DNA from: a virus
Taxonomy: Duplodnaviria > Caudoviricetes
Direction: 5' to 3' (one strand)
DNA: 64,000 nucleotides
Virus record (IMG/VR): IMGVR_UViG_3300033141_001125
Location: 671-64,670 of that record
Part shown: positions 1-64,000 of the stretch, one piece after another
How positions within the stretch are numbered: the stretch's first letter is position 1
How the letters are laid out: each line of letters starts with the position of its first letter
Notes under the pieces: model-generated
Told to the model about the DNA's origin: nothing
Seen by the model: the letters and a program-made list of their open reading frames with translations, nothing else
Database searches by the model: none
Translations under genes and position numbers: made by a program

Positions 1-92
1 ATCTGAGAACAGCACTCAGTAATATCTGTTTCCTTTTGCGTATCCGCGTCTATAATTACAATACTTTCTATAATTCCTGTACATACCGCCAT
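1..92 (-). CDS. hypothetical protein, truncated by window start
   Basis: ATG at 92 with AAAGGAG RBS upstream; reads MAVCTGIIESIV... off the window edge. Confidence 0.45.
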   Translation of the reverse strand, partial: MAVCTGIIESIVIIDADTQKETDITECCSQ

Positions 93-313
93 ATTTTTAT
101 ACTCCTTTGGAGCTATTAAGTAATCGCTCCCATTCAAAATCATCAAGCCCACTCTCCGCCAAGATATGATTCTGCATATAAATCCTCAGCAGTCAATTCT
201 TCGGTTGGTTTTCTTGCAAGCACAGAGCGTTTCAAATACCAATAATAGAGCTTGCGACGCAATCCAAACCATTCACCATAAACCCATCTCAAAAGATACC
301 ACAATGCTATTTC

Positions 314-556
314 TCAAAATTGCTCACAAGGTATTGAAATCTTCCATTTGGAATCCTGATTATTGCCCTCAATAAAAGTTTCATCAATCCATATTTCGTG
401 AGCGTCATTAAGAAACATCGCTGTATAACCATGAATGTACTTAAGCTCATCCTTGATTTCATGGTAATCAGTAACCTGTACAGAATGCTGATTGTTTGGT
501 GGCCCGCCATACATCTTTCCAACAAGCAAATCTCTCAACACGGTTTTGAAACTCAT
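314..556 (-). CDS. hypothetical protein
   Basis: 80-aa ORF directly downstream of portal, GAGGGG RBS. Confidence 0.55.
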   Translation of the reverse strand: MSFKTVLRDLLVGKMYGGPPNNQHSVQVTDYHEIKDELKYIHGYTAMFLNDAHEIWIDETFIEGNNQDSKWKISIPCEQF

Positions 557-563
557 ATTTTCT

Positions 564-2141
564 TTACCCCTCTTCTCTATCCATTATCAGTCCTGAGCGC
601 ATTGCCTGTTGACGTACCTTGAATTCACTGCTATTAGTGATCTTCGCTATGCGCTCATCGTCCCAACCAACTTCTTTCAAAAACGCTTCAACTCCAACGC
701 CAGCACGTCCGGCAATTTCGGCAGCTTCCCACAACATGGAAGCCCGTTCCAGATCATCCAAAAATGATGATTTGAAAACCGGACGATCACCAATAGAATG
801 ATTAAGATCACCTTTAGCAAAACTTTCTAAATTGAATCCTTCATAGCCTTCATAGCCACGCCACCCACCAATGGCAATAGCCATTTGATGAGCACGCACA
901 AGCGCATCATCATACCGGCTGCGTCGCTCAATTATCTTGTCTGAAACTGGTTCGCGTGCTGTGCGCAAAGCCACGCCTGACAATTGACCACGGATTGACA
1001 TTTTGATTAACTCAAGTTCTGGATAATCGTCACCAAGTCCGGCAAGCATACGCTCAATTTCGGCACCAACCGCAGCAATGGGCAACGGTGCAAGTAGCGG
1101 TGTAACTGTTGCCCCAGGAGGCGCATACAAAAAATGTTCTTCTTCACGGCCTGGCTGAGGTTTATTTGTTGTAGGAGTAGCGCCTGACATAGTCAGGCTT
1201 TGCTTACGCTTGGCCGGGTCTTCAACACCGGAAGCCAGCCATTTTGAATCTACAGTCTTACGGATTTGGTCATTTAATTTTGACGCAATGTCATCAACTT
1301 CGGCGTACTTAATGCGGCCCGTGTGAAGCTCAGAGTATCCCCAATCTAAGCCCACATCAATATGTGGTATCACGATCAATGGTATGAATCCATAGTCTAC
1401 AACCCAAGTTGCGGCTTCGCCATTCCAGGCAAATAATTCGCCATCTTTGTATGTTTGATAGACTACATTTTCACCGTCGCGTGTAGCCACTTCACGATAA
1501 GTCACTTCATCATCTGGATTATCTTCATCGCCTGACAGACGTATTTCTTCAATAGTATAGCTCTTGACATTCCCGAAGAAATCACGCTCAACTTCCAGCA
1601 AATTACCTGGATTTATAATCCGCAATGACACCTTTTCGTGTAATGGATCGTCAACAATTATAATTCCAACATCACCATAAACGCTACCCCACAAAGTCAC
1701 TAAGTCTTTCTTGGCCTGCCAGTTCGAGGCTTGCCATAATTTGGCAATGGGTGCGCGCAAGTTCTCATTTGAAGTCATAATCGGCAATGCACCACCAGTA
1801 GTCGCTTGATCGTCAACTATTTCAAGGCGTCCTGCCCAAATGTGATCGCGCTCGAAGTTACAAATGCGTGTAGCTGGATTGTAAATTCCCCGGATGTATT
1901 TGTACAAGCCCTCACGGGTTTTATATGTCTTTGCCCAAATATGAATAATCTCTTTATACACCGTGTTTTCATAGAATGCCCAAAAGAATTTGTATCTGAA
2001 CGCCCGTGCTGTCTGATCACTAAAATCTTCTGGATCAATAATATCAGCACTCAGATACTTGTCTTGGTATGACGTTATTGTAGTTAGCAATGTACTCATA
2101 AAATTATTCCAACCTCTACGTAGCCCATCAAAAATTGCCAC
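564..2141 (-). CDS. phage portal protein (SPP1 gp6-like)
   Basis: 525 aa, downstream of terL; 'GSVYGDVGIII' and 'LSGVALR' segments typical of SPP1-type portals. Confidence 0.8.
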   Translation of the reverse strand: MAIFDGLRRGWNNFMSTLLTTITSYQDKYLSADIIDPEDFSDQTARAFRYKFFWAFYENTVYKEIIHIWAKTYKTREGLYKYIRGIYNPATRICNFERDHIWAGRLEIVDDQATTGGALPIMTSNENLRAPIAKLWQASNWQAKKDLVTLWGSVYGDVGIIIVDDPLHEKVSLRIINPGNLLEVERDFFGNVKSYTIEEIRLSGDEDNPDDEVTYREVATRDGENVVYQTYKDGELFAWNGEAATWVVDYGFIPLIVIPHIDVGLDWGYSELHTGRIKYAEVDDIASKLNDQIRKTVDSKWLASGVEDPAKRKQSLTMSGATPTTNKPQPGREEEHFLYAPPGATVTPLLAPLPIAAVGAEIERMLAGLGDDYPELELIKMSIRGQLSGVALRTAREPVSDKIIERRSRYDDALVRAHQMAIAIGGWRGYEGYEGFNLESFAKGDLNHSIGDRPVFKSSFLDDLERASMLWEAAEIAGRAGVGVEAFLKEVGWDDERIAKITNSSEFKVRQQAMRSGLIMDREEG

Positions 2142-2145
2142 ATTC

Positions 2146-2328
2146 TTAATCCTTTACAGTAAAGACTTTTCTGTCTGAGAACTCTTGCGCCTTGCCATTG
2201 TTCCAATTTTGCACGGGACGCAGATAGCCGACAATTCGACTATAAACCTCACACTCAACTTTTTTTTGTGCCGCTTGCTTCTCAACATCTTTCTTTTGTC
2301 CCATATTCTTACCCGCCTTGAATAACAA
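2146..2328 (-). CDS. stand-alone glycyl-radical domain of class III (anaerobic) ribonucleotide reductase
   Basis: CEVYSRIVGYLRPVQNWNNGKAQEFSDR matches the NrdD C-terminal RxxGY glycyl-radical motif; only ~60 aa. Confidence 0.85.
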   Translation of the reverse strand: MLFKAGKNMGQKKDVEKQAAQKKVECEVYSRIVGYLRPVQNWNNGKAQEFSDRKVFTVKD

Positions 2329-2685
2329 TTTGTTTAGTTTGGTTTTGTGCCGTTTTCTAAAATAACGCTAATGCGCTTTGTATTTGCATTGACTTACATA
2401 ATATTTTAATGCCTTATATCTTGGCCTAATGCCCAGCAATTCCAAGCGCGCTGACATGCGATGCGCTTTATTATGCTTGCGCTTCCAGAACTTACCAAGA
2501 TTGCTGCTTCTGCCGTGTGACCACAGCACATAATATTCTGGAAAATTGCACGTTCGTCTATTTCCCACTTTTTTTATTCTGCTTGCAAGATTGCTCTTTT
2601 AGTTTTGCCTTAACTTCATCAGACAAGTTTTTATCAACTCGCAATAATAAATGAGCGAGCCATTGTGTATGAGTGCGCAAGACTT

Positions 2686-3168
2686 TTATTTTTTGTACTT
2701 GCATTTGGTGAACTCCGCCACCACATCCATATAACCATCCTGATTCATAACCATTTCGGGAGCTTTGTCTAACAATTCATCAGGGTCATTGCCGCCTTCG
2801 ACAATATGCAAATTTGCAATCTCTATTTCATAGATTTCATCATCAATCAGTTGCAAGAGTGATAAAAGCATACCGCGCAATGGAGCTACTGGTATGACAC
2901 TCTCTAGCCTGTAGGTATAATGTGAATGATCCTCAACAGCCGGCGTATTCTCAATAACCGCTTTGAATAATTCTCTGGATAGCTCAAAATTACTTATAAA
3001 CTGGAAATACTCCCCAGGCTTATTCTCAGCACTCTTACCAGCCTCGCCAGAATAAACCACCAAAGTAATCTTGCCAACATCAATATCACCCATGACTTCA
3101 GCTTGCAGAAAAGACTTGACTAATGATTTCGGTATTCTAATTTCTAAGATCGCACAGACCGCTTCCAT
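2686..3168 (-). CDS. hypothetical protein
   Basis: 160-aa ORF with AAGGAAGG RBS, same strand as operon. Confidence 0.65.
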   Translation of the reverse strand: MEAVCAILEIRIPKSLVKSFLQAEVMGDIDVGKITLVVYSGEAGKSAENKPGEYFQFISNFELSRELFKAVIENTPAVEDHSHYTYRLESVIPVAPLRGMLLSLLQLIDDEIYEIEIANLHIVEGGNDPDELLDKAPEMVMNQDGYMDVVAEFTKCKYKK

Positions 3169-3244
3169 GATCGCGCCTTCCTTGTGTTAGCGCGACGGTA
3201 ACGGATGCGCCAGAATAAAGCGGATATGCCAGTGAATAACCTTC

Positions 3245-4006
3245 TCATTTCACTTCATATTCCTTGCCACGAAAAATACATCTGCGTGGATTATCACCTT
3301 TGCCAGTAAAGATCAAATTTTCAACGCTGAAATGCTGGCTGTCTGCATTGCCCCATTCACTCAGAACGCCAATCCCCTGCGTCCAGTTTGGATGTTTTTT
3401 ATAATGCGGTTCTAGCTTTTGCAAACAACCTATTTCCCATCCGCCAACCGCTAATCTTGGGCCTCTTGCTGTGACCGTGCCAACCTTATGATTGTGTCCT
3501 ATGATCACACTTTGCTGATACATCCGATCCGCAATTTCTTTTTCAACTGCGCGACCCGCATACTTGCTGTATCTAATCCCGTGTGTAACGATCAGGCGTC
3601 CGCCCACAAGCTCAACTTCATCACGCACAAATTCAAATTCAAGCTCTTTTAATTTGAGCAATTCTTCAAGTGTAAGTGCTTCTAGACTGTATATCACTGG
3701 ATGGTTCATCAAATAGCGCAACCATCTTACTTCGTGATTGCCGATAATAAATTTGAATTTAGCACCAGATGCAGCAGACTTTATTTCAGTATGCTTTTTA
3801 TATGCCTCGTCAATACTGCGTTGCAATAAAAGCCTCACGTCCGGTGCTTCTGTAAAAGTGCTGGCTTCTCTAAAGTCCTCGGAATCGCCATTGATGATAA
3901 CGTTATCAGGCTTGCAATCTTGGATAATCCTGCAAGCCAACTCTACTGCTCTATTATCCTGTTCAGGTGCGTGTAAATCTGCGACAATTGCCGTTGTTCG
4001 TGTCAT
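3245..4006 (-). CDS. calcineurin-like metallophosphoesterase
   Basis: DLH, GDxxD, GNHE, HG and GHNH motifs in canonical order. Confidence 0.88.
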   Translation of the reverse strand: MTRTTAIVADLHAPEQDNRAVELACRIIQDCKPDNVIINGDSEDFREASTFTEAPDVRLLLQRSIDEAYKKHTEIKSAASGAKFKFIIGNHEVRWLRYLMNHPVIYSLEALTLEELLKLKELEFEFVRDEVELVGGRLIVTHGIRYSKYAGRAVEKEIADRMYQQSVIIGHNHKVGTVTARGPRLAVGGWEIGCLQKLEPHYKKHPNWTQGIGVLSEWGNADSQHFSVENLIFTGKGDNPRRCIFRGKEYEVK

Positions 4007-4011
4007 AAAGT

Positions 4012-4239
4012 TTAATTCTTACCATTTATTTGTTCATTTATTTGCTTTGTTAATTCTTTTGCAAGATCGTCCGCTTTCACAAATTCTCCATGAATAAGAA
4101 CATAACCATTTTGTGAGATTTGTACCATACAGAGCGCAAAAAATGTAGCACCAAGAACAAAGCCAAATATCATAAAAACAATCGCAGTAATAATCAAGCT
4201 AAGTGCGTTCATTATTATACTTTCTCGCTTTTCCTTCAT
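4012..4239 (-). CDS. small membrane protein
   Basis: one long hydrophobic segment. Confidence 0.55.
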   Translation of the reverse strand: MKEKRESIIMNALSLIITAIVFMIFGFVLGATFFALCMVQISQNGYVLIHGEFVKADDLAKELTKQINEQINGKN

Positions 4240-4381
4240 TGATCAATTTCTCTGCAACTTCTGGCGCAAGTGGTACTAAATCCCCAACATCCAAAAAACG
4301 CTTAACTTCTCCGACTTCAGAAACGCCCGGATAATCGTCCCGACGTTCTAAGATTTCAACCCATACAAACTGTGCTGACAT
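4199..4381 (-). CDS. hypothetical protein (60 aa from internal ATG)
   Basis: GAGG RBS before MSAQFVWVEI; overlaps neighbouring genes in operon fashion. Confidence 0.5.
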   Translation of the reverse strand: MSAQFVWVEILERRDDYPGVSEVGEVKRFLDVGDLVPLAPEVAEKLINEGKARKYNNERT

Positions 4382-4596
4382 ATTGCCTCGCCTGATCATA
4401 GTCAAACCCAGATAAGTTAATAACCGATTGCTGCCATCCATGAATTGAATGAGCGCGATACAGGTCAATCAATTCAAATGCTTCTTTTTCTGTAACCTGC
4501 CATCTTGCAGAGAGTTTTAGTAACTCAATATTTGCTTCGTTAGCACATTGCGCCATTGCCAATTGTGCATTTATGCCACGTAATAACAAGGCCATG

Positions 4597-4794
4597 CTAA
4601 ATCTCAATTGGTGTTCTGTCAATGAAACTTTGATACTCTCTTTCCAAGCTAGCAATATCCCATTGAGATTCAAGAATTGACTCAACACCATCTCTAACAA
4701 GCCGCCATTCCGCATTGTCGTATCTATGATATACAATTTTATCACTTGTTACAATAACAATAAAATATACAGGATTTATTTTGTCTATTCTCAT
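4597..4794 (-). CDS. hypothetical protein
   Basis: starts 3 nt after terL stop. Confidence 0.5.
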   Translation of the reverse strand: MRIDKINPVYFIVIVTSDKIVYHRYDNAEWRLVRDGVESILESQWDIASLEREYQSFIDRTPIEI

Positions 4795-4797
4795 TTC

Positions 4798-6207
4798 TTA
4801 GCCCCTCCAATCAGAAATACCAGGATCGCCCCAATGAGCATTGTTCCCGTGCTGTACCATCAGGCCATAACGTGCCGAGTCATAGAAGTCATCACCGCCA
4901 TTGCCATCCTCATCACAGTCAACTTTTCTAACATCTTCTGGCCGTCTTGGATCGTGTTCCATTGAAACTATAGATTCGCGCAATCTATAACAGCGTTCGT
5001 GAACAAACCAAGTGGGCTGTATACCAGACTCAATATCGCCAAGTCGGTTAAGAATTTCTGCCGCGCCTGAAATTCTATCCATATTAGCGCGCTTGAGTGA
5101 TCTTCCAAGTAATTCCTCATAATCGTCAGCCGGGCATTTTCCGTCACGATCTTTTGAGAAAACATCACCGCCAGCATAAATATCTTCTATACGCCAAAGC
5201 TCTATGCCATGGCGCTTGAGCATTTCGGTGTAAGCCCAAACATGCCTTTTTGGTATCCACTTTTGCCTAGCGTGTTCGTCAAAAGTATAAATGATTCCTT
5301 CGTGAGTCATACAATGTAAATGGATGACCGTATAGTGAGTGAACCCATAATCCATTGAGGCCCAAAAAGTCCAGGATGGATCAAGAACTAGATCGCCGCG
5401 CCATGTATGAACATCATCTTTCCAAGTTGTGAAGAATTGACCAGCCGCAATATCCCAATCGCCATAGCGATAAGCACGTAACCGCCACCCAGTGTTTTCC
5501 TCAAGTTTTTTTGTATAGCCATCATCAACATATGGGTTATCATCCACTGTCATAGGAATAAAACGAGTATCATCCTGAGTGTCGTTTTTATAGGGATCAA
5601 TAAATGACTTTTTATACCAGGCATGACCTATGCCACCAGGATTTGTAGTGCTATAAATTCTTGGTCGCCAGCCAGGTTTTGCACTTCGATTTGAATCACG
5701 TAGTGCCCTATGCTTGACCAACGATAGGCTTGTGTGTTCCTCGATGATGATAATGTCATACTCAAGTCCCAAATAATCATCAACATCGCCTTCGTTAATA
5801 AAACCACCAACAAGGCACTTGCTGCCATTTGGAAGGTACACACAGCCCTCAGAACGGTTATATCTGTGTGGCGTATGCTTCAAAACTGACTTGCGCAAAT
5901 TCTCAAATTGTTCACGCGCCTTTTTACCGACACGTCGTAGATACAAAATTGTTAGACCAGGAAAACGCCAGGCATCATCTAATAATGCTTGAGCAAAAAC
6001 CAGATGGGATTTGCCGCCACCACGCGCACCGCCAGCACCTATCTGTGTTGGCCCATCTTCATTATCAGCCCAACGACAAGCCGCATGAAATTCCCACGCC
6101 TTTGATGATGCAATGTATCTTTGTTTTATGAAGTTCTCAAATTGGCCCTTCGGAGAGCCACTTTTGATAGCTGCATCAAGAACATTACTTATTGTTGCCA
6201 TCGCCAT
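4798..6207 (-). CDS. terL: terminase large subunit
   Basis: Walker A GGARGGGKS, Walker B IIIIEE, TTNPGG coupling motif, RNase H-like nuclease (MDYG...DDFYDSARY). Confidence 0.93.
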   Translation of the reverse strand: MAMATISNVLDAAIKSGSPKGQFENFIKQRYIASSKAWEFHAACRWADNEDGPTQIGAGGARGGGKSHLVFAQALLDDAWRFPGLTILYLRRVGKKAREQFENLRKSVLKHTPHRYNRSEGCVYLPNGSKCLVGGFINEGDVDDYLGLEYDIIIIEEHTSLSLVKHRALRDSNRSAKPGWRPRIYSTTNPGGIGHAWYKKSFIDPYKNDTQDDTRFIPMTVDDNPYVDDGYTKKLEENTGWRLRAYRYGDWDIAAGQFFTTWKDDVHTWRGDLVLDPSWTFWASMDYGFTHYTVIHLHCMTHEGIIYTFDEHARQKWIPKRHVWAYTEMLKRHGIELWRIEDIYAGGDVFSKDRDGKCPADDYEELLGRSLKRANMDRISGAAEILNRLGDIESGIQPTWFVHERCYRLRESIVSMEHDPRRPEDVRKVDCDEDGNGGDDFYDSARYGLMVQHGNNAHWGDPGISDWRG

Positions 6208-6790
6208 ACGCCTTATCTATGAGTGATTGTAAATTACTATCAATCTCTATTGCCCCGCCGCCCGAACCCGTGATCTCGTTTCTAATTGGAGCATCAAGGC
6301 CCATTAGTTTGCGCCTTGCGCCGCTGCAATCCATCAGGCATTGCTTTAACCACTCAGCATCACCTTGCAAAAACTCAAGCTGAGTTGTTTGTCCAGTTGG
6401 CGCTGGCACCACTTCATCGGTTTGCGAATCAAGAATATATGAGAATACAGTTGTTATGCTTCTACGTTGCTTCTTTGGAATAGTTCTACCCAAGAATTTA
6501 GCTTTTTCTTCTGTCGCGCTTCCAAAGAACACCTCATAACAAAATGCTTGAATTGTATTTATTTCCCTTAACTCTTGAGTGCGCATCAAGTCAAAGTCAA
6601 CAAGGGAGGATCGTTTCCAATCCTCCCTTAGACTCTTAATGTCATTCTCGATGGTTGAGACTGACAGATCGTAAACGCGATTAGCACAAAGCTTTTTGCG
6701 TATTTCTTTTGCAGTCCATTCTGGATGTAATGACATGAGATTTGCAACAAAAGCCCTGTCCTGCTCGCGCTGATCGTTGGTTCTACGCAT
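6185..6790 (-). CDS. terS: terminase small subunit
   Basis: N-terminal HTH-like segment, C-terminal 'RRKLMGLDAP..EITGSGGGAI' typical of small terminases; overlaps terL start. Confidence 0.78.
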   Translation of the reverse strand: MRRTNDQREQDRAFVANLMSLHPEWTAKEIRKKLCANRVYDLSVSTIENDIKSLREDWKRSSLVDFDLMRTQELREINTIQAFCYEVFFGSATEEKAKFLGRTIPKKQRRSITTVFSYILDSQTDEVVPAPTGQTTQLEFLQGDAEWLKQCLMDCSGARRKLMGLDAPIRNEITGSGGGAIEIDSNLQSLIDKAYGDGNNK

Positions 6791-6794
6791 TTAG

Positions 6795-6914
6795 TTAACT
6801 CCGTTTAAACAAGCCGCCGATCCATTTACCAACAGCTTTAACAGTTCTCTTTACGCGTCCGCCAGCGCCACTTGCAGCACCCCCACTTCTACCCCTACTT
6901 CCAAATCCAGCCAT
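6795..6914 (-). CDS. 39-aa Gly/Arg/Lys-rich peptide MAGFGSRGRSGGAASGAGGRVKRTVKAVGKWIGGLFKRS (not in ORF track)
   Basis: strong AAGGAGGTGA RBS; fills the gap between radical SAM gene and terS. Confidence 0.75.
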   Translation of the reverse strand: MAGFGSRGRSGGAASGAGGRVKRTVKAVGKWIGGLFKRS

Positions 6915-6943
6915 GTTTCTCACCTCCTTTTTATTATCAAAAC

Positions 6944-8179
6944 TTACTCAAAAACCTCATCGTTCATTGCATCAAAATAATGTTCATCGCTTCCCCACGG
7001 AATAAATACCATATATGGCAATTCATATGTTGGATCAAGTGTAACACCAAGCTCGCCGTCATCATCTGTATAACCCGTCCAAGAAAAAACCCGCATGCTT
7101 GTAAGTCCCCATTTAATCAAGCCGCTGTCATATCCAACTGCAAGAATCTGTTTATAATTCAATTTACCAGCAGGGAGCTTGTACTTTTTGCGCAATGCAA
7201 AACTGCCTGTAAAAACATAATCTCTCATTCCTGTATAATTGCCATCAGGCAAGCGATACATCATAAAATCTAAGTAGTCTTGTACAGTAAACGGTGAATC
7301 AGGATTGTATTTTTCATCACGGCAGAAATTCACTAATCCTTGATTTGTTGGAAAACACTTATCATAGGTATCATAATACGGCTTGAAAAAATCACTATGT
7401 CCCTCAAATCCTGGCTGAAAAACTTCTAATCCATACTCTTGAGCTAAATTTATTGCACGTAGCACAGACATGCGATCTGCTCCACGTAACAAACTCTTCC
7501 CCCTTGACTTTGCGCGTGTAATAAGATCATCACCAAGTGTCTCAACTTCACGCACGGTCATTCTTTGTACCTGCTGGCTTGACAAGTGCATTTGATCAAT
7601 CCATACACCAGACACGCCAACTTGAGCAAATAATTCAATCAATGGTTCTGGATCGGGCAACCACTCAGAAACAAGCGGATTGATTGCCGCCACAACTTTA
7701 TGACCCATGTCAGTCAGTGTTTTAACTGTTGCCAATCGTTCTAACGGAGGTGGCGCGCCAGGAGAAATTTTCTTTGCTATAAATTCATCTAGCATTTCGA
7801 TGGTAATATACCATACTGCCGATTTCAAAAAGTCCAGCGCATCTAACATGCCTGGCCCGGTCTTTGTCTCAAAAGACAACGGGATACCCAAATCTGTCAT
7901 TGTTTTAATCAACGGCAATGTATATTGATAGGTTGACTTTGCAAATGGGTCACAGCGGTTTGATAACACAACCGGATAGCCCTCTTTTAGCAATTCAGCA
8001 GTTAAAGTTGTGCGATTCTGATAATCCGCTAATAGGTTCATGGCTTTGGAAAGTTCAATCTTTCCATTTCTTTGGTTGAGCTTTGCAAAACAATATACGC
8101 AGCCGTGCGAACAAGAACCATAAGAAAATTCAAGCGGCACTGGAAAATGCAAAAACTCTCCATAATAAGGTACAATCAT
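6944..8179 (-). CDS. radical SAM protein (spore-photoproduct-lyase-like family)
   Basis: CxxxCxxC motif CSHGCVYC near N-terminus, followed by SPL-like 'DPF', 'TK' and 'RL..V..L...G' segments. Confidence 0.88.
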   Translation of the reverse strand: MIVPYYGEFLHFPVPLEFSYGSCSHGCVYCFAKLNQRNGKIELSKAMNLLADYQNRTTLTAELLKEGYPVVLSNRCDPFAKSTYQYTLPLIKTMTDLGIPLSFETKTGPGMLDALDFLKSAVWYITIEMLDEFIAKKISPGAPPPLERLATVKTLTDMGHKVVAAINPLVSEWLPDPEPLIELFAQVGVSGVWIDQMHLSSQQVQRMTVREVETLGDDLITRAKSRGKSLLRGADRMSVLRAINLAQEYGLEVFQPGFEGHSDFFKPYYDTYDKCFPTNQGLVNFCRDEKYNPDSPFTVQDYLDFMMYRLPDGNYTGMRDYVFTGSFALRKKYKLPAGKLNYKQILAVGYDSGLIKWGLTSMRVFSWTGYTDDDGELGVTLDPTYELPYMVFIPWGSDEHYFDAMNDEVFE

Positions 8180-8937
8180 TATTTCACTCCATCAAAGGGT
8201 TCTGAATATAAATCCAACAAATACAAAAACGCTTTCAGGTCATCTTTAATTCCATTATGATTTTTGAATTCGCGCCATTTTTCATTCTGTTCACCAGTAA
8301 GAACAATTGGAACGACGTGCCTTCTTGCAAGAGATGTTGAGGGCTGTTTATCACCACCAGAAGAAACAGGAGGATTTGCTTCTTCCCGGTCGCCCTCAAC
8401 ATCACTTTCTTGCTGACCCTGAGCGCTATAAATATCTTGTTCTTGACTAGCAAAAGCCGCCAGTGGTGCATCAAACGTTTCTCGATATTCAATATCAAAT
8501 GAATTTGCTAATTCGCCCTCATTGAACATATCTAGCAATGCAACGCCTTGACGCTCGACCTCTTGAACCATCTCCGCGTCCCACTCTAGGCCAACTTCAC
8601 TTGAGCGATTATCAATAATTTCATAAAAACGTGCTTTTTCTCCATCTTCGCCAGCACCGTCAATATCAAGATCGTCAAATTGCAATACTACAAGTTCATC
8701 TGGGCTGGCGGCAACAATTTTCAATGGGATACCAGCATCTTTTGCCGCCGCCACAGTTTTATTTCCAGCAATGATCACACCGTCTTTATCCGCCACGACA
8801 GAACGCCTTGCTCCAACTTCTGCAATGGACTTTGTGAGCATATACTTTCCGCGATCAGTGCCTTTATTAGTATTAAAAGGATTTAAGGTTACATCGGACA
8901 TCCACAACTCCAATAGTAAATCGCAGGAACAAACCAC
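8179..8937 (-). CDS. ParB/Srx-like N-terminal domain protein (true start probably 8901)
   Basis: 'NPFNTNKG...KSIAEVGARRSVVADKDGVIIAGNKT...IIDNRSSE..EWD' is the phage ParB-like pattern; acidic tail. Confidence 0.8.
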   Translation of the reverse strand: MVCSCDLLLELWMSDVTLNPFNTNKGTDRGKYMLTKSIAEVGARRSVVADKDGVIIAGNKTVAAAKDAGIPLKIVAASPDELVVLQFDDLDIDGAGEDGEKARFYEIIDNRSSEVGLEWDAEMVQEVERQGVALLDMFNEGELANSFDIEYRETFDAPLAAFASQEQDIYSAQGQQESDVEGDREEANPPVSSGGDKQPSTSLARRHVVPIVLTGEQNEKWREFKNHNGIKDDLKAFLYLLDLYSEPFDGVK

Positions 8938-8993
8938 ACTATCAAATAGAGTGTTGTTCCTGCGACTACTAAAATTTTTCTGATCATATAAAC

Positions 8994-9022
8994 ATTATAT
9001 GGTCTTTTTGTTGTTATGTCAA
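8994..9022 (-). promoter_or_regulatory. sigma70-type promoter for ParB-radSAM-terminase operon
   Basis: perfect TTGACA-17 bp-TATAAT on the minus strand. Confidence 0.8.
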
Positions 9023-9026
9023 GAGG

Positions 9027-9362
9027 CTACTTTCTCTCCGTTCCTCTAAGAACAATTCTCTTAAAATATACACCCGTTCCCCAGCGGCATCGTTTCGCAC
9101 CCAGCCGTTGCATCTCAGTTGAAAAGCTCCTCTTGGTAACTGGATAATAACCCTTTTGATCACACCATTGAACATAGGCATTATATAACATCGCAAATGG
9201 AATCTTATAATTATCGTAAGTTATGCGACATCGCTCAACAAAAAATTCTCCGGCCTGAGTAAACGAAAAGCCAGAAATTAAGATATCGAAAATTCTTTGC
9301 TGATCAACTTCTGGATATTCAAACTTGATCATCTGAGCGATTATGTCCGCCATTCTGTGCAT
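9027..9362 (-). CDS. stand-alone winged-helix domain like the C-terminus of P4/D5 primase-helicases
   Basis: 'FFVERC...LYNAYVQWC...GYYP...FSTEMQRLG...G.YF.RI.L' parallels the C-terminus of ORF 21384-23111. Confidence 0.75.
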   Translation of the reverse strand: MHRMADIIAQMIKFEYPEVDQQRIFDILISGFSFTQAGEFFVERCRITYDNYKIPFAMLYNAYVQWCDQKGYYPVTKRSFSTEMQRLGAKRCRWGTGVYFKRIVLRGTERK

Positions 9363-9381
9363 TTTTTCACTCCTCTTATTT

Positions 9382-9494
9382 TAGTGTATGATTGGTGTAT
9401 TACTATCTCTCTTTTATTTATACATGAAAAATAAAATAAAATAAATAATATAGAGAAGGTAAAGTGGAGCGCATCATACACCAATAGTACACTA
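9382..9494. repeat. AT-rich element flanked by imperfect inverted repeats; candidate replication origin, copy 1
   Basis: TAGTGTATGATTGGTGTAT ... ATACACCAATAGTACACTA; 33-bp and 22-bp blocks identical to 33073-33157. Confidence 0.65.
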
Positions 9495-9724
9495 TGAAAA
9501 CACCGAAAAATCACTTTTTTGCAATATTTTATTCAAGATACACTGTAAAAGTAATTAAAATATTGCAAAAAGTATACAATATTTGAGAATAGTTCGCGTC
9601 TCTGCAATATCATATTCTTATGCAATAATATTGTATTTCATCAAGAAATGTTTATTTGAGCAGGTCAAGATTTAATGTATGACTTTTGATGCTCTGCAAT
9701 TTGAATGTAATGATAAACTTAACA

Positions 9725-10564
9725 TTATTTTGCGGTTGGTTCATAGTCAGATATAGCAAATAATAAGCCGCGCCAGTTAGAAAAAGTCGTTTGAAAATTC
9801 ATTACAAGCACAGCGTCTTTATTATCTAATGTCCATCGATTATACATACTGCTAACTGGCTCATCGCCACTAAAGGCATAAAATTTTCCATCGTATTCTC
9901 CAACAGCAAAGCGGGCATCTGGCATTTCATTCAATACATCGCGCCAGGTTAGTTCAAGTATACCGTAACTAAAAAACGGCACATCAAGCCAATCTTTTTC
10001 TATGTAACTAATTTTACTTACACGTTTTGACATCCAGTGAGTAGGATTATAATCAGTATAAATCCCAGAGATACACCCAATACGCCAGTCTTTTTTTGTA
10101 TGCTTGACCTGTGATTCTAGCCAACGGACATACTCTAAAATCTCATTTTGAATAAAGGCAAATTCTTCACGTAGTCCGCATGCGTATTCGCTATAATATC
10201 CATTGTTAGCACTATAATTTGCTGCGTCACCAGCAATCATAACAAGTACATCAAGCTTTGTCTCAATATCAAATTTGCCCTTATTGTCTGTCGGCTCCTC
10301 ATCAATTTCTTGCAACTGCGTTATAGTATGTTGCAATAGCTTTATAACTTCGCTGGTTTTATTATCCACGTGTAATCCTCCGTGCTTTCTTGGCCTGTTT
10401 GCGTTTGGCCTGCCGCTTCTTTTTAGCATCAATTTCAGGCTTTTTAGCTGAATTATGATCAACCCCACGTGCATCTCTAGCGGTTTTGCGCCGTCTCTGG
10501 CGGTTAATCTTGCCAGTAACTTGAAGAATTTTGTAAGCCGTTTTTGGCTCTTCGTCATTCGCAT
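9725..10564 (-). CDS. hypothetical protein (true start probably internal, near 10370)
   Basis: long ORF; the 5' part overlaps 10362-10607. Confidence 0.6.
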   Translation of the reverse strand: MRMTKSQKRLTKFFKLLARLTARDGAKPLEMHVGLIIIQLKSLKLMLKRSGRPNANRPRKHGGLHVDNKTSEVIKLLQHTITQLQEIDEEPTDNKGKFDIETKLDVLVMIAGDAANYSANNGYYSEYACGLREEFAFIQNEILEYVRWLESQVKHTKKDWRIGCISGIYTDYNPTHWMSKRVSKISYIEKDWLDVPFFSYGILELTWRDVLNEMPDARFAVGEYDGKFYAFSGDEPVSSMYNRWTLDNKDAVLVMNFQTTFSNWRGLLFAISDYEPTAK

Positions 10565-10607
10565 TTGCTTCTTTGAATAGATTTTGTAATAGTTTTTGTA
10601 AAAGCAT
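10362..10607 (-). CDS. small basic hypothetical protein
   Basis: AAGGAA RBS, Lys/Arg-rich C-terminus. Confidence 0.5.
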   Translation of the reverse strand: MLLQKLLQNLFKEANANDEEPKTAYKILQVTGKINRQRRRKTARDARGVDHNSAKKPEIDAKKKRQAKRKQAKKARRITRG

Positions 10608-10868
10608 TATTTATTCCTTTTGCAATTTCATAATCCGCTTGCATGGCTGGTAAGGCAACAAGCAGATAAGTTCTTATTTATGCGGTTCTATTATTCAACT
10701 TTAATGTTGACCGGCATCTCCTCAAATATATATTCGAACTGCCAAGGAATTCTTGACAGTTCATGCCAATGAATATGTGCTGTTATAACAAACATTATTC
10801 CTTAATACACTCTCAGACGCTAAGCGAAAGAAACGCATTAGCTATTTGTGTGTTGGTTATTGTGCGCA

Positions 10869-11312
10869 TTACTTCGATAGCTCTGCGCGCAATGTTGTAA
10901 TTGATGCAAAAAATAAATCAAGAACTTGTTTTTTAGCATCTAATAATTGCTCTTTTAATTCTTGTGGGGTCATCGCATGAATAACATTGCCATAGTTTCG
11001 CTCATCCATAAGGTCTACTAGCGCGCCACATTCACACATATATACGTCGCCCAGTGGCATAAAATCAACACACATAATTGACTTATCCGCACCGTGATCA
11101 CATCGTGCTTGGAGAATGGTTTCCCACTCCATAACCGCATTTTCCTCTTTATCGTGCTGTTGTCCTGTTGCTCCGCAGCTTCCGCAATGCACACAGAACA
11201 TCTTGCCCTGATAAGTTTTCTTGATTTCAGCCTTGTTTTTGCCACAAAACATACATTTCATATTAACATTCACCTCCCAGCATTTTAACCACGTCATTTC
11301 CAATGGCATCAC
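10869..11312 (-). CDS. Lar-like (restriction alleviation) zinc-ribbon protein
   Basis: CxFCG...CxxCGATG...A.MEW pattern. Confidence 0.6.
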   Translation of the reverse strand: MMPLEMTWLKCWEVNVNMKCMFCGKNKAEIKKTYQGKMFCVHCGSCGATGQQHDKEENAVMEWETILQARCDHGADKSIMCVDFMPLGDVYMCECGALVDLMDERNYGNVIHAMTPQELKEQLLDAKKQVLDLFFASITTLRAELSK

Positions 11313-11463
11313 TAATCACGGACGCGCTAAAATGTTTATTTCGGTTCTCTTTCTTGTCGGCAGTTACATAAAGCTCGCCGCGATAAATCTCATCAATGGT
11401 ATATGTTCCATCTGCGCATTGCGTTCCATAAACCTTGAATCTTTGTCCAACTTTGAAATCCAT
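11263..11463 (-). CDS. hypothetical protein
   Basis: 66-aa ORF with GAGG RBS. Confidence 0.55.
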   Translation of the reverse strand: MDFKVGQRFKVYGTQCADGTYTIDEIYRGELYVTADKKENRNKHFSASVISDAIGNDVVKMLGGEC

Positions 11464-11613
11464 TGCAGCCTCACTTTATATTATTTTGCAGCATTTCCAG
11501 TTACTTCACTGCCCGTAGCTGCTCGCGGTCATTTCCGCACGTCCGAGGGTTTTATGTGGGTCGGGGTCACAGCGATTGTTTTTTTATAGAGAAACATCTG
11601 CTTAAAACTCTTG

Positions 11614-11738
11614 TTCGGTGGCCGGGATTCGAACCCGGTATTGATGATTCTTTTATCTCAAATTGGAGACCGCCTATCATCAGGGATACGTTGCCTTGCG
11701 TGTCCATTAAGCCACCACTGGCTCCACGCCGCCACCGA
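11614..11738 (-). ncRNA. tRNA-like RNA with expanded D and anticodon regions
   Basis: acceptor TCGGTGG/CCACCGA, T-arm CCGGG-TTCGAAT-CCCGG, D-stem GCGT/ACGC; no canonical anticodon arm. Confidence 0.65.
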
Positions 11739-12081
11739 ATTAAACTTAATATTAACAATATTCCAACATATATTATTTTTTTAGCGGGCACAAACCAGAT
11801 CAAAGAATTATGCCTTAAATCCAGTCTGTGTGTTGTGATAATTTGACGTTTAGCATCCAGTGAATGAAATACCTGGTAATCGTAGCGGGTAACAAGCCCG
11901 CATTTCTACCACAACTCCCAAGCTGTTTCTTAGTCCTCCAAAGTAATCAGGTGTATATTAGTTTTAGATTATCCAAGCTCTTGTTCCTGATCATTATGTA
12001 TGGAATCAAAAGCACAATTTATTCTGGACTTATCGCCATTATGGGCTTATTGCCATATATTTCAAGTAAAATTTGATGCTA

Positions 12082-12185
12082 TTCAACGGATAGGAGTTGA
12101 ACCTATATACAACACCGTCTTCTAAACAAGACGCTTGCAAGTAACGTGGTGCTTTGCCGCAATTTAGTTTTTAAGCTACCGTTGA
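12082..12185 (-). ncRNA. tRNA-like RNA (non-canonical)
   Basis: acceptor TCAACGG/CCGTTGA, U8-A9, D-stem GCTT/AAGC, T-arm ATAGG-TTCAACT-CCTAT, extra hairpin CGTCTT/AAGACG. Confidence 0.65.
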
Positions 12186-12347
12186 TCCTGTCAGCCATGC
12201 TGTCGCCCATTATCCATCTTGCCGTCTAGTTTCACGGTCTCAATTTCTCGTTACCGTATACCTGTTTTATAAGGGGTGGTATTCCGCCTTAATGCGGTCA
12301 TTTTATCGAGTCAGCCGTAGCCAAGTCACGTACAAAATAGATATAAA

Positions 12348-12509
12348 TCACGCATCCTGAATTGGATGAGGGCCGTTTTCATATAGCCAATTGATTACCG
12401 CTTCAATGCCTTGCTCATACGACGCCTCGGGATACTGCGTTCCTTCTAATTCTGCAAGTTGCGCTTCGAACAAACAATCCTCAATTTCTTGCTGCGTTTT
12501 GTCAGTCAT
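12348..12509 (-). CDS. 53-aa hypothetical protein (not in ORF track)
   Basis: AAGGAGG RBS; MTDKTQQEIE...YPEASYEQGIEAVINWL. Confidence 0.65.
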   Translation of the reverse strand: MTDKTQQEIEDCLFEAQLAELEGTQYPEASYEQGIEAVINWLYENGPHPIQDA

Positions 12510-12638
12510 TTTAACCTCCTTGTAGTTTGTGTGCTAGTTACGGAGTCTAGCATTGCCTGTTAACAATCGGTTTCGGTTTCAAGCCAACTATTTATATAGT
12601 ACTCCAAACGCCCATAAACTCAACTAACAAATGTCATT

Positions 12639-13121
12639 TTATTTACGGTTAACGTTCATGGGCATAATCACAGCGATGTAGTTATCGCCGTCCGTGCCAT
12701 TATCAAGATTGAAGTCTTTAATCACAACTGGCTTATGATCACCCCTTAGCTCGATCAAAATATGCTCACAAGGCATACTGGCAGCGTCAAGCAAAAATTG
12801 ACGATTAAGCACAACGTATTCCACAATTTCACTTGTGGGAATACACTTTTCTATGTCAGGAAAGTTGCCATGAATCTCTTCTTCACTATAGTCCTTCGGA
12901 GTTTCATTGAGTGGTTTGCCCTCATTGAGTTTAACCACTCTCTCAACGCCATGCCATTTTTTATTGACAAGATGTGCCCGCCATCCATCAGCACCTTGTA
13001 ATTGCCCTGCTGTGAAATTTATGCCCGTCAATATTTTATGACTATATTTATCATCGTCTCCATACAATGCTTTTTGAAGCCATTGCCATTCCAAAGATTG
13101 TTGTTTGTCTACGGGTTTCAT
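12639..13121 (-). CDS. truncated DNA polymerase III beta-clamp-like protein
   Basis: 'ILTGI...ADGWR', 'GNFPDIEKCIP', 'LNRQFLLDA', 'AVIMPM' resemble DnaN middle and C-terminal domains. Confidence 0.65.
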   Translation of the reverse strand: MKPVDKQQSLEWQWLQKALYGDDDKYSHKILTGINFTAGQLQGADGWRAHLVNKKWHGVERVVKLNEGKPLNETPKDYSEEEIHGNFPDIEKCIPTSEIVEYVVLNRQFLLDAASMPCEHILIELRGDHKPVVIKDFNLDNGTDGDNYIAVIMPMNVNRK

Positions 13122-13237
13122 AGCACTCCTTTTTGCTTAGAATCAATTTTAAGCTATTTCTAGCTCAAATGCCTATCACGGCATCTTTTGATATTAAAAA
13201 TCACTTCCAGAGTGATCTGGGAGTGATAGAAACGACA

Positions 13238-14056
13238 CTAGAAGATCATGGCCCCACCTGTATAGGCTTGCGGCGCTGCCATAAGCACCTTGTTGCTCCC
13301 ATCGTAATTTTGGCCGATGGTGCAATACGGAGAATTTTCACTTGTCGGCATAGCATGCCTCAATACTTCTTGTGCTGTTTTATAATCAAACACATAAAGA
13401 TGATGACGTTTTGACAGCTTTTTGATTTCTGGCTGTGATAGCTCTACAATCTCAAGATGGCTATATACAGCGTCAGATTCTTCTAGGGCTGTGTCATCGT
13501 CATAATACTCAAGAATCTCAGGATTAAGGCCGGATGCTTTATACATCACCTGGACAGCGAATGCTTTTCCAAGCTCAACACACTCTAAAACCTTTGCTAT
13601 TTCATCATTTGACTTTGCAAAAGCCCTGGAAAACTCTCTGAAAAGTTTCTTGCCAGGAAGATCGTCCAAGTCAAAAAATCCAATGATTTGGCTTTGTTTC
13701 TCTGTATCTAAACCGATCATCCCCTTTGCAATGTACAATGGCAAAACACCATCAGCAATCAAATGTTGCACGTCATCAGTGAGTTGCAACAATTTAACTC
13801 TGCTGCTTACCAATTTTGCCGTCATATTTAATTGCCGTGCAAGTTCTGCATAGCTAATTCCTTGATCATCAATGCACTTTTTGAGTGCATTTGCCTGCTC
13901 AATCTGATTCATATTTTTCATATCTAATTGTGACATCATAATAACTCCTTTGATTAGGGTTTTAAGGCTTTTGGCCTTTCGAGAACACATAAACCATGTT
14001 ATGTGTTCTGAAATGTCAAAAGTTAACTTTGCCTTGTGCATCCACATACACATCAA
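13238..14056 (-). CDS. ParB/Spo0J-like HTH protein lacking the N-terminal CTPase domain (start probably ~13940)
   Basis: 'MNQIEQANALKK...GISYAELARQLN...VSSRVKLLQL..DVQ.LI..G.L' is the ParB HTH pattern. Confidence 0.7.
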   Translation of the reverse strand: MMCMWMHKAKLTFDISEHITWFMCSRKAKSLKTLIKGVIMMSQLDMKNMNQIEQANALKKCIDDQGISYAELARQLNMTAKLVSSRVKLLQLTDDVQHLIADGVLPLYIAKGMIGLDTEKQSQIIGFFDLDDLPGKKLFREFSRAFAKSNDEIAKVLECVELGKAFAVQVMYKASGLNPEILEYYDDDTALEESDAVYSHLEIVELSQPEIKKLSKRHHLYVFDYKTAQEVLRHAMPTSENSPYCTIGQNYDGSNKVLMAAPQAYTGGAMIF

Positions 14057-14213
14057 TTATTTCATCGTCTTCATAATATTTCAATGCTTCTAAAACTGAT
14101 CTCTTATCAAGTTTAACGTGCATTACAAAATTGCCTTTTACATGCACATCCCCCCATACACTACATCGACCCTTTAGAACGTTCACCAAAACAGATTTGA
14201 CCATGCCCTGCAT
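14016..14213 (-). CDS. hypothetical protein
   Basis: operon-packed ORF. Confidence 0.5.
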   Translation of the reverse strand: MQGMVKSVLVNVLKGRCSVWGDVHVKGNFVMHVKLDKRSVLEALKYYEDDEIIDVYVDAQGKVNF

Positions 14214-14218
14214 AATTT

Positions 14219-14446
14219 CTATCCCCCCTGATTCAATGTTGTGTGTACATACTTGCCGTCAACATACCTAAACAATTCAACAATAATTCTTTCCTTGCCA
14301 TCCTCACAGCTCAACTGATAGACGTTGAGCGTTTTCATACATTCAACAATTTTCTTTTCCCGATCATCTAATTGTGAAAATGACTTCAATTCAGTTTTAT
14401 TATTATGACTTGTCCGATTAACTCTATAAATTATGCCATTCATCAC
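14219..14446 (-). CDS. hypothetical protein
   Basis: operon-packed ORF. Confidence 0.5.
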   Translation of the reverse strand: MMNGIIYRVNRTSHNNKTELKSFSQLDDREKKIVECMKTLNVYQLSCEDGKERIIVELFRYVDGKYVHTTLNQGG

Positions 14447-14973
14447 TATCCCCCTAGTGTATTTTCATCATCGTTCTGAAACTTCTTATAGCCATATTTG
14501 TTAGCCAGATCACCAAAAGATGCCTTGTTGTCGTGACGTGATCGGCCTTTGTATGGCTTCCAGTACCACATACAGCGTTTTTTGTGCCACGTAAGACCTA
14601 TCCCCAAAGGATTACCTTGCTTATCCTTTTTACGTCCTAGCCGTGTGGCATGTGGCTTTGTGTTACCTGATACCCATATCCATGTACCCACAAGAGCAAC
14701 GTCCACATTTTGCATACGTAAAGCTAAAATGTCTTGAATTTTCTTTGCAATTCCTTCCTCATTTGCCCAATTGTATTTGTATGTGTGTTCCTTACCATCA
14801 CTTCCATAAGATGTTTGACCGTGAACACCTCTCAGAGCGTCGTGGTACTGCTCTAGAATGGCCCTCATTGTGTCGTTATCCCCACCTTTATCAGGATGGT
14901 GCATCATTGCCAATTCCCTGAATTTGGCCTTGATTTCGAAGACTGTATAGCAGTTAAGAAAGTAGTGTTTCAT
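14446..14973 (-). CDS. J-domain protein
   Basis: 'EIKAKFRELAMMHHPDKGG' with intact HPD motif. Confidence 0.82.
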   Translation of the reverse strand: MKHYFLNCYTVFEIKAKFRELAMMHHPDKGGDNDTMRAILEQYHDALRGVHGQTSYGSDGKEHTYKYNWANEEGIAKKIQDILALRMQNVDVALVGTWIWVSGNTKPHATRLGRKKDKQGNPLGIGLTWHKKRCMWYWKPYKGRSRHDNKASFGDLANKYGYKKFQNDDENTLGG

Positions 14974-15177
14974 CTCGTTTTCTCCCGTTCCTCGAATCTA
15001 CATATATCTTACCATGATATACGTTCTTGTCAATAGGCAAACACCGAGAAACGTCAAAATAGTGACAAATGTCATATCTTTTATAAATTCATCAATTTGC
15101 CTATTGACAAAAGCAAAAGACATGGTAGTATATAGCTAGATTTTAGGAACAGAGAAACACACGGAGGCAATGAAATG
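14971..15177. promoter_or_regulatory. divergent early promoter pair with central palindromic operator TGACA-AA-TGTCA
   Basis: both directions carry GCCTATTGACAA...CATGGTA(A/G)(G/T)AT (extended -10); homologous to 32006-32206. Confidence 0.8.
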
Positions 15178-15531
15178 GAAAACGAAAAACGGATACGAGT
15201 AGCAAGCACAATCATCCAGCAAATGGGTGGTCATCTCAAGTCAATGATTAAAGCTAACACATTCCAATCAGGTGAAGATGACAAAGGACAAACTTTTTTG
15301 TCTTTCCGTTTCAAGGCAAGCCGTCGGCACAACTACTGCAAAATTACCTTGACATGGGATGATCTTTATACAATGTCAATTGGTCAAATCAGAAACAAAA
15401 CTGAGGAAGTCGTACCAGGAATTACAATAAAAATTCCCACATATAAGGAGCGATACAATCAAGATCGGCTGTTTTGTGACCAACTTGTAGAAACTTTTGA
15501 ACGTGAAACCGGCTTATACTTAAGCTTGTAA
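15175..15531 (+). CDS. hypothetical phage early protein
   Basis: first gene after rightward promoter, GGAGG RBS. Confidence 0.7.
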   Translation: MENEKRIRVASTIIQQMGGHLKSMIKANTFQSGEDDKGQTFLSFRFKASRRHNYCKITLTWDDLYTMSIGQIRNKTEEVVPGITIKIPTYKERYNQDRLFCDQLVETFERETGLYLSL

Positions 15532-15542
15532 GAAGGTATAAT

Positions 15543-15740
15543 ATGTACGAAGTCATAAAATCAGTAACAGATAATGAAAATGGAATTGAGGCCCGGCTTG
15601 CAAAAATTGAGGATGGCTATACTGTTGGCGTGTGGGATTTGGATTGTGAGCAATACTATCCACCACTCACGCTTTTCAAGTACTCGTTAGAAAATGCACT
15701 TGAAAAAGCAGCAGCCCGTTTTGATAAAATTGCAAAATGA
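15543..15740 (+). CDS. hypothetical protein
   Basis: operon-packed ORF. Confidence 0.6.
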   Translation: MYEVIKSVTDNENGIEARLAKIEDGYTVGVWDLDCEQYYPPLTLFKYSLENALEKAAARFDKIAK

Positions 15741-15976
15741 GCAATTTAACTACACTCACAAAGGAGATTGAGATGTACATCGGACAACATCTGACCATTA
15801 AAACAGAGGTAAAAATTTACGGAAAAGGCTATAGTTTTCTTGAAACACGAACTAAGCCAGGTCTTTGTTGTGTGCAGTATTCGCACACGGATGAAGATGG
15901 AACGCACATTGGGCATGATTGCACGTCCGGTAAACCGATCGGCTTTTCTAATTCGCAAATAGTAGCACGTTTATAA
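15737..15976 (+). CDS. hypothetical protein
   Basis: ATGA overlap with upstream gene. Confidence 0.55.
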   Translation: MSNLTTLTKEIEMYIGQHLTIKTEVKIYGKGYSFLETRTKPGLCCVQYSHTDEDGTHIGHDCTSGKPIGFSNSQIVARL

Positions 15977-15998
15977 TACTTTCTAAGGAGAATTTGAA

Positions 15999-16286
15999 AT
16001 GTTAAAAATTAAAGAAGTGGAACTGGTTGTAATGACGCCAGATGAAGTTGTTAAATACAATGAAACACATGTAGATCATCTGTTTGATGACAATGGTGCA
16101 GAGGCAGACGGCGATCTCTACTTGTTGCCGAAAGATGAAGTGGAAGGAGAATTTGAAACGATAAAAGGCTACGAAATTGCAGGCTACACAGAAAATGCAA
16201 ATTACACAAACTTCACGGGGTTCTCAAGCCGCGATGTGATCTACACATTCGACTACAAAACTGCTACGGCTGCTAGAAACGGATAA
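15999..16286 (+). CDS. hypothetical protein
   Basis: AGGAG...TTGAAATG start motif. Confidence 0.65.
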   Translation: MLKIKEVELVVMTPDEVVKYNETHVDHLFDDNGAEADGDLYLLPKDEVEGEFETIKGYEIAGYTENANYTNFTGFSSRDVIYTFDYKTATAARNG

Positions 16287-16428
16287 TGAATACCCCAACA
16301 GCAGAAGATTATTTGATTGCCAGTGCTTATAAAAGCACTGGCAATACTAATTTAGCATACAGGATGTTACAATTACATTCTGTATGCTGGTGGTTGACAT
16401 ACACAAATACATACATAAGGATAAATGA

Positions 16429-16809
16429 ATGAATGAAGAATGGCGAAAAATAAACGAGCGTTACGAGGTAAGCGACGGCGGACATGCACAGCATGTCCTT
16501 AATCGCAAGGCTGTCAAAGGCCCATTGCTATACACACGCAATGGAGAAAAGATACAAGGCCATCCGATTATGCAGCTTGTGTATAAGGCATTTGTTGGCG
16601 ATGTTCCAGAAGGTGCAAGACTCAGGCGCAAAGATGCAACCTTGCCGCCATCTGTTGAGAATATTATGTTGACTTCTCCACAAATAACGCAGGCGGAAAA
16701 GATGCAACAGAGAATCAATAAATACGAGCTAGAGATTGCAGAAATACAAAAGCAATTACTCGAACTGCAAGAAAACTATCCACTATTATTCCAAAACAAC
16801 ATCAAATAA
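16429..16809 (+). CDS. degenerate NUMOD4/HNH endonuclease-like protein
   Basis: 'EEWRKI...YEVSD.G' NUMOD4-like start; 'LVYKAFVG...KD....EN' HNH scaffold without the catalytic His. Confidence 0.55.
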   Translation: MNEEWRKINERYEVSDGGHAQHVLNRKAVKGPLLYTRNGEKIQGHPIMQLVYKAFVGDVPEGARLRRKDATLPPSVENIMLTSPQITQAEKMQQRINKYELEIAEIQKQLLELQENYPLLFQNNIK

Positions 16810-17541
16810 GCGTTCTATTCGTTGTGGGTGTGGCTGGCGGATTGTTGATCTAAGTGAATACTCTTGCTGAGAACCATCTAGAAGCTTGAACAAATCGCCT
16901 TTCCAGCCCGATTTATTCCAACCCGGACAAGCCGTATGAATACCCGCCATTATCTGCGCCCACTCGTTATGGCCCTTGACATTAACGAGTGGGATTTTAT
17001 ACATTTCTTGCAAGTGTTTAATCAATCCAGCCGCCGCAAGCAATTGAACTTGTGGCGGTTTTTCATAGTCCCACCTACCAGCAAGCCCCACAGAGATATG
17101 AGTATTTCTATGCCCGCAATGATCATGCCAACAGCCCCACAATAAATCATTGCATAGTTTCACCTCACCGTCAATCGTAACCCAAAAGGTGTATTCTGTA
17201 GTAGGCCTGCCCTTACCTCCGTGCCTCACTGAGCGAGTAACATAATTTGCCACAGCCATCATATTATGAGTTAAGGTATGATGGATAGTAATGCCGTCTA
17301 TTTGCTCAGGCTTGCGCTCCCACCAAAACGATAAACGCCTACTCACGAAGTAGGCGTCATCAGGCGTGTCATTACGCGGCATTTGATCAATGACACTAAT
17401 CCAGGGTTCACTATTTGGAATCCTGAACTTTAGATGGTATTCCCGCGTTGGATCAAGGCAAAGATTCTTCATAAAATTCTGGAAGCTGGTATGCCTTTTC
17501 GCCACTGAATAAATCGTTGAGCAGATTCGCGCCGCCGCCAA
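16786..17541 (-). CDS. endolysin, N-acetylmuramoyl-L-alanine amidase (Amidase_2; start probably 17472)
   Basis: ITIHHT, WH, GH.E, TACPG zinc-amidase motifs; follows holin. Confidence 0.88.
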   Translation of the reverse strand: MAAARICSTIYSVAKRHTSFQNFMKNLCLDPTREYHLKFRIPNSEPWISVIDQMPRNDTPDDAYFVSRRLSFWWERKPEQIDGITIHHTLTHNMMAVANYVTRSVRHGGKGRPTTEYTFWVTIDGEVKLCNDLLWGCWHDHCGHRNTHISVGLAGRWDYEKPPQVQLLAAAGLIKHLQEMYKIPLVNVKGHNEWAQIMAGIHTACPGWNKSGWKGDLFKLLDGSQQEYSLRSTIRQPHPQRIERLFDVVLE

Positions 17542-17764
17542 TAACTACAGAGGTCATCAGCCGTGCCACAAGCTCATTAGGCATATAATCAACAAACAGA
17601 TTCACGCCAGACAACCAGCCAACTAGCCCGCCGATGATCCAGGACACATACAACAGCCACCACATATCCAACGTCGGATATTTAGCTTTGATCGGCTGTG
17701 CAATCGCCTCAATAACACGATTGGTGAACATCGAAAGAAAACTTGCAATTGCAATAGAATCCAT
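17453..17764 (-). CDS. holin
   Basis: 103 aa with 2-3 hydrophobic helices, 'GGGANLLNDL'; upstream of amidase. Confidence 0.78.
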   Translation of the reverse strand: MDSIAIASFLSMFTNRVIEAIAQPIKAKYPTLDMWWLLYVSWIIGGLVGWLSGVNLFVDYMPNELVARLMTSVVIGGGANLLNDLFSGEKAYQLPEFYEESLP

Positions 17765-17768
17765 ATCT

Positions 17769-17830
17769 AAACTCCTCTATAATAATTTGTAATTCATAAT
17801 CATTATAGAGGAGTTTGCACTAGAAGTCAA
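17769..17830 (-). promoter_or_regulatory. lysis-operon promoter plus RBS-sequestering 15-bp inverted repeat
   Basis: TTGACT-17-TATAAT; AAACTCCTCTATAAT/ATTATAGAGGAGTTT perfect inverted repeat. Confidence 0.75.
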
Positions 17831-17833
17831 GTA

Positions 17834-20326
17834 TTAAAATTCGCTCATGTCAAATAGAGTCTTTTTGTTTGCTGCCACCTCAGCATAACGCATATTATTT
17901 ACCAGGATGCGGAAATAAGATTTCTTCAATTCTCCAAGTAATGCCTTGCGTCCTTCCTGCAAAGCTACGTAACCAGTCGAACCAATTCCGCCAAAGGGAT
18001 CGTAAACGATCTCACCGGGATTTGAATACAGAATGATAGCACGTCGGATAACCTCAAGTTGTAATGGACAAATGTGCTTTTCATCAAGCTTCCCATTCGC
18101 TTGTCTTTTCCCAAGCGTTCCTGTGATCTTGGATGGCCCAAGAACATCAGTTTCTCGTATATCATCCCAAAATACTGATTTCTGGAAGAAATCATCAATA
18201 TCTTGGCTCATCAATTCTGCTTCAATGAAATCTGGTAATAACTCAGCGCCAGGCCGATTGTCTGTACGGCACATTTCTGCAAAACTATTCATTTGTTCTG
18301 GCGAGGCATTGGTGAAAAACTTGTCTGGCTCAATCCATTCTGAACCAGCCCATTTGATGAAATCGTCACGTGACACCTCTCCACGCACATTTGATTTTAC
18401 TGGTACTTTGTTGTCATTGTGATGACCTTTTTTGAAAACGAGCAGTTGATCTGGGATAACCGTGCGGCAGCGCGCTGAGTCTTTCGGCAAGTCCGAAGTC
18501 AGACCCAAGCCAAAAATGTGAGAAGTAATACTTTTGGCTTGCTGGTTTTTACCAATGAACACACGCCCGCCATACCAATTGAAACCACCTTTTATAAAAG
18601 CATCAATTGTTCTGCCTGAGAAATCTCGCATACCAATGAAGCCATCCTTATTTTTCCGTGCTGGAATGTCCATAACGTGAATAACGGCATTGCGCCCTGG
18701 CATCAACACGCGATACAATTCCTTTATAAGAAAACTGAAATGCTCGAAAAATTCATCCCAATCACGGCAATTTCCAAGATCGCGTTCTGTGGGTGTGTAC
18801 GTAAAAAGCTCTGCAAATGGCTCGCTCCCATGAATTAAACCAATGCTATCAGATTTAATTCCTTTTATCGTCTCAGCTGAATCGCCAAGCATCGCTTTCC
18901 AATTCTTGCCTTCAACTATTCTTTCCTCATATTGATAACTGATTTGCGTCTTTTGACCATGTAACTCGTTCATTGAAAACATCCTTGAGGCTGTAATTAA
19001 CTCATCAATTTGTTTATTATTTTCTCTGTCTTTGTACATAAGATTGTTCCATACATCCCGCTGCGCATCTGCTATAATTGGATAGATGAAACACTCTCTT
19101 TCTTGTCCAAAGCGGTGAACACGTGCCACACCCTGCTTCCACTGTTCCCAGGAATCATCAATGCCCGCCCACACCTGAAATGATGCGTTCTGGAAGTTCA
19201 TGCCACGCGCCCCGATTTTTGGCTTAGTGACTAAGATGCGATATTTGCCATCCTGGAAATCCTCAAACGCTTGTACTTTTTCTTCAACAGACATTGAACC
19301 AGTTACCTCTGCTGCTTGATCGCCAAGCCGCTTTGATAATTCCTTGCTTTCATGGTTGCGCAAACACCACACAATACCTTGTTCATTAAGATGCTTTGTA
19401 GACGCAATTTCATAAGCTGCATCAATGCGCTGTTCCATTGTTCCTCTATATATAGCAGAGCGGCTTAATTCCCTTCTATCAATACCGTTTTTGTCTGACC
19501 CTGATTTGCCACCGATACCACCGGCTTTAGTCATAAACAGCATGCCTTTTGGCACATATCCAGCATCGATAAATCGTGGCGAAATATGTAACTTTGGCAA
19601 GTCAAAGCCCGTGTCATCATAGCCAAGATCGCTCGGCTTGCGCATTGACACACACCAAGAGGACATCCAGCGGTAGAAGTTCTCCCTACCAAGTTCTTTT
19701 AGTACCCACTTGTTATTTGATTTTTTACCTCTGTTGATGAAAAATTCGCTTCTCATCTCATCATGGCTTTTTATAATTCCGAGCACCGCAGCAATTGCGC
19801 CAATTTCATCTGTGCTGTTAGGCGCTTGCGTGGCTGAATATCCAGTTTTGTAAGGCGTATCTTTCCACATCTCACAAGCCAGTTTGAACGTAGCGCCCTC
19901 GCCTTTGAAAATGCTACTTTCATCAAAGCCAACACCCGAAAATTGATCGGGATTGAAATGCGGCATCATTTCATAATTAGTAATGTTGATACCGTTAATG
20001 ATTCCGCTACCATCTCTGGAATGATTGATTTCAATACCCATAAGATCACGCGCCATTTTAACAGTCTGCCTTACGACTGAAAGAGGAACAATTAAGACAA
20101 CTGGCGTATTAGTCATTTTATTGACCCAATACGCCCATTCTATCTGTGTGGGAGTCTTTCCTAGCCCAGTATCCGAAGCGTCTAATGCGCGTCCTTTGCG
20201 GAGCAGAAAAGTTACCTTATCTTTTTGATCTGGACGTAGTACAGGATTTAGTGATTCCTGTAAAACTTCAAATCCCGCATCCAGTACACGAAATTCTTTT
20301 GATTGTAAAAATTCAGTGTATTTCAT
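17834..20326 (-). CDS. SNF2-like helicase fused to N4/N6 DNA methyltransferase
   Basis: TGLGKT, DESS, SAT, RVHRFGQ helicase motifs; HICPLQL and DPFGGIGSTG MTase motifs. Confidence 0.88.
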   Translation of the reverse strand: MKYTEFLQSKEFRVLDAGFEVLQESLNPVLRPDQKDKVTFLLRKGRALDASDTGLGKTPTQIEWAYWVNKMTNTPVVLIVPLSVVRQTVKMARDLMGIEINHSRDGSGIINGINITNYEMMPHFNPDQFSGVGFDESSIFKGEGATFKLACEMWKDTPYKTGYSATQAPNSTDEIGAIAAVLGIIKSHDEMRSEFFINRGKKSNNKWVLKELGRENFYRWMSSWCVSMRKPSDLGYDDTGFDLPKLHISPRFIDAGYVPKGMLFMTKAGGIGGKSGSDKNGIDRRELSRSAIYRGTMEQRIDAAYEIASTKHLNEQGIVWCLRNHESKELSKRLGDQAAEVTGSMSVEEKVQAFEDFQDGKYRILVTKPKIGARGMNFQNASFQVWAGIDDSWEQWKQGVARVHRFGQERECFIYPIIADAQRDVWNNLMYKDRENNKQIDELITASRMFSMNELHGQKTQISYQYEERIVEGKNWKAMLGDSAETIKGIKSDSIGLIHGSEPFAELFTYTPTERDLGNCRDWDEFFEHFSFLIKELYRVLMPGRNAVIHVMDIPARKNKDGFIGMRDFSGRTIDAFIKGGFNWYGGRVFIGKNQQAKSITSHIFGLGLTSDLPKDSARCRTVIPDQLLVFKKGHHNDNKVPVKSNVRGEVSRDDFIKWAGSEWIEPDKFFTNASPEQMNSFAEMCRTDNRPGAELLPDFIEAELMSQDIDDFFQKSVFWDDIRETDVLGPSKITGTLGKRQANGKLDEKHICPLQLEVIRRAIILYSNPGEIVYDPFGGIGSTGYVALQEGRKALLGELKKSYFRILVNNMRYAEVAANKKTLFDMSEF

Positions 20327-20331
20327 TATAA

Positions 20332-21309
20332 TTACAAACGTCCCTCAACAAATCTCATAGGAGATAATCCATTTGTGCTAATAACATCAAAATATCCCCC
20401 TGCATCAATACCGTATCCATCAACAGATGTATTATATAGTGTTGAATAAACACTTAATATACCCTGCGGATCAACGCGCACACGTCTTATCTCGTTTCCT
20501 TTCACAAAATGCATCCATGTTCGCTCTATAATCATTGTGAAAACATATGGAGTTAACATATTTGATGATTGCGATATCCTATAATTTTCATTTATATGTC
20601 TAATCGTGACCCTTCTTGGATCACCTATTTTCAGTCCATCATTATATGAAACTTGTTTCCAGAATTCATGCGATAACTCATTGCTATATTTGAATGTAAT
20701 CATTCCCAGGGCAAACAACGATGATTTGACTAACTTCTTTTTGTTCTCTCCGAAATTGATACATCTAAGATAATCTAGTGCGTATTTTTCCCATTCAATA
20801 ACTAAATCGGCTATTATTAATGGAGTTAACATAACCGCATCACTTCTCGGTTTAAATCCAGTATAGATTTTTCTTATTGCCGCCTTCGTCCATCCTATTT
20901 CAGATTTTGATAATTGCGTTTTTCCTTCCAAATAACCCATAGATGCGTTTTGACCCCTTGGGCCACCAATGTCAATAGTTGCATAAGCGATTGATACATC
21001 ATCCATATTATCGAATGATTTAACTGACACATTACTTGCAACAGCCGTGTTTGATTTAATAACAGCAAGCAATCTGTGTTGTCCGTCTATCAAATAATAT
21101 TTATTGTCAACAAGAGCAAAACATATAACTGTTTGTTCATTATACTCGCCGATGGCAATTGAGTTACATAATTTTCTTACTTGATATATACTAACCTTTC
21201 TTTGTTTGCTATATTTATATCTATCAATCCAAAAAGTAGCCATTTCAGGTGTGATAACAACTCTTTTAACACAACTATTGCCATTATCAAATATCTCTTT
21301 GAGTTTCAT
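20332..21309 (-). CDS. ParB/Srx-like (DGQHR) domain protein, AT-rich
   Basis: 'ITPEMA...QR.VS...LIDGQHRLLAV...ID.G..R'. Confidence 0.7.
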   Translation of the reverse strand: MKLKEIFDNGNSCVKRVVITPEMATFWIDRYKYSKQRKVSIYQVRKLCNSIAIGEYNEQTVICFALVDNKYYLIDGQHRLLAVIKSNTAVASNVSVKSFDNMDDVSIAYATIDIGGPRGQNASMGYLEGKTQLSKSEIGWTKAAIRKIYTGFKPRSDAVMLTPLIIADLVIEWEKYALDYLRCINFGENKKKLVKSSLFALGMITFKYSNELSHEFWKQVSYNDGLKIGDPRRVTIRHINENYRISQSSNMLTPYVFTMIIERTWMHFVKGNEIRRVRVDPQGILSVYSTLYNTSVDGYGIDAGGYFDVISTNGLSPMRFVEGRL

Positions 21310-21383
21310 TAACTTCTCCTTATTTGAATTTTATATCTCAATTCTACTACTTAATATACCAAAACTCTAGTGACATTCATCTA

Positions 21384-23111
21384 CTAAAACCCGTATTCTA
21401 TCCTTTCGTTAATCGGTTTAAGTGACACCCCAAGCCAGAAAGCATTGCCGCTTTTTGCTCTTATGCCAATGAATCCAAGCCTGCGCCATTCATTAGCCAT
21501 TCTGTGTATGCTTTCCGGTCTGTAATTGCGTTCACTGCACCAATCTTTATAATGTGCGTACATAATATCAGACTGCAATCTTTTTGTAGTGTCAACCTTA
21601 AAATCGCTGTCATCTAAATGTACGTTACACCATTCGTTGACAAATAGCGCTGCTTTATCCGAGATAATCGACCACATTTTAGTGGAAACGCGCACCGCTG
21701 CTGGCAATTCAAAATGACCTCGGCTATCTAGTCGTTTTAATCCCTCGATAGCCCAATTGAGAATTCCAGCCCTTTCTTTTCTGATACGCCCCTTCAAAGA
21801 TACATCTTCTTTAACGCGCAATGGCGGAAATTGCACAACCTTAATACGTCTAAAGAGACCATCACCACCACCACCACCCACACGCGGAAGGCGCTCCATT
21901 GCCCATAAAATCTTGGCTACTGGTCTAAATGTTATTTGATCTTTATGTTTCCTTTCAAAGTCAACTGGCTCACCGGATATAATCGTCTTAATTATTTCAG
22001 TGCTTTGAATGTAATCCGCTGATTCCGTTGCCAGTAATAGCGTTTTTCCTGGCACGTTGACTAAAGCGAAGCGCGGATTTGTTATTAGTCTTTCTAAAGA
22101 CAACACGCCGGCCTTAACTCCTAGCATCGCTCTGATTCCCTCAATAATGGTTGACTTTCCGCTTCCGGGCTGGCCGTAAAACCATACAGCAGTCTCTAGC
22201 TCCGTGCGAGTAGTCAGACAATAACCAGCAAACTCTTGTACAAACTCTACGCTATTTTGAATAGTATCGTTCAGTGCTTGTGTAAAATTGTCACATTTTG
22301 CCGTGGGATCATAGTCATATCCGAGTCCGGTTGTGGCATAATGCTCTTTGTTGTGTGGCTCGATTTGCATTGTTTTGAGATTTAGCACACCGTTACTACA
22401 AATTAACACGCCCGCATCTTGTCTATCCCACCAATCGGCGGGTGTAAATAGCTTGCGTCTTGCCAGTGCCGATACACTTTTAACGTGTGAATCCGTGCAA
22501 GACGGCCCATATTCCTCACATTTTTCAAGGATATTCATTATTTCACGTTCAACAATATCATCTGTGACAATAGGCCAAAAGCCATGCTCATAACGCCGCC
22601 AATAACCAAGCCCGTAGAGTGTATCTGGATGATTGTCTATCCACATGTCTCTTATATTTGGCTCAGTTAGTTGCTCATTACCGTTGCCCTCTTGCGTCTG
22701 CTGAGCTTCTTTAAGAATGCGATTAAATTCACGCTTGCCAAAGTTGAACATTCTTTGACAAATGTCTTGAAGCCGTCGCGCTGCAAAAGGCTCTTTGATT
22801 TGCGTGAGTAGTTGAAATATTTCTTTTAATCCCTCGTCTCGTTCTTGGCCTTGCAAAAGAGCAACTTCGTTTATTCTAAGCTCAATATAACTTTTTGCTC
22901 TTTTAACAACACGCTCAAATTGATCTTGCGTGCCACCTTGTATAAGCCAGTCGTTAACGTCGCTTACATGCGCAGGAAGTTTAACAATTTTTAACAATGG
23001 GCCTTGTTTACTTACTATTTGTTTTATGTTAGTTTTGCCGTCGGTATCGGGTATGAGATAGAATGTCATTTTATTCCTCTGAGAATGTGTGCAATTATAT
23101 CTACTGTCCAA
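21384..23111 (-). CDS. TOPRIM C-terminal half + P4/D5-family SF3 helicase (start probably 23069)
   Basis: LIPDTDG (DxD) and DVNDW TOPRIM segments; GQPGSGKST Walker A; 'RRIKVVQF'; C-terminal winged helix. Confidence 0.88.
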   Translation of the reverse strand: MDSRYNCTHSQRNKMTFYLIPDTDGKTNIKQIVSKQGPLLKIVKLPAHVSDVNDWLIQGGTQDQFERVVKRAKSYIELRINEVALLQGQERDEGLKEIFQLLTQIKEPFAARRLQDICQRMFNFGKREFNRILKEAQQTQEGNGNEQLTEPNIRDMWIDNHPDTLYGLGYWRRYEHGFWPIVTDDIVEREIMNILEKCEEYGPSCTDSHVKSVSALARRKLFTPADWWDRQDAGVLICSNGVLNLKTMQIEPHNKEHYATTGLGYDYDPTAKCDNFTQALNDTIQNSVEFVQEFAGYCLTTRTELETAVWFYGQPGSGKSTIIEGIRAMLGVKAGVLSLERLITNPRFALVNVPGKTLLLATESADYIQSTEIIKTIISGEPVDFERKHKDQITFRPVAKILWAMERLPRVGGGGGDGLFRRIKVVQFPPLRVKEDVSLKGRIRKERAGILNWAIEGLKRLDSRGHFELPAAVRVSTKMWSIISDKAALFVNEWCNVHLDDSDFKVDTTKRLQSDIMYAHYKDWCSERNYRPESIHRMANEWRRLGFIGIRAKSGNAFWLGVSLKPINERIEYGF

Positions 23112-23968
23112 GCGTTTCCAAGCATCTTGTAACGCTGCGTCCTTGACATCATTCTGTTTATTCGTGTTGGATGCCGAACTAATGTATAATTATCTGGAAT
23201 TGTTTGCAGCCTTTCACACTCAATTGGATGAATGTATCTTGTTTTACCATTATCGTTTATTCCAAAGCATCGCTGATTGCTATATCCTTTATAATGCGAA
23301 GCCTCTAAAGTCTGCATTTTAACATTTGTATCTTTTGAGTACTCGAAGTATTTTGTTGCGCGCCGTGCATCATGGAATATCCAATCAAATGACTTTTTTG
23401 TATAATAGAAAACACCATCCGCATTATCAATTTGTATATCGCTCCAAAATGCTTTTGTATCTATCGGTTGCATAATATTAAGCATATTTGTCCAGTACAG
23501 CCTTTTTCTATTTTGCGCAGATACCAATGCGCTGTTAATCACAATCGGTTGTACATCAAGTATTTTTGATATAATGTCTTGATACCTTTGAGACATACGC
23601 ACGTTTTCTAATAAGAAATGCTGTGGTTGACAGTATTTAAGTATATCCGCAAAATCGAAAAATAGCTTACTGCGTGGATCATCAAAATTAAGCCTTTTAC
23701 CAGCGCAACTGAATCCCTGACACGGACTACCGCCCATCAATAAGTCAATCGGTGGCAAGTTCCAATTTTGCCAATTGGTTATATCACCAAGCTGAATTGT
23801 ATTTGGATAATGATGCTGCGTTACAGCTAATGTGTATTTATCAATTTCACTTGCAAAATAATTATCATATTTGATACCAGCGCGTTGTAATGCTAATTGA
23901 CCACAACTGATACCGTCAAACAAACTTAACACATTCATTTGATGGCTTCCTTGAGTGATGCTCCGCAC
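23066..23968 (-). CDS. DNA (cytosine-5)-methyltransferase (start probably 23938)
   Basis: LSLFDG, GGSPCQGFS, ENV, QNRKR, ERLQ, LGNAW motifs. Confidence 0.92.
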   Translation of the reverse strand: MRSITQGSHQMNVLSLFDGISCGQLALQRAGIKYDNYFASEIDKYTLAVTQHHYPNTIQLGDITNWQNWNLPPIDLLMGGSPCQGFSCAGKRLNFDDPRSKLFFDFADILKYCQPQHFLLENVRMSQRYQDIISKILDVQPIVINSALVSAQNRKRLYWTNMLNIMQPIDTKAFWSDIQIDNADGVFYYTKKSFDWIFHDARRATKYFEYSKDTNVKMQTLEASHYKGYSNQRCFGINDNGKTRYIHPIECERLQTIPDNYTLVRHPTRINRMMSRTQRYKMLGNAWTVDIIAHILRGIK

Positions 23969-24738
23969 TCCCCGATTGCTGCCCTATCCCATTGCCCCAA
24001 AGAAATAGCATCTGCTTGTCCTTCAACAATATAAAATTCTTTTGCCTTTGGGTGATACAACCAATTATAATAAAGTTGCTTTTTACCAGGTAGATTGCGA
24101 TGTGTTTTTCCTTCAATACTTCTTGCTGCAAAATATTGCACGCGCACACCTTTAATGTGAGGATAAACTAAATAGCCCTGCGGAGATAGTTTGTAACCAT
24201 CACGCAACGAGCAGAAGTCAAGCCCGCTTGATGAAATAACACCTTTTGCAGAAACACCGGCTTTGAGTAAGCGCTTTCTCAACTCTTGATCTGATGCAGC
24301 AAAACCAAGCCTAGCGCGCTTGATAGTTGTGTCAAGCCAGCCTCTTGACCTGGCATATTCAAGGCATATTTTACCCTCATCACTCCATAGCCGCCTCTCA
24401 TAAAAAGAGGCAACAACTTCAAGAGCATTTTCTCTTATTCGTTGTTGCTGTAATTGTTTTTTGTTCTTTCTGGATGTCTGCAAGCCAGCTCGCAAAGCAA
24501 GCTCGTCTAATGCCGTAAGAAAGTCAACTTTTTGATAGTGTTGCCACACGTCAAAAATGTCAAACTGCTTGCAGCATACAAAACAATATGCGCCGTCCGC
24601 ATATATTGCCATTGAAGCATTATGATCATCGTGATCAAAGCACGTGGTTGCCTTTCCTAGCTGTAAACTTTCACCTTTTAATTCTGAAAACAGATCAATA
24701 AAAGACATTCTCGATTTTATATCATCGGTAAGTGGCAT
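23935..24738 (-). CDS. DnaG-like primase N-terminal part (CHC2 Zn finger + TOPRIM N-terminal half)
   Basis: CFDHDD...CFVC, 'YARSRG', 'YFAARS', IVEGQADAIS; ends before the DxD motif. Confidence 0.85.
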   Translation of the reverse strand: MPLTDDIKSRMSFIDLFSELKGESLQLGKATTCFDHDDHNASMAIYADGAYCFVCCKQFDIFDVWQHYQKVDFLTALDELALRAGLQTSRKNKKQLQQQRIRENALEVVASFYERRLWSDEGKICLEYARSRGWLDTTIKRARLGFAASDQELRKRLLKAGVSAKGVISSSGLDFCSLRDGYKLSPQGYLVYPHIKGVRVQYFAARSIEGKTHRNLPGKKQLYYNWLYHPKAKEFYIVEGQADAISLGQWDRAAIGECGASLKEAIK

Positions 24739-24814
24739 ATTTCCGCCTTTGAGGATTTCCTATAAGTGTAGCATAGATATATTAAGAAGAAAAGTCAGAA
24801 CTAAATACAACTTA

Positions 24815-25285
24815 TCAGTATTCTTCCCAGCCGTGCTTTCCGCCACTCAATTTTTGGTAGTTCATCTCTGTTAGTTCGTCAAGTGAGCAATCAAACATAG
24901 CCAAAATGCTGGATGGACAAGTTAAGCAATAATTTATGAATGAGTGATTATCAATATTAAAATATCCAACAACCGAAGAATAATAACATAATTTTATACA
25001 CAGTGTTTGCAGATCGCCATTATCATAATCTTGCATTTTCCGCAGTTTAACACCACGAATATATGCAACAATCCGCAAATACCACCAGTAATCGCCTAGT
25101 TCCTCAAGCATTGAATCACGGCTTACTGGAATCTCATATTTGTATGCAGCTTTCTTAACCAACTCCGTGATCTCGCCGGCTTCACCGACAAGGCCTAACA
25201 ATGCTGGCATAGCATCATTGTGTAGTGGATGATCTTTCGGATACCACGTTCTAAGCGCAAATTCTTGATGTTTGTCAGGCTTCAC
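24815..25285 (-). CDS. MazG-like NTP pyrophosphohydrolase
   Basis: GLVGEAGE...EELGD..WY...N..KL. Confidence 0.85.
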   Translation of the reverse strand: MKPDKHQEFALRTWYPKDHPLHNDAMPALLGLVGEAGEITELVKKAAYKYEIPVSRDSMLEELGDYWWYLRIVAYIRGVKLRKMQDYDNGDLQTLCIKLCYYSSVVGYFNIDNHSFINYCLTCPSSILAMFDCSLDELTEMNYQKLSGGKHGWEEY

Positions 25286-25514
25286 GGTGTGCTCCTGTTA
25301 TAAGTCTAATAATCGCCTTGAAAAAACCAATTGCCCAAATTGCATTGTAACTTCCATAATCGCAAACTGGACAATCCTGATGTCCTATATACACTTTTTC
25401 GCATCTTGAGCAAACTCTTAATGCGTCAATCATTGCATCACCACGGGCAGATAAATACTGTATCTGTAGCGTGATGGCAAGAACACGCCCATACACCACC
25501 AAAACGGACACCAA
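25275..25514 (-). CDS. small zinc-ribbon protein
   Basis: CxxC...CPVC. Confidence 0.5.
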   Translation of the reverse strand: MVSVLVVYGRVLAITLQIQYLSARGDAMIDALRVCSRCEKVYIGHQDCPVCDYGSYNAIWAIGFFKAIIRLITGAHREA

Positions 25515-25515
25515 T

Positions 25516-25701
25516 TCATAATTTATTCTCCATTTGCTTGATGTAGCCGACTAATGTTGCGCAGTCTTTTTCAAGCCTGCGAACATCATTTTTTAATGTT
25601 TGCTTTTCCCACAAAACAGATCTTAATGCCCAAGATAGCTCAGGAAATAACAAGCGAAAAAGCATTTTATTCAACAACTTTTCTAAAATATCATCCATCA
25701 T
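25516..25701 (-). CDS. hypothetical coiled-coil protein
   Basis: ATGA overlap with vWA gene. Confidence 0.55.
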   Translation of the reverse strand: MMDDILEKLLNKMLFRLLFPELSWALRSVLWEKQTLKNDVRRLEKDCATLVGYIKQMENKL

Positions 25702-26249
25702 CCCTCCAACATAAATTGTACTGTTTTACTTAGCTGCTCGCCAAATTCATTCAGGTGATACGATCCGCCTTTTGTGTTAGCAAGCCTTTTTAGAAATGCA
25801 ATACCTGAACCGCCATCGCGCCCAACGTAAACGGTATTGATGTTGGCTTTCAGTGTTCTGGCAACTGATAATGCTTGCACCTCGCTGTCTGGTTCACCGT
25901 CTGAGATAACCACGATGGTCACAAATTCATTATCAACCTGCTTTGCAAATTGCAATGCGCCGGCTAGATTTGTGGTGCTTCCTATAAATTCTGGTACACC
26001 GCCCCAACACCAAACAGCATTATCAGAAAATGAAATCAGAGCAATCTTTCCAGGATTCTCTTTTTGTATTTTAATTAGCTCGTTGCAAGCCCGTGTATAA
26101 CGTGATAGCTCGCCGTCATCTATAGCACTCATAGACACTGAGCTATCAAATAATACAATTAGATCAACATCGACAAACAAAGCTGCAATATTACAGCCAT
26201 GCGTATCAGCTAGTGATCGTATGCTTCCCTTAACAACTTGATATGCCAT
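25698..26249 (-). CDS. von Willebrand factor A domain protein
   Basis: MIDAS DSSVSM, TNL, ISDGEP. Confidence 0.88.
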   Translation of the reverse strand: MAYQVVKGSIRSLADTHGCNIAALFVDVDLIVLFDSSVSMSAIDDGELSRYTRACNELIKIQKENPGKIALISFSDNAVWCWGGVPEFIGSTTNLAGALQFAKQVDNEFVTIVVISDGEPDSEVQALSVARTLKANINTVYVGRDGGSGIAFLKRLANTKGGSYHLNEFGEQLSKTVQFMLEG

Positions 26250-26396
26250 AATATCCTCACATCATAAATGAAATATCTTGTGCTTTTTCAAGATATTTCA
26301 TTATTGGCTTCCATTCAACAAAAATAGACTTGAATGCATCAATAACAATTTCAACTAGATACCAAATTGCATGCACGATATAATCAAGTATTTCAA

Positions 26397-27230
26397 TCAT
26401 ATCCAATTCACTGTATAGCTTTCATCCGGCTTGCCTGCATCAGAATCAAAGCCCCAATATACTACCATCCGCTTACCGTCCTTTATAATGTCTTCCCAGG
26501 CTAGAATCTTAGAAACCTTGAAGCGACCAAGCGACCGCACACCTTCACAGACAACTATACCGCAATTTAGTGGACTTTTCCAACTATCTTGAGGCAATCC
26601 GCCAGTCTTTTCAATGTATAATCCAAGGCTTGCATCATATCTTGACTTTTTCTTTACATTGCTCAAAGTATCGTAAGCACGTTTAATTACTCCAAACTGA
26701 TGCGCTGCATCAGGTGCTCCGTTGTGATCTGGATGCCATGTTTTTGCGGCCCTGCGGTATGCCTTTTTAATCTCTCTATCTGTTGCATCACGCTTGATTC
26801 CAAGTGCCGCGTAATGCGTGACCGTTTCAGTAGGATCAATGGGCAAATTAAAATATTCACGAAGCACACTCTCTGGAAATATGTATTTCCATTCTGTGCC
26901 ATCGTGACCGGAGGCGATTCTTGTATCAGTGCCTTTATTTTTTGCACTGCCAAGATACATCAACCTGATAGCCTCAACAACAGTTTTATTTGCTTCCGAC
27001 ATATCGCCATTGACAACGATCTCAAAGCCGAAAAACTGCTTGATAAGTTCTATGCACGTGTCTGCATACTCAAAGTCAACCAGCCAGTAAAACCGCTTGC
27101 CATCTTTATTTGGTTTCCTACCAGAATATGGCACTTTTGCTTTGAAAGATGCTATCAGTCCGGCGTCGTATGAGAATTCAAAGATCAAGCCGTTTTTTGT
27201 GGCTGTCAACTCAGCATGTTCATTCTGCAT
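26397..27230 (-). CDS. J-domain protein with HARP-like N-terminal domain
   Basis: 'HYAALGI...EIKKAYRRAAKTWHPD.N...AYDTLS...RYD'. Confidence 0.85.
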   Translation of the reverse strand: MQNEHAELTATKNGLIFEFSYDAGLIASFKAKVPYSGRKPNKDGKRFYWLVDFEYADTCIELIKQFFGFEIVVNGDMSEANKTVVEAIRLMYLGSAKNKGTDTRIASGHDGTEWKYIFPESVLREYFNLPIDPTETVTHYAALGIKRDATDREIKKAYRRAAKTWHPDHNGAPDAAHQFGVIKRAYDTLSNVKKKSRYDASLGLYIEKTGGLPQDSWKSPLNCGIVVCEGVRSLGRFKVSKILAWEDIIKDGKRMVVYWGFDSDAGKPDESYTVNWI

Positions 27231-27504
27231 GTCTGCGCTTCCTCATTTTATCAAATATATAATCTCCGAATACAGCGCGTAATATGGTCTCATAGATATA
27301 TTCTTCATCGTCGTCATCATTATAGCCATCACGCCATAAATCCGATATGTGCTTTTTGCACATACTGATAATATCTGTAAAATCAGGATTTTTTACAGGC
27401 TGTGGTTGAGGGAGTAAATTTGCATTTTTTCTTCGCTCAAGTTCTGCTTCTAGTTGTCCATCCGTGAATTCATTTAACATTGTTATCACATAACCTTTAA
27501 TCAT
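27220..27504 (-). CDS. hypothetical protein
   Basis: operon-packed ORF. Confidence 0.6.
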   Translation of the reverse strand: MIKGYVITMLNEFTDGQLEAELERRKNANLLPQPQPVKNPDFTDIISMCKKHISDLWRDGYNDDDDEEYIYETILRAVFGDYIFDKMRKRRHAE

Positions 27505-27758
27505 TCAAACATTGGGCGAAACCACGCCTGCGGAAATGTTTCATCAATATATTCTAACGCAATCTTCTTTGCAGAAATCCATAAAACTGTGATTATCATT
27601 GACGGATAGCTGTCAATTGAATCGCTCCAACGATTTGCCATAGATTTTGTTAGATCAGATTCTTTAAGCAATTTGATAACTTCATCTGTTTGGTCATCGC
27701 TCAATCCATTTTGGATTAACATTTTACGTATTTTTTCTTCAACTGTCATTGCCTTCAC
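27501..27758 (-). CDS. hypothetical protein
   Basis: operon-packed ORF. Confidence 0.6.
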   Translation of the reverse strand: MKAMTVEEKIRKMLIQNGLSDDQTDEVIKLLKESDLTKSMANRWSDSIDSYPSMIITVLWISAKKIALEYIDETFPQAWFRPMFE

Positions 27759-27841
27759 CTCGTATAAAAATATACTTATATCTTAACAAAAAGCAGGTAA
27801 TTTATCCAGTGACAAATTACCTGTTTATGTATGACAAATCA

Positions 27842-28222
27842 TTATGTTATTCTCAAACTTCCTTCTGGCATAACTTTGAATGGGTCTTGAGCTACATTCA
27901 GCGTATTTTGAGCATCGTCAAATGTGTGTTGCGCTTGACGTAACACGGGATCACGTGACATTGCTTCTCTCCAAAGTTTCTTATCAAGTTTTGGTGTTTT
28001 CGGTACAGTATAAGCAGCCTTGCCAGCATTTGTTTTCACCTCGCGCTCTCCAAGCTCAGTAAGATGAAGGCCAATCGTAGCACGCGCCGCTTTCTGTACC
28101 TCTTTATAAGACACTACATAACCAGCAATCTCTTTATAAAGCGCAATTGCTGATTCAACATCTTTGTATTTCAGCAAAATCTGCATCAATTCATTCGGGG
28201 ATTGCATTTTTATCCTCCTCAT
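27842..28222 (-). CDS. hypothetical protein (recombination-module accessory)
   Basis: follows the RecT-like gene; helical, ends 'SLRIT'. Confidence 0.55.
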   Translation of the reverse strand: MRRIKMQSPNELMQILLKYKDVESAIALYKEIAGYVVSYKEVQKAARATIGLHLTELGEREVKTNAGKAAYTVPKTPKLDKKLWREAMSRDPVLRQAQHTFDDAQNTLNVAQDPFKVMPEGSLRIT

Positions 28223-29060
28223 TCAAAATACCATCTACATAATCAAGCTGCTCTTTGTCCTGTGGAATCTTTCCATTATTTGCCTCGATCACAGCTTCTT
28301 CGCCGTGGTCTTCAATCAGAGATCGCGCCAATTCAAGCTCCTTGACAACCTCTTGCCAGGGCCGTCCAGAGTCATTACATTGTTTGATAATCTTGCCGCC
28401 AGTCTCCGCGCCATACTTATCAATTAGCATAAGTATATCATCTGGCTCAAGTTTCTGCGGAATGATCTTAACGCTTTCCGCTTCAACAAAGGCTTTCTCA
28501 GCATTAAGCATCTGTGGCGGCAATTCCTGAACAGCATATACAGGCGTTTCAAATACATCGCCCGCCAAAACCTTATGCGCCAGACTGATTGCCATATAGA
28601 ATAAGTGATTGCGCGGATATTGCCGCCAATTAGGACGATTCCATAAATCAGCCTGTATAGCATCGTCTTTTGTGAAGGTTACGGGTATCTCAGATACCCA
28701 TTCACCCAACCTCTTGCTATATCTATATATGACAACTGTGCATAGCTCATTAGTCCACTCTGTAACATCATAATCATATTTGTCAGCGCGCCGCCTGATC
28801 TGAGCGGCAATCAATTTACCATCCAGTGCCACCCCGCCACTACTGACAATGTATAGGCTCTTTGACCACACGAGACTAAACGGCATGCCATTTTCTAAAC
28901 ACCATAAAAACTTTTTCTGTTGCTTCGTTGCCCTTTCAAGCTGTTTTGTAATATCCAGCGCTCTTTCATTAACAATATTAGTTGCAAGATAATCAGGTTT
29001 TACTGGTACAATATCACTCATTTTCTTTACTCCTATCGTTGATTGCAAAATACATATCAC
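28191..29060 (-). CDS. RecT/Bet-like single-strand annealing protein
   Basis: 'LYIV..G..ALDGKLI', 'FT.DDA.QA.LW...NW.QYP..L..AIS' pattern. Confidence 0.72.
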   Translation of the reverse strand: MICILQSTIGVKKMSDIVPVKPDYLATNIVNERALDITKQLERATKQQKKFLWCLENGMPFSLVWSKSLYIVSSGGVALDGKLIAAQIRRRADKYDYDVTEWTNELCTVVIYRYSKRLGEWVSEIPVTFTKDDAIQADLWNRPNWRQYPRNHLFYMAISLAHKVLAGDVFETPVYAVQELPPQMLNAEKAFVEAESVKIIPQKLEPDDILMLIDKYGAETGGKIIKQCNDSGRPWQEVVKELELARSLIEDHGEEAVIEANNGKIPQDKEQLDYVDGILNEEDKNAIPE

Positions 29061-29736
29061 ACCATAGCCCGAAAATTGAACGCCATTCTCCGATCATGCG
29101 TTCAGATATACCTTTAACTTCTGTGGTTTCGTCCTCGAACATTGCTAACCACATCATAAAAGGCTCGCCGCCACAGTACATACCCAATCTCTGAAATGTC
29201 TCGTGGCCCATCCCAGGGAAAGCCAGAAAGATTCTTTCGAGATCGCCAACCCGAATCATATCACGTTTAGGCATTAAAACCTTTGGCTTGCTTCTGTCGG
29301 TTTTGCATATTCCTATGACGTGCTCTTCAAAATATGAATCATGCTCACAGAATGAAACAATTATACCGTCACGCTGTATTGATCTGAGCTTCGCCATTAC
29401 TTTGTAATACTCCCATTTAGTAACGCCACGCCCATCTGTGATCACCTTTCTATTTTTGTTGAATCTTAAAACTCCGGTGATCACTAAATATGATTCCTGC
29501 GTTAGCTTGATTAAACGCTGCAATTCATCATCAAGCCTACCCTCGGCAAGCGTGCCCAATAGATCATCAGGTGTTTTGCGCTCAATTGCGATAATAGCGC
29601 CGTCGTCACAAATCAACGTGTAGTCAATCGACTTTTTATCTTTATTTATGTTTGGTGGGGCATCAAGCCCGAATTGCAAAGCACGACCCCATGATGGCTC
29701 ATTGCACGCGGTTGAAACCGCTATAATATTTGGCAT
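29014..29736 (-). CDS. ERCC4-domain nuclease
   Basis: 'DY...IERKTPDDL' (ERKxxxD) motif. Confidence 0.82.
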   Translation of the reverse strand: MPNIIAVSTACNEPSWGRALQFGLDAPPNINKDKKSIDYTLICDDGAIIAIERKTPDDLLGTLAEGRLDDELQRLIKLTQESYLVITGVLRFNKNRKVITDGRGVTKWEYYKVMAKLRSIQRDGIIVSFCEHDSYFEEHVIGICKTDRSKPKVLMPKRDMIRVGDLERIFLAFPGMGHETFQRLGMYCGGEPFMMWLAMFEDETTEVKGISERMIGEWRSIFGLWCDMYFAINDRSKENE

Positions 29737-29741
29737 ATTAC

Positions 29742-29771
29742 AAAAAGGGGAGAGTTATTAGCCCTCCCCTT
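29742..29771 (-). terminator. rho-independent terminator
   Basis: GGGGAGGG/CTCTCCCC stem followed by T-run on the minus strand. Confidence 0.65.
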
Positions 29772-29786
29772 CGATCACCTCCCTTT

Positions 29787-30452
29787 TTAGGATTCCAGAA
29801 TCGCCTTGATGTCCACATCCTCAACTGACGCGCCGAAGGCATTAATGGCGGCTTGAATTGCCTCAACTGCTTGCCCTGCGCCGTGAAGTGCCCTTACAAT
29901 ATTGAGCACTGGCTCGCGGTCATCTGCGGCGTTGCTTTCATCCGTATCCATATCATCATCTGTTTGACGATAGAGCTTGCAAGCCTCTCCGCATTTCTCT
30001 TGGCGATCATCCCCATTAAAAACAGTGAGGAAGTTTGCCGCCGTGCGGTTTTTGTAAATCGGCTTATCGTTCTCGTCAAGCTCATTTGATTTGTACCTAA
30101 CTCCGGTTGGTTTATCTTCCAGTGCAACAAATCCGCCATTCATAGCGTCAAAAGCTGCGTCATCCTTGAGGCCAGTAGCCTTAAAGATAGACGGACGCAC
30201 AAATCGCACCCAATCGCCAGAATCAATAGAATATGCACGCTCATACACACCATCCCAGTTCATTTCCATAACCGGAAACACGCGCACAATCATACAATTG
30301 CTTCCGCGTTTGTGAACACTTGGATCGTAAGGCACTGCCCCTTGACCCTTCACAAATGCCATTTTACCAAATTCAAGCTGGCACTCACCAAATACACGGA
30401 ACGGTTTCTGCTCGCGCTCATCGCTATTTCCTGCATTTCCCCACTTACTCAT
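29787..30452 (-). CDS. putative ssDNA-binding protein
   Basis: position in recombination module, acidic linker; no diagnostic motif. Confidence 0.4.
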   Translation of the reverse strand: MSKWGNAGNSDEREQKPFRVFGECQLEFGKMAFVKGQGAVPYDPSVHKRGSNCMIVRVFPVMEMNWDGVYERAYSIDSGDWVRFVRPSIFKATGLKDDAAFDAMNGGFVALEDKPTGVRYKSNELDENDKPIYKNRTAANFLTVFNGDDRQEKCGEACKLYRQTDDDMDTDESNAADDREPVLNIVRALHGAGQAVEAIQAAINAFGASVEDVDIKAILES

Positions 30453-30765
30453 AATTTTTCTCCATCAGTTTGATAATCAAAATATAATTGACGCCAATTT
30501 CCTCAACTTCCTCAACTGTATATTCACGGCTAAACTCAAGCCGTTTTGCTGGTTGAAGAACCAACGCTGTCTCATAGCCCATACAACTCCCGCGATCTTT
30601 TGCGGGTTCAAGGCCAAGAATTTTCACAGTTTGATGATTTGTGAAAACTTCTACCGTGGAATTTTTGACCATCTCCATTGCCTCTTGGTGGGTCAAGGTT
30701 GCCCGCTCAAAAACGCCATCCTCTAGCAAAAGAGGACTTGATAAAATCGCCAATTTACCCTTCAT
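30445..30765 (-). CDS. acrIII-1: DUF1874/YddF family, AcrIII-1-like cA4 ring nuclease
   Basis: 'AILSSPLL.EDG.F...T..EA', NHQT (catalytic His position), DR, 'KRLE...T.EEVEEIG' match the YddF/STIV B116 pattern. Confidence 0.75.
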   Translation of the reverse strand: MKGKLAILSSPLLLEDGVFERATLTHQEAMEMVKNSTVEVFTNHQTVKILGLEPAKDRGSCMGYETALVLQPAKRLEFSREYTVEEVEEIGVNYILIIKLMEKNYE

Positions 30766-30846
30766 TTGATACCTCCATATTTTTTTTGATGCTTACATTT
30801 TACCACTTATCGCCATATAATAAAACTAGCAATCATCACGTGATTG

Positions 30847-31278
30847 TTAGTCATTTGTCACATACCATTTTTCAGGGAATCCCGCCGCAATCCAATCTTC
30901 AAGAATTGCATCGGTATCAACCACATATTCCCAATCAACTTGAATGATCTCGCCTGTCTCTTGATTGCGTTCAATAACTGGTTCAACACCAACGTAATCA
31001 TTCAATCTATATAATGTGGTAATTACTGCGCGATGGTCAAGCTCAAATAGCTTTGACTTGCGTGCAATTTTTTCTGAAATAACAATTTCAATACAAGTCA
31101 AATAGAAATGATCGGCAATGCCATCAACGACGCGCCCAGTTTCCAACGCTGGTATATCTGTTTCAACCCGTGCGCGATCTAGCATTGCCAGACCAAAACG
31201 CGCTTTTTGTTTATGTACCACAAAATTATTATTATCCGCTGTAAACTTAACTGTAAACTCCATTTTATTTACCTCCAT
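30847..31278 (-). CDS. hypothetical protein
   Basis: GGAGG RBS. Confidence 0.65.
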   Translation of the reverse strand: MEVNKMEFTVKFTADNNNFVVHKQKARFGLAMLDRARVETDIPALETGRVVDGIADHFYLTCIEIVISEKIARKSKLFELDHRAVITTLYRLNDYVGVEPVIERNQETGEIIQVDWEYVVDTDAILEDWIAAGFPEKWYVTND

Positions 31279-31330
31279 AGATTAAAGTAATCCTTTTCTT
31301 GATCTTGCAATTATTCAGTGCAAAATCAAG

Positions 31331-31355
31331 AAAAAGAGAGGGGTTTTAACCCCTC
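31331..31355 (-). terminator. rho-independent terminator-like hairpin
   Basis: GAGGGG-TTAAAA-CCCCTC then CTTTTT. Confidence 0.55.
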
Positions 31356-31770
31356 ATACAATTTCCCAGGCGGCCTCTTCATATCCTGGCAATTGACGAA
31401 TAACATCACTATGAAACCAATCAATTATAGATTTTGCTTCCGAGTTTTCCCAATTGGGCGATTCAGACGTTTGATACTCATAGCAGTTAAACGCTTTGAG
31501 TATCTGAATTGGTGAATAAAATGCAGACTCATCAAATACAAAAGTGTGAATCCCATCATTCCTACCATATCTATGATTGTATGCTTTCATATTTTCATTC
31601 AGTAAAATGTGACCAGTCTCTTGTGATGTCTGATCACGACATTCTCCATTATGATAATAATGAACAAAACCATCATTACTGAGTGCCTCAAGAACTAAAG
31701 CAGAAATATGTTTGTCCGATACTACGAAAACTGACATTTCAATCCTCCTAAGATAATTTTTCACTCTCAC
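31354..31770 (-). CDS. hypothetical phage/plasmid early protein
   Basis: AGGAGGATTGAAATG start motif at MSVFVV. Confidence 0.7.
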   Translation of the reverse strand: MRVKNYLRRIEMSVFVVSDKHISALVLEALSNDGFVHYYHNGECRDQTSQETGHILLNENMKAYNHRYGRNDGIHTFVFDESAFYSPIQILKAFNCYEYQTSESPNWENSEAKSIIDWFHSDVIRQLPGYEEAAWEIV

Positions 31771-31816
31771 AATTCTACAATCTACATTATAGAATTGTGA
31801 AAGGGGAAAATATCCC

Positions 31817-32035
31817 CTAAACTTTCAGTTTTTCAACAACGTCTAATGTTTTGATTACCTCAAAAAGCATGCCCTGTGCTTGTTCAAGATTCTCAATCTT
31901 GATGCACGTTACCGATCCTTTTTGTGTGCTATCATCTTCCTTAAACAGATTGTCAATCTCCACACCTATACCTTTAGTTAACTCTCTGATTGCCTTGTTT
32001 CTATTCATTTCAATCCTCCTGTGTGTGTTTCTCAA
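31817..32035 (-). CDS. hypothetical protein
   Basis: AGGAGGATTGAAATG start motif after leftward promoter. Confidence 0.65.
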   Translation of the reverse strand: MRNTHRRIEMNRNKAIRELTKGIGVEIDNLFKEDDSTQKGSVTCIKIENLEQAQGMLFEVIKTLDVVEKLKV

Positions 32036-32206
32036 ATCTAGCTATATCTTACCATGCTTTATACACTTGTCAATAGGCAAAACGTAAAACTATAGAAAAT
32101 AGTGACATTTGTCATATCTCATAAGCAAAATGTCATAAAATGCTTGACAAAGACGTAAATCATGGTAAGATATGTATAGATTTGAGATACAGGAGAAAAC
32201 GAGATA
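32006..32206. promoter_or_regulatory. second divergent early promoter pair with operator TGACA-TT-TGTCA
   Basis: TTGACAA...CATGGTAAGAT in both directions; homologous to 14971-15177. Confidence 0.8.
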
Positions 32207-32403
32207 ACAACACACAAAAGATTTATAAAAGACATAAATTAAAGAGCATCGAGATCAATTATGAGAGTCGTTTAATTGCTCTCGTAGGAATGCCAGGCCA
32301 AGTAAAACAGGCAGTTAAAAAACCGCTTGATGCTGAAATCGGATTAACATATTCACCTATCAGCATTTCAGAATGTGCATATCTGGAAATGGAGTAAATA
32401 ACA

Positions 32404-32595
32404 ATGAATAACACAGTATCAATCAAACAGCTACGGCAAATTTTATTTATAGTCGACGATCAAGGCATGAGCATAAGGAAATTACGAAAAGCCCTGTTTG
32501 ACATTGGAAAAACTCAGAAAACTAAAAACATCTCAACTGATAAACCACTCAATTATAATGAATGGTCAACTCTGATGATGGAGATAGCCGTATAG
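32404..32595 (+). CDS. hypothetical protein
   Basis: GGAG RBS. Confidence 0.55.
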   Translation: MNNTVSIKQLRQILFIVDDQGMSIRKLRKALFDIGKTQKTKNISTDKPLNYNEWSTLMMEIAV

Positions 32596-32659
32596 CCGTT
32601 TCTGAGTGTGTATATAATGGAAGCACATTATACACCCAGAAACGGCTTAAAATTGATTT

Positions 32660-33034
32660 TTGAGGGATACAGAGACAATGAGCAGACATCCAGACAGGTT
32701 AGAGATAAAAGCAAAACAGTGCATTGTCACAATGACAAAATACGGATTTCTGGTTGAATCACCAAGCAAAAAAAGCTATCTGGTTCACATGGTAAACCAG
32801 CTTCCTATTTGTTGTTGCCAGTGGAAACAGTATCATCAAGGCAAATCCTGCTCACATGAGATAGCTGTCGAGCTATGGATGATGCAAGCCGGTGGATACA
32901 AGGCATATTTGGTTGAATCAAAAGAACATGCACAGAAGCAGCATAAAAAGTATTGGAAATGTGAAGATGGCATTTGGTTTGTTCTGAGAAAAGACGCTCC
33001 AACAAAAATGCCAAAAGTGATTAGTTCTTTCTAA
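32660..33034 (+). CDS. SWIM zinc-finger protein
   Basis: CxC...CxH. Confidence 0.7.
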   Translation: MRDTETMSRHPDRLEIKAKQCIVTMTKYGFLVESPSKKSYLVHMVNQLPICCCQWKQYHQGKSCSHEIAVELWMMQAGGYKAYLVESKEHAQKQHKKYWKCEDGIWFVLRKDAPTKMPKVISSF

Positions 33035-33072
33035 CTTTCAATCTAATCCTTTTTTATCCTTCTAGCTTCTCC

Positions 33073-33157
33073 TTTATTTATACATGAAAAATAAAATAAA
33101 ATAAAATAAAATATATATATAATAATATGAACGCAATCATACACCAATAGTACACTA
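33073..33157. repeat. AT-rich origin-like element, copy 2
   Basis: 33-bp (33073-33105) and 22-bp (33136-33157) blocks identical to 9413-9445 and 9473-9494. Confidence 0.7.
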
Positions 33158-33236
33158 AATGCTGCATTAGAAAAAGCTGAACGTCATATCGGTTTATGAC
33201 ATACGTCATTTGAGTTTTAAGCAGTTTCAGGTTATC

Positions 33237-33355
33237 ATAATTATGGAGCTTGGTTCTGTGGGAGATGGGAACTGAACGCGCCGGGACAAACGGATAATTC
33301 AGAGTTGGGCTGGTATAAAGGGGATTCCAGCAACACAACCAAGCTCCATAATTAT
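33237..33355. ncRNA. structured element closed by a perfect 19-bp inverted repeat
   Basis: ATAATTATGGAGCTTGGTT/AACCAAGCTCCATAATTAT enclosing two inner hairpins. Confidence 0.5.
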
Positions 33356-33393
33356 TTGAATTTTAGTTTATATTTAGCAAGGGAGTATTTGAA

Positions 33394-33690
33394 ATGAACA
33401 AAAAGGGAATCATCCGCAAGGTACGAAAAAACGCGCGAGGTCAAACGGTGTATTTCTCGCAGTCCGAGGGATACATCATCAAAGCCGGTGAACTCCGCCC
33501 GCTTCCCGGCGAGGCCACCCGCCGCACGCTGGGCGGATACAATGGAGCTGGGTTCAGTGTTTCTATCGAAACGTACCTCGACAAAATTGCTAACCGGGAA
33601 CTCGTCGACTTTTCCCCAGCGGCGAACGCGCTAGGGATCGACCACAAGGCGCTCCCCGCGTTTTTGCAGGCGGCGGGCTTTGGATACTAA
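33394..33690 (+). CDS. hypothetical protein (GC-richer than flanks)
   Basis: GGGAG...TTGAAATG start motif. Confidence 0.65.
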   Translation: MNKKGIIRKVRKNARGQTVYFSQSEGYIIKAGELRPLPGEATRRTLGGYNGAGFSVSIETYLDKIANRELVDFSPAANALGIDHKALPAFLQAAGFGY

Positions 33691-34024
33691 CCACCAAAAG
33701 TTCCGCAACTTCGCCGCCAGAATCGCCGCCAATAGAGGAGAGGCTTTAGCTTCTTCTCTGTTGGCATTTCGTAAAATTTTCATCCAAGAAAAACGGGACT
33801 GGTCAAAGTCAAATGCTCCGCGTATCGGTTGGAAACGTGGGGAATTGTTTGAATTTATACAGGCCATTCTCGCAAATGGAGATTGGCGTTCGGAATGGGG
33901 CGATGTCGGTTATTACGTCGCTCAGGCCTGGGGCTGGTTGTGGTGGGTTTATGCTACGATCACGCCTGAATCAATCATAAAAAGCGCGTGTCTGAAATTT
34001 GAAAAACGCGCAAGAGAAGAATAA
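33680..34024 (+). CDS. hypothetical protein
   Basis: operon-packed; 'EWGDV.YY' is weakly MazG-like. Confidence 0.55.
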   Translation: MDTNHQKFRNFAARIAANRGEALASSLLAFRKIFIQEKRDWSKSNAPRIGWKRGELFEFIQAILANGDWRSEWGDVGYYVAQAWGWLWWVYATITPESIIKSACLKFEKRAREE

Positions 34025-34036
34025 AGGAGAAGAAAA

Positions 34037-34189
34037 ATGTTGATCTGTGAAAATTGCGGATGGCACGGAGATGATACTCAACTAGTAGCGTTAACAGATA
34101 AACCAGACGATCTTGATTTTTGGTATTGCCCAGATTGCGGCTGTACTGAATTTGAAGAGGAAGAGGAGGAAAGCAATGTGGGGAATTGA
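34037..34189 (+). CDS. 50-aa zinc-ribbon protein (not in ORF track)
   Basis: AAGGAG RBS; MLICENCGW...YCPDCG. Confidence 0.6.
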   Translation: MLICENCGWHGDDTQLVALTDKPDDLDFWYCPDCGCTEFEEEEEESNVGN

Positions 34190-34535
34190 ATTTAGGAAAG
34201 ACACAAGCAATAGTTTAATTTGCGCATCAGCGGTTTTTGAGTTACGTACTTATGGCAGCATGGGCATAGAATACAAAGAAATGCGTGTGCGCTGGCATCC
34301 AGATATTGGAATTGCTATTGATGAAAGAGACGATGACAATTTTAAGTGCATCAAGAATCATGCGGAGCCAAAAGATGTTGAAGATATACTCCCAAAGAAA
34401 AATGATTTCGGATATGACTGGACATACGCAAACTTTGTATTAGCAATGACATTTTTTGGAGAAGGCTATAAATTGGGCAATGAAATCGGTTATCGCCGCG
34501 GATTAAAACAAGGGAGATTGCAATGCAACAGGTAA
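34176..34535 (+). CDS. hypothetical protein
   Basis: GAGGA RBS before MWGIEF. Confidence 0.6.
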   Translation: MWGIEFRKDTSNSLICASAVFELRTYGSMGIEYKEMRVRWHPDIGIAIDERDDDNFKCIKNHAEPKDVEDILPKKNDFGYDWTYANFVLAMTFFGEGYKLGNEIGYRRGLKQGRLQCNR

Positions 34536-35551
34536 CATTTAACAGTGTATGCGCACAAGGAACGATTAAGAACGGCCTCAGTCTAGGCCAATACTCAAGA
34601 GGCCGTCACACACAACATCCGCACCAAATAAATTGGGGAATTGGTAATTGGATGGTTGGAAACGGCGTAGAGCATTACGCCAATGTTATCCAGCGGCAGG
34701 ACTTCAATCGCCTGTCAGAAGGCAATGAGGCAATTGCCTTGTATTATACCGCGCTTGGTCTTTTGCTTGGGCCTGGCTATCACGATATTCGAGGATTGAC
34801 TCTCGGCTTGCCAGTTGACATATATACAGATGACGAAAAAGCAAAACGCACAATGCGCAATGTTGGAAAATTCCTGAGAGGCGAACATTCATTTATGCTT
34901 GACGGTGAAGAAATTACCATAAATGTTCAGAGTATCGCCAAGTGCCCTCAGCCAGTCGGAGCTTACACCACATTTCTATACCAGCAACGACAATTTCCAG
35001 ACGGCCAAATGTGGGCCGTCGCTGATGGTGGATTCAACACGCTGGATGTGTTTGCAGTTGCGTATATCGCAGGTCATCCACGAGTGTATCATAAATACAC
35101 CGCTGGAACTAACCTGGGTATGGCTGAGGCTTGCCGTCATTTTATGCAATCGTTCAAACAATTAACAAGCAGGGACATTACTTTACAGCAAGCTGATATG
35201 TACCTGCGTGAAAAGAAGCCAGAAGTAACATATATTGATCACGGCACATTTGATCTTACATCAATAAAAAATGTTGCATTAGAATCACTTTCCAGTCGTG
35301 TGATTACTTTTTTGCGTAATCAGTGGGGCGAACCATTGCCTTTTGCAGGACTGATTTTTGCTGGTGGAGAATTTGAGGCACTGGGTCAGCACGTTGTGAC
35401 CAAATATCCAGGTGCATTTGTGTTGGATGATCCAGTTATGGCAATTGCTACAGGGCTGTATTATCAATCTACGATGGTTAAATCATGGAAGGGTGGCTTG
35501 GTTGTTGGCCTTGATCCTGGGTTTGGAGCAATCAAGGCCGTCACAGAATGA
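34523..35551 (+). CDS. parM: ParM/StbA-family actin-like ATPase, circularly permuted
   Basis: FNSV, GLP, PQPVGA, DGGFNT (phosphate-2), AGG, DDPVMAIATG; phosphate-1 motif VGLDPGFGAIKAV at the C-terminus. Confidence 0.88.
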   Translation: MQQVTFNSVCAQGTIKNGLSLGQYSRGRHTQHPHQINWGIGNWMVGNGVEHYANVIQRQDFNRLSEGNEAIALYYTALGLLLGPGYHDIRGLTLGLPVDIYTDDEKAKRTMRNVGKFLRGEHSFMLDGEEITINVQSIAKCPQPVGAYTTFLYQQRQFPDGQMWAVADGGFNTLDVFAVAYIAGHPRVYHKYTAGTNLGMAEACRHFMQSFKQLTSRDITLQQADMYLREKKPEVTYIDHGTFDLTSIKNVALESLSSRVITFLRNQWGEPLPFAGLIFAGGEFEALGQHVVTKYPGAFVLDDPVMAIATGLYYQSTMVKSWKGGLVVGLDPGFGAIKAVTE

Positions 35552-35820
35552 AAATAAACAGCCGTGTTTTGTTTGACGTTGATCACGTGCTAGATGATCA
35601 GGTATTCAATACGTATGAACTGTTATGCCTCATCCACGACGGGCATATAAAACCAGGCTCAATCATACGTAGAAACGAGATTGAATACACTGTTATACGT
35701 TGCAATTATCAAAAATACCGTGGTGAATTCTATGCAATTTTCAGTGATACTACAAAAGAAGTTTACAGAGCACAGGAATTTCAGTTTGAGAAATTGAAAT
35801 ACAGACCTATAGTACTTTAG
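35548..35820 (+). CDS. hypothetical protein
   Basis: ATGA overlap with parM. Confidence 0.6.
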   Translation: MKINSRVLFDVDHVLDDQVFNTYELLCLIHDGHIKPGSIIRRNEIEYTVIRCNYQKYRGEFYAIFSDTTKEVYRAQEFQFEKLKYRPIVL

Positions 35821-35865
35821 TCCTATATAACATAACGTTACAGTTTTGTAAATACTGCAAACTCG

Positions 35866-35895
35866 TTGTAAATATTACAAAAACCGTGGTATAAT
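35866..35895 (+). promoter_or_regulatory. promoter overlapped by TTGTAAATA(C/T)T(G/A)CAA repeats
   Basis: TTGTAA-18-TATAAT with TG extension. Confidence 0.5.
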
Positions 35896-35936
35896 GTTTA
35901 TAGATGAGGGCAAGAGAGTGACCAGAAAAAAACAGA

Positions 35937-36056
35937 CGGGGATTCGTTAGCAGCTAATCCCCCCTCTTCAAGAGTCACACAAACCAGAACAGTGGGTAAA
36001 CCATAGAGTGATAAGAAAATGCTTGTAAGTTCTAGCTTGTGTGATTCTTGAAGGGG
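35937..36056 (+). ncRNA. structured leader RNA (short hairpin plus ~28-bp stem)
   Basis: CTCTTCAAGAGTCACACAA pairs TTGTGTGATTCTTGAAGGG, with G-U pairs on the + strand. Confidence 0.5.
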
Positions 36057-36096
36057 TTTAACAGCCCGTAATTAGCTCAGCAGGGAGAGATTGAAA

Positions 36097-36251
36097 TGTT
36101 AAAATCACTTTGGAAGGAAATCTTTGGAAATCTGGGGGCATTTTTTTGCTCTCGGTATTATCGACGTGAAAGCAGATTGAAACCCATCTGCAAAAAACTT
36201 GGTTGGGGTTTTTACTTTCTTCAGATGGGTTTTAAGAGGCCCACTGATTAG
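36097..36251 (+). CDS. ~51-aa hypothetical protein (not in ORF track)
   Basis: GGGAGAGATTGAAATG start motif; MLKSLWKEIF... Confidence 0.5.
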
Positions 36252-36255
36252 ATCA

Positions 36256-36365
36256 TAGTTCTCTCCTGCGCACACACTGATCGAGTGCGCGCAGGGCAGA
36301 GCGATGAACGCTCATCCGGGAATCATTCAGCCTGACCCGGCAGGTAAAAGGGAGAAATTGAGATG
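36256..36365 (+). repeat. 110-bp structured intergenic direct repeat, copy 1
   Basis: near-identical to 36601-36710; ends with RBS and ATG. Confidence 0.92.
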
Positions 36366-36596
36366 GATGAAATACGAGAATGCGCAGATGGACTTTTCAC
36401 ACTCAGGACAAACAGAAATTACAAGTGCATAGCGCAGAGCGGGGAAAAATGGGTCGCGGGAACGTTCGACGAAAAACGAGGGCAATTCTGCGACGGAAGA
36501 AACTTCGCCCGCGGAATGTCAAAACGATCCCTCTTGTCCGCACACACGCGAAGATTCAGCTCGAAAACAGCAGCAATAAAATGGATGCTTGACTGA
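36363..36596 (+). CDS. hypothetical protein between the repeats
   Basis: start supplied by repeat copy 1. Confidence 0.65.
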   Translation: MDEIRECADGLFTLRTNRNYKCIAQSGEKWVAGTFDEKRGQFCDGRNFARGMSKRSLLSAHTRRFSSKTAAIKWMLD

Positions 36597-36600
36597 TTCT

Positions 36601-36710
36601 TAGTTCTCTCCTGCGCGCACACAGTGCGAGTGCGCGCAGGGTAGAGCGATGAACGCTCATCCGGGAATCATTCAGCCTGACCCGGCAGGTAAAAGGGAGA
36701 AATTGAGATG
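36601..36710 (+). repeat. 110-bp structured intergenic direct repeat, copy 2
   Basis: near-identical to 36256-36365. Confidence 0.92.
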
Positions 36711-37094
36711 TTAAACATCTTTTGTGCTGACTGCGCAAGCCATATCTTTATCTCATCCGTTCCCATTGAGTGCTGCCCCGTTTGCGGTGCAGAATTCGAT
36801 ATCAGAGATGAAGAAAGTATACCCAGTTTTGTAGGTAGTGTCAGCGTAATCGCCACCATTAACATAAACCTCTTCACCGTCACCTGCCGCCTGCAAACGG
36901 CAGGGGGGATGATGGGGAGGCTAAGCATAGCCTCCTACGAAGACAGCTTCAGGGAATTGGCCCCTAACCGAAACGCGCTCGGCTATGCAGCCGATCGCGC
37001 ACATGAGCTCTGGCATATTTTGCTCAAGCTCCAGGAGTGGACACCTGGAATAGTAATTCCAGGAGTAACATTCTCACTCCCATCAAACGAGTAA
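36708..37094 (+). CDS. zinc-ribbon hypothetical protein
   Basis: CADC...CPVC; start supplied by repeat copy 2. Confidence 0.65.
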   Translation: MLNIFCADCASHIFISSVPIECCPVCGAEFDIRDEESIPSFVGSVSVIATININLFTVTCRLQTAGGMMGRLSIASYEDSFRELAPNRNALGYAADRAHELWHILLKLQEWTPGIVIPGVTFSLPSNE

Positions 37095-37131
37095 CCCGCC
37101 CCAGTGGTGCAAGGCGGGGAATGAGGAGAAA

Positions 37132-37326
37132 ATGAAACATTATCAAATTAAAGTCACTCCAACAATAAATGCACTGCTACGGATAACTGGCAATCGTATC
37201 ATTGCCACAACGAATGAGATGTTTAGTCAGAATGAGTGCATTGTGGATTGCGAAACATTTGAACGCATTGTTGAGAATGTTTCAGTAACAGTAACAAAAG
37301 TTTTCAAAAAGGAAAGCAATATATGA
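37132..37326 (+). CDS. hypothetical protein
   Basis: GAGGAG RBS. Confidence 0.6.
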   Translation: MKHYQIKVTPTINALLRITGNRIIATTNEMFSQNECIVDCETFERIVENVSVTVTKVFKKESNI

Positions 37327-37526
37327 AAAGAACAATAAATAAATCAGTTAGACTGTCAATCCTACGCAAATTAAAACGCAAAGGACTGCTAGAAGGAAAA
37401 AGCCTACGCGATCTAGGAAAGCTATTCGGAGTACATTTCTCTCAAATTTCACGTGATATGAAAGACCTGCCAGCACTTGAAGCCGAATACAAGCGCGTGA
37501 AAAAGATGTTAAAAGAGGATGCTTAA
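37323..37526 (+). CDS. small HTH DNA-binding protein
   Basis: 'KSLRDLGKLFGVHFSQISRDM'. Confidence 0.7.
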   Translation: MKRTINKSVRLSILRKLKRKGLLEGKSLRDLGKLFGVHFSQISRDMKDLPALEAEYKRVKKMLKEDA

Positions 37527-37545
37527 TCGCATTCTCTTTTTTTGC

Positions 37546-37603
37546 TTGACAAATATATCAAATTATATATACTTACAACATAACATATATCAGGATATAT
37601 AAA
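37546..37603 (+). promoter_or_regulatory. promoter with repeated ATATAT(C/A)A boxes (candidate RHH operator / parC)
   Basis: TTGACA-16-TATACT; several ATATAT motifs up to the RHH start. Confidence 0.5.
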
Positions 37604-37604
37604 C

Positions 37605-37853
37605 ATGAGAGTTTATTTTGACTTAGCTAACGATCTTGTCGATTGGTACAAATCGCAAGAGAATAAAAGAACGGCCTTGAATAATGCAATCAGAGCAGGA
37701 AAACAAGGCCAGAAAGACGAAATTATGCTTGAGCTTGCAGAAATAAAGTGCATCCTGCAAAACAAGATGATCATTTCGGCTGATGAAGAACCGCCACAAA
37801 GCGACTTCTCACTTGACGGTTTTGAGTCAATGGCCGTCATAGACAATGACTGA
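37605..37853 (+). CDS. ribbon-helix-helix protein, ParR-like adaptor candidate
   Basis: beta strand 'MRVYFDL', 'DLVDWY.SQENKRTALNNAIRAG', acidic C-terminal tail. Confidence 0.55.
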   Translation: MRVYFDLANDLVDWYKSQENKRTALNNAIRAGKQGQKDEIMLELAEIKCILQNKMIISADEEPPQSDFSLDGFESMAVIDND

Positions 37854-37867
37854 CTAAAAGTATATAT

Positions 37868-39313
37868 GTGCCCCTTGCAAAAAAGAATGCCATTTTTAAC
37901 ACTTTAGACATAGGCGCACTTTCAGACATACAACACAGGAACGTGAAAATGGATACAAAAGAAACCTATTTAATAGAGTTCGCTCACAATATTATTGCCA
38001 GCCTGACTGATCCTGAGATTTGCGGCAGGAAGAATATTGTTGCGCGCCCGATCAATGGCCGGCTTGCAGAAGTCACGCCGGGGCCACGCGCTGGCGCTGT
38101 CACATTACTGGATACAAATTACAGCAATCATCTAATAGAAACTTTCAGAAAACACGATGGCTTGTTAGCTCATAAGCTTTTGCCAAACAACTGGAAGAGA
38201 AAAGTAGATCATGTTTCTGTTTATGGCTTCCGTGGCTGTGTAAGGGTCGAAGCGGCTTGGCCTAAGGCTATGCAAAAAATGGATGTTACCGTTTCGCTGA
38301 GTCGCATTGACAAAAATCCTTACAAGAATGGTAGATTTCTAATTGGTAAAAATGAGCGTGGTGCGGACATCACGCTTGGCCTAGATGACGTGACACCAAA
38401 CTTTCTTTTTGCCGGTCTGACTGGAAGCGGCAAAACCTGGGCTATGCGCTCGGTGATTGGTCAATTGTCACGTTACATAGACACGCAAACAATATTGATT
38501 GACGGAAAATATGGCGATGGGCTTGGTTGTTTGAATGGTATCCGGGGACAAATAGGGCCTCTTGCTGTGGACATCGAAAACGCAAAAAACGCACTGGCTT
38601 GGGTGATCAATGAGATGCACACCAGATATACAAAAGTAGCACATCTGACACCACAGGCCAGAAAAGCAACTTTTGATGAAATGTCACGCATTGTAGTAGT
38701 TATTGATGAAGTGCAAGAGTTCACAAACGATCTTGCTGCCGCAGCAATGATTAGTAAGTTGGTTTCTCAGTGCCGTGGTGCAAAAATTTATTGCTTGATT
38801 GGCACACAGCATCCACGTCAAGATGCTTTTGGTGATACGAGCGCCAAGCGTAATTTAGTAGGCAGGATCGTGCTACTTGTTGAAGACGAAATCGCATCTC
38901 ACGTTGCGCTTGGCTCCTGGACTCCGAAGGCACATGAGGTACTACTCGGAAAAGGGGATGCTTATGCAAAAGTGCCTGGCGCAATTCAGCGCGTCCAGAC
39001 CGCTTACATTCCAGAAGATGACCTGCTTTCTTTGGTTGGTGGTCAACCGCTACTAAAAGAATGGCCGTTGTTCAATCCAGACATTCTGGGATTCTATCCT
39101 GAGAGGATGGGCCGTCCGCCAGTGCTTTTTACTATGCAAGAATTGGCAATTTCCGCAAGGTGCGCATCATTAAATGAACGCCGCATTATACTTGATAGAC
39201 ACCTACAGAAACATACCGGAAAAAGTATGGGCGTTCCAAGATTGCGCAAACTCTTAGAGAAAGGTAAAGAACTTGATGCAGAGTTAGGAGTATTAAACTA
39301 TGGAGGCGAATAA
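37868..39313 (+). CDS. FtsK/SpoIIIE (TraB-like) ATPase
   Basis: GLTGSGKT Walker A, LIDGK, EMHTRY, VVVIDE Walker B, GTQHP, LGKGD. Confidence 0.9.
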   Translation: MPLAKKNAIFNTLDIGALSDIQHRNVKMDTKETYLIEFAHNIIASLTDPEICGRKNIVARPINGRLAEVTPGPRAGAVTLLDTNYSNHLIETFRKHDGLLAHKLLPNNWKRKVDHVSVYGFRGCVRVEAAWPKAMQKMDVTVSLSRIDKNPYKNGRFLIGKNERGADITLGLDDVTPNFLFAGLTGSGKTWAMRSVIGQLSRYIDTQTILIDGKYGDGLGCLNGIRGQIGPLAVDIENAKNALAWVINEMHTRYTKVAHLTPQARKATFDEMSRIVVVIDEVQEFTNDLAAAAMISKLVSQCRGAKIYCLIGTQHPRQDAFGDTSAKRNLVGRIVLLVEDEIASHVALGSWTPKAHEVLLGKGDAYAKVPGAIQRVQTAYIPEDDLLSLVGGQPLLKEWPLFNPDILGFYPERMGRPPVLFTMQELAISARCASLNERRIILDRHLQKHTGKSMGVPRLRKLLEKGKELDAELGVLNYGGE

Positions 39314-39765
39314 TGATTAAAGCAATTGAGACGGTTTATAATGGTTATCTGTTTCGCTCACGGCTTGAGGCACGATGGGCCGTGTTTTTTGATTCGCTTG
39401 GGATTAAATATGATTACGAGCCAGAAGGGTTTGATCTTGGCAACGCCGGCTATTATTTGCCTGATTTTTTAATAGACAATGGAGAATGTGAATGTTATAT
39501 AGAAATCAAACCAAAAAAATTGTCTAAGATCGAAATTGCAAAATTACAAGCATTAGATAACTCGCTAATCAATCCTGGCGATCCATTATACGCAACATCT
39601 TTAGTTGGCACGCCAAATTACGATATAATTAATAATGAATTCATATATATTTGTATATTAAATTGTAAATCAGAGAAACTTTTTCGCTTCGCAGTTAGCT
39701 GCGCACGACAAGCCCGATTTGAACACGGGCAAGTAGGCGCGCCATCTCAGTGGAGAAAGAAATAA
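39313..39765 (+). CDS. PD-(D/E)XK nuclease-like protein
   Basis: 'FRSRLEARWAVFFD.LG..YEPEG...YLPDF...IEIKP'. Confidence 0.8.
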   Translation: MIKAIETVYNGYLFRSRLEARWAVFFDSLGIKYDYEPEGFDLGNAGYYLPDFLIDNGECECYIEIKPKKLSKIEIAKLQALDNSLINPGDPLYATSLVGTPNYDIINNEFIYICILNCKSEKLFRFAVSCARQARFEHGQVGAPSQWRKK

Positions 39766-40421
39766 TGGCAAGAATATTTGATCGACCGTCAGAAAGGCAA
39801 ACTAAAGAAAGTGAGCTAAAGCGTCCGCTTTCTCAAGCATTTGCTTTAATAATGATTCGCATAACAATAATTGCTATATTTATTTTAGAAATAGCCTTAA
39901 TTGGCAAGGCCAGCGGATTTATTATTATTGTGGTTGTATTTGTCGCACTTTATCTTGATCGTGAATTTAGGCTTGGTATCAAGAAAGCATTAGGTAAAAT
40001 GTGGTATGCAAAATGTGTTTTTGCAATAGCAATAGGTGTAATTTTAGTAGTGCTGGCTGTCACTGGACACTGGTTTAATTTAGCGTATCATATTACCAGC
40101 CAACATTATATTGATCTGCCACGTCGGAGATTGATAGGCAACTGGACTTTGTGGACACGCATAATTTTAATTATTGGCTTGCCGCTTTGTGCGTCATTAC
40201 CACTTAGAGTATTAGATTGGGTAATGCAAATAGAATTGCAACGCCCCAATCTACGCAATGCACCCGCGCAGCGGCAATCGGTTGAAGGTATTAAGACTCC
40301 AACAATGGGAATAATGCACGCTCCAAAACCATCACAAACAACTATTATTCAGCAAGCTGGGCAACCACAAAAAAACAATGTTGCGGTTACACCTCAAGAC
40401 TCAACTCAAATTGATCTATAA
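39750..40421 (+). CDS. multi-pass membrane protein
   Basis: ~4 hydrophobic helices, low-complexity tail. Confidence 0.7.
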   Translation: MEKEIMARIFDRPSERQTKESELKRPLSQAFALIMIRITIIAIFILEIALIGKASGFIIIVVVFVALYLDREFRLGIKKALGKMWYAKCVFAIAIGVILVVLAVTGHWFNLAYHITSQHYIDLPRRRLIGNWTLWTRIILIIGLPLCASLPLRVLDWVMQIELQRPNLRNAPAQRQSVEGIKTPTMGIMHAPKPSQTTIIQQAGQPQKNNVAVTPQDSTQIDL

Positions 40422-40429
40422 GTGCTATA

Positions 40430-40774
40430 TTATTCTTCTTTGTCTTCCAATTGCGCTGGGTCAATAATCTCCACAATCCTGCCATAAGTTATTACTGGAA
40501 ACACAGACACCGCACTTTCTGCAAGTAGCACGATTTCTTTAGATGTCAAGGTTAATTGACCATCACCATCAATCGCGGCTTGGATACGCATTGACAATCT
40601 AAACCGTGTCAATTTTTTATTTCCACTTTCGTCTTGCTCACCACCAAGATTGATGCAGCGCATCAACGCCTCGCCAAGTGTAAAATCCTCTGTTTGTTTT
40701 GATTCTGTGGATACTGAAATTTGCAAAGGCGATCCATCATAATCCAATAAAGCTATTTTTAAGTTAATTATCAT
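40430..40774 (-). CDS. hypothetical tail-associated protein
   Basis: last gene of the tail operon. Confidence 0.6.
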   Translation of the reverse strand: MIINLKIALLDYDGSPLQISVSTESKQTEDFTLGEALMRCINLGGEQDESGNKKLTRFRLSMRIQAAIDGDGQLTLTSKEIVLLAESAVSVFPVITYGRIVEIIDPAQLEDKEE

Positions 40775-40783
40775 TCTTTTCTC

Positions 40784-41284
40784 CTAAATTGTAATGTAGC
40801 CGCTTGGTAAACTGATACCGCCGCCATCGTCCGTACAAGTTGCCAGAACATAAACGCCTGTACCCGGATCATTATGTTCTGCTAGTGTTCCAAGTTCAGA
40901 GAACGTCACATAATCCCATTGATATATATATAATGTATATCCATCTGGCGGAGTGTCTGCTGAGATTATACCAGATGTTACGCTAATCCCTGTTGGCTTT
41001 GGCGGAATATCAGTTCTTATGTGTGGATCATAGTAACGTTCCGCCATATAGTTCCAACACGTGTTGATTGTGTTCTGATCAACCACATAACCAAATGCAG
41101 CATTAAAAAATGACGCACACCAAAATTTTCCATTTATTGAGCCATTATCAATTAACAAACGCCGTGCATCTCTGTCAGTCACAGACAATAATAATTCTAA
41201 CAGACTACCAGAACTTGTGCCGCCATCGACTAACCCCGTAGCAGCAATTTTAGCAAATTCATCTGACATAACTCCAACTGGCAT
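40784..41284 (-). CDS. hypothetical tail-associated protein
   Basis: downstream of tail fibre; beta-rich C-terminus. Confidence 0.6.
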   Translation of the reverse strand: MPVGVMSDEFAKIAATGLVDGGTSSGSLLELLLSVTDRDARRLLIDNGSINGKFWCASFFNAAFGYVVDQNTINTCWNYMAERYYDPHIRTDIPPKPTGISVTSGIISADTPPDGYTLYIYQWDYVTFSELGTLAEHNDPGTGVYVLATCTDDGGGISLPSGYITI

Positions 41285-41285
41285 T

Positions 41286-44189
41286 TTATACCTCCATTCC
41301 TAACATTCTCAATTTAGATTCTAATGTATTTATACGCTCATACAGTTGCCGTACCGCGTCAATAGTCAGCATTTGCAACTGTTTCGTAGCTACAAAATGA
41401 TGACCATCATCATTATAATGCACAATCCCAGCGCGTTCGAGAACTGGACGCGCATAGTCAATCCATTGCCCGAACCTTTTTCGAATCGCGTGTCCATCTG
41501 GAACCAATGACGCTCGCAGGCCGTGCAATAGCAGCCCGTCGTCATACTCATCCCAGGCGTTTTCATTGACGACTGTATCCAGATATAGGTCCCCATCTTG
41601 AGCAAAAACAGCGATGGCACGGTCTGCCCCTGAAACACGACCTTTTAATACCCATAAATTTTCGCCAGTTCCAACATTTCCATATGATGTGCCTGATTTT
41701 TTTCTGACAAAATGAGTAATAGCCCCAATCGCATTCGTACTTTTTGCAGTTGAATCAGTTGTATAATATGCCAAAAATGATAAAGCTATTATGCTTTCGG
41801 TATAGCCCTGCGTTTGAATTCCGCCCACGCCAGATGAAACTTTTTTCATGACGCCGTAGGTGTCTGTTTCTGTGAGCGCAGTCATCCCATGCGCTACATC
41901 CGACGACTTCAATGCTAGTATCTCATTATCATTTGCGCCCTGATTGAGCGTTAGCCCCCGTGTCATAAATGAATTTGTGGTGTCATTCACGAATATCAAG
42001 TTATTTGTTGTTACATAATCGGTGTCAATTTCACAGTAGCTATTTCCACCCCCATCGCTGCTAATAACTTTCAGGGTTGCCGCATTACTTGCATCATTTG
42101 CTTGCAATGAGGTTGTGGCAACATGTCCGCTAACTGCGTTTGACTCTATTTCAATCCAAGTATTTTTTGCTGTAAGAGCAGCCGCAGTTAATTGAACATA
42201 ATTTGTAAACAGAGGAGTTCCAACCACGCGCGCATACAAGCTACCCAGAACCGTTGTGCCATCCAGAATTGTATAAGCGCGTGTTCTGGCATACGCAGCA
42301 CCAGAAATAACACTAAATCCATTTGTATCAATTAGTGAATTGCCACCGCCAGCCGTTACCGTCCCCACAATATCAATATTGCCAGCCGGTGAAGCCTGGA
42401 ACGTTGCCACATTAGCTGAGTCGTAAATGGTCAAGCCGTCCACGCTATTCCATTCCATTCTTTCTGTAGATGAGCTATCACCGACCCACAACACACCAGC
42501 CCCATCCACTCTAAACCGCGTACTGCTATTACCATTGATTGTAATGCCAGACGATCCGCTAACAATAACTACATTAGTTAGCCCTGATGTATCGCCAATG
42601 TACACTACGCCAGGCTGAATTAACACTCTGCGTGTAGGCGTACTATCATACATCTCAATACCAGTAGCCAGAATTTTTGTGTGATAGCTGGTTGTTATTC
42701 CTAGTGTCCAGGATGACGATGTTAGTTGACCAAGCAAAGTCGCCGCGCTATAAAACCGCATCCCGTTTGTAGCATCAATTGTCAGATGGTTATAATCATT
42801 ACTCCCAAGCCCTACGCCGTAGGTAGTAACTCCATATCCGTACACACCATCAAGATTTCCAATAGCCCAGTGTTCAGTCCAGTCGTTATAAGTACTTGAG
42901 TTTCGCACGTTTCCAACAATCGTAGGCCCCACAGTTCCACTTGTCACACCAGAATACGAATATAGATCAATGAACCCGTCTCCGGTTGTGCCAGTATTAA
43001 ATATTGCATCGCCAGCATACCAGGTATTTGCCCCCGATCCATCAAGATTACGTGTGACCTGATAGAGATATGGCCCAACGCCAACTGGCCCGCTAGTAAT
43101 CGCCATAAACTCGACTTTGCCAGCAGCCTCCATATACACTCTGTCGCCGGACGCCATCTGATTGTGTTCAACATAGATTTGTGTCGCAACAGCAGTCAGG
43201 TCAATTGCTAGCATAGTTGTCGGGCCCACAAGTATGCGCCCGCCGATAGTCGCGATTGTGTTTTGTGCGACTAGTGTTTCAACCCACAACTCAGCGGCAT
43301 GAAGCGTTAGGTATTTCTTGCTTAAGCTACCGAGATTTATGTCATAGTTATAGCTGGGACTCATGTCGTTTCCGAGAGGGTTAATGATTATGTCCCCAGA
43401 CGGCTGAATTGTTAAATTGCCAGATGTTGTAGTTATAGATTGCGCACCCACAAAGTCTAAATCTGCATCAAGTTGAATGTCAGCTTGAAATGTATGTGAA
43501 GCCGTCCAAGTAAATCCGTATGCTTGATTCACCGCCACGCTATTGGCGGCAACACTAATGCCATTGCCAGCACCCACATTAAATGTACGGCTTCCCGCAA
43601 TTGTGCCACCGCCAGTTAAACCACTTCCGGCTGTGAGCATAACACTTGTATGATTGATGTGTTCGTTGGCTACAAAGCCTGTTAGCGAATCGTGATTCAC
43701 CAAATCAGCCCCGCCCACCTCGTGACTTGCCGCGTGTGCCAGTGGTGTTTGACCGTCGGCAAGCAAACCCGACAAACCAACAACATCTATTTCATCTGCG
43801 CCGCCATTTTCATGAGTGCTTGCATGTAATGGTAGGATACCTGTTATATCAGCAGAAACCAAAGCTCTGAATGTGGGCGTTCCAGCACCACCAGCCGCAG
43901 GCCCGGCAAATACAGAATTTTGTGCTTGACTGTCTAGCCCCAACTCTTGAATATTGAGTGATAAAACCGTATCTGCATTGACATCAAGTGTTACCGCAGT
44001 GTGATGTGGAGATGAATCGCCAATTGCAGTATGCCGCGTGACGTTCAAATATTGTGTGTGGTCATCATCAGCAAGGCCAAGTAATGAGCCATGATCAGTC
44101 GTTCCGCCAGGCGTTGGAGCGGAATACAGAATTGGGCGCAGCCAACGCGCCAATTGATGAATGGTCATTCCCTCAGTGATTACTTTCAA
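41286..44189 (-). CDS. tail fibre / receptor-binding protein
   Basis: 967 aa Gly/Thr-rich, HxxxH repeats (HASTHENGGAD, HAASHEVGGAD), C-terminal coiled coil. Confidence 0.75.
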   Translation of the reverse strand: MKVITEGMTIHQLARWLRPILYSAPTPGGTTDHGSLLGLADDDHTQYLNVTRHTAIGDSSPHHTAVTLDVNADTVLSLNIQELGLDSQAQNSVFAGPAAGGAGTPTFRALVSADITGILPLHASTHENGGADEIDVVGLSGLLADGQTPLAHAASHEVGGADLVNHDSLTGFVANEHINHTSVMLTAGSGLTGGGTIAGSRTFNVGAGNGISVAANSVAVNQAYGFTWTASHTFQADIQLDADLDFVGAQSITTTSGNLTIQPSGDIIINPLGNDMSPSYNYDINLGSLSKKYLTLHAAELWVETLVAQNTIATIGGRILVGPTTMLAIDLTAVATQIYVEHNQMASGDRVYMEAAGKVEFMAITSGPVGVGPYLYQVTRNLDGSGANTWYAGDAIFNTGTTGDGFIDLYSYSGVTSGTVGPTIVGNVRNSSTYNDWTEHWAIGNLDGVYGYGVTTYGVGLGSNDYNHLTIDATNGMRFYSAATLLGQLTSSSWTLGITTSYHTKILATGIEMYDSTPTRRVLIQPGVVYIGDTSGLTNVVIVSGSSGITINGNSSTRFRVDGAGVLWVGDSSSTERMEWNSVDGLTIYDSANVATFQASPAGNIDIVGTVTAGGGNSLIDTNGFSVISGAAYARTRAYTILDGTTVLGSLYARVVGTPLFTNYVQLTAAALTAKNTWIEIESNAVSGHVATTSLQANDASNAATLKVISSDGGGNSYCEIDTDYVTTNNLIFVNDTTNSFMTRGLTLNQGANDNEILALKSSDVAHGMTALTETDTYGVMKKVSSGVGGIQTQGYTESIIALSFLAYYTTDSTAKSTNAIGAITHFVRKKSGTSYGNVGTGENLWVLKGRVSGADRAIAVFAQDGDLYLDTVVNENAWDEYDDGLLLHGLRASLVPDGHAIRKRFGQWIDYARPVLERAGIVHYNDDGHHFVATKQLQMLTIDAVRQLYERINTLESKLRMLGMEV

Positions 44190-45199
44190 AGTTTAGGCCT
44201 CACTGTACCATTTTGATCTACTTCAATTCCAGTTACTAATACATCGCGTGGGTCTGCAAGCCATGCCGTTGGCTGTACAGGCGCAAAAGTATTTGAAATA
44301 TCTCTGTAAATTCCAGGTTGTAATAACCACGGATTTATAGCCTTGCGTGCCCTTTGATCTGAATAGAATTCACCGTTGTAAATAAATCCGCTAATCTCAG
44401 TGTCTATTTGCTCGTATATGAGATTGCGTTCAAGATCAATGTACACACGCCACGGAGCACTATTGCTATCCCCAACCTCAGCCATATCCTGTAAGATGTT
44501 CCAACAGCGCGCCGCCGTTGGAGTTGTGCGTTTAACCTGCGTTGTATTTGTATTGATTGTGCCAGATGAAATAAACTCTAAATCTGTGCCTATTATGTTG
44601 CTTACCCACGCACTTGCATTTCCTGTTGCATCGTCTGCTGCGGTTACATACCGCCAATTTGCGGTGAACGCATATCCGAATATCTTAAAATCTAATTTTG
44701 CAGCATTTGATTGTTTTGCAATTCGTGTTGGAAGTGGAGTAGCCCAAGCCATTCTTTGCAAGAATGTATCAGCTTTGTATCCAGCTGTAGTGGATGAAAT
44801 TTGTTCTCCGGTGATGATTTCTTCTTTTCTGCCGAATTGCTTTATGCTTTCATCATCAATTGTAAATGTGGTTTCTGCTTGTGTGTCGGATGTATTTATG
44901 TAGGTTACTTTGACTGCATTAGCCAGATCATCTAAACTTCTGCGTCTAGTAATGCCGCCCGTGGTAAGCTCCATTTCGTACATCAGCCCTTCCCACGTCT
45001 TTTGCCCTACTGCCTCCTCGATGTGATAGGCCAGATATGTATTAAATATATTTGACAAATAATCTAGCGAGCCGTACAAAGTACCATTACCCTGCCACGA
45101 TCCAGCAGAAAGGTCAATCGACCGCCGCCAGGATGTGGGAGCAATTGTACCAACGAAGGCTTGGCCTAATGCAATTGATTGAAAAACACGCAAATTCAC
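44186..45199 (-). CDS. baseplate hub / minor tail protein
   Basis: position after distal tail; 'D.ESI..FGR.E' pattern. Confidence 0.6.
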   Translation of the reverse strand: MNLRVFQSIALGQAFVGTIAPTSWRRSIDLSAGSWQGNGTLYGSLDYLSNIFNTYLAYHIEEAVGQKTWEGLMYEMELTTGGITRRRSLDDLANAVKVTYINTSDTQAETTFTIDDESIKQFGRKEEIITGEQISSTTAGYKADTFLQRMAWATPLPTRIAKQSNAAKLDFKIFGYAFTANWRYVTAADDATGNASAWVSNIIGTDLEFISSGTINTNTTQVKRTTPTAARCWNILQDMAEVGDSNSAPWRVYIDLERNLIYEQIDTEISGFIYNGEFYSDQRARKAINPWLLQPGIYRDISNTFAPVQPTAWLADPRDVLVTGIEVDQNGTVRPKL

Positions 45200-46612
45200 T
45201 TATGCGCTCCTGTATGATTTCCAGCGCGGATAATATTCTATTGTCAAGTCATAAGTATTAAAAACACTACCCGCCGCGTCTTGCAAAATTAAATAACTCG
45301 TTCCCGTTGGTAGATACCATTCATTTTGAGCAAATATGTATCCGCTATCGTCTGGTGCGGGAGAAGCCACGCTTGTATCAAAATATACCATCTGCATATC
45401 ATCATTTTCGAGTGTATAAACGTCAATTTGACTTGTAGGCGCGGATATATTTTGCACAGGAGCAACGACATGAGAATATGGCACAAGTGCCAGAGTATCA
45501 ATACTTAAGACATCTGTGCCGGACGTACCGCTGATGTGTTCAGCCCATACCTCAAGCGCATATCGTCTTAATCCGACTGTAACCGATTCGCCTCGCAGTG
45601 TTTTTGGTGGCATTTGAATAGTGCCCATATTAACAGTTGTCCAACTGGATGAAGTTACATATCTGCCCTGCGATCTCATCTTTGAGCTATTATCTTCGTA
45701 CCCACTGCGTAATTCAACATATACAGTTGCACCAGCGGTTACTTTATACCTCAAAATGACTAGGTATCTTCCAATATAATCATCAGGATTAAATGGGTCA
45801 ACATCTTCTTGTTTGATCCACCAGCGACGCGCTAAAGAGGCCGTGCCAAATGTAACATCACGCCGCCGGCCTGTACCAGCCCCGAATTGCTCAGGTGAGG
45901 CCGTTGCGTCAACAGTCGATGCGCCACAGCCAGTACCAGCCGTTCCGCCATCACAATCCCACAAATTGATAAAAGCATTTGCACTGTTTGATCTTTGTGG
46001 TCTGATGCCCACCCACCATCCGATATTTGATCCCGTGAATGTGTCTGGAACTATGCTAAGTTTTTTGATACGCGCCGGAGCAGTTCCAACAATTCCTGTA
46101 ATGGCATACGCGCCGCCAGTGCCCTCAACTGCCGCAGGAGAAATTGTAACTGCTGTAGGGGTTTCCCATAACGGATGCCTTACTATGTCTAATTGTCTGC
46201 GCATTCCGCCACAATCAAGGAAAGCGTTTATTCCTGGTAAGCGTTTATCACGCATTGTCATTTCATAAATCAATGCGCGTTTTGCACTTTCATTTGCAGT
46301 GTTAAATTCTAGCCACCACGATTCATCTTGCAATTCATCATCGTGCCACAGTCTGACTTCTTCCGCCACATCTTCTATTAAATCCTCTGCGGCTATCAGT
46401 GCGGTATCCGTTCCAAATCCACTCAGGCCGAAAGACTCTTTTACTCGTGCCAGCTTTACAAAATCAGCAATTGAGCCATACCGCGAATCATTATACTTTT
46501 GAATGATCTTAGGCGTTTTTCCCTCATACCGATTATCAATTTTAAGTGTACCACTTAACAGATCAACAGTTGAGGATTGTGACCTGTTTGCCAGCCTTAA
46601 CCGCTTTGCCAT
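45200..46612 (-). CDS. distal tail (Dit-like) protein
   Basis: immediately after tape measure; ends 'YYPRW'. Confidence 0.6.
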   Translation of the reverse strand: MAKRLRLANRSQSSTVDLLSGTLKIDNRYEGKTPKIIQKYNDSRYGSIADFVKLARVKESFGLSGFGTDTALIAAEDLIEDVAEEVRLWHDDELQDESWWLEFNTANESAKRALIYEMTMRDKRLPGINAFLDCGGMRRQLDIVRHPLWETPTAVTISPAAVEGTGGAYAITGIVGTAPARIKKLSIVPDTFTGSNIGWWVGIRPQRSNSANAFINLWDCDGGTAGTGCGASTVDATASPEQFGAGTGRRRDVTFGTASLARRWWIKQEDVDPFNPDDYIGRYLVILRYKVTAGATVYVELRSGYEDNSSKMRSQGRYVTSSSWTTVNMGTIQMPPKTLRGESVTVGLRRYALEVWAEHISGTSGTDVLSIDTLALVPYSHVVAPVQNISAPTSQIDVYTLENDDMQMVYFDTSVASPAPDDSGYIFAQNEWYLPTGTSYLILQDAAGSVFNTYDLTIEYYPRWKSYRSA

Positions 46613-49600
46613 TACGCTGCCCCCATTGCCGCGCCAAGTCTCTGTGACCGTCGGTCTTCTATAAAGCCCATAAACTGTTCTGCGGCACTAGAATCATTGA
46701 TTTGTACGTCAAATGTATCACCGCCAATTGTGCGATTATCCTGTGCGCCCTGTGCAATATTTTGTGTTGTGCTTCTTAGTGAATCTCCAATTGTTCCTTG
46801 CAGGGCTGACATTTCACCAATCCAACCAATACCAACGCCTTGAGCCATTGGAGCACCAATGATATTCGCCATTACAGATGACGGTGATTGTATGCCCAAT
46901 TTAGCCTTTGCTGCTGCTATTGCGCCTTCTAGTGCAGATGTAATAGATTCAAGAACCGCACCCGCGCCCGCTGTTATTCCTCTTGCCACACCCGCTATTA
47001 AATCTTTGCCAGCTTGTACCATTGCAGCAACTTTTGTACCTATTGCGGTAACTATGCCATCAATTTTTGTTAGGATTGTTGTTTTTATTTCATCCCATTT
47101 TACGCCTATTGACGTTTTTGTTTCTTCCATTTTGGTATCTATTCCAGTTTTAGCGGTATCAAACTTTTCTTGGATCGGTGTAAATATGGCCTCTAGTTTT
47201 TCTTGAATCGCTATTGAAATTGCGTCCCAAACTTCAATTAAAGTTGTTTTGATCTCCTCGAATTTCTCACTTGCAGTTGTGGAAATAGAAGTCCATGCTT
47301 CCGAAAGAATGGTTTTTATTTCTTCCCACTTTTCACTAACGGTTGTAGAAACAGAAGTCCATGCTTCTGCAAGAGTTGTTTTTATTTCATTAAATTTCTC
47401 GCTTGCCATTGTAGAGATTGATGTCCATGTCTCTGAGAGAGTTGTTGAAATTGAAGTCCACACTTCCGCAAGTGATGTTTTAATCAATTCCCATTTCTCT
47501 GAAAGTGTTGCCACAATGCCATCCCATGCCTCAACAATAGTATTCCTTATTTGGATCCATGTTTCAAAGAGAGCCAGAGAAATTCCTGCAACAATCATAA
47601 TTACACCAGCTACCGCTTCTGCAACTCTTTCTTTAATTGCATCCCATGCCGCGCCAGCAATCAATTGCAAGTCTAACCATATTTGCGTCCAACGCGCTAT
47701 CATTTCATCAAAATCCAGGCCCATCGCCTCAAATAAACCATGCACCTTTTCCATAATAGCGTCTTGAATTGATTGCCAAGTATTAGATGCTGTCTGTTTA
47801 ATTGACTCCCACTTTTCTTGAATCCCAGTAGCAATGGCGTCAATTTTATTTTGAATAGTTACTCTTATCATCTCCCATTTATTCTGAATCCCAGTAGTAA
47901 TAGCATTAAGTTTATTTTGAATTGCAACGTTAATTGACTCCCACTTTTCTTGAATCCCAGTAGCAATGGCGTCAATTTTCTCCTGAACTGAAATCTTGAT
48001 CGCCTCCCATTTTTCTTGAAGGCTGTTTTTTATTTCGTCTACTTTTAACTTCACGCCCTCAACAAGCTCTGAGAATTTTTGCTTTACTCTTTCCCATATA
48101 ATGCCTACAACTATTGGGAAATTGTCAAGATTTTGTTTCCACAAAGCAAGTGTTTCTGGAAGTCTTTTTATCGCGTCCATAAACCACAGGATCACTGGTT
48201 CTATTGCTGTGCGGATACCAAGCCAGTCCTTTGTCCAGGCAACTGCAACTAATGTTACAAATCCAAGTAATAAAGCCAATGGCGATAGCAATGTAGTAAC
48301 CGCCGAAATTAAAAGCGGTATCGCCGCAGTTGCAAGGGCTGTAATAGCTGTTCCAAGTGCTGTTACCCCTGCTATAACCGCACCTGATGCAAGTACCGCG
48401 CCGATAGCAAGCCCAATATTGATGATTAGATCGGAGTTATCAATTAAAAAACCAAATATCTCTTCAAATATACCTGCGGCTGTATCTCTAAGCTCCATCA
48501 TTGAATCAACAATTGCCATTAGTTTTCCTGCAAATTCTTCTGGCGCAAATTGCTCAATTGTTAAACTTAGTGCTTCAAGAAAGCCAATATCACCACGTGA
48601 CAGTAAAGTTGAAAATTCCTGAAATGCAGAAATAAGATTTGAAAATGTGTTTGCTATGTCAAAAATCTTCTGTGCAGTTTCTGGTGGAACAAGTCCGCTG
48701 ATTGCAATTTTAATAGCGGTAATAGGATCAGCACCAGCTTTAAGCAGGTCTGTAAACCGTGTAAAAATTTCGATGCCTACTCCAACCGCATCGCCTATTT
48801 TTTGCCCAATTGCCTCTATTTCAGGACTGGTAACGAAATCGGATACTTTTTCAAGCACACCAGCAATAGGAGGGCCAACAGCCTCAAGAATCGGCCTGAA
48901 TAATTTTCTGCTTCCTATTTCAATAATATCAGCCGTCGTGCTCATCATACCAGAAACAGTGGTTGCCATATCAGCCGCAGCGCCAGCTGTGGTTTGCTCC
49001 GAAAGCAAGATAAACTTCTGGAAAATTGCATCTAGGACTTCCGGGGAATCTTTAGCAGTCGCATTAAAGGATTTAATGTCTAAATCCATGCCCTTGAAAA
49101 CTTTTAATGCCTCTGGTGTAAGCTCGCCAAATCGCTCTGTAGCCTCTTCTACAGAACCAGATAAATCAGTTCCTATAATTCTTGATACGTCAATACCCAT
49201 ACGCCGAAGTTGGCGTAGGTCAATTGTTGTTAATGCGCCAGCCTGTTTTAGTTGTAGGAATTGCTCTGCGGCAAATTTAATATCAGTTATGCCCATTACA
49301 GCAGAAAAGTCAAGAAATGCTGCTGTAAAGTCTTTAACTTCACCTACTGATAAACGTGCCGCCAATCCTATTTTTGTTACTTGTTCTACATCTGCGGTTT
49401 CAAATGGAGATATAATTGATAGTTTCTCAACAAACCTAAGTAAATCTTGTACTTGTGCTTTTGCAAGTCCAGATGCCTCCTCAAATGAGCGCGTTTGTTG
49501 AATTGATGTTTGTGTAATTGTGGCAAATCCACCTTCAACGCCAGATAAACGGCTTATTGTGTCAGCCGTAGATGACGTTTGACCCTCAAGTAATTTCATT

Positions 49601-50004
49601 TGCATCACTTGCAATTCTGTTAAATCAGAACCAGCCTCTCTGAATTTATTCAATCTAGCAGTTTGTTGTGCAAATTTTATTTGTGCTTTCAGCAAACTTT
49701 CTTGCTGTTTTTCAGATAGACTAGTGGCAACAGTTACGCTATTTGTAACATTTTCATACATCAAATTTTGAGCAAGCATCCCCTGCATAGACTTCTCAAG
49801 ATTTTGAATATTGCCAACTGATGTTACTGCATTTTTTGCCAGTCCGCCGATAGCCCGCCCAACTCGCTGGATTCCACCAACCAGCAAGCCGCCCACCACA
49901 AACTCACCAACGCGTTTGAGTGAGCCGCCAAGACCATCCAAAACACCAGATGCACCTTTGTCTTGTCCTTCAACTTGTATTGAAATTACATAATTTTCGC
50001 TCAT
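46612..50004 (-). CDS. tape measure protein
   Basis: 1130 aa helical, 11-residue W/F-periodic repeats, 'LGIQSPS' motif. Confidence 0.92.
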   Translation of the reverse strand: MSENYVISIQVEGQDKGASGVLDGLGGSLKRVGEFVVGGLLVGGIQRVGRAIGGLAKNAVTSVGNIQNLEKSMQGMLAQNLMYENVTNSVTVATSLSEKQQESLLKAQIKFAQQTARLNKFREAGSDLTELQVMQMKLLEGQTSSTADTISRLSGVEGGFATITQTSIQQTRSFEEASGLAKAQVQDLLRFVEKLSIISPFETADVEQVTKIGLAARLSVGEVKDFTAAFLDFSAVMGITDIKFAAEQFLQLKQAGALTTIDLRQLRRMGIDVSRIIGTDLSGSVEEATERFGELTPEALKVFKGMDLDIKSFNATAKDSPEVLDAIFQKFILLSEQTTAGAAADMATTVSGMMSTTADIIEIGSRKLFRPILEAVGPPIAGVLEKVSDFVTSPEIEAIGQKIGDAVGVGIEIFTRFTDLLKAGADPITAIKIAISGLVPPETAQKIFDIANTFSNLISAFQEFSTLLSRGDIGFLEALSLTIEQFAPEEFAGKLMAIVDSMMELRDTAAGIFEEIFGFLIDNSDLIINIGLAIGAVLASGAVIAGVTALGTAITALATAAIPLLISAVTTLLSPLALLLGFVTLVAVAWTKDWLGIRTAIEPVILWFMDAIKRLPETLALWKQNLDNFPIVVGIIWERVKQKFSELVEGVKLKVDEIKNSLQEKWEAIKISVQEKIDAIATGIQEKWESINVAIQNKLNAITTGIQNKWEMIRVTIQNKIDAIATGIQEKWESIKQTASNTWQSIQDAIMEKVHGLFEAMGLDFDEMIARWTQIWLDLQLIAGAAWDAIKERVAEAVAGVIMIVAGISLALFETWIQIRNTIVEAWDGIVATLSEKWELIKTSLAEVWTSISTTLSETWTSISTMASEKFNEIKTTLAEAWTSVSTTVSEKWEEIKTILSEAWTSISTTASEKFEEIKTTLIEVWDAISIAIQEKLEAIFTPIQEKFDTAKTGIDTKMEETKTSIGVKWDEIKTTILTKIDGIVTAIGTKVAAMVQAGKDLIAGVARGITAGAGAVLESITSALEGAIAAAKAKLGIQSPSSVMANIIGAPMAQGVGIGWIGEMSALQGTIGDSLRSTTQNIAQGAQDNRTIGGDTFDVQINDSSAAEQFMGFIEDRRSQRLGAAMGAA

Positions 50005-50207
50005 AGTTTACTTTTCCGTTTAGCAAGACGCGCCTCAATGCCAGCTACATATAAATCCCGTAACATAGGCATTACAGCAGGTTCATTTTCTAGCTGTGAC
50101 GGTGTACAATGGTACATCATCCGCAAGCGATATTTGATTAGTTCTATCGGAGGCCCACCCTTCTCAGACCACAGGTATTTTACCAGCCTCCGCCCTAACT
50201 GTTTGGG
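50001..50207 (-). other. -1 frameshift extension of tail assembly chaperone (gpGT-like)
   Basis: slippery C CCA AAC at 50201-50207; -1 frame open (…QLGRRLVKYLW…YHCTPSQL…) to a TGA overlapping the tape measure ATG. Confidence 0.8.
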
Positions 50208-50620
50208 TTTGTTGCCAGACTTATAGCATCTTGAAGTTTCTCGCGAATAAGCACAATTGCTTTGAATGGTACATCGTCGATGCTTTCATAGCTATTGACT
50301 TTTATGTATTTCCTGAAGGTCTCAAGGCTTCCGTTTTCGATGCTTGCCATGTCTCCAAAATTCATGGCCTCAATACCCAACACCTCAATATCATCCAACG
50401 GCACAGGGCTGATCATCTCGTCTATTTTTATCGCATTGATCGTTTCTAGCAATTTATCAGTGACCGTTTTAAGATGAATAATTGGTATATCTTGTGTATC
50501 TTTCCAGCCTTGTACTGAGACGCATTTATTAAGAAGTGACATCAAGCGACCGCGCTGTATATTCTCGAAGTCTCCAAGCGTCAATTTGTCCAGGTTTATA
50601 CTAACTCTGATCTCTGGCAT
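50195..50620 (-). CDS. tail assembly chaperone (internally duplicated)
   Basis: between major tail and tape measure genes. Confidence 0.75.
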   Translation of the reverse strand: MPEIRVSINLDKLTLGDFENIQRGRLMSLLNKCVSVQGWKDTQDIPIIHLKTVTDKLLETINAIKIDEMISPVPLDDIEVLGIEAMNFGDMASIENGSLETFRKYIKVNSYESIDDVPFKAIVLIREKLQDAISLATNPNS

Positions 50621-51066
50621 TATGCACGCGAGCCTTTAGTGATCGAAGGAACCTTGATTTTGAAGCCCCAAGCCATTGCGACCGGGTCTTCCGCGTCAAG
50701 CCCTGGTTCTTGGAAGCCAGAAAATACACCTGATCCTGTGGTAAACTCCGGATCGCCGGTTGTGTCATTTGGCCCATAACGCACATAAATCGCTGCACCG
50801 CAAGAGATCAACGCTTTTACCACTGTGTAACCTTCTGTAGCCAAGTCTGAATATACACCGGCCAATGCAAGTTCAAGTGGTTCATTCTTGCCGCTAGTCA
50901 AAATCGGATTGTCTCCATCTTGTGTGTATACCTCACCGGTTTTAATGGTGCTTTCTGAAGGTTCAACTTTGTCAATAACATTTGAAATGTCTGTCCAGTC
51001 GCTATTATTTGAAGATACCTCCACAAATCCACAACTTTTTCCGAAAAAATCTACCGTTTGTGTCAT
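50620..51066 (-). CDS. major tail tube protein
   Basis: position and 148-aa beta-rich composition. Confidence 0.7.
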   Translation of the reverse strand: MTQTVDFFGKSCGFVEVSSNNSDWTDISNVIDKVEPSESTIKTGEVYTQDGDNPILTSGKNEPLELALAGVYSDLATEGYTVVKALISCGAAIYVRYGPNDTTGDPEFTTGSGVFSGFQEPGLDAEDPVAMAWGFKIKVPSITKGSRA

Positions 51067-51076
51067 TTCTTACTCC

Positions 51077-51517
51077 TTATAATTCTGTTTGTATCGTGAT
51101 TGTTTCACGCTTATACTCAAGCCCACCAATAGAAACCCAGTCAATTGCACTAAATCCGTTAGGGTTGTTTGCCTCAAGACTCTTCCAATAGTCGCCATTG
51201 CACGTTTTTGCATCTAGTGCTGTATAGATCATTTGTTCTATATCATCAAGCCGATCTTCTGCTTGTGCCTCAGTCCAACTTCCACTTACTCCATACAGAA
51301 CATAAACCACAATTTGATAACGTGCTTGCAGCTTGCGCCCCTGCATTGTAAATTTTGGCCGTTGGCTTCCCAGACTAGTAACGATTACCACAACTGCCTT
51401 GCCTTCAAAATCGCCTTTGTAGTAATTGTAAACTTCTTCAACTTCACTAGCTAAAGCCGTGGTAAGAATGCTGGCTATTTCGTCGCGTTGTACTTCACGG
51501 TTTCTGTCAATTGCCAT
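51077..51517 (-). CDS. tail terminator-like protein
   Basis: position; 'AEDRLDDIEQ'. Confidence 0.6.
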   Translation of the reverse strand: MAIDRNREVQRDEIASILTTALASEVEEVYNYYKGDFEGKAVVVIVTSLGSQRPKFTMQGRKLQARYQIVVYVLYGVSGSWTEAQAEDRLDDIEQMIYTALDAKTCNGDYWKSLEANNPNGFSAIDWVSIGGLEYKRETITIQTEL

Positions 51518-51927
51518 TATTTTCTAAACCTTTTAATGAATAGTCGCGCCATTCCCACAGCGATGCGCTTACCATGAGTCTTAACCGTGTACTCATAAAA
51601 TGCACGTATGCCGCCCTTGCGTCCGGGAATAAGTCCCTGTCTATGCAAAAATGGCCCATATTTTGCCGGTCTTTGTCCGCGCGGATTGACCGCTCCCTTA
51701 TCAATATGTACAAATGCCCTGTGTTTACTCGTTTGCATTTTAATTCTATGTGAGTTTCTTAGTGCTGATGTATCCCAGGGCGTCGCAGGTATTGCCGCTC
51801 TGTGTGCCGCCGACGCACCCCATCTGACGGCTTTGTTTATTGAACTTCCCATTTTTAGATCGCGGATATGCGCAAGGTTTTCCTGTTGTGCTTTTTGTAA
51901 ACCCTTGATGCTAAACCGGATGCCCAT
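51517..51927 (-). CDS. HK97 gp10-like neck protein
   Basis: basic; 'TPWDTSALRNS' (P.DTG.LR.S-like). Confidence 0.65.
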   Translation of the reverse strand: MGIRFSIKGLQKAQQENLAHIRDLKMGSSINKAVRWGASAAHRAAIPATPWDTSALRNSHRIKMQTSKHRAFVHIDKGAVNPRGQRPAKYGPFLHRQGLIPGRKGGIRAFYEYTVKTHGKRIAVGMARLFIKRFRK

Positions 51928-52648
51928 TTTTCATATACTCTTCACGCTGTGACATCCACAATACCCACGCCTGAAAATCAAGCCCGGCAAACTCGTGTAA
52001 TGCTTGATGGCCTGAGATGACACTCATATCAACATAAGATGTAAAACCAAGTTCTGCTGCTTTGTCACAGAAGAACACGTCTTCACCCGCGCCCTTTTTG
52101 CTTTCTGGGTCACTAACAAAATACGGTTCAATCATTGTCTCTAGTACTTCACGCCGAATCAAAGTTGTGTGCATTCCTACAAATGTTGATTCTAATAATG
52201 AATCTGGTGGTGCTTCTGGTAAGATCGTTGCGCCACGAGTTAATAATTCGGGATGATCAGCCATCCATTCAATTGTTTCTTGAATCTTTGTGCGTACCAA
52301 TCCATTTTCTATGCGCTCGCCGTATATACTTGGTATGATCGGCGTTGTGCGGATAAAACACAATGCGGAAACAATTGGCGCTTTCCAAGATAACAATCTA
52401 TTCAATGTTAACGGATGTAATACTGCATCGCTATCAACAAATAATAGCCACTCCATAGACTTATCGGACAAAAATTCTTTTACGATTTTGTTGCGTGCCG
52501 TGTCAATTGGAAATGAGCGTCTATATTCGCCTACAGTGAAGTATCTAAAGCCCCTGGGCGATTTTAGCCCCACCAGAGAGCGTGTTAGCTCCCAACTTGG
52601 TAAACCGGAAATAGGGATTGCTACCATTCCCAAGCTCATATTCCGCAC
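51911..52648 (-). CDS. family 2 glycosyltransferase
   Basis: 'ARNKIV', 'LFVDSD' (DxD), 'LIRREV', 'GEDVFFC'. Confidence 0.85.
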   Translation of the reverse strand: MRNMSLGMVAIPISGLPSWELTRSLVGLKSPRGFRYFTVGEYRRSFPIDTARNKIVKEFLSDKSMEWLLFVDSDAVLHPLTLNRLLSWKAPIVSALCFIRTTPIIPSIYGERIENGLVRTKIQETIEWMADHPELLTRGATILPEAPPDSLLESTFVGMHTTLIRREVLETMIEPYFVSDPESKKGAGEDVFFCDKAAELGFTSYVDMSVISGHQALHEFAGLDFQAWVLWMSQREEYMKNGHPV

Positions 52649-53397
52649 TCCTCACACTCTATAATTTGATAGTTCTCAAAGCCCTCAAATGCTTCAATCC
52701 ATCCCACTGTATCTGTCGGCGCTATGTAATTGTGCATAAGTATAAAATTATTCAACATTTCAAGATTTGCGTCACAGCGCGCCCCGGTAAACGGATTGAA
52801 AATCCTGAAAGTAAACAAGCCCTGTATGTTCCGTGTTGCTCGTCCATATGTCCTGTCTTCCAGATCGTGAAAGACTAAAATACAGTTTTGTAAGTTAGAT
52901 ACCAGCTTGATACTTGATAATCGCCTCGCTACTGAATCATCCACGAATACAAGATCAATGTCTGAAAAGTCAAGGTCATCCACGCTCAACGAAAATTGTA
53001 CGCGCTCATCAGTTATGCCTAATTTGTCAATCCATTTTTGGTTATCATCAATTGATAGCAGCGAATATAATTCAGGAAATGCGCCGCAATTCAAAAATGT
53101 TGGCGTGCTATACAAACCGCAACCAAACTCAATGACTTTTTCAATCTCAAATATTTTTGCTAGGCCGATGAGAATTGGAATATGTGAACCGTAAGCATCT
53201 CCAACACGCCTATCCACAGATAGCGGTCTTTGCACAAGCGATTTGTAAGTTACCTTACCATATTGCTTTGTTTTATCAGTAAGCAGTACCCACCCTGCAA
53301 CATCATCAAATCTAATACAAGTTTCTGAAACATCCTCGCCGTCAAGCCATACTAAAACTTGACTATTCTCTGGATCGTCACGTGACATTTTAACCAA
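52636..53397 (-). CDS. class I SAM methyltransferase-like protein
   Basis: 'VIEFGCGLYST', 'DLVFVD', 'VFHD'. Confidence 0.65.
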   Translation of the reverse strand: MVKMSRDDPENSQVLVWLDGEDVSETCIRFDDVAGWVLLTDKTKQYGKVTYKSLVQRPLSVDRRVGDAYGSHIPILIGLAKIFEIEKVIEFGCGLYSTPTFLNCGAFPELYSLLSIDDNQKWIDKLGITDERVQFSLSVDDLDFSDIDLVFVDDSVARRLSSIKLVSNLQNCILVFHDLEDRTYGRATRNIQGLFTFRIFNPFTGARCDANLEMLNNFILMHNYIAPTDTVGWIEAFEGFENYQIIECEECGI

Positions 53398-53731
53398 GTT
53401 TCAAGTCCTCCAAAGTTAATTGCACAAAATTGACGCTATCGCTAATAATGCAGCGCATAGTTTCCATTGGTGCATTTGTGCCAGATCTTTGTGTAATCTC
53501 GGCACTTCCCGGATCAAGCGGCGTGCATTTCAAACCAGTCAAATTTGCAACTGGATCGCTTCGATTACCATCACTATCAATTGCTGGATTGCGTTTGGTT
53601 GAACAAGCCACCGTTGCTTGTCGGGCATAGCTGGCAGAACTGCCGAATCTATGCCTATCCCATTCCTCAACCGCACGGATGGGATATTCATTACCCCCTA
53701 CTACAAGCCTATCACCAGGGAGAATGTCCAT
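53390..53731 (-). CDS. head closure / head-tail adaptor-like protein
   Basis: position; 'PGDRLVVGGNEYPIRAVEEW'. Confidence 0.55.
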   Translation of the reverse strand: MDILPGDRLVVGGNEYPIRAVEEWDRHRFGSSASYARQATVACSTKRNPAIDSDGNRSDPVANLTGLKCTPLDPGSAEITQRSGTNAPMETMRCIISDSVNFVQLTLEDLKLG

Positions 53732-55639
53732 TTATACTGCCCCTACAAATCCGGCCTCGGTTAGCCGTTTCCACTGACAATGGAAATGTAATGCTCCGCT
53801 TGTGCCGGTATCAGAATACACCAGGCGCAAATAGGTAGCCGCGCCGTTTTTTGCCGTGACTTGAAAATTTGGGTCACGCCCGTCTTTTGTCGCGTCCTCG
53901 TATAACCGCACCTGAGATGAATTTTCTATGTTAATCTGTACGCCCGCGTCGTCAATTTTATGCAGGTATGTCGCCACGGGCAACGAGTTAAACGACGGCC
54001 CTGGCGAATCAGTGAGGTCTAGGGTATTTGTTTGATCGTATAATTCCAAATACCCATTGCCAATATCAGCGGCTAACACAGTTTCAACATCGGCGCTTAT
54101 TTCGGTGATAAGCACCGTTCCATAGATTCGGAACAGGTTCTCTGATGTCGGCCCGCTGGCGTCAAATGTTAACGTGTGGAATACTAGATTGTCAAAAGTG
54201 AACCCGCTCCACACGCTGGCATTATCAACATCCACTGGTGGCCCATCGCCAGCACCGCTTGAGCAATTCAGGATGGTCCAATCCTGAGACCCGGCGGCAA
54301 TGTGAAAACTGGATATTCCATGCCCGGCAGAGGTGCACCATTTAATAACGCCAGTATCCGCGCCCGCGCTTATGGATACCCCATACGTCGCCCCGGCACC
54401 TACCATGCTACTGTCTGACATTCTAACCTGCGGGGCTTGAAAATCGTAGGACTTGACGGTTTGAAAACCGCAAGCAAAATTGTTAATCATTGCGCCGGAG
54501 CCAGTCACGCGCACGCCGTATGCTCCACCGATAATTTTGCCGTGCTCAACATGACACTCAGCCCCGCTAATCAGCAAGCCAATTTCGCCCGCCGCTGGGG
54601 TAAATTTGTGCATACCAACGATAGAACACGACGCCCCGGACAGCGTGAAAACTGTTCCGCTTGCAGGGGCAACCAATGCGCCAATCTCAAATTCAATTTG
54701 CACATTATTATTACTAATATCTATCCCGACCTCAGTGTATGTGCCGGCCTTAATTTTAATTTTATCACCGTCTGATGTTAAAGCTTCTGCTGCTCCAATG
54801 GTCTTTTTTGCTGTTGTAGGAGATTTACCATCTCCGGTATCATCTGCTTGCGCAATATCTGCATACCAGATTAGTCCAGGGAAAAGCGAAGCGTGCGACT
54901 CACTACTACCACCAGCTCCTTTAATTAAAGATACTAATGAATCACCTCCAATAGTATCGCTTTTATTTCCTAGCACATCACGCATTAAAATGTTTGACGC
55001 CGAATCTACAGAAGGTGTACCATGAATAAAACCAGGAAATGGCATCATTATATAAACTGATGTATTGTCAGGGTTAACAATCCAGTTTGAATCAGTTGTG
55101 GCAACTTTTGTTGCGCCGTTGTAACCGACAACCATCCGCGCTTGATCCGCGCCTGTGCCAGCCACGATAAAAATCATCTGTCCTAAATAAAGGTTATTTT
55201 GCGCACTTGCTAAGGTGTTAAGTGTGATCGTGTCATTACTGCCGCCTTGCGCGACGCCCTCATTAACATGTGTATTTCCGGCGTCCATTACAACACAATA
55301 TTCAGAAGTGTTGTCTGGCGTAACTTTCCAATCACGATTTATATAAGCGTACTTATTTGTACCATCATACTCTGTAATACGTCTGGATTGACCTATGCCA
55401 ATGCCAGCTATAATATAAACAATTGCAGGATCATACGCGCCGTCTACAGACGACGCATTAGAATCAAGTTCAATGCGCGTGCTAGTATTTGCAGTACCCG
55501 CAGTATTAGGTGAAGTGCCATTTACAATATGATTTGTGGCATTAAGTTTTGCATAAGATATTAGTGTATCGCCATCTATTGTGTCTGACTTGCTTCCAAT
55601 TACTGCGGCCCCGCCGTCAAAAATACCATCGATGGTCAT
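53732..55639 (-). CDS. virion structural protein with internal repeats and beta-helix-like region
   Basis: duplicated 'I.AG.G..Q.R...Y.G...W...PDNTS.Y' units; 'GDGKSP.TA.KTI' pectate-lyase-like start. Confidence 0.65.
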   Translation of the reverse strand: MTIDGIFDGGAAVIGSKSDTIDGDTLISYAKLNATNHIVNGTSPNTAGTANTSTRIELDSNASSVDGAYDPAIVYIIAGIGIGQSRRITEYDGTNKYAYINRDWKVTPDNTSEYCVVMDAGNTHVNEGVAQGGSNDTITLNTLASAQNNLYLGQMIFIVAGTGADQARMVVGYNGATKVATTDSNWIVNPDNTSVYIMMPFPGFIHGTPSVDSASNILMRDVLGNKSDTIGGDSLVSLIKGAGGSSESHASLFPGLIWYADIAQADDTGDGKSPTTAKKTIGAAEALTSDGDKIKIKAGTYTEVGIDISNNNVQIEFEIGALVAPASGTVFTLSGASCSIVGMHKFTPAAGEIGLLISGAECHVEHGKIIGGAYGVRVTGSGAMINNFACGFQTVKSYDFQAPQVRMSDSSMVGAGATYGVSISAGADTGVIKWCTSAGHGISSFHIAAGSQDWTILNCSSGAGDGPPVDVDNASVWSGFTFDNLVFHTLTFDASGPTSENLFRIYGTVLITEISADVETVLAADIGNGYLELYDQTNTLDLTDSPGPSFNSLPVATYLHKIDDAGVQINIENSSQVRLYEDATKDGRDPNFQVTAKNGAATYLRLVYSDTGTSGALHFHCQWKRLTEAGFVGAV

Positions 55640-55642
55640 AAG

Positions 55643-55960
55643 TCACTTCCAAAGAATAATAGTTACAGTTGCGTCGTCAGCGGTATCGCGAATCAATTTT
55701 AAGTTCTGTATGTTTAGATTTCCGTCAACAGATAAACTTGCGCCTTCTGCAATCGGTAATCCTAAAGTTGTAGTTGGATTTGTGCCGTCAAAACTAACCA
55801 CAACGCTTTTTGCATTAGCGGATATAGTCATCTTTACAGCCGTGCTTAAGTCGGTGCTCACCCAACTCCAAGAGGCATTACTAATAGCCAGAGCCGCATT
55901 GCTGACCGTATTACCTTTCATTGCATAAGCGTTTATAATTGCTTGTTTAGTTGCTGCCAT
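55643..55960 (-). CDS. small structural protein
   Basis: 'FDGTNPTTTLG' beta-rich. Confidence 0.6.
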   Translation of the reverse strand: MAATKQAIINAYAMKGNTVSNAALAISNASWSWVSTDLSTAVKMTISANAKSVVVSFDGTNPTTTLGLPIAEGASLSVDGNLNIQNLKLIRDTADDATVTIILWK

Positions 55961-55968
55961 AGTTCACC

Positions 55969-56427
55969 TCAATAAACTGTGTCATCACCGTGTCGTGCAA
56001 AATCTAATGTAACAACACTGGTGCTAAATGTGCCTAGCCCAATACCATAATCATCTTTGATTGCATCGCGTTTATCACCAATCATTGCCCGTAGAGCATC
56101 AGAAATGTGATTAAGCTGCTCGCTGCGTGGGCCAACTGTGATCGACACAAGATAAACAGCACGATTCAAGGCCGTTTCAAGACAACGCAATTCAGCCAGA
56201 TCGAAAAAGGCATTATAGTTATCTGTTTCCAATGCCGCCATGTCTGTATCGTCAACATTGGTTATATCAACAACCCCATAGCCTAGAGTTTGCAAAGCCC
56301 AGGCTATGGGATCGTTTAAGTCCGCATTTGTGCCATCTACAGTTGTACCATCAAGCCCTAAGTCTGCGAACAATCCGCCTACACGCTTGATTAGAATTAC
56401 TTCCGCATCAGCACGAGTGATCGCCAT
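55969..56427 (-). CDS. head-tail connector-like protein
   Basis: helical, positioned after capsid genes. Confidence 0.55.
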   Translation of the reverse strand: MAITRADAEVILIKRVGGLFADLGLDGTTVDGTNADLNDPIAWALQTLGYGVVDITNVDDTDMAALETDNYNAFFDLAELRCLETALNRAVYLVSITVGPRSEQLNHISDALRAMIGDKRDAIKDDYGIGLGTFSTSVVTLDFARHGDDTVY

Positions 56428-57525
56428 CTAGTTAATGTCGCTCCAAGTCCCAATTTCTTGCATTGGGAACCAGTCAATGCCATCCAGAGCATACAGACAA
56501 ACACTATCACCAACTGATGCGGCATTTTGCAACCTATCGCCAGCAGCATTAGTTAGATGGTAGATTAGGTCACTGCCATCAGGGGCAATCGTCACGGTGT
56601 AAGCCGCGTATACCCCGAAGCAATACCCAAGTCCAGCAGTAGCAGATGGTAGAGTGAAGGTAATTTCAGCAGTTGCGCCCTTGTTGCTTGCCAGTGCGCC
56701 ACTATTACCAGTAGTTAGAGTGTAGCTGGCTGTCTTTTCAAGTGTTGGATAGCGCAGGTATACATCCATTAAAAAGTGACTTGCTGATTGTGTAAAACTG
56801 ATTGAATCCTGACCAGCTATCTCGAAGTCAATTTGATCATCCGTATCAGCCGTGATACTGGTATCATTATCAGCGTCCAAGTCAATCTTATATCCACTCA
56901 CATCAAGTTCATTTGCAAGCGTGGTTACGCCAGTAATATAAACTGCGTCTGTGATCGTGACCGCGCCAGTACCACTTTTGATATTCCCGGAACCATCAAC
57001 TTCAAGTAGATTTGTGCCGGTATAATTCTCAAGCACAAGCAGGTCGCTTGTTTGTGTGGTATACCCTTGCACAGTAAGCTGTATTGCATCAGATCCGCCA
57101 TCAACAAACATTCTTGTTGCAGTCAATGCACCGAACACACTGAAATCTTCTCCGATTCCACCATCTTTGATTGTCAGGCCATCAATGGTTACACCACTGC
57201 CGCTGGTATATTCTGCAATCGTGTCGGTGCTGAAAGTTCCCCACACCTCAGAGTCTTGCTTGACGGTAGATCGGCCCGTAATTATCCATGAGAATGTTTG
57301 CTTGCCGCCACCCATTCCAAATGACATATCCGCAAAGTCACCAAGCTCATCATCTGTGATTGGAGTGACTTCAACTTCAACAATCTTTTCAACCTCAACG
57401 ATCTTCTCAACTTCAATGGTCTGCGGAGTAGGACACGGGCTTAAAGCTGGCCCAACTTCACACCCAACCATAAAAGCAATCACCAAGATAAAAAGCGCAA
57501 TTCGTTTAAGATTCTTCACTATCAT
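56428..57525 (-). CDS. structural-type protein with predicted lipoprotein signal peptide
   Basis: KNLKR + hydrophobic core + MVGC; VEKIVEVEKIVEV linker; 'ITFTLPSATAG' fibre-like C-terminal domain. Confidence 0.6.
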   Translation of the reverse strand: MIVKNLKRIALFILVIAFMVGCEVGPALSPCPTPQTIEVEKIVEVEKIVEVEVTPITDDELGDFADMSFGMGGGKQTFSWIITGRSTVKQDSEVWGTFSTDTIAEYTSGSGVTIDGLTIKDGGIGEDFSVFGALTATRMFVDGGSDAIQLTVQGYTTQTSDLLVLENYTGTNLLEVDGSGNIKSGTGAVTITDAVYITGVTTLANELDVSGYKIDLDADNDTSITADTDDQIDFEIAGQDSISFTQSASHFLMDVYLRYPTLEKTASYTLTTGNSGALASNKGATAEITFTLPSATAGLGYCFGVYAAYTVTIAPDGSDLIYHLTNAAGDRLQNAASVGDSVCLYALDGIDWFPMQEIGTWSDIN

Positions 57526-57682
57526 CCCCCTTTAGCTTGCGTTCTACACGCAAAACCGCAAGTTTTGTTTCGTGAAGCTCCTCTTGAAGTTCGGAAAGTA
57601 AAGATGCCATTTCTAGCATCTTTACTTTCATTTCTTCTTGGAATGCGCGCTGCCTTTTCATTACACTACGCTGAGTTGCCAT
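57506..57682 (-). CDS. 58-aa coiled-coil protein (not in ORF track)
   Basis: MATQRSVMKR...; fills the gap after the capsid gene. Confidence 0.55.
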   Translation of the reverse strand: MATQRSVMKRQRAFQEEMKVKMLEMASLLSELQEELHETKLAVLRVERKLKGDDSEES

Positions 57683-57693
57683 TATTCACCATC

Positions 57694-58773
57694 CTATTGA
57701 TAGGCAGTCGGGATTGTGTACGATCCGCCAGTACCCAATTCCATTACTGCGCCATTAAGACGATTGCCAACACCAAAACCCTGACGATTGCGCCAATAAC
57801 TCTTGAGCATTGGGTATTCGTCATCCTGACGTACCAGATTCAAACCACGCGGCAAGCCAGTCGATCCGGGATCAACGCGCTGCTTCAATGGTGCGGGAAC
57901 CTCAAAGTGAGTAGCTAGAATGTAGCCGGAAGGAATCCAAGCCCATTGTGCTACCCATACACCATCAGTGCGCCCAAGAATCCGCGCGGTATTTGGAGCA
58001 GGAGGAAGACGGCGCAAAGTTGCGGTTTGATCACCGGGTAAAACGGCAATGTCAGTTACCTCAACAAAGTTTGTCAAATCCTGAGTTTCTGCAGTTTCAT
58101 CAGTGTTGATCAAGGCAATAATATTCTCGCCACCAGTCTGTGTCCCAAAGTGCTCTTCAAGCTCGTCGCGCAGAGTCACATAAGGATTGTTAGTATCTGA
58201 GATTGCCGAAGCTGCATAGCCGCTTTCAAGATAGTGATCATCAGTTGCAAAGTCCTCACTGCCAAGCACTGGCGGATAAGTAACAGTATCGCCATTTGCT
58301 AAAGGCTGAATGGTCAAAGTGCCCCAGTCTGGATCAATGAACGTCTTTGCGGTATTGTCAAACAGGTGAAACAGAATTTCAAAACGCTCGGTATTGATGT
58401 TCTGGATGATAACGGTATCAATATGCCGCTGCAATTCCTCAGCAGTCATATAGGACATCGACACATCATCCATTGCCATACCTGCGGCAAAGTCTTCTAG
58501 CTTATAGCCAACGTCCCAACTCCCACGCCGCTTAACTACACCAGGAACCTCACCGCGCCCCACCTTCTGCAATCGCCCACTACCAGGAAGCTTGTAACGT
58601 TCCTTGTAGTTTTCGGTAACTTCTGAAACAAAAAGCCGCATCTGGCCTGCCATATCAGATTGAACACGTGCCACGTATTCAACAATAGAGGTATAAATGG
58701 CTTCCTGTCCAACAGTTGCATTAAACACATAATCGTGATCATTTACACCTAAATGCCCAAAAATTGTAGTCAT
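57694..58773 (-). CDS. major capsid protein
   Basis: 359 aa after scaffold and decoration genes; 'GFGVGNR..G' C-terminal pattern. Confidence 0.78.
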   Translation of the reverse strand: MTTIFGHLGVNDHDYVFNATVGQEAIYTSIVEYVARVQSDMAGQMRLFVSEVTENYKERYKLPGSGRLQKVGRGEVPGVVKRRGSWDVGYKLEDFAAGMAMDDVSMSYMTAEELQRHIDTVIIQNINTERFEILFHLFDNTAKTFIDPDWGTLTIQPLANGDTVTYPPVLGSEDFATDDHYLESGYAASAISDTNNPYVTLRDELEEHFGTQTGGENIIALINTDETAETQDLTNFVEVTDIAVLPGDQTATLRRLPPAPNTARILGRTDGVWVAQWAWIPSGYILATHFEVPAPLKQRVDPGSTGLPRGLNLVRQDDEYPMLKSYWRNRQGFGVGNRLNGAVMELGTGGSYTIPTAYQ

Positions 58774-58786
58774 CGCTTATTCTCCT

Positions 58787-59209
58787 TTAGGTATATTGAT
58801 CTTCCATCTGAGCGCCAATGAAGTATAAAACTTTTGTCTTATCCGCATCGGTCATTGCCCATACCCTTCCCATCGTAACGGGAACAGTACCAGCAGCATC
58901 GGCTAACGCGCCGGCTGTGTTGCTTAGATACAAACGCGCATCATAAGCCAACCCGCTCAACGTAAAGCCATGCACCAAACCCTGCTTCATAATAGTAACG
59001 GCCTGTCCTGCGCCGCCACCTTCCAGAGCTAATCCCCTTGCTTGCGCCGTGCCAGTTGCACTACCATCCCCCAAGTCCCAAGTCCCTGCGGTGGTAAGGT
59101 ATACAACTTGTCCAGCAGTTACAGTAGCCGCCAGCAAAGCGTGATAAACCTCATCTTTAGTAGGGTCTACACGCCCAATCGCTGCGGCAGTTAATGCAAT
59201 ATCTGACAT
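58787..59209 (-). CDS. capsid decoration / cement protein
   Basis: 'AATVTAGQVVY', 'YLSNTAGAL'. Confidence 0.7.
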   Translation of the reverse strand: MSDIALTAAAIGRVDPTKDEVYHALLAATVTAGQVVYLTTAGTWDLGDGSATGTAQARGLALEGGGAGQAVTIMKQGLVHGFTLSGLAYDARLYLSNTAGALADAAGTVPVTMGRVWAMTDADKTKVLYFIGAQMEDQYT

Positions 59210-59221
59210 TGTTTGTTCTCC

Positions 59222-59890
59222 TTAGAAGTGAAACTTCCTTAATTGATCTTGATAAACTTTCTCTTGATCTTGTCGCTTTGCGCTCCCGCCTGTTTGAGTA
59301 CCGTCTGCCCGTTTGGGCGTCCCCAAATTTGTTTGGGTATTGCGCATTGCTAACCGCCCACTTTTAGCAAGTTCTTGTAACTGCTCATCAAAGCCCGTTA
59401 CCTTGCCGTCATCATCAATTGCTAATGCTGATAAATTCACAAGTGCCATTGCATCTTGTGGGTGCTCAAATCCAAGTTCGCCAGCAGCCCTCTCGACCAC
59501 AAGCCCAATCTTGAATTCTTGAAACTGAGTCTCTAACTCAGCATATTTTGCTTCCCATTCCGCAACGGTCTCGCCGTGTTGAGTTTGCCATTTTTCAGCA
59601 TCGGCCTGAGCTTTTTCTAACTCGCTCATTGCTTCACGCTTGCGTGTTTCCTCTGCCTCTTCAAATTCCTTTAACTTTACACGCCTTTCCGCGCTCTCCG
59701 CATTCAACGCCTTGATTTGTTTCTGTGATTCTACAAGTTGTTTTTGCAAATCCGTAAGATTAACTTGCTCATCATCGCCCTTCAGTGTCTCACTTTCAGG
59801 CTTGGGTGCTTCTGGCTTCTCGCCAGTCTCTTTTGATTCTTCATTCTGTTCGCCCGTCTCAGGCTGTAAATCCTTATTTTCTTCTGGCAT
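59222..59890 (-). CDS. capsid scaffolding protein
   Basis: acidic coiled coil, 'NAESAERR', 'MSELEKAQ'. Confidence 0.8.
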   Translation of the reverse strand: MPEENKDLQPETGEQNEESKETGEKPEAPKPESETLKGDDEQVNLTDLQKQLVESQKQIKALNAESAERRVKLKEFEEAEETRKREAMSELEKAQADAEKWQTQHGETVAEWEAKYAELETQFQEFKIGLVVERAAGELGFEHPQDAMALVNLSALAIDDDGKVTGFDEQLQELAKSGRLAMRNTQTNLGTPKRADGTQTGGSAKRQDQEKVYQDQLRKFHF

Positions 59891-59933
59891 CTCGCCTCAT
59901 ACTCCCTTTTTTTGTCTTAGTCCATAAAACACG

Positions 59934-59971
59934 AAAACGCCAAGAAACCTATTTCTAGGTTCTTGGCGTTT
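59934..59971. promoter_or_regulatory. hairpin in scaffold leader (terminator/attenuator-like)
   Basis: AAACGCCAAGAA...TTCTTGGCGTTT. Confidence 0.5.
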
Positions 59972-60001
59972 CTTTGGAACTGCCTGTAAACTGCCTAAAT
60001 A

Positions 60002-60127
60002 TTATTTGCGGAGTGCTCTAAGTTCTTTTCTTAATGTGGATGTACGTTCAATCCCCAATTCAGTCTCGATTGCATCCACGATCATTAACAGAGCTTGCCT
60101 TATTGCCATCCACAATTTTTCATCCAT
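60002..60127 (-). CDS. 41-aa protein, apparently leaderless (not in ORF track)
   Basis: MDEKLWMAIRQALLMIVDAIE...; ATG 6 nt after the -10 of TTGACA-17-TATACT. Confidence 0.6.
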   Translation of the reverse strand: MDEKLWMAIRQALLMIVDAIETELGIERTSTLRKELRALRK

Positions 60128-60158
60128 ACAAATAGTATAGACGATAATTAAACAGATG

Positions 60159-60356
60159 TCAAGTAGTAAATATTTTCAATAGCTCTTTTTCCTCAGCCTC
60201 CTCGTATATTTTATAAAGTTTGTTGTACGTATCAACTCCTGCATCATCTAATTTAATGCCTCTTAAAACTAAATAATTACCAAAGCCTTCGCTAACATGG
60301 CGTTGCAGTCTATATTGTTTGTAGTAATGTAAAGCCAAACTTAATGAAATGCTCAT
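60159..60356 (-). CDS. hypothetical protein
   Basis: ATGA overlap. Confidence 0.5.
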   Translation of the reverse strand: MSISLSLALHYYKQYRLQRHVSEGFGNYLVLRGIKLDDAGVDTYNKLYKIYEEAEEKELLKIFTT

Positions 60357-60943
60357 GTTAAATAGTCTGGCTCTGCAAGCTGGATAAGCAATTCAGATAA
60401 AAACACGTGCCACTCTTGCAACTTGTGATCTCTCCGTTGTTGATAAATATTCCGTAATGTCTTGTAATTTGTGCAAACAACACGCCTTTGCAAAAAAGAT
60501 TCTGGTAACAAGCCTTTCGCAAGCGGAAGATCACCTTTTGCTATCTGCTCATTGAGTACATTCATAATTGCATCTGGAATAATCACACTAAAATTTTCTT
60601 GCGTAAGCGGTTTGTTCATAAGTGTATGCATCGTGCTTCCGCTTTGCTTGGTTACACCTACTCGATAAGTGTCGAATTGCTGCCACCAATAACGCGGAGC
60701 GGTAATGTCAAGCCATACTGAAATGCTCTCAAGAAACTTGTTTTCACCAATACCTTTTTTGCAAAGTTTAGACGCAACACCATCCATTTGTTGCATCTCT
60801 TTGCAATATGGGCTACACACACAATTGAGATCAAACTCATAAAAATTTATATCACTTGTTATGCCGTGACTCAGACCAAGCCCAAATAATGCAATATTAT
60901 GACCATGTTCATCTAATACTTTAACTTTCATCGCATCCTCCAC
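60353..60943 (-). CDS. ThyX/Thy1-like protein
   Basis: 'KFLESI.V..DITAPRYWWQQFDTYR...STMH...LLPESF...NY.TLRNI..QR..H.L.EW'. Confidence 0.6.
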   Translation of the reverse strand: MEDAMKVKVLDEHGHNIALFGLGLSHGITSDINFYEFDLNCVCSPYCKEMQQMDGVASKLCKKGIGENKFLESISVWLDITAPRYWWQQFDTYRVGVTKQSGSTMHTLMNKPLTQENFSVIIPDAIMNVLNEQIAKGDLPLAKGLLPESFLQRRVVCTNYKTLRNIYQQRRDHKLQEWHVFLSELLIQLAEPDYLT

Positions 60944-61482
60944 ACAACTCTATAAAAATTGCCATCAACAGCCGACTTGAAATCTGGATAAACAACGTCA
61001 AAACTAAATTTTTCTGTGTGGCAAATAACTGGATGTTTATCAAGTAACCATTCTGGAAACCATCGTTCTTTGAATGATTGCCACCAATCAAGAGGATATT
61101 TCACTGTTACAGTATCAACCTTCTCTCTAAAAACTTCACGTGTAAAATGAGCAGCAACATGACCGCCCATCATCATTTTTAGATCACGCAATTTTATATT
61201 CTCAAACATATCAAAATGATATATAAGATATTCTTGTATCTTCTCAAGGCTTACACAAGATATTTCTTCGTTGTCTAATGAACTTGGGTCTCCAAAGTTA
61301 ACAGGAAAACTTACTTCATATCGTTCGCGAACCTCTTTATCTAACTCTTGAACCACGTGCCATAAATAGTTTATGTCATCCACAAGCTCAAGCCTTTCTA
61401 TAATTTCTTTTAACGCTTGTGTTGGAACTAAACTTATATTTTTCATTTTTCCAATTTGATCAAAAAAAATATCAGGACTCAT
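60928..61482 (-). CDS. hypothetical protein
   Basis: 184-aa ORF with GGAGG RBS. Confidence 0.65.
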   Translation of the reverse strand: MSPDIFFDQIGKMKNISLVPTQALKEIIERLELVDDINYLWHVVQELDKEVRERYEVSFPVNFGDPSSLDNEEISCVSLEKIQEYLIYHFDMFENIKLRDLKMMMGGHVAAHFTREVFREKVDTVTVKYPLDWWQSFKERWFPEWLLDKHPVICHTEKFSFDVVYPDFKSAVDGNFYRVVWRMR

Positions 61483-61634
61483 TTTTCATATCCTCCAATG
61501 CTTTACTTGCAATGTCTGCATGCCATTCACCACACAAAGGATCAGATAGCTTTTTAAGTGCCTCATAAGCAATCAGTACCTTTTTCTGCAACCTGCGCAT
61601 GCGCAATCTATTAGTTATGATTGCGCGGATTATT

Positions 61635-61886
61635 TCAAGCATCATTATCACTTCTTAAAAATACTTCAATAAATTTATCAGCCTCTTCGCGATCACCATC
61701 CCGTTCTAATTCACTTAGATTATGATAAGCTGTACATGCCTGGCGCGCCCATCTGCGCGTTTTATTTGGCGGAATTGTAATTGACCCATCATCATTTAAT
61801 TCTGATTTAGAGTATAAATAATCCATCCATTTCGACCATTGTTCATGACACAATGCAGCAATTTCTTCTCTAATTTCATTATTCAT
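61635..61886 (-). CDS. hypothetical protein
   Basis: 'ALCHEQW..WM..L...Y..LSE.E...DR' phage-type motif. Confidence 0.6.
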   Translation of the reverse strand: MNNEIREEIAALCHEQWSKWMDYLYSKSELNDDGSITIPPNKTRRWARQACTAYHNLSELERDGDREEADKFIEVFLRSDNDA

Positions 61887-62091
61887 ATTTTAATTCTCCT
61901 GTAAGAACAAAATGATACTTTGTTACAACGCCTGACAATACTTTCAATCCGTGCATATCCACACCGGGATACACTGAGCTAAGAAAGATCGTTTTAGGCT
62001 CTGCTCCCATACGTTCTTTGTATCGCCTGATTGCTGATGGCAAATCCTTCTCAATATTCTTTGAGTGAAATAATAGGCCAATTTCGATCAT
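61879..62091 (-). CDS. hypothetical protein
   Basis: operon-packed. Confidence 0.5.
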   Translation of the reverse strand: MIEIGLLFHSKNIEKDLPSAIRRYKERMGAEPKTIFLSSVYPGVDMHGLKVLSGVVTKYHFVLTGELKYE

Positions 62092-62262
62092 ATTTCTTCA
62101 ACCTCAATGGCTTCAACACATATATCACCATCAACAAATCGCAAGGCTACAAGTTCTACTTTTTCTTTTGCGTCATCCTTGCAACTTGCCTCAACGTCAA
62201 ATTGTTCTATATGTGAGATTTTTACTTGCACTCTATATTTTTCGTTCTAGCAGTAGCGGTAT

Positions 62263-62586
62263 TCATTTATTTGTTTCCTCAGTGAATTTAAGTATCGTTA
62301 GTGCATCTATGCCAGTAAAACAAAAATTATCGAAGTCAAAACTAATAAGATATGGTTCGCCGTCAATGATCATTAGTGTTTTGTCATCTATCTCAAGATT
62401 TCCTAGCTGTTCATCGGGTATACTCAATAACCATCCATTTATTTCTCGCATAGCGCCGCGCTGTTCATCTTTTGCTTCTTCTGCCACAATCAGCGCCGAA
62501 ATAACATTACCACTTGCTATAATATGCTCTTTCATCAATCGTTCTAATTCGTTCATTTGTCTACCTCCACAAAGGCAACACAGCAC
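62263..62586 (-). CDS. hypothetical protein
   Basis: operon-packed. Confidence 0.55.
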   Translation of the reverse strand: MLCCLCGGRQMNELERLMKEHIIASGNVISALIVAEEAKDEQRGAMREINGWLLSIPDEQLGNLEIDDKTLMIIDGEPYLISFDFDNFCFTGIDALTILKFTEETNK

Positions 62587-62756
62587 TTAAAATCAGGCAC
62601 ACATTCATCAAAAATCAAATCATGACAGTTAACACCGATCCGCCACAAAAACCGTTGCGCTACTTTGGTGATCTTGTATAACCACCGTTGCCACCAGGGA
62701 CGGATGTGGTAATACAACACGCCGTCTTTCATAAGCGGCTTGCCGTATGTTTTCAT
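62553..62756 (-). CDS. hypothetical protein
   Basis: ATGA overlap. Confidence 0.5.
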   Translation of the reverse strand: MKTYGKPLMKDGVLYYHIRPWWQRWLYKITKVAQRFLWRIGVNCHDLIFDECVPDFKCCVAFVEVDK

Positions 62757-62959
62757 TTATCCACCTCAATTCGCAATATGCGTGGTTTGTTGCCATAACT
62801 TACACAGTATTTATTGTGCAACGCTTCTGCGTATCCAAGTTCTAGGCATGTGTTGGTCGCACGCTCATCGCGGATGACGAGCACCGCAAACACAACGAGC
62901 AGACACGTCAATAGCACCGAAAGTATAGCAATTTGAAAAGTCGATCTATCAATTTTCAT
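62753..62959 (-). CDS. small membrane protein
   Basis: one TM helix; ATGA overlap. Confidence 0.55.
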   Translation of the reverse strand: MKIDRSTFQIAILSVLLTCLLVVFAVLVIRDERATNTCLELGYAEALHNKYCVSYGNKPRILRIEVDK

Positions 62960-63435
62960 GAATCAATCTCCGATTGCAAGTGTTTAGCATCTTCCCATCG
63001 TTCGTAGGCTACTGCAAGGACTAGAGGGAGATCATTTAACAAATGTGCAGAGCTTTCATTCCGCACAACTTGTTTTTTACTATCGCCATCCACAACCATT
63101 GGCTTGCCTAGCAACTCAACTGGCATGCGGCTTAGCCAAACGCCATTTTCGCCATTCACATAACAAAAGCTAAGCAACAAAGAACCCTCCAACATAATAC
63201 GAGCAAAGTATTCGTATTCTGGAAAGCAAAGATCGCCATCTCGCAAATCTGGCATATCCCACATTTCCAACAACGCTTCTGGTAACGTAACGTAAACATA
63301 ATGAATCAGCTTGCCCCACGATGCCAGCTTGCCATAATGAGTACGCCTTATATTATCATTGATCTCTCGTGCGTGATTTTCGCGCAATTCATACAATGCG
63401 TCTTGTCCTTTCCGTAACAATTCATCAAATTCCAT
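62956..63435 (-). CDS. hypothetical protein
   Basis: AAGGAG RBS. Confidence 0.65.
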   Translation of the reverse strand: MEFDELLRKGQDALYELRENHAREINDNIRRTHYGKLASWGKLIHYVYVTLPEALLEMWDMPDLRDGDLCFPEYEYFARIMLEGSLLLSFCYVNGENGVWLSRMPVELLGKPMVVDGDSKKQVVRNESSAHLLNDLPLVLAVAYERWEDAKHLQSEIDS

Positions 63436-63462
63436 ATCTAACTCCTTTAGGGTTTATAAAAT

Positions 63463-63490
63463 AAAAAGCTGTGTATGTTACTACACAGCT
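63463..63490 (-). terminator. rho-independent terminator
   Basis: AGCTGTGTA/TACACAGCT stem + TTTT on the minus strand. Confidence 0.6.
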
Positions 63491-63518
63491 AATTATACTA
63501 TGAATTCAGATTGTGAGA

Positions 63519-63533
63519 TAGTGACAAATGTCA
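63519..63533. promoter_or_regulatory. third copy of operator GTGACAAATGTCA
   Basis: TAGTGACAAATGTCAC matches the centre of the divergent promoter at 15.06 kb. Confidence 0.6.
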
Positions 63534-64000
63534 CTTCTCTTTTTTGCGTTTAGCAAGCTCCGCCTTTGACGCTTCTACAATTGCATCTGTAATCCCAAAG
63601 TCAAAGCTCTCTAGGTACAAAGCGATACTTGTCCTACACCGATGATGAAACGGACTCCAAGACATTTTATTTGCAAAACGTGGAGTTCCAGTCAAAGTAA
63701 ATTTCTTCTTGAAATCACGTATTTGACCATTGACTTTCAAACAGCAGTCAGTTGTCACGTCATCCACAACGGCAATCGCCTGCTTTTGAAAGTCGGTTTT
63801 CTCTTTAGGCTCTCTATCACGTCCAACCCACCAAGTCAACAATGCCATACTTAATGCCGTTGCAATCCACTCCGCGCCGTTGACTGCTACTGGATTGGGC
63901 TGCAAGATTCCTAGCCGTGCCTCATCACCAATGATGCGCTGTTCATCATAAGCACCGGACGCAACCAAAGCACAGATGGCCTGTGCTTGCCGCTCAAACT
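63531..64000 (-). CDS. MuF/SPP1 gp7-like minor head protein, 5' end outside the window
   Basis: 'D..TT.CCL...GQ...PFHHRCRT' motif. Confidence 0.8.
   Translation of the reverse strand, partial: FERQAQAICALVASGAYDEQRIIGDEARLGILQPNPVAVNGAEWIATALSMALLTWWVGRDREPKEKTDFQKQAIAVVDDVTTDCCLKVNGQIRDFKKKFTLTGTPRFANKMSWSPFHHRCRTSIALYLESFDFGITDAIVEASKAELAKRKKEK

Follow-up and report, generated by a model that had tools for sequence, protein, structure and literature searches.

The 39-aa open reading frame (ORF) that follows a radical SAM (rSAM) gene at the head of a phage terminase operon is a real gene, more than a chance ORF, and is best explained as one member of a class of small, Gly-rich and strongly basic 'MA-x-x-G-G' modules, here called tags, encoded after phage-specific SPL-like rSAM enzymes. 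The operon is located in the window, a 64,000-nucleotide stretch of a Caudoviricetes virus record (IMGVR_UViG_3300033141_001125). Dozens of uncultured phages have this arrangement as well, showing that it is a real module. As to its role, we tentatively favor the peptide as a basic partner, directed to DNA or the virion, of an acidic ParB-like/rSAM pair which would act on phage DNA at packaging.

Organization of the terminase operon and the 39-aa gene

The operon is arranged on the minus strand in the order promoter, ParB-like gene, rSAM gene, 39-aa peptide, terS-like gene and terL (Table 1). This agrees with the first-pass annotation of the DNA, which had described a perfect sigma70 promoter followed by the ParB-like gene, an rSAM gene with the motif CSHGCVYC, the 39-aa ORF and terS. 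The promoter was the only one with all 12 matches among 19 promoter-like sites between positions 4600 and 9800, and the number of such sites was not in excess of that in shuffled sequences (14.8 ± 4.6). The inverted repeat downstream of it may form a 5'-UTR hairpin or serve as an operator, and owing to its position the ATG at 8901 is favored as the start of the ParB-like gene, for which the ORF listing reaches further 5' to a GTG at 8937 (252-aa form). The rSAM gene is translationally coupled to the ParB/Srx-like gene at the operon head, the ATG of the former and the stop of the latter overlapping by 1 nt (TAATG). The rSAM stop and the peptide start are separated by 29 nt and the peptide stop and the terS-like start by 4 nt, the GGAG of the terS-like gene is located within the peptide ORF, and the terS-like gene and terL overlap by 23 nt. 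Neither a protease nor an exporter was found in the operon, which holds only these five genes. A blastn search of the GenBank phage collection with positions 4700–9400 gave no match, and a look-up of sequencing runs for positions 6100–9100 listed none, RNA data included; an identical five-gene order is present in a prophage of the cultured bacterium Chitinophaga skermanii DSM 23857.

Table 1. Features of the terminase operon (window positions).
Feature	Position	Strand	Remarks
Large terminase subunit, terL	4798..6207	-	Terminase_3 PF04466 E 1.6e-11; phrog_979 E 3.2e-22
terS-like gene, 201 aa	6185..6790	-	Assigned by position; weak N-terminal HTH (HTH_32 E 0.0027, below cut-off)
39-aa Gly-rich, acid-free basic peptide	6795..6914	-	The window's 'MA..G' tag member, after the rSAM gene
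Shine-Dalgarno sequence AAGGAGGTGA	6920..6929	-	Perfect, 10 nt; 5 nt ahead of the peptide ATG (6914)
Phage-specific rSAM, 411 aa	6944..8179	-	CSHGCVYC; CX3CX2C at C23/C27/C30
ParB/Srx-like protein, 240 aa from ATG	8179..8901	-	phrog_620 E 8.5e-13; phrog_498 E 1.6e-10
Perfect 12-nt inverted repeat, 21-nt spacer	8921..8965	-	Between promoter and ParB-like start
Sigma-70-type promoter TTGACA-17-TATAAT	8994..9022	-	12/12 matches

The peptide starts with MAG and contains 11 Gly, 5 Arg and 4 Lys, with a pI of 12.0 and a net charge of +9. Both the absence of acidic residues (0 Asp, 0 Glu) and the very strong ribosome binding site, a perfect Shine-Dalgarno sequence, had been recognized earlier and were confirmed. 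The ORF was independently predicted by the gene caller of the source database (P0174). A length of 39 codons by itself lies within chance; the ORF exceeds chance because of its conserved position, the purifying selection on related ORFs and the tight gene spacing. A search of 5.8 billion proteins with the 42-aa GTG form of the peptide returned only the window's own 39-aa record, and a search of the Atlas gave no usable match. The possibility that read-through or a frameshift joins the peptide to the terS-like protein was considered and rejected: the peptide frame carries a TAG three codons past its TAA stop, and in the frame of the terS-like gene a TAA immediately precedes the ATG.

The C-terminal half of the peptide is cationic and includes Trp, Ile, Leu and Phe, as would be expected of a membrane-active amphipathic peptide related to lysis or antimicrobial activity. 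Such a role is nevertheless very improbable, since no signal or transmembrane segment was found in the 39 residues, the gene is located in a terminase operon and not in a lysis cassette, and the related peptides are mostly rich in Gly, Arg and Lys with little hydrophobic content.

The rSAM family and its ParB-like partner

Sequence comparison places the rSAM in a phage-specific family closest to the SPL-type 'DNA repair photolyase' enzymes. The nearest curated families for its core in NCBIfam were the Rv2578c-type (E 1.2e-12) and PA0069 (E 3.4e-9), with scores far under the cut-offs of the SPL, Rv2578c and PA0069 families (47.6 vs 430, 36.2 vs 360 and 34.9 vs 700 bits). Automatic annotation names its neighbors in the Atlas 'SPL family radical SAM protein' and 'DNA repair photolyase'. 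The Pfam match to PF04055 (24.9 bits) was under the cut-off of 29.5, and the PHROG search matched phrog_13321. The structure model (pLDDT 90.6) matched 52 PDB chains at E ≤ 0.001, and the matches listed were almost all rSAM enzymes. The best fold matches were generic, with the protein-acting PFL-activating enzyme first (3c8f, E 1e-6, TMt 0.64, a value inflated by the small target) along with the RiPP maturases SkfB and SuiB; SPL structures appeared only at ranks 23–33, with TMq of 0.39–0.41. The C-terminal half of the protein, approximately 200 aa, is extra and had no match. No close viral relative was found in the BFVD fold search (best TMq 0.47), the PDB sequence search gave a single chance-level row, and tblastn against the GenBank phage collection gave no match. 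The family comprises 188 clusters (50% identity) at E ≤ 1e-30, and a single scan of viral contigs confirmed 275 relatives. The two closest homologues of the rSAM were P0002 (67%) and P0003 (62%). It is nearly absent from cellular genomes, with about four full-length relatives among the best 80 loci in species-representative genomes.

Among 16 rSAM homologues the CSHGCVYC motif was invariant, and C23, C27 and C30 were the only invariant cysteines, with none assignable to an auxiliary cluster. The Pfam search revealed no SPASM, twitch or RRE/PqqD-type domain. As the rSAM has no SPASM/RRE domain and the operon no protease or exporter, the locus is not a canonical RiPP system, and the RiPP-like label given to it earlier is not supported. 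A predicted complex of the peptide and the rSAM, modelled along with SAM and the 4Fe-4S cluster, scored 0.02 against a mark of 0.32.

The window's ParB-like protein had no match in Pfam, and a putative ParB N-terminal domain is suggested by its matches to PHROG ParB families (E 8.5e-13 and 1.8e-7); the family member at locus L003 matched PF02195 with 23.3 bits, under the cut-off of 26.3. One of the matched families, phrog_498, is a ParB-methyltransferase family. The GxxR motif of the family reads GNKT in the window. The Arg of this motif is present in 45 of 68 aligned members and is replaced by Thr in the window, with a Lys one position earlier. The pI of the window's ParB-like protein is 4.3 (252-aa GTG form; family median 4.9) and that of its rSAM 5.0 (family median 6.4). 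An acidic ParB-like protein in which the hallmark Arg is replaced would be an odd DNA binder. Of 80 loci, comprising 79 cluster representatives and the window, 58 have a ParB-family ORF, and in 34 of the 80 this ORF ends no more than 30 nt from the rSAM start. Among the 63 loci whose upstream flank reaches 800 nt or more, 48 have it within 1100 nt upstream of the rSAM gene. Of the 59 loci with a downstream flank of 3 kb or more, 40 have terL downstream of the rSAM gene, at a median distance of 718 nt.

Distribution, constraint and fusions of the tag

A tag was defined as an ORF located on the same strand no more than about 60 nt from the rSAM stop, starting with Met-Ala and having at least three Gly and a net positive charge in its first 30 residues. 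Under this strict rule, 26 of the 77 dereplicated phage loci had a tag ORF within 60 nt of the rSAM stop, as against 8 of 450 control gene stops (odds ratio 28, p 2e-17), and five of those eight were further tag paralogs beside an rSAM gene. A looser rule gave 30 positive rSAM loci. The first-pass annotation had proposed looking for a conserved short Gly/Arg-rich ORF downstream of homologous rSAM genes; such an ORF was found in at least 30 of the 77 dereplicated lineages, which makes it plausible that the peptide and the ParB-like/rSAM pair are functionally linked. Tag genes were positioned between −34 and +50 nt relative to the rSAM stop, and their linkage reaches across deep branches of the main rSAM clade and is kept among rSAM lineages only 30–40% identical. 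Since 33 of the 72 rows of the main clade have no tag, the core function does not depend on it; roughly half of the rSAM lineages are tagless, including two 8-row clades and a 7-row outgroup.

The window peptide belongs to the tag class by position, Met-Ala start, Gly count and positive charge. A W-type tag pattern (GG-x-W, G-x-x-F and a basic helix) was also described, and the window peptide was not among the best 70 rows of the profile for this type (E up to 0.17). It falls instead in a Gly-rich subclass together with the tags of L004, L005, L010, L097 and L100, and shows a weak C-terminal resemblance to those of L083 and L097. Its membership thus rests on position, composition and this weak C-terminal resemblance. 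Met1-Ala2 was invariant in 21 of 21 aligned tags. The model of the W-type tag (pLDDT 87) showed a β-hairpin and a basic helix, preceded by a flexible arm formed by residues 1–6, and a fold search with it returned nothing at E ≤ 0.001. The tag profile gave 11 matches at E < 1e-6, all of them in five rSAM-holding loci.

Two further candidates were set aside. The sequence 'MAIAIGGW' at window positions 564–884 is internal to a 525-aa ORF and was rejected as a tag. Virion families starting with MAxxGGxW, namely, major head proteins, tail sheath proteins, an fn3-domain protein and a head-module 'MADEGGVW' family, are taken neither for nor against the tag being a general capsid signal. They reached only E of 1.6e-4 to 0.03 with the tag profile, the database searched having been pre-selected for the motif, and the resemblance may be a coincidence, as an estimated 7 to 14 chance matches are expected and the families are large. 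Whole-record searches found the rSAM in none of the ten records of the MAxxGGxW and 'MANEGGRW' families (nine rSAM-free phages and the rSAM-free record of L294, which comes from a separate 'MANEGGRW' family); all five positive controls were recovered.

The small ORFs related to the peptide are under purifying selection, with pN/pS of 0.22–0.35 in four comparisons, and have retained their composition and motifs in distant phages. One tag occurring in four genes of a single genome uses differing serine codon families. This constraint bears on whether the ORF could be only a translated leader, a functionless peptide whose efficient initiation supplies ribosomes to the terS-like gene, itself weakly initiated. 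The perfect 10-nt Shine-Dalgarno sequence, the 4-nt gap to the terS-like ATG and the position of the terS-like GGAG would suit a leader, which is nonetheless improbable in view of the selection on the related ORFs, the retention of their composition and motifs, and the fusion of the same module to real enzymes.

The tag was found either alone (30–67 aa) or at the N-terminal end of proteins of approximately 100 to 607 aa. Its cargoes include an Alt-like ADP-ribosyltransferase, ParB_N proteins and a domain common to very long phage proteins (PHROG profiles of 2204 and 3427 positions). In L019 and L022, a tag-ParB_N fusion directly follows the rSAM gene, and neither locus has a member of the coupled ParB-like family. 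Some phages have three to five tagged genes around the rSAM gene, and up to five genes of a single genome share almost identical first 12 residues with differing bodies. Tagged genes occur on both sides of the rSAM gene in L001, L003, L096 and L012, and the sole tagged gene is located just upstream of it in L086 and L092. One provirus carries a fourth tagged gene approximately 11 kb away, which immediately precedes the tail sheath gene within the structural module.

The distant provirus gene and the many tagless rSAM lineages would agree with the absence of any direct link, the peptide being an independent basic head or packaging protein that shares the accessory slot upstream of the terminase, e.g., an internal DNA-neutralising or ejected virion peptide. 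In addition, the kinds of cargo carried by tags are described as head-packaged and injected in two reports (PMC5512222, PMC3012670). An unlinked peptide is, however, unlikely, as tags concentrate at rSAM genes (26/77 vs 8/450, most control positives being the paralogs noted above), the adjacency persists across distant rSAM lineages, and the tag-ParB_N fusions argue for a shared function.

As the main alternative, the tag could be the substrate of the rSAM, with the N-terminal arm (Ala2, Gly-Gly and the aromatic residue) of peptides and tagged proteins being modified, perhaps with the help of an NTP-using ParB/Srx-like partner; this would be a post-translational marking of proteins, RiPP-like in logic. 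Several observations speak for it: the tag gene abuts the rSAM stop in 26–30 of the 77 lineages, tagged genes flank or precede the rSAM gene in the loci named above, the near-identical first 12 residues resemble a shared leader, the invariant Met1-Ala2 lies in a flexible modelled arm, all 11 strong profile matches come from rSAM-holding loci, and the PDB matches include enzymes acting on peptide loops (PFL-activating enzyme with its peptide substrate, SkfB and SuiB). It is judged somewhat unlikely in view of the missing SPASM, twitch and RRE/PqqD domains and auxiliary-cluster cysteines, the operon devoid of protease and exporter, the tagless half of the rSAM lineages, the DNA-type nearest sequence families, and the tag-ParB_N fusion, which resembles a subunit more than a substrate.

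YydG/YydF is an rSAM with an adjacent peptide gene, and in the pairs YydG/YydF, SkfB and SuiB/SuiA, as here, the rSAM gene is followed directly by a short peptide gene. The tag loci are also similar to such RiPP pairs in that some genomes have several peptides or proteins with a shared conserved end and a variable rest, and SkfB and SuiB are among the structural matches of the rSAM. Unlike in RiPP pairs, the domains, auxiliary cysteines, protease and exporter are lacking here, conservation falls on the very N-terminus of proteins reaching 607 aa, and the genes belong to a phage packaging operon that includes a ParB-like partner. The occurrence of the same N-terminal module at the head of 100–600 aa proteins and the tagless lineages likewise count against the RiPP-like label. 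Of the two roles offered for the peptide in the first-pass annotation, the second, in which it binds DNA as a partner in a DNA transaction linked to packaging, agrees somewhat better with the evidence.

A possible DNA-directed role and relation to known systems

In the reading that we tentatively prefer, the acidic ParB-like protein and the rSAM would form an enzyme pair working on phage DNA around packaging, possibly through a modification or repair-type radical reaction with DNA as the rSAM substrate. The basic tag would be the nucleic-acid- or virion-directed arm of the system. The free tag peptide would contact the pair and bridge it to DNA, to which it would bind and with which it would probably remain, and an N-terminal tag could bring the ADP-ribosyltransferase and ParB_N proteins to the same place. 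The ParB/terL context, phrog_498, the ParB-N6_N4_Mtase fusion of L004, the SPL-type neighbors, the tag linkage, the fusions, the charge contrast, the constraint and the predicted fold of the W-type tag count in favor of this reading; the sub-cut-off SPL scores, the generic fold matches, the acidic ParB-like protein devoid of the Arg, the tagless lineages and the position of the window peptide outside the best W-type profile rows count against it.

Among known systems, SplB and the SPL-like 'DNA repair photolyase' rSAMs are the nearest by curated family, Atlas name and, to the extent of the TMq given above, structure. The phage rSAM differs from that group in its far sub-cut-off score (47.6 vs 430), its extra unmatched C-terminal ~200 aa, its place as a late-operon gene coupled to a ParB-like gene and its near absence from cellular genomes. 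A bold extension would see here a phage counterpart of the spore SASP/SPL pair, in which a DNA-coating peptide goes with an SPL-like repair enzyme for densely packed DNA.

Phage modules of ParB and DNA methyltransferase combine a ParB/Srx-type N-domain, which the window's protein probably shares (phrog_498), with a DNA-acting enzyme in the same slot upstream of the terminase. Both arrangements are united in L004, where a ParB-N6_N4_Mtase fusion is located immediately upstream of the ParB-rSAM pair. A nicking activity of a ParB-methylase is described in one report (PMC5512222). Unlike in those modules, the partner here is an rSAM, the genes are separate and overlapping, and the window's ParB-like protein is without the family Arg.

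The best PDB match of the rSAM model, the PFL-activating enzyme, is an rSAM whose target is a glycine within a protein loop; the tags, for their part, have an invariant Gly-rich arm. The identity is 13–14% and the match covers the generic rSAM core only, and, unlike in the setting of that enzyme, no glycyl-radical enzyme is encoded in the operon.

[quoted passage not shown] One tag cargo is an Alt-like ADP-ribosyltransferase, and the likeness is one of concept, the tags being known here from genes alone. Unlike the T4 sequence, the tags adjoin an rSAM, and to our knowledge T4 has no rSAM in this role. Radical chemistry of the rSAM on the invariant N-terminal arm could, in a scenario that we consider a long shot, link tag proteins to phage DNA by covalent bonds or else mark these proteins for co-packaging. 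If this were true, basic peptides and effector enzymes would travel with the DNA into the capsid and the next host, which would be a new principle of phage protein delivery.

No published description of a ParB/rSAM/tag module was found in the literature, supplementary material being outside the scope of the search. The rSAM family is large, nearly confined to uncultured phages and without a characterized member, and it is tied to a ParB-like gene, the terminase and a portable N-terminal tag common to several phage proteins. The C. skermanii prophage makes the question of its function testable, with a prophage of Epilithonimonas xixisoli as a second option. Once solved, this function could represent a new radical-SAM reaction on DNA or proteins, or a new way of addressing proteins to phage DNA or the capsid.

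Organization of the operon and conservation of its core

The window (bases 671-64670 of a parent virus record of 64,670 bases) has a G+C content of 41.8%. A PHROG scan covering 53 of its 71 ORFs of ≥90 aa revealed matches to primase, helicases, DNA methyltransferases, an FtsK/SpoIIIE-like protein, a partition protein, a tape measure protein and a major head protein, and hence the window is a tailed-phage genome. The first-pass annotation had proposed that a promoter drives a ParB-like gene, a radical SAM gene (rSAM, with CSHGCVYC), a 39-aa ORF and terS; all these parts were found in that order on the minus strand. The peptide, claimed to be free of acidic residues, indeed has none; it contains 11 Gly and 9 Arg+Lys (pI 12.0), and by computed pI this very basic product is set against acidic ParB-like and rSAM enzymes. 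A Pfam search with the ParB-like protein gave no match; phrog_498, one of its PHROG matches, is labelled DNA methyltransferase. The inverted repeat ahead of the ParB-like gene may control the operon, either as an operator or as a hairpin in the 5'-UTR. The hairpin within the terS-like coding region may represent a pac-type structure or a regulatory one. The 111-aa ORF, a small stand-alone fragment or domain, matches primase/D5-type proteins in their C-terminal part only (Pox_D5, E 4.6e-9, and PHROG primase rows).

Features of the window operon and of related loci (L numbers)
Sequence	Feature	Coordinates	Strand	Remarks
Window	111-aa ORF	9027-9362	minus	just upstream of promoter
Window	sigma-70 promoter	9022..8994	minus	12/12 consensus matches
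Window	inverted repeat	8921-8965		perfect 12 nt, 21-nt spacer; between promoter and ParB-like ATG
Window	ParB-like gene	8179..8901	minus	phrog_620 E 8.5e-13; phrog_498 E 1.6e-10
Window	rSAM	6944..8179	minus	ATG shares one base with ParB-like stop
Window	39-aa peptide ORF	6795..6914	minus	29 nt past rSAM stop; preceded by AAGGAGGTGA
Window	terS-like gene, 201 aa		minus	begins 4 nt past peptide stop; weak HTH match only
Window	hairpin	6601-6630	minus	strong, terminator-like; arms of 10 nt without mismatch, up to 13 pairs; ~160 nt from terS-like start
Window	terL		minus	23-nt overlap with terS-like gene; Terminase_3 E 1.6e-11
L012	region compared with L099	3332-3436		
L018	24-aa acidic ORF	1532-1606		directly past rSAM stop
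L030	24-aa acidic ORF	1203-1277		directly past rSAM stop
L038	76-78-aa ORF	1391-1627		overlaps rSAM stop
L041	76-78-aa ORF	4231-4461		overlaps rSAM stop
L044	76-78-aa ORF	1840-2076		overlaps rSAM stop
L060	tag peptide	6551-6679		terL follows directly

Profile scans identified 275 rSAM relatives in viral contigs, the best 80 being retained, and 44 in metagenome contigs; 114 of the 124 loci carried a complete rSAM ORF. Clustering at 90% identity yielded 79 clusters, each represented by one locus. When all ORFs of ≥70 aa from these representatives and the window were clustered, three families proved common: rSAM, ParB-like (58/80) and terL (45/80). In 34 of the 80 loci, no more than 30 nt separated the end of the ParB-like ORF from the start of rSAM, and usually the two overlapped by 1, 4 or 8 nt. 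Of the 63 loci with ≥800 nt of upstream flank, 48 had the ParB-like ORF ≤1100 nt upstream; of the 59 with ≥3 kb of downstream flank, 40 had terL there, at a median distance of 718 nt. These positions indicate a conserved core of ParB-like, rSAM, (short interval) and terS/terL. Some of the larger proteins in the ParB-like cluster were fusions, to N6_N4_Mtase in L004 and to FtsK_SpoIIIE in L081; the L096 member showed a weak phosphoribosyltransferase match, and those of L027 and L041, matching methylase only, were probably drawn in via the methylase fusions. A prophage of Chitinophaga skermanii DSM 23857 has a five-gene order identical to that of the window, with ParB-like (217 aa), rSAM (406 aa), a basic 62-aa 'MAVGG...' ORF beginning 1 nt past the rSAM stop, terS-like (164 aa) and terL (568 aa).

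The rSAM family itself comprised 877 proteins at E ≤ 0.001 (188 at E ≤ 1e-30) among 1.84 billion cluster representatives, the nearest being 67% and 62% identical; across 16 homologues compared, the three cluster cysteines were the sole invariant cysteines. In Pfam, Radical_SAM fell below threshold and nothing further matched, and the top NCBIfam rows (Rv2578c family, E 1.2e-12; PA0069 family, E 3.4e-9) were far below their cut-offs. Atlas neighbours were mostly viral clusters, with one automatic name each of 'SPL family radical SAM protein' and 'DNA repair photolyase'. The AlphaFold model was confident (pLDDT 90.6); its PDB ranking began with PFL-activating enzyme (E 1e-6), followed by SkfB, viperin and SuiB, with SPL at ranks 23-33 (TMq 0.39-0.41), and the matches of the predicted fold are generic. 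The family is all but missing from the phages and cells studied so far: tblastn against the GenBank phage collection gave no match, a BFVD fold search gave no close structure, and the best 80 loci in prokaryotic genomes (one per species) contained only ~4 full-length relatives (Chitinophaga skermanii, a Chitinophagaceae MAG, Epilithonimonas xixisoli and a Saccharibacteria MAG), the remainder aligning to the N-terminal 170-200 residues only. Two members, P0052 (759 aa) and P0089 (708 aa), carry ~340-370-aa insertions ahead of the aligned region and are probably intein-bearing, in view of these long insertions and a LAGLIDADG match in P0089.

A basic N-terminal tag at the 3' end of rSAM

A short Gly-rich basic ORF was sought downstream of homologous rSAM genes. 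Past the rSAM stop, an ORF recurred with a Met-Ala start, a Gly within a few residues, a basic, nearly acid-free composition and usually a good Shine-Dalgarno sequence. A tag, i.e., this module as a free peptide or as the N-terminus of a larger protein, was scored when an ATG or GTG start lay -45 to +60 nt from the stop, 'MA' was followed by Gly in the next five residues, and the first 30 residues held ≥3 Gly with a net charge of ≥ +2. It was present at 26 of 77 rSAM stops against 8 of 450 control stops (other ORFs of ≥150 aa within the same loci; odds ratio 28, Fisher p 2.4e-17); two of the 79 representatives, with <150 nt downstream, were left out. Five of the eight control positives were extra genes sharing the tag N-terminus of their own locus (L003 twice, L007, L096, L122). 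Relaxing the net charge to ≥ +1 gave 30 of 77, comprising 19 free peptides (≤80 aa) and 11 longer proteins; of the other 47, 14 had another small ORF, 29 a larger untagged gene directly and 4 nothing. Tag-like ORFs missed by the rule were added by eye (L006, L031, L056, L084, L104), as were L007, L086 and L092, where a tagged gene is present but not directly past rSAM. By these counts, the small ORF is conserved in both position and character.

Other arrangements were also observed. In L060 and its cluster (L053, L057, L059, L061), a 38-42-aa tag peptide is followed by terL with no terS-sized gene between. In L018 and L030, which belong to different rSAM clusters, a conserved 24-aa acidic ORF ending '..YSGGSSFAEDVGG..' replaces the basic tag and has an S-G-G-x-aromatic core in common with tags. 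A conserved '..QALGAF..' ORF, different from the tag, was found in one tag-less clade (L038, L041, L044).

The tag is portable: arrays of genes were found with near-identical first ~12 residues and unrelated bodies (four tagged genes in L001, three in L002, four in L096, two in L089 and three in L003). They flank rSAM on both sides in L001, L003 and L096, and all lie downstream of it in L002 and L089. One L003 tagged protein is an ADP-ribosyltransferase (PF03496, E 1.4e-14; PHROG rows including Alt-like ART), and a fourth tagged gene of this provirus, encoding a 180-aa Arg-rich protein, lies ~11 kb off, just before a tail-sheath-like gene. Tagged proteins of L019 and L022 carry ParB_N (E 3e-11 and 2.4e-4), in loci without a member of the ParB-like family seen elsewhere; that of L086 has a domain also present in very long phage proteins (phrog_5143, E 2.6e-82). 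The rSAM genes of L012 and L099 are >90% identical and their tag arrangement differs: L099 has a 101-aa tagged gene past rSAM; in L012, the tag there is reduced to its first five residues, followed by unrelated sequence, and the tagged gene lies upstream of rSAM. This points to an exchange of cassettes through recombination at the common tag.

Selection acts on the tag protein rather than on a DNA or RNA element, because four genes of one provirus encode an identical stretch of eight N-terminal residues with differing codons, including both serine codon families. Between small ORFs of related loci in the same cluster, pN/pS were 0.148/0.423 (L053 vs L057), 0.031/0.138 (L053 vs L059), 0.159/0.613 (L027 vs L114), 0.264/0.779 (L066 vs L055) and, resting on 7 changes only, 0.068/0.088 (L031 vs L117); the adjoining rSAM genes were under stronger constraint. 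That the 39-aa ORF is a pure leader ORF is considered improbable.

Subclasses, phylogeny and specificity of the tag

Many tags are W-type, with GG-x-W, then G-x-(R)-F, often followed by G-E-S-R-Q and a basic helix. A 42-aa model built from a 10-sequence alignment (pLDDT 87) predicted a flexible six-residue arm, a beta-hairpin (7-10, 16-19) and a helix (25-41); a PDB fold search with it gave no match. Gly/Arg/Lys-rich tags without this motif include the window's peptide, L004, L005, L010, L097 and L100, among others. The L083 tag combines a W-type start with a C-terminal end like that of the window's peptide, 'AVG..GGL(F/M).R', and the L097 end is similar. As the window's peptide was absent from the 70 best rows of the W-type profile search, and a search of 5.8 billion proteins by common 5-residue words found no relative, its putative membership in the tag class rests on position, composition and the weak L083/L097 bridge.

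On a quick maximum-likelihood rSAM tree (78 representatives and the window; L070, a 127-aa fragment, left out), the tag label was clustered (15 changes, where shuffled labels needed 26.5 on average; 0/500 shuffles as low). The main clade has 72 rows, 39 tagged and 33 untagged, and tags reach across its deep branches. Some untagged rows of the tree have very short downstream flanks. One early 7-row clade is tagged throughout, no tag occurs in two 8-row clades or in the 7-row outgroup, and the starred branches require ≥7 tag changes. As relatedness alone gives clustering, the tree is taken to show an old, repeatedly lost linkage rather than co-evolution. It is unlikely that the peptide is independent of the ParB-like/rSAM module.

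Searching from the tag side, viral contigs were scanned for DNA of 'MAxxGGHWK' (52 loci) and 'GGAG...MAxxGGxW' (at least 86 stretches, 80 analysed). Both scans mostly returned other families with such a start: ~355-aa major head proteins (phrog_212), ~450-aa tail sheath proteins (Pfam sheath domains), an fn3-domain protein and proteins of ~150, 79 and 240 aa. rSAM was found in none of 10 whole records of such families, six of them ≥96% complete (positive controls, 5/5). A profile of 30 W-type tags, run against 18,124 N-termini from 128 motif-scan loci and the window, gave E < 1e-6 for 11 rows in 5 loci, all with rSAM; this is weak independent evidence, as three of the five loci are copies of profile-building loci and L174 is itself in the profile. 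In this database, pre-selected for the motif, head-protein rows scored E 1.6e-4 to 0.03 and the 240-aa family 0.028. We conclude from these comparisons that, among the loci searched, the complete tag, in contrast to the eight-residue motif alone, was seen beside rSAM only. Large head and tail sheath families starting MAxxGGxW in rSAM-less phages were seen in L127, L272 and many motif-scan loci; the likeness may be a coincidence or, alternatively, such a start may be common to highly expressed virion genes in general.

Possible roles of the module

The ParB-like/rSAM pair could tentatively be regarded as acting on phage DNA, with the tag as its DNA- or virion-directed partner. This is favoured because the ParB domain is of a type that phages couple to DNA methyltransferases, SPL-type enzymes are the nearest rSAM families, the tag-ParB_N proteins resemble a subunit fusion, and many lineages have the core without a tag. 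That the tag is instead the rSAM substrate seems rather less likely. In favour of this reading, the tag gene strictly abuts rSAM, a 'leader-like' N-terminus is common to several genes, Met-Ala and the Gly arm are invariant, and peptide-acting enzymes figure among the structural matches of the predicted rSAM fold; against it, no RiPP hallmark is present and there are untagged rSAM lineages. A membrane-active role of this basic peptide is the most improbable.

A full-text literature search (main texts) found no description of a ParB-like/rSAM/tag module. A paper on polyvalent proteins (PMC5512222) describes head-packaged ParB-type and ART proteins and ParB-methylases, and 'radical SAM' occurs nowhere in it; a T4 head review (PMC3012670) describes diverse internal proteins with a common capsid targeting sequence, and the matched passages of PMC10853773 and PMC13434306 were irrelevant to the module. 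What is established is a translationally coupled, conserved ParB-like/rSAM pair ahead of terminase and, at the rSAM 3' end in ~40-50% of lineages, a conserved, selected and portable basic N-terminal module, also fused to ParB_N and effector-type enzymes. The C. skermanii DSM 23857 prophage provides a test system for this module.

Follow-up and report, generated by a model that had tools for sequence, protein, structure and literature searches.

Gene organization of the locus

The window, which denotes the whole analysed stretch of 64,000 nucleotides, comes from a phage record that represents a complete genome with terminal repeats. Three minus-strand genes follow one another in the order primase N-part (267 aa), C5 methyltransferase (290 aa) and primase C-part with helicase (561 aa). 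The three open reading frames occupy three different frames. The two TOPRIM motif halves fall in distinct ORFs and reading frames, one in the N-part and one in the C-part, with 873 bases between them, so that the TOPRIM domain is not carried by one polypeptide. The features of the locus are the following:

23935..24738, minus strand: primase N-part gene, 267 aa, terminating in TGA
23066..23938, minus strand: C5 cytosine DNA methyltransferase gene, 290 aa, intact ORF
21384..23069, minus strand: primase C-part and helicase gene, 561 aa
23935..23940, minus strand: junction 1, AAATGA, 4-base overlap of the N-part stop and the methyltransferase ATG (23938)
23066..23071, minus strand: junction 2, AAATGA, 4-base overlap of the methyltransferase stop and the C-part ATG (23069)
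23946..23952, minus strand: putative Shine-Dalgarno-like sequence AAGGAAG, 7 bases upstream of the methyltransferase ATG, within the 3' end of the N-part
23074..23080, minus strand: putative Shine-Dalgarno-like sequence AGAGGAA, 4 bases upstream of the C-part ATG, within the 3' end of the methyltransferase gene
23094..23121, minus strand: promoter-like TTGGAA-16-TATAAT (10 of 12), about 25 bases upstream of the C-part ATG

A preliminary description of this DNA had reported AAATGA stop/start overlaps at both ends of the insert, and these are present, but the sequence has no special status: ATGA ends 19 of the 96 crude ORFs of this genome, with AAATGA in 6 of those 19. The sequences around the two junctions share 21 of 64 bases, and no repeats beyond AAATGA were found in them. 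The AAATGA common to both junctions is an ordinary gene junction of this phage, and since ATGA junctions are general in the genome, its sharing is no evidence for a specific insertion site. The TGA of junction 1 sits within the methyltransferase's own ATGAAT (Met-Asn), and the homologues P0130 and P0133 likewise open with Met-Asn. ORF calling extends both downstream ORFs to earlier GTG or TTG codons; the homologues begin at the ATGs used here. The two AAATGA copies are separated by 869 bases, and excision of the insert leaves AAA-TGA with the C-part out of frame, as had been described. The promoter-like sequence inside the methyltransferase gene is a possible separate promoter of the C-part, although a weak candidate: the region has 21 such sites, and shuffled sequences have 14.0 (sd 3.7).

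Domain content of the primase parts

The N-part comprises a CHC2 zinc ribbon (C33..C56), a DnaG N-subdomain, the beta1-alpha1-beta2 segment of TOPRIM and a shortened alpha2 (LKEAIK) at its end. The zinc ribbon is recognised by Zn_ribbon_DnaG (PF01807) at residues 31-91 with 25.6 bits against the Pfam cut-off of 24.9, and contains the cysteine stretches CFDHDDH (33-39) and CFVCC (52-56). The DNAG_N profile reaches 19.7 bits, under its Pfam cut-off of 26, and the dnaG profile TIGR01391 gives a partial match (5.3e-20). The ORF had been described as ending soon after the TOPRIM Glu motif, and it does so: IVEGQADAIS occupies residues 237-246, GASLKEAIK residues 259-267, and TGA follows.

The C-part indeed opens with the missing TOPRIM half and runs on into an SF3 helicase. 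Its layout is TOPRIM beta3 with DxD, SDVNDW, a helical linker, D5_N and a P4-type SF3 helicase, with about 60 TOPRIM residues retained at the start. The N-terminus reads MTFYLIPDTDG, with YLIPDTDG at 4-11 and SDVNDW at 36-41, and the Walker A motif GQPGSGKS stands at 299-306. Pfam matches to D5_N (1e-13), DUF5906 (4e-14) and Pox_D5 (1.1e-4), together with 158.9 bits against TIGR01613 (cut-off 108.7), assign it to the P4-family SF3 helicases with D5_N and a P-loop NTPase. Residues 13-551 also align with positions 251-764 of the 772 in phrog_6088. Toprim_2 and Prim-Pol profiles have no match at E<=1 in the phage genome, and no other primase was found there.

The intervening methyltransferase

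The gene between the two parts is intact and dcm-like, as first described. It matches PF00145 (6.3e-42, 144.6 bits against a cut-off of 22), TIGR00675 (147.5 bits, cut-off 100.65) and phrog_116 (4.6e-69). C5 cytosine DNA methyltransferases share a conserved motif set that includes the catalytic Pro-Cys; the insert carries FDGISCG (7-13), GSPCQGFS (70-77), ENV (111-113), QNRKR (142-146), GNAWTV (274-279) and a motif IX-like stretch, RYIHPIECERLQTIPDNYT, at 234-252. By family profile and motif content it is a C5 cytosine DNA methyltransferase. In Pfam, PHROG and NCBIfam all its matches are to DNA methyltransferases, save a weak one to phrog_864, which is named 'DNA primase'. Positions 285-588 of that profile match the helicase and 672-746 the methyltransferase, which suggests that phages also have proteins in which the two are fused. 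The region downstream contains a second fusion, joining a helicase to an N6/N4 methyltransferase.

The halves are not separated by a homing endonuclease gene: a single ORF makes up the insert, whose 873 bases leave no room for another. The G+C content of the insert is low, at 0.361, where the genes of this genome average 0.423 (sd 0.032). Among the 85 rows listed for annotated phages (25 + 60, the top record common to both), methyltransferase matches stand under stand-alone methyltransferase or hypothetical genes, and under a primase in none. The methyltransferase is probably an ordinary accessory gene serving restriction protection.

Unsplit and split relatives

An uninterrupted relative, which the preliminary description had proposed to seek and align at the junction, is available in P0003. 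This protein of 827 aa is collinear end to end with the N-part and C-part (267+561 aa), at 48% and 59% identity, respectively. Compared with P0003, the TOPRIM segment connecting beta2 to beta3 lacks about 6 residues and alpha2 is truncated. TOPRIM is continuous across the break in all 40 long relatives examined; representatives of at least 780 aa make up 82 of the 149 listed, and helicase-only relatives of 420-520 aa are common.

Other relatives, at 60-65% identity, break at the same residue as the studied phage. P0122 and P0123 are each exactly 267 aa long, 65% identical to the N-part and end in the same terminal K, and P0002, with 562 aa and 60% identity to the C-part, begins with MNYYIIPDRDG. 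The members seen thus number three N-parts and two C-parts. In the tree the three split N-parts make up a single clade (95/92) whose sister is P0003 (100/99). The paths between them amount to about 0.6 changes per site, and the split has thus persisted over long divergence.

Several candidates were set aside. P0273 is merely a fragment of the 1039-aa P0399 and was rejected as a split N-part, and P0331, P0347 and P0382 appear frameshifted. Further short proteins stopping near the break are P0257, P0320 and P0383.

A search of viral contigs with the C-part returned no related locus, and its alignment search of viral contigs gave 8 loci, all helicase-only matches (26-44%). Alignment with the N-part found no relative in metagenome contigs or genome contigs, and in viral contigs one 25-residue zinc-ribbon match. 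The C-part start motif, searched as a degenerate DNA pattern, had 0 matches in metagenome contigs and viral contigs, and the tblastn matches in phages and plasmids were all below 32% identity.

A second split lineage

Outside this clade, the P0314 cluster contains 7 members of 314-323 aa on contigs of up to 217,618 bp. A relative of P0314 on L013, a contig of an Anaerolineales genome bin, stops 28 aa past the Glu motif. The cistron after it, which encodes alpha2, DSDQAG and DANEY, opens either at an ATGA overlap or 21 bases further on, following AGGAGA. On the tree the split label needs 2 changes, and the P0314/L013 split is of independent origin. Like the studied locus, it is a DnaG-type primase in two cistrons with an ATGA overlap and a break in the same beta2-beta3 connection of TOPRIM. 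It differs in having no intervening gene and in breaking before alpha2, whereas the studied phage breaks after it; moreover, the rest of its C-part is not the same helicase, and Pfam found the TOPRIM half only.

Since this lineage is split without an insert, the split may predate the methyltransferase, which would then have entered at a cistron boundary. The suggestion that the methyltransferase behaves like a mobile insertion is made plausible, though no more than that, by the low G+C content and the stand-alone accessory relatives in other phages, since the second lineage has its split with no insert.

Catalytic residues and structure models

Aravind et al. are said to have identified in 1998 the acidic residues of TOPRIM as a Glu after beta1 and a DxD after beta3. 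In the studied phage they are divided between the chains, with E239 on chain 1 (the N-part) and D8, D10 and D37, plus N39, on chain 2 (the C-part). E239 and G240 are invariant across 30 rows; in 25 rows for chain 2, D37 is invariant and D8, G11 and N39 are nearly so. The canonical DxD is kept in the studied phage and in P0002. The family also includes non-canonical forms, DSK in the unsplit P0003 and DTN, SND or EQN in several others, and because the family tolerates loss of canonical acidic residues, the conservation is suggestive of activity but no proof of it.

In the model of P0003, the pLDDT of the blocks within residues 1-390 ranges from 76 to 98, and the elements are E233-237, H240-248, E253-255, H263-269 and E274-277. 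The fold is DnaG-like (2au3, E 8.8e-18; 4edg and 1dd9, TMt 0.71), TIGR01391 covers profile positions 7-412 of 414, and P0003 thus has a recognisable RNA-polymerase domain. The position of the break in the studied phage corresponds to the point where H263-269 ends and to the loop preceding E274.

A multimer model of the two halves, also proposed in the preliminary description, rebuilds the TOPRIM sheet across the chains with a median ipSAE of 0.84, against 0.00 for the best of 3 controls, although this pass may reflect no more than resemblance to solved folds, since the chains are halves of a fold with many solved structures. Of 80 solved complexes 58 attain the mark, as do 2 of 110 mismatched pairs, a calibration that is rough here because of the custom alignments. 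The runs share at least 94% of contacts, with a partner pLDDT of at least 82, and the interface joins residues 231-239 and 242-252 of chain 1 with residues 1-8, 10-11 and 37-43 of chain 2.

A probable two-chain primase-helicase and its alternatives

We consider that the locus probably encodes a DnaG-type primase/SF3 helicase made as two chains from translationally coupled cistrons. Related phages share this split, so that the working enzyme is most likely reassembled from two chains. Zinc ribbon, RNA-polymerase N-subdomain and TOPRIM beta1-alpha1-beta2, including the catalytic Glu, would come from chain 1 (267 aa); chain 2 (561 aa) would supply beta3 with DxD, beta4, the acidic motif DVNDW and the helicase. 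The break lies in the beta2-beta3 connection, where alpha2 ends. Pairing of beta3 (chain 2) with beta1 (chain 1) is predicted, which would yield a single sheet and a single acidic metal site spanning the interface. A single message would carry all three cistrons, the downstream two starting at the ATGA overlaps by termination-reinitiation behind the Shine-Dalgarno-like sequences. Such coupling would keep the primase chains in step and would also tie production of the methyltransferase, presumably an accessory gene lodged between the two primase cistrons, to that of the replication proteins. Of the two readings offered at the outset, the one with two primase chains sharing a composite active site gains support from the split relatives, the catalytic residues kept on both chains, the collinearity of P0003 and the complex model.

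The primase function might instead be dead, with TOPRIM inactivated by the insertion or split, the C-part serving as a helicase or initiator, the N-part as a zinc-ribbon DNA-binding protein, and host DnaG supplying the primers. This is unlikely, though several observations agree with it: alpha2 is truncated, helicase-only relatives are common, even the unsplit P0003 is without the second Asp of DxD, and no DNA polymerase was recognised among the phage proteins scanned, so that the phage would depend on host replication anyway. Decay, however, sits poorly with the retention of every canonical residue (E239; D8, D10; D37, N39) by each split member seen (60-65% identity), with the exact length of 267 aa in both N-part relatives, and with the persistence of some 60 TOPRIM residues on the C-part that a bare helicase would not need. 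The same arrangement is, moreover, kept in the second lineage.

Other readings give the methyltransferase a larger role. That it is no passenger, and either forms a replication-coupled methylation module with the primase chains or has found a nuclease-free route to near-undeletability, is a doubtful proposition. If the undeletability reading were true, a C5 methyltransferase would be a gene-fracturing selfish element; under both readings, natural splits would recur at the beta2-beta3 connection of TOPRIM and convert a DnaG primase into a heterodimer. In its specific form, with the methyltransferase a working third partner that ties methylation to replication, or a gene anchored in an essential one and hard to lose, we find the idea quite improbable. 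The 4-base coupling at both junctions, the span of phrog_864 over helicase and methyltransferase, and the downstream fusion of helicase with N6/N4 methyltransferase would fit such a role, but ATGA overlaps are commonplace among the genes of this phage (19 of 96 crude ORFs), the second split lineage manages without a methyltransferase, and the 85 listed rows associate it with stand-alone or hypothetical genes and never with primase.

Rejoining of the parts by an intron, an intein, ribosomal bypass or frameshifting at AAATGA, the other reading offered at the outset, is very unlikely. Bypass is known from T4 gene 60, which encodes part of a split TOPRIM enzyme and so offers a precedent, and at junction 2 the sequence A-AAA-TGA could let tRNA-Lys re-pair in the -1 frame and read into ATG-ACA. 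Junction 1 (C-AAA-TGA), however, is not slippery, a skip of 869 bases across frames would be required, and an intact ORF with its natural start fills the insert end to end. No Rfam family is matched at E<=1 on either strand of 21000-25200, nor is there a group I or group II intron signature, and since the parts (267+561 aa, against 827 aa) sum to the unsplit length, there is no room for intein halves.

Equally slight is the chance that a chimeric contig placed a methyltransferase gene into a continuous primase gene: the source record is a metagenome assembly, but the genome is complete and has terminal repeats, independent relatives obtained elsewhere have complete ORFs bounded at identical residues, both junctions are clean 4-base overlaps with Shine-Dalgarno-like sequences, and the loss of about 6 residues of the ancestral connection is unexpected from a simple chimera.

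Comparison with known systems

Natural splits within a catalytic domain are rare, and they reveal where a fold tolerates cutting and still assembles. The arrangement described here places the Glu and the DxD of one TOPRIM metal site on two chains, and extends phage gene fracture beyond homing endonucleases and inteins, to a methyltransferase insert or, in the second lineage, to no insert. As domain models miss a split TOPRIM, annotation will present such primases as two genes, partial or seemingly unrelated. In listings of openly accessible papers, we found no description of a DnaG or TOPRIM primase split by a methyltransferase.

The unsplit DnaG-primase/SF3-helicase fusions (P0003 and about 80 long representatives) have the same order of zinc ribbon, RPD with TOPRIM, linker and helicase, but form one polypeptide with a continuous TOPRIM (40 of 40 examined). 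A close parallel among split enzymes is the large subunit of T4 topoisomerase II, gp39/gp60, which is split inside TOPRIM and active as separate chains (PMC11461880). It too is a phage replication enzyme with its gene order kept and a gene between the parts, there the mobA insertion (PMC11461880, PMC2988022). The T4 insert is a putative HNH homing endonuclease, whereas that of the studied phage is a C5 methyltransferase; the T4 break carries about 70 extra residues thought to act as an assembly bracket, whereas here the connection is about 6 residues shorter, with no bracket; and the T4 enzyme is a type IIA topoisomerase, not a DnaG-type primase.

Aeh1 NrdA and phage 25 gp43 are likewise active though split (PMC2988022). 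There, as here, an essential enzyme gene is divided into two cistrons (nrdA with mobE; 43A/43B) with start/stop overlaps that suggest translational coupling. Those systems differ in having a homing endonuclease or an untranslated spacer between the cistrons, in the enzymes concerned and in that their activity has been demonstrated. The fractured genes that Dassa et al. 2009 (PMC2677866) describe from marine phage metagenomes resemble the present locus by keeping the halves in their original place and orientation with a free-standing gene between them. Those genes involve split inteins and a homing endonuclease, whereas the studied phage has no room for intein halves and its insert has a C5 methyltransferase as sole Pfam domain. 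In the model set out there, the 5' end of the invader gives the upstream stop and its 3' end gives the downstream Met codon, which is exactly the pattern at the junctions of the studied phage.

Organization of the primase locus

The analysed sequence covers nearly all of a complete virus record of 64,670 bases, at the ends of which direct terminal repeats are found. Three minus-strand open reading frames, all in different reading frames, adjoin one another without a gap:

24738 to 23935, minus strand: primase N-part, 267 aa, with a zinc ribbon of the CHC2 type (PF01807, 25.6 bits; cut-off 24.9), a DnaG N-subdomain matched only weakly (19.7 bits, under the cut-off of 26), the TOPRIM Glu motif IVEGQADAIS at residues 237-246 and the C-terminus GASLKEAIK
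From ATG 23938, minus strand: C5 cytosine methyltransferase, 290 aa (PF00145, 6.3e-42; TIGR00675, 147.5 bits against 100.65)
From ATG 23069, minus strand: primase C-part, 561 aa, beginning MTFYLIPDTDG...SDVNDW, its TOPRIM half followed by D5_N, DUF5906 and Pox_D5 and by the C-terminal domain of P4-family primases (TIGR01613, 158.9 bits; cut-off 108.7), with a Walker A motif at residues 299-306

The methyltransferase retains the full set of conserved motifs, Pro-Cys included, and neither Toprim_2 nor Prim-Pol has a further match in the phage genome at E <= 1. Re-derivation of the open reading frames, motifs, overlaps and frames bore out throughout the anatomy given in the preliminary description, that of a primase TOPRIM domain divided between two genes by a C5 methyltransferase.

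Split and unsplit relatives

A database search with the C-part (8,000 scored candidates) returned 320 proteins at E <= 0.001. The relatives include P0003, an unsplit protein of 827 aa (58% identity, 100% of the query covered) with a zinc ribbon and DnaG N-domain at its front end, and P0002, a protein of 562 aa (59% identity) with the N-terminus MNYYIIPDRDG; their contigs measure 67,013 bp (P0003) and 4,408 bp (P0002). The junction can thus be aligned with that of an uninterrupted relative: the N-part and C-part (267 + 561 aa) are collinear with P0003 along their full length, and the sole difference at the break is a connection about 6 residues longer in P0003. Judged by this alignment, the two parts evidently represent a split of one ancestral gene. 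The N-part query yielded 8 proteins in the near-length range. Two of these, P0122 and P0123, known from contigs of about 1 kb only (1,075 and 1,039 bp), are exactly 267 aa long, share 64-65% identity with the N-part and end in the same C-terminal lysine. That independent relatives have the same ends argues against the possibility that misassembly created the split. The exhaustive search of representatives matched 4,185 proteins at E <= 0.001; 82 of the 149 relatives tabulated from those listed reach at least 780 aa, and in all 40 long relatives aligned the TOPRIM domain runs uninterrupted across the break.

Maximum-likelihood analysis of 14 N-regions unites the three split N-parts in a single clade (support 95/92), sister to the unsplit P0003 (100/99), and the N-part studied here is separated from the other two by about 0.6 substitutions per site. 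E239 and G240 of the N-part are invariant in a 30-row alignment; in the C-part D37 does not vary, and D8, G11 and N39 hardly vary (25 rows). Catalytic residues kept in a long-diverged split clade are not the pattern expected of decay or of assembly error, and the decaying halves considered in the preliminary description are made unlikely by these conserved positions and by the retention of the split. The split of the primase is real and conserved. The canonical DxD is present in the C-part and in P0002, while the family tolerates departures from it: DSK in P0003, and DTN, SND or EQN in others. The DSK of P0003 occupies residues about 279-283, where split forms have the canonical DxD, so at the metal site the split enzymes appear closer to the canonical pattern than does their unsplit sister.

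A second lineage of split primases

P0314, a protein of 315 aa found among the shorter representatives, ends directly after beta2 of the TOPRIM domain (...AVALLGANL). Its 90% cluster comprises 7 proteins, 314-323 aa long and from contigs of up to 217,618 bp, and the stop is therefore not a contig end. L013, a 2,585-base contig from an Anaerolineales genome bin, carries a 73% identical copy within the following locus:

L013, 146-2583: split primase locus
L013, 1286-1288: TGA stop of the N-part
L013, 1285: first ATG of the downstream cistron, overlapping the TGA (ATGA)
L013, 1306: second in-frame ATG, behind AGGAGA

Alpha2, IVLALDSDQAGK and DANEYL are all found in the product of the downstream cistron, whose match to the Toprim models is confined to the second half of those models. 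Among 38 loci scanned from the search that found L013, 36 have an open reading frame with the Glu motif; L013 is the only one of these to stop 28 residues past the motif, the others continuing for 310-371 residues beyond it (34) or reaching the contig end (1). In a 45-row tree built by a quick method, the P0314/L013 pair groups with the unsplit P0297 (95), far from the clade of the phage studied here. The split label requires two changes on this tree, which implies that TOPRIM has been cut in the beta2-beta3 connection at least twice; by its placement, the P0314/L013 split is evidently independent in origin. The two lineages differ in that a methyltransferase lies between the primase parts in the first, whereas no gene lies between the two cistrons of L013. 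Three further primase N-terminal proteins, P0383 (272 aa, 6,937-bp contig), P0320 and P0257, end 10-25 residues after TOPRIM beta2, and may be split forms or frameshift errors.

Position of the break in the fold

The AlphaFold model of P0003 is confident over residues 1-390 (block pLDDT 76-98), and the structures it most resembles are those of DnaG primases (2au3, E 8.8e-18; 4edg and 1dd9, TMt 0.71). Its TOPRIM domain is modelled as beta1 (233-237), alpha1 (240-248), beta2 (253-255), alpha2 (263-269) and beta3 (274-277). By alignment to P0003, a truncated alpha2 is the last element of the N-part, and beta3 is the first of the C-part; the cut thus falls in the beta2-beta3 connection and parts the Glu from the DxD.

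We predicted the complex of the N-part (1-267) with C-part residues 1-140, using our own alignments. The median ipSAE was 0.84, whereas the best of three controls scored 0.00; in the benchmark, 58 of 80 solved complexes reached the ipSAE mark, as did 2 of 110 mismatched pairs. Agreement between runs extends to at least 94% of contacts, with partner pLDDT of at least 82. The predicted interface joins residues 231-239 and 242-252 of the first chain to residues 1-8, 10-11 and 37-43 of the second, which we read as beta1-beta3 pairing that would place the acidic residues side by side. The two-halves model envisaged in the preliminary description thus passes, but may mirror the known TOPRIM fold. 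The halves belong to a fold for which many structures have been solved, and our own alignments were used; the pass shows a predicted likeness to an intact TOPRIM, not proof that the chains bind.

Junctions and the intervening methyltransferase

The methyltransferase ATG overlaps the TGA stop of the N-part, and the C-part ATG overlaps the TGA stop of the methyltransferase. The same AAATGA is present at both junctions, as first described, but is not special: in a crude map ATGA ends 19 of the 96 open reading frames of the window, 6 of the 19 as AAATGA, and the surroundings of the two junctions are identical at only 21 of 64 positions. The hexamer, common in this genome and set in otherwise unlike junctions, reflects the phage's normal style of abutting genes, and a target-site duplication is ruled out on the same counts. 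Each start is preceded by a Shine-Dalgarno-like sequence:

AAGGAAG, 7 bases 5' of the methyltransferase ATG, inside the N-part gene
AGAGGAA, 4 bases 5' of the C-part ATG, inside the methyltransferase gene

The terminal TGA of the N-part is part of the methyltransferase's own ATGAAT, which encodes Met-Asn, an N-terminus shared by its nearest homologues. With this TGA among its start codons and an ATG at its end, the inserted gene supplies the upstream stop and the downstream start.

The methyltransferase, whose flanks have G+C contents of 0.417 and 0.426, itself has one of 0.361; the 42 open reading frames of at least 450 bases average 0.423 (sd 0.032). Its relatives number at least 8,000 (all 8,000 scored candidates match; best identity 65%). 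Matches in annotated phages (85 rows from two lists, of 25 and 60, with a common top record) are stand-alone methyltransferase or hypothetical genes, none under a primase gene, and often sit among early or accessory genes (two neighbourhoods viewed). With numerous relatives, stand-alone matches and low G+C, it looks like a wandering accessory gene. The proposal of a mobile insertion holds to that extent. The methyltransferase may have split the primase gene, or it may have settled at a cistron boundary that was already there, as in the L013 state. The profile phrog_864 (1,064 positions, 'DNA primase') matches the helicase at 285-588 and the C5 methyltransferase at 672-746; this double match points to fusions of helicase and methyltransferase among phage proteins, and offers one hint of a functional link.

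Phages of Pelagibacter, Croceibacter and Roseobacter (OR420744.1, OR420751.1, KC688701.1, AP013541.1, MW514246.1) have homologues of the methyltransferase that match in two pieces spanning 1.1-1.4 kb, against 0.87 kb here. In HTVC134P both pieces lie within one 1,440-base CDS, which indicates a large internal insertion in these enzymes.

Other genes of the phage

17834-20326, minus strand: SNF2-type helicase (Helicase_C, phrog_16) fused to an N6/N4 DNA methyltransferase domain (PF01555), 830 aa
20332-21309, minus strand: 325-aa open reading frame directly after the primase-helicase, phrog_5931, function unassigned in PHROG
13238-14056, minus strand: ParB-HTH protein
34523-35551, plus strand: partition protein, phrog_691
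37868-39313, plus strand: FtsK/SpoIIIE-like protein

The 830-aa fusion adds a second methyltransferase to the genome; its gene is the second one downstream of the split primase. No long open reading frame is lower in G+C than the 325-aa frame (0.338; GC3 0.264), which has no Pfam match; it contains a DGQHR-like motif, reminiscent of ParB/DUF262-type nucleases. The genome is that of a tailed phage, with genes for a terminase, a major head protein and a tape measure protein, and no DNA polymerase was recognised among the proteins scanned. The ParB-HTH, partition and FtsK-like genes may point to a plasmid-like prophage lifestyle.

A probable two-chain primase and its precedents

We consider it likely that the primase acts as two chains, a reading that draws on the collinear unsplit relative, the split kept in relatives, the conserved catalytic residues and the passing complex model. 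Rejoining at the RNA or translational level, put forward in the preliminary description as the alternative, finds no footing: an intron is rejected by the lack of any Rfam match at E <= 1 in 21000-25200, the parts leave no room for intein halves (267 + 561 aa against 827 aa), and bypass or frameshifting would need an 869-base skip across frames.

Among the papers listed in literature searches, none describes a DnaG-type primase divided within TOPRIM or a gene split by an intervening methyltransferase. The closest precedent for the split primase is T4 topoisomerase II, in which gp39 and gp60 share the TOPRIM domain on either side of mobA, with about 70 added residues thought to aid assembly (PMC11461880); in contrast, no residues are added at the break in the primase. 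Aeh1 NrdA and phage 25 gp43 are split phage enzymes with demonstrated activity (PMC2988022). In the 'fractured genes' proposal an invading gene brings both the stop codon that ends the upstream part and the start codon of the downstream one (PMC2677866), the same layout as seen here. The locus is a case of phage gene fracture that probably yields a two-chain enzyme.

Follow-up and report, generated by a model that had tools for sequence, protein, structure and literature searches.

The gene at 34523-35551 of the window (the term used here for the whole 64,000-nucleotide stretch of virus DNA that was analysed; all coordinates below are on its plus strand) raises the question of whether an actin-like ParM can be encoded, and conserved, with the first element of its nucleotide site placed last in the chain. 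To our knowledge, the strand-loop-strand that holds the ATP phosphates comes first in actin, Hsp70, MreB and ParM alike. A preliminary description of the gene, made from the sequence alone, proposed that the encoded protein (342 aa plus stop) starts, at MQQVTFNSV, with the equivalent of the beta3 strand and carries its phosphate-1 segment at the C-terminus, and both features are there in the ORF. The chain opens with the counterpart of strand beta3 in canonical ParM (residues 2-12, 34526-34558; extended at 2-7 and 10-12 according to DSSP of the AlphaFold2 (AF2) model described below). The phosphate-1 hairpin, LVVGLDPGFGAIK, is placed after the last helix of the protein, which ends in DPVMAIATGLYYQSTMVKSWKGGLVVGLDPGFGAIKAVTE. 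This relocated beta1-beta2 hairpin comprises residues 326-342 (35498-35548) and contains the phosphate-1 motif DPGFGAIK (D331-K338, nt 35513-35536); it is joined to the last helix by a new linker, TMVKSWKG (residues 318-325, 35474-35497). The further blocks named at the outset were located between the two ends (GLP at 95-97, PQPVGA at 142-147, DGGFNT at 168-173 and AGG at 280-282), within which the phosphate-2 block DGGFNTLD covers residues 168-175 (35024-35047) and the adenosine-type block FAGGEF residues 279-284 (35357-35374). The name phosphate-2 given to this block is also used in PMC1079889.

The gene itself is intact and well delimited, in agreement with the ribosome-binding site, the stop/ATG overlap and the lack of an upstream in-frame phosphate-1 motif that had been claimed for it. 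Direct reading of the sequence places a Shine-Dalgarno-like AAGGGAG at 34510-34516, 6 nt 5' of the ATG, and the TGA stop (35549-35551) overlaps, as ATGA, the ATG of a 90-aa ORF (35548-35820) for which no Pfam or PHROG family was found. Only 13 in-frame codons separate the previous stop from the ATG, and a motif of the D.G.[GSAN]..[KR] type is absent from every forward frame of 33900-34540. The stricter motif [ILVM][GAS][ILVMF]D[PA]GFG..K occurs once in the six frames of the 64-kb window, and that single occurrence is the tail of this protein.

Profile comparisons place the protein with partition-type actins. Pfam ALP_N (PF17989) matches with 45.2 bits (cut-off 26.3), pairing residues 3-146 with profile positions 18-148 of 148; since the match begins at position 18, the first 17 positions of the profile are left unmatched at the N-terminus. 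MreB-like_C (PF21522) matches residues 167-291 with 30.3 bits (cut-off 27.8), and PHROG 691, annotated 'partition protein', matches with E 2.5e-27, while a PDB sequence search with the single protein returned chance-level matches only. None of the three nucleotide-binding blocks is missing, and phosphate-1 (D331-K338), phosphate-2 (D168-D175) and adenosine (G281-G282) are unvarying across the 44 permuted sequences described below. Fold and profile thus assign the protein to the ParM/StbA/Alp family; the canonical order alone is not met, which makes it a permuted variant of that family.

The search for other permuted homologues that the preliminary description had suggested shows that the arrangement is not confined to this phage. 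Among 108 homologues gathered via a word index, the DxGFG motif lies at the C-terminus in 44 (inside the last ~40 residues), at the N-terminus in 62 and at both ends in none; it is absent from the remaining 2. In the alignment, canonical relatives run M..IGVDPGFGxFK (beta2), then a loop and then VIPSVVGVG, and permuted relatives start M..I..PSVVGVG and end ..ANAxGLARYARR-linker-VIGLDPGFGGFKAVxL, the linker being variable. Identity of the 44 permuted sequences to the window protein goes down to 28-38%, and 24 columns are invariant throughout, six of them in the tail (G329, D331, G333, F334, G335 and K338); the phosphate-2 block contributes D168, G170, F171, T173 and D175, and the adenosine-type block G281 and G282. 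The tail is under purifying selection.

A rotation test gave the same answer. When the native protein is compared with a 347-position profile derived from 187 canonical relatives, the match falls into two pieces that are out of order, residues 2-317 corresponding to profile positions 26-342 and residues 327-340 to positions 5-18. Moving the tail to the N-terminus in silico, as had been proposed, turns these into a single match over positions 5-342 and raises the score from 273.6 to 287.1 bits. Rotation raised the score in 54 of the 54 permuted proteins tested, by 12.7 bits on average and by no less than 0.4, and the main match then began at a median profile position of 5 instead of 26.

The AF2 model of the 342-aa protein, built from a 44-row alignment, has a mean pLDDT of 92.2 and a pTM of 0.89, with only residues 18-29 poorly predicted; the ESM Atlas holds its own model of the protein, with pTM 0.82. 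In the AF2 model the linker lies between a helix at 307-317 and a strand at 326-332, which with a second strand at 336-341 forms the tail hairpin, in blocks of pLDDT 94-97. The AlphaFold prediction that had been called for therefore yields a confident C-terminal hairpin, the position of which at the nucleotide site is an inference. Foldseek finds Ta0583, the pCBH ParM, Dh-cParM1, other ParMs and CorM as the best matches to the predicted model, with probability 1.00 to Ta0583 and ParMs, and VIA-align gives Z up to 26.4 across 288-307 residues. In all 50 of the 50 VIA-align matches listed, model residues 1 to 317-326 pair with solved chains whose aligned part begins only at about residue 18-61; the first hairpin of those chains thus has no sequential partner, and the tail of the model remains unaligned. 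A fold search of BFVD recovers phage ParM-like proteins, including Gp506 of Bacillus phage G, the topology of which is not reported by the search.

These results, drawn from sequence, profile and predicted structure, make it almost certain that a ParM/Alp actin fold is circularly permuted here, with a new opening in the beta2-beta3 loop and a junction between the old termini. The obvious objection is that the arrangement is an artefact of assembly, frameshift or gene calling, a concern that arises because the record is a metagenome-derived virus genome, and an assembly artefact had been named beforehand as what would refute the permutation. Yet the reading frame of the ORF is uninterrupted, the same order recurs in 43 other homologues, and a permuted ORF with its own stop codon was read from the DNA at 25 of 72 classified genome loci and at 1 of 5 classified viral loci. 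Independent assemblies agree as well: one relative within the window's own clade is present on 27 contigs, and another lies on a 67-kb contig. As the permuted order is conserved in a clade that also has canonical-order relatives, an assembly or gene-calling artefact is ruled out, and an artefact of any of these kinds is scarcely conceivable. It could also be supposed that the tail is a leftover in decay, which would make the protein an ATP-site-deficient relative of ParM. Nothing except the unusual order favours this idea, and it is very improbable given that D, G, F, G and K in the tail are the same throughout 44 sequences, whose identity to the window protein goes down to 28-38%.

How the displaced hairpin would serve the fold can be outlined from the order of its parts. 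A canonical chain runs from beta1 through the phosphate-1 loop to beta2 and beta3 and onward to the C-terminal helix. The permuted chain begins with beta3, proceeds through subdomains IB, IA, IIA and IIB to the usual last helix, and then passes by way of the 8-residue linker into beta1, phosphate-1 (DPGFGAIK) and beta2, with which the protein ends. The N- and C-termini of the actin fold are adjacent in subdomain IA, and because the old termini lie side by side the hairpin can return beside beta3 and complete the nucleotide site in cis. That it does so is inferred, in the absence of coordinates, from model confidence, homology to profile positions 5-18 and strict conservation. The hairpin might alternatively complete the ATP site of a neighbouring protomer by a strand swap in trans, so that polymerisation would be coupled to assembly of the site; it sits at the chain end on a variable linker of ~8 residues, and no result distinguishes cis from trans. 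This arrangement is nevertheless unlikely, for the AF2 monomer is confident throughout, tail included (pLDDT 94-97, pTM 0.89), the adjacency of canonical termini makes a short linker enough for cis closure, and canonical forms of the same subfamily occupy the same gene context. The protein is probably a permuted ParM/Alp ATPase with its hairpin in cis and with filament function, where ATP binding, polymerisation and DNA positioning are all inferred, there being no biochemical data. The altered dynamics and the evasion of recognition suggested in the preliminary description are speculative and draw no support from these results.

Comparison with known systems clarifies what is shared and what is not. 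R1 ParM, pSK41 ParM (3js6) and pCBH ParM (6ixw/6izr) have the actin fold in common with the window protein (VIA-align Z 21-24), and plasmid ParMs, like the window protein, possess phosphate-1, phosphate-2 and adenosine blocks and are borne by mobile elements; in contrast to them, the window protein is permuted, and identity is only 14-20%. The best structural matches, Ta0583 (2fsj/2fsk/2fsn), Dh-cParM1 (8x1i) and CorM (9rmi), have the same Pfam pair (Foldseek E 2.5e-19, TM 0.71-0.75; VIA-align Z 24.7-26.4), but an N-terminal hairpin is found in all of them, and the window model aligns only from their residue 20-59 on. The preliminary description knew of no naturally permuted ParM, and the literature search was likewise without one. 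A term search of the CorMR preprint (10.1101/2025.06.27.661541) finds the string 'permut' 0 times. The 'ParM' match in CIRPIN (PMC12667903) is an author's name only, and PMC1079889 refers to permutation in general terms alone. The full-text literature search found neither a permuted ParM nor another permuted protein of the actin fold; supplements (the CorMR and Dh-cParM1 phylogenies) could hold uncommented ones. New here are a member from a tailed phage, a clade on Chloroflexota mobile elements with an FtsK-like partner, a relic of duplicated beta2, and a second cut site in two lineages.

The first of the last two points concerns origin. Joined old termini together with an opened loop are the pattern expected when a duplicated or fused gene subsequently loses its two ends, and such a history, starting from tandem duplication or from fusion, would be the most likely route, although the route is itself inferred. 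In 5 of 54 permuted proteins (P0056, P0057, P0060, P0070 and P0119) beta2, at profile positions 15/16-21, is present at both ends, and this doubling looks like a relic of duplication followed by truncation. No tandem-fused ParM was found in a search of longer proteins, which as a search is weak evidence. The number of rearrangements was considered using a tree of 129 sequences that were rotated to a common order and from which the hairpin was removed. Its backbone is weak; it requires 9 changes for the C-terminal form, and quick trees overall suggest 6 to 9 switches. When all 47 permuted rows are kept in one clade, however, the best tree has an lnL above that of the free quick tree by 14.5, with p-AU 0.605. 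Repeated origins of the C-terminal form are therefore not claimed, given the weak backbone and the AU result for one clade, and a single origin within this subfamily is not rejected, being compatible with the data.

A second cut site emerged from an exhaustive search of representatives, which returned 323 matches at E <= 0.001. In the best 150 of these 323, which were inspected, two proteins (P0147 and P0193) have the hairpin in mid-chain. Both chains open with the GLPVEV strand, the one next after helix alpha1, and continue to the usual last helix, after which come a linker, the hairpin, beta3 and subdomain IB, and they end with helix alpha1. Two proteins, P0252 and P0254, are collinear with P0147 and 58-68% identical to it, P0254 being encoded on a 38-kb contig from a Chloroflexota MAG; the nearest canonical relatives of P0147 are about 60% identical to it. 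The P0193 cluster occurs on contigs from four sources, the longest of 45 kb, and the sister of P0193, P0180, has the canonical order. A tree that forces the four alpha1-cut proteins into one group loses 135.5 in lnL and is rejected (p-AU 0.007), with the qualification that the group was named after the tree had been seen. The cut after helix alpha1 thus appears to occur in two separate lineages, as judged from the proteins only, the gene DNA not having been read. For P0147 the alignment given to AF2 was shallow, with 10 rows, and the resulting model is only of moderate quality (pLDDT 70.9, pTM 0.68); in 46 of the 50 structural matches listed for it, residues 1 to ~245 correspond to solved chains from ~80-161 to their end, the exceptions being 7bvy, 7e1c, 5tky_B and 5e84_A (which ends at 411 of 606). 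A viral scan with P0147 gave no matches.

The two cut sites permit a more far-reaching reading, in which the actin fold of this subfamily has been re-cut repeatedly (one widespread form with the hairpin moved to the C-terminus and two independent forms cut after alpha1) and the relocated hairpin in at least some members completes the ATP site of the next protomer. If that were true, filament assembly would be nucleotide-site formation, a polymerisation mechanism unknown for any actin; the reading is a long shot. The permuted ATPase with its hairpin in cis, by comparison, has consequences of its own. A natural, conserved family with the strand-loop-strand element last means that the fold and its nucleotide site tolerate re-threading, and the sister set cut at the second site indicates the same tolerance elsewhere in the fold, so that the natural variants are usable for studies of fold assembly, ATP-site closure and filament-end behaviour. 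There is a practical consequence as well: because Pfam-style profiles miss their first 17 positions and sequential aligners skip the tail, proteins of this kind can be mistaken for N-terminally truncated ParMs.

What the protein does for its element must be approached through the genome and the gene neighbourhood. The record, 64,670 bp long, carries direct terminal repeats and represents a complete virus genome. Its products include a large terminase, a major head protein, a tape measure protein, an endolysin, a primase-helicase and a helicase-methylase, and no PF00589 or PF00239 recombinase was found among them. Across the family, 56 of 69 classified loci (24 permuted and 32 canonical) encode, after the gene, an RHH-like protein of ~120 aa with the N-terminus RLYPGxDDDLIxWL...AIKxALRRG and an acidic, hydrophobic C-terminus, and an FtsK/SpoIIIE-like ATPase is nearby in 36 of the 69, the window included. 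Permuted and canonical forms share one module and so presumably one function. Classified loci also contain integrase, excisionase-type HTH and HTH_36 proteins. In the window, the product of 37605-37853 (82 aa) is the sole match among 855 frames to the profile of the RHH-like neighbour family; the match is weak (E 0.002), it aligns collinearly, and the protein is a candidate adaptor or regulator. Its gene lies 2 kb downstream of parM and directly 5' of a gene for a 481-aa FtsK/SpoIIIE-like ATPase (37868-39313; PHROG 1358, E 4e-36), which BLAST places in one cluster with the upstream ATPase of 36 loci; one member of this cluster matches PF01580. No iteron-type centromere array was found in 32000-38000, where the repeats consist of a 113-nt pair at 36253/36598 and scattered short families.

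The module resembles type II ParMRC in that one of its proteins is small and RHH-like and ends in an acidic, hydrophobic peptide, and differs from it in that the window has no recognised iteron centromere, the adaptor candidate is not adjacent and an FtsK-like ATPase is a conserved neighbour. Because the RHH-like gene is 2 kb off and beside the FtsK-like gene rather than parM, a simple ParM-ParR-parC reading is weakened. Prediction of a complex between the ParM and the 82-aa RHH-like protein scored 0.72, compared with 0.57 for a control with unrelated chain 1, and speaks neither for nor against binding. On present inference the protein would form ATP-dependent filaments that position or segregate mobile-element DNA, the element in this case being a complete 64.7-kb tailed phage without recognisable integrase that is possibly maintained as a plasmid-like prophage, and the filament might work through a ParR-like adaptor. 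Alternatively it may work with the FtsK-like translocase in replication or transfer. A phage actin-like protein of canonical order (no comparison of sequence or order was made) is AlpC. With the DNA-binding adaptor AlpA it forms a pair in prophage CGP3 of Corynebacterium glutamicum that is like the candidate pair here, and in the reports on it (PMC4446434, PMC5539076) the pair acts in positioning and replication of viral DNA, AlpC being needed for efficient viral DNA replication. A comparable role for the window protein, that is, not type II partition but joint DNA transfer or replication positioning with the FtsK/SpoIIIE-like ATPase and the RHH-like protein, gains from the conservation of the FtsK-like neighbour in 36 loci including the window and of the RHH-like protein in 56, and from the fact that the RHH-like gene of the window abuts the FtsK-like gene and not parM. 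The fold and the best structural matches are, however, those of partition-type ParMs, and no result separates partition from transfer or replication; such a role is possible without being probable. Whichever applies, the FtsK-like and RHH-like context on Chloroflexota phages and integrative elements points to a poorly known DNA-handling module.

The relatives of the window protein come almost entirely from Chloroflexota MAGs (Anaerolineae, Caldilineales and Thermoflexia), together with some viral contigs. A metagenome scan with the window's own clade returned 7 distant loci, none of which is from that clade. An even sample of 301 Chloroflexota genomes contains a relative in 17, and a match that reaches the tail is found only in the centre genome (G001), so that the permuted form is sporadic in this sample. 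Individual MAGs can be rich in copies, with up to 14 in one and five in another, all five of which are permuted.

In five permuted homologues of the window ParM (P0056, P0057, P0060, P0070 and P0119), strand beta2, which corresponds to positions 15/16-21 of the profile built from canonical-order relatives, occurs twice, once at the N-terminus and again in the C-terminal tail. The doubled strand is likely a relic of an origin by duplication and truncation.

A second type of circular permutation was observed within the same ParM subfamily, in four relatives outside the window (P0147, P0252, P0254 and P0193). Their chains begin at the strand that follows helix alpha1 and carry helix alpha1 itself at the C-terminal end, with the phosphate-1 hairpin lying mid-chain, at about position 242-254. 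This form is present in two lineages, and joining both as one group (named after the tree had been seen) was rejected by the AU test (p-AU 0.007).

Among the loci that carry ParM-like relatives (L001-L107), a conserved mobile-element module of Chloroflexota was observed, in which a ParM-like protein is encoded together with an FtsK/SpoIIIE-like ATPase and a ~120-aa RHH-like protein. Genes for an integrase, HTH_17 and HTH_36 are found near it, and a single MAG contains up to 14 copies. All three genes are kept in the window, in a changed order (37605-39313 for the RHH-like and FtsK-like genes).

Direct terminal repeats are present in this complete phage genome, which encodes ParM, the FtsK-like ATPase and ParB-like proteins (8179-8937, with weak matches at 13238-14056 and 20332-21309); no match to a tyrosine or serine recombinase was found in the whole record. 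The phage may be a plasmid-like prophage.

Downstream of parM, two direct repeats of 113 nt that are 95% identical (36253-36365 and 36598-36710) flank a 77-aa ORF, each copy containing a GC-rich inverted repeat and ending in an RBS plus ATG. A separate 28-nt inverted repeat (35963-36056; 86% complementary, 38 nt between the arms), sited in the gap 3' of the 90-aa ORF that directly follows parM, may serve to terminate transcription or to bind a protein.
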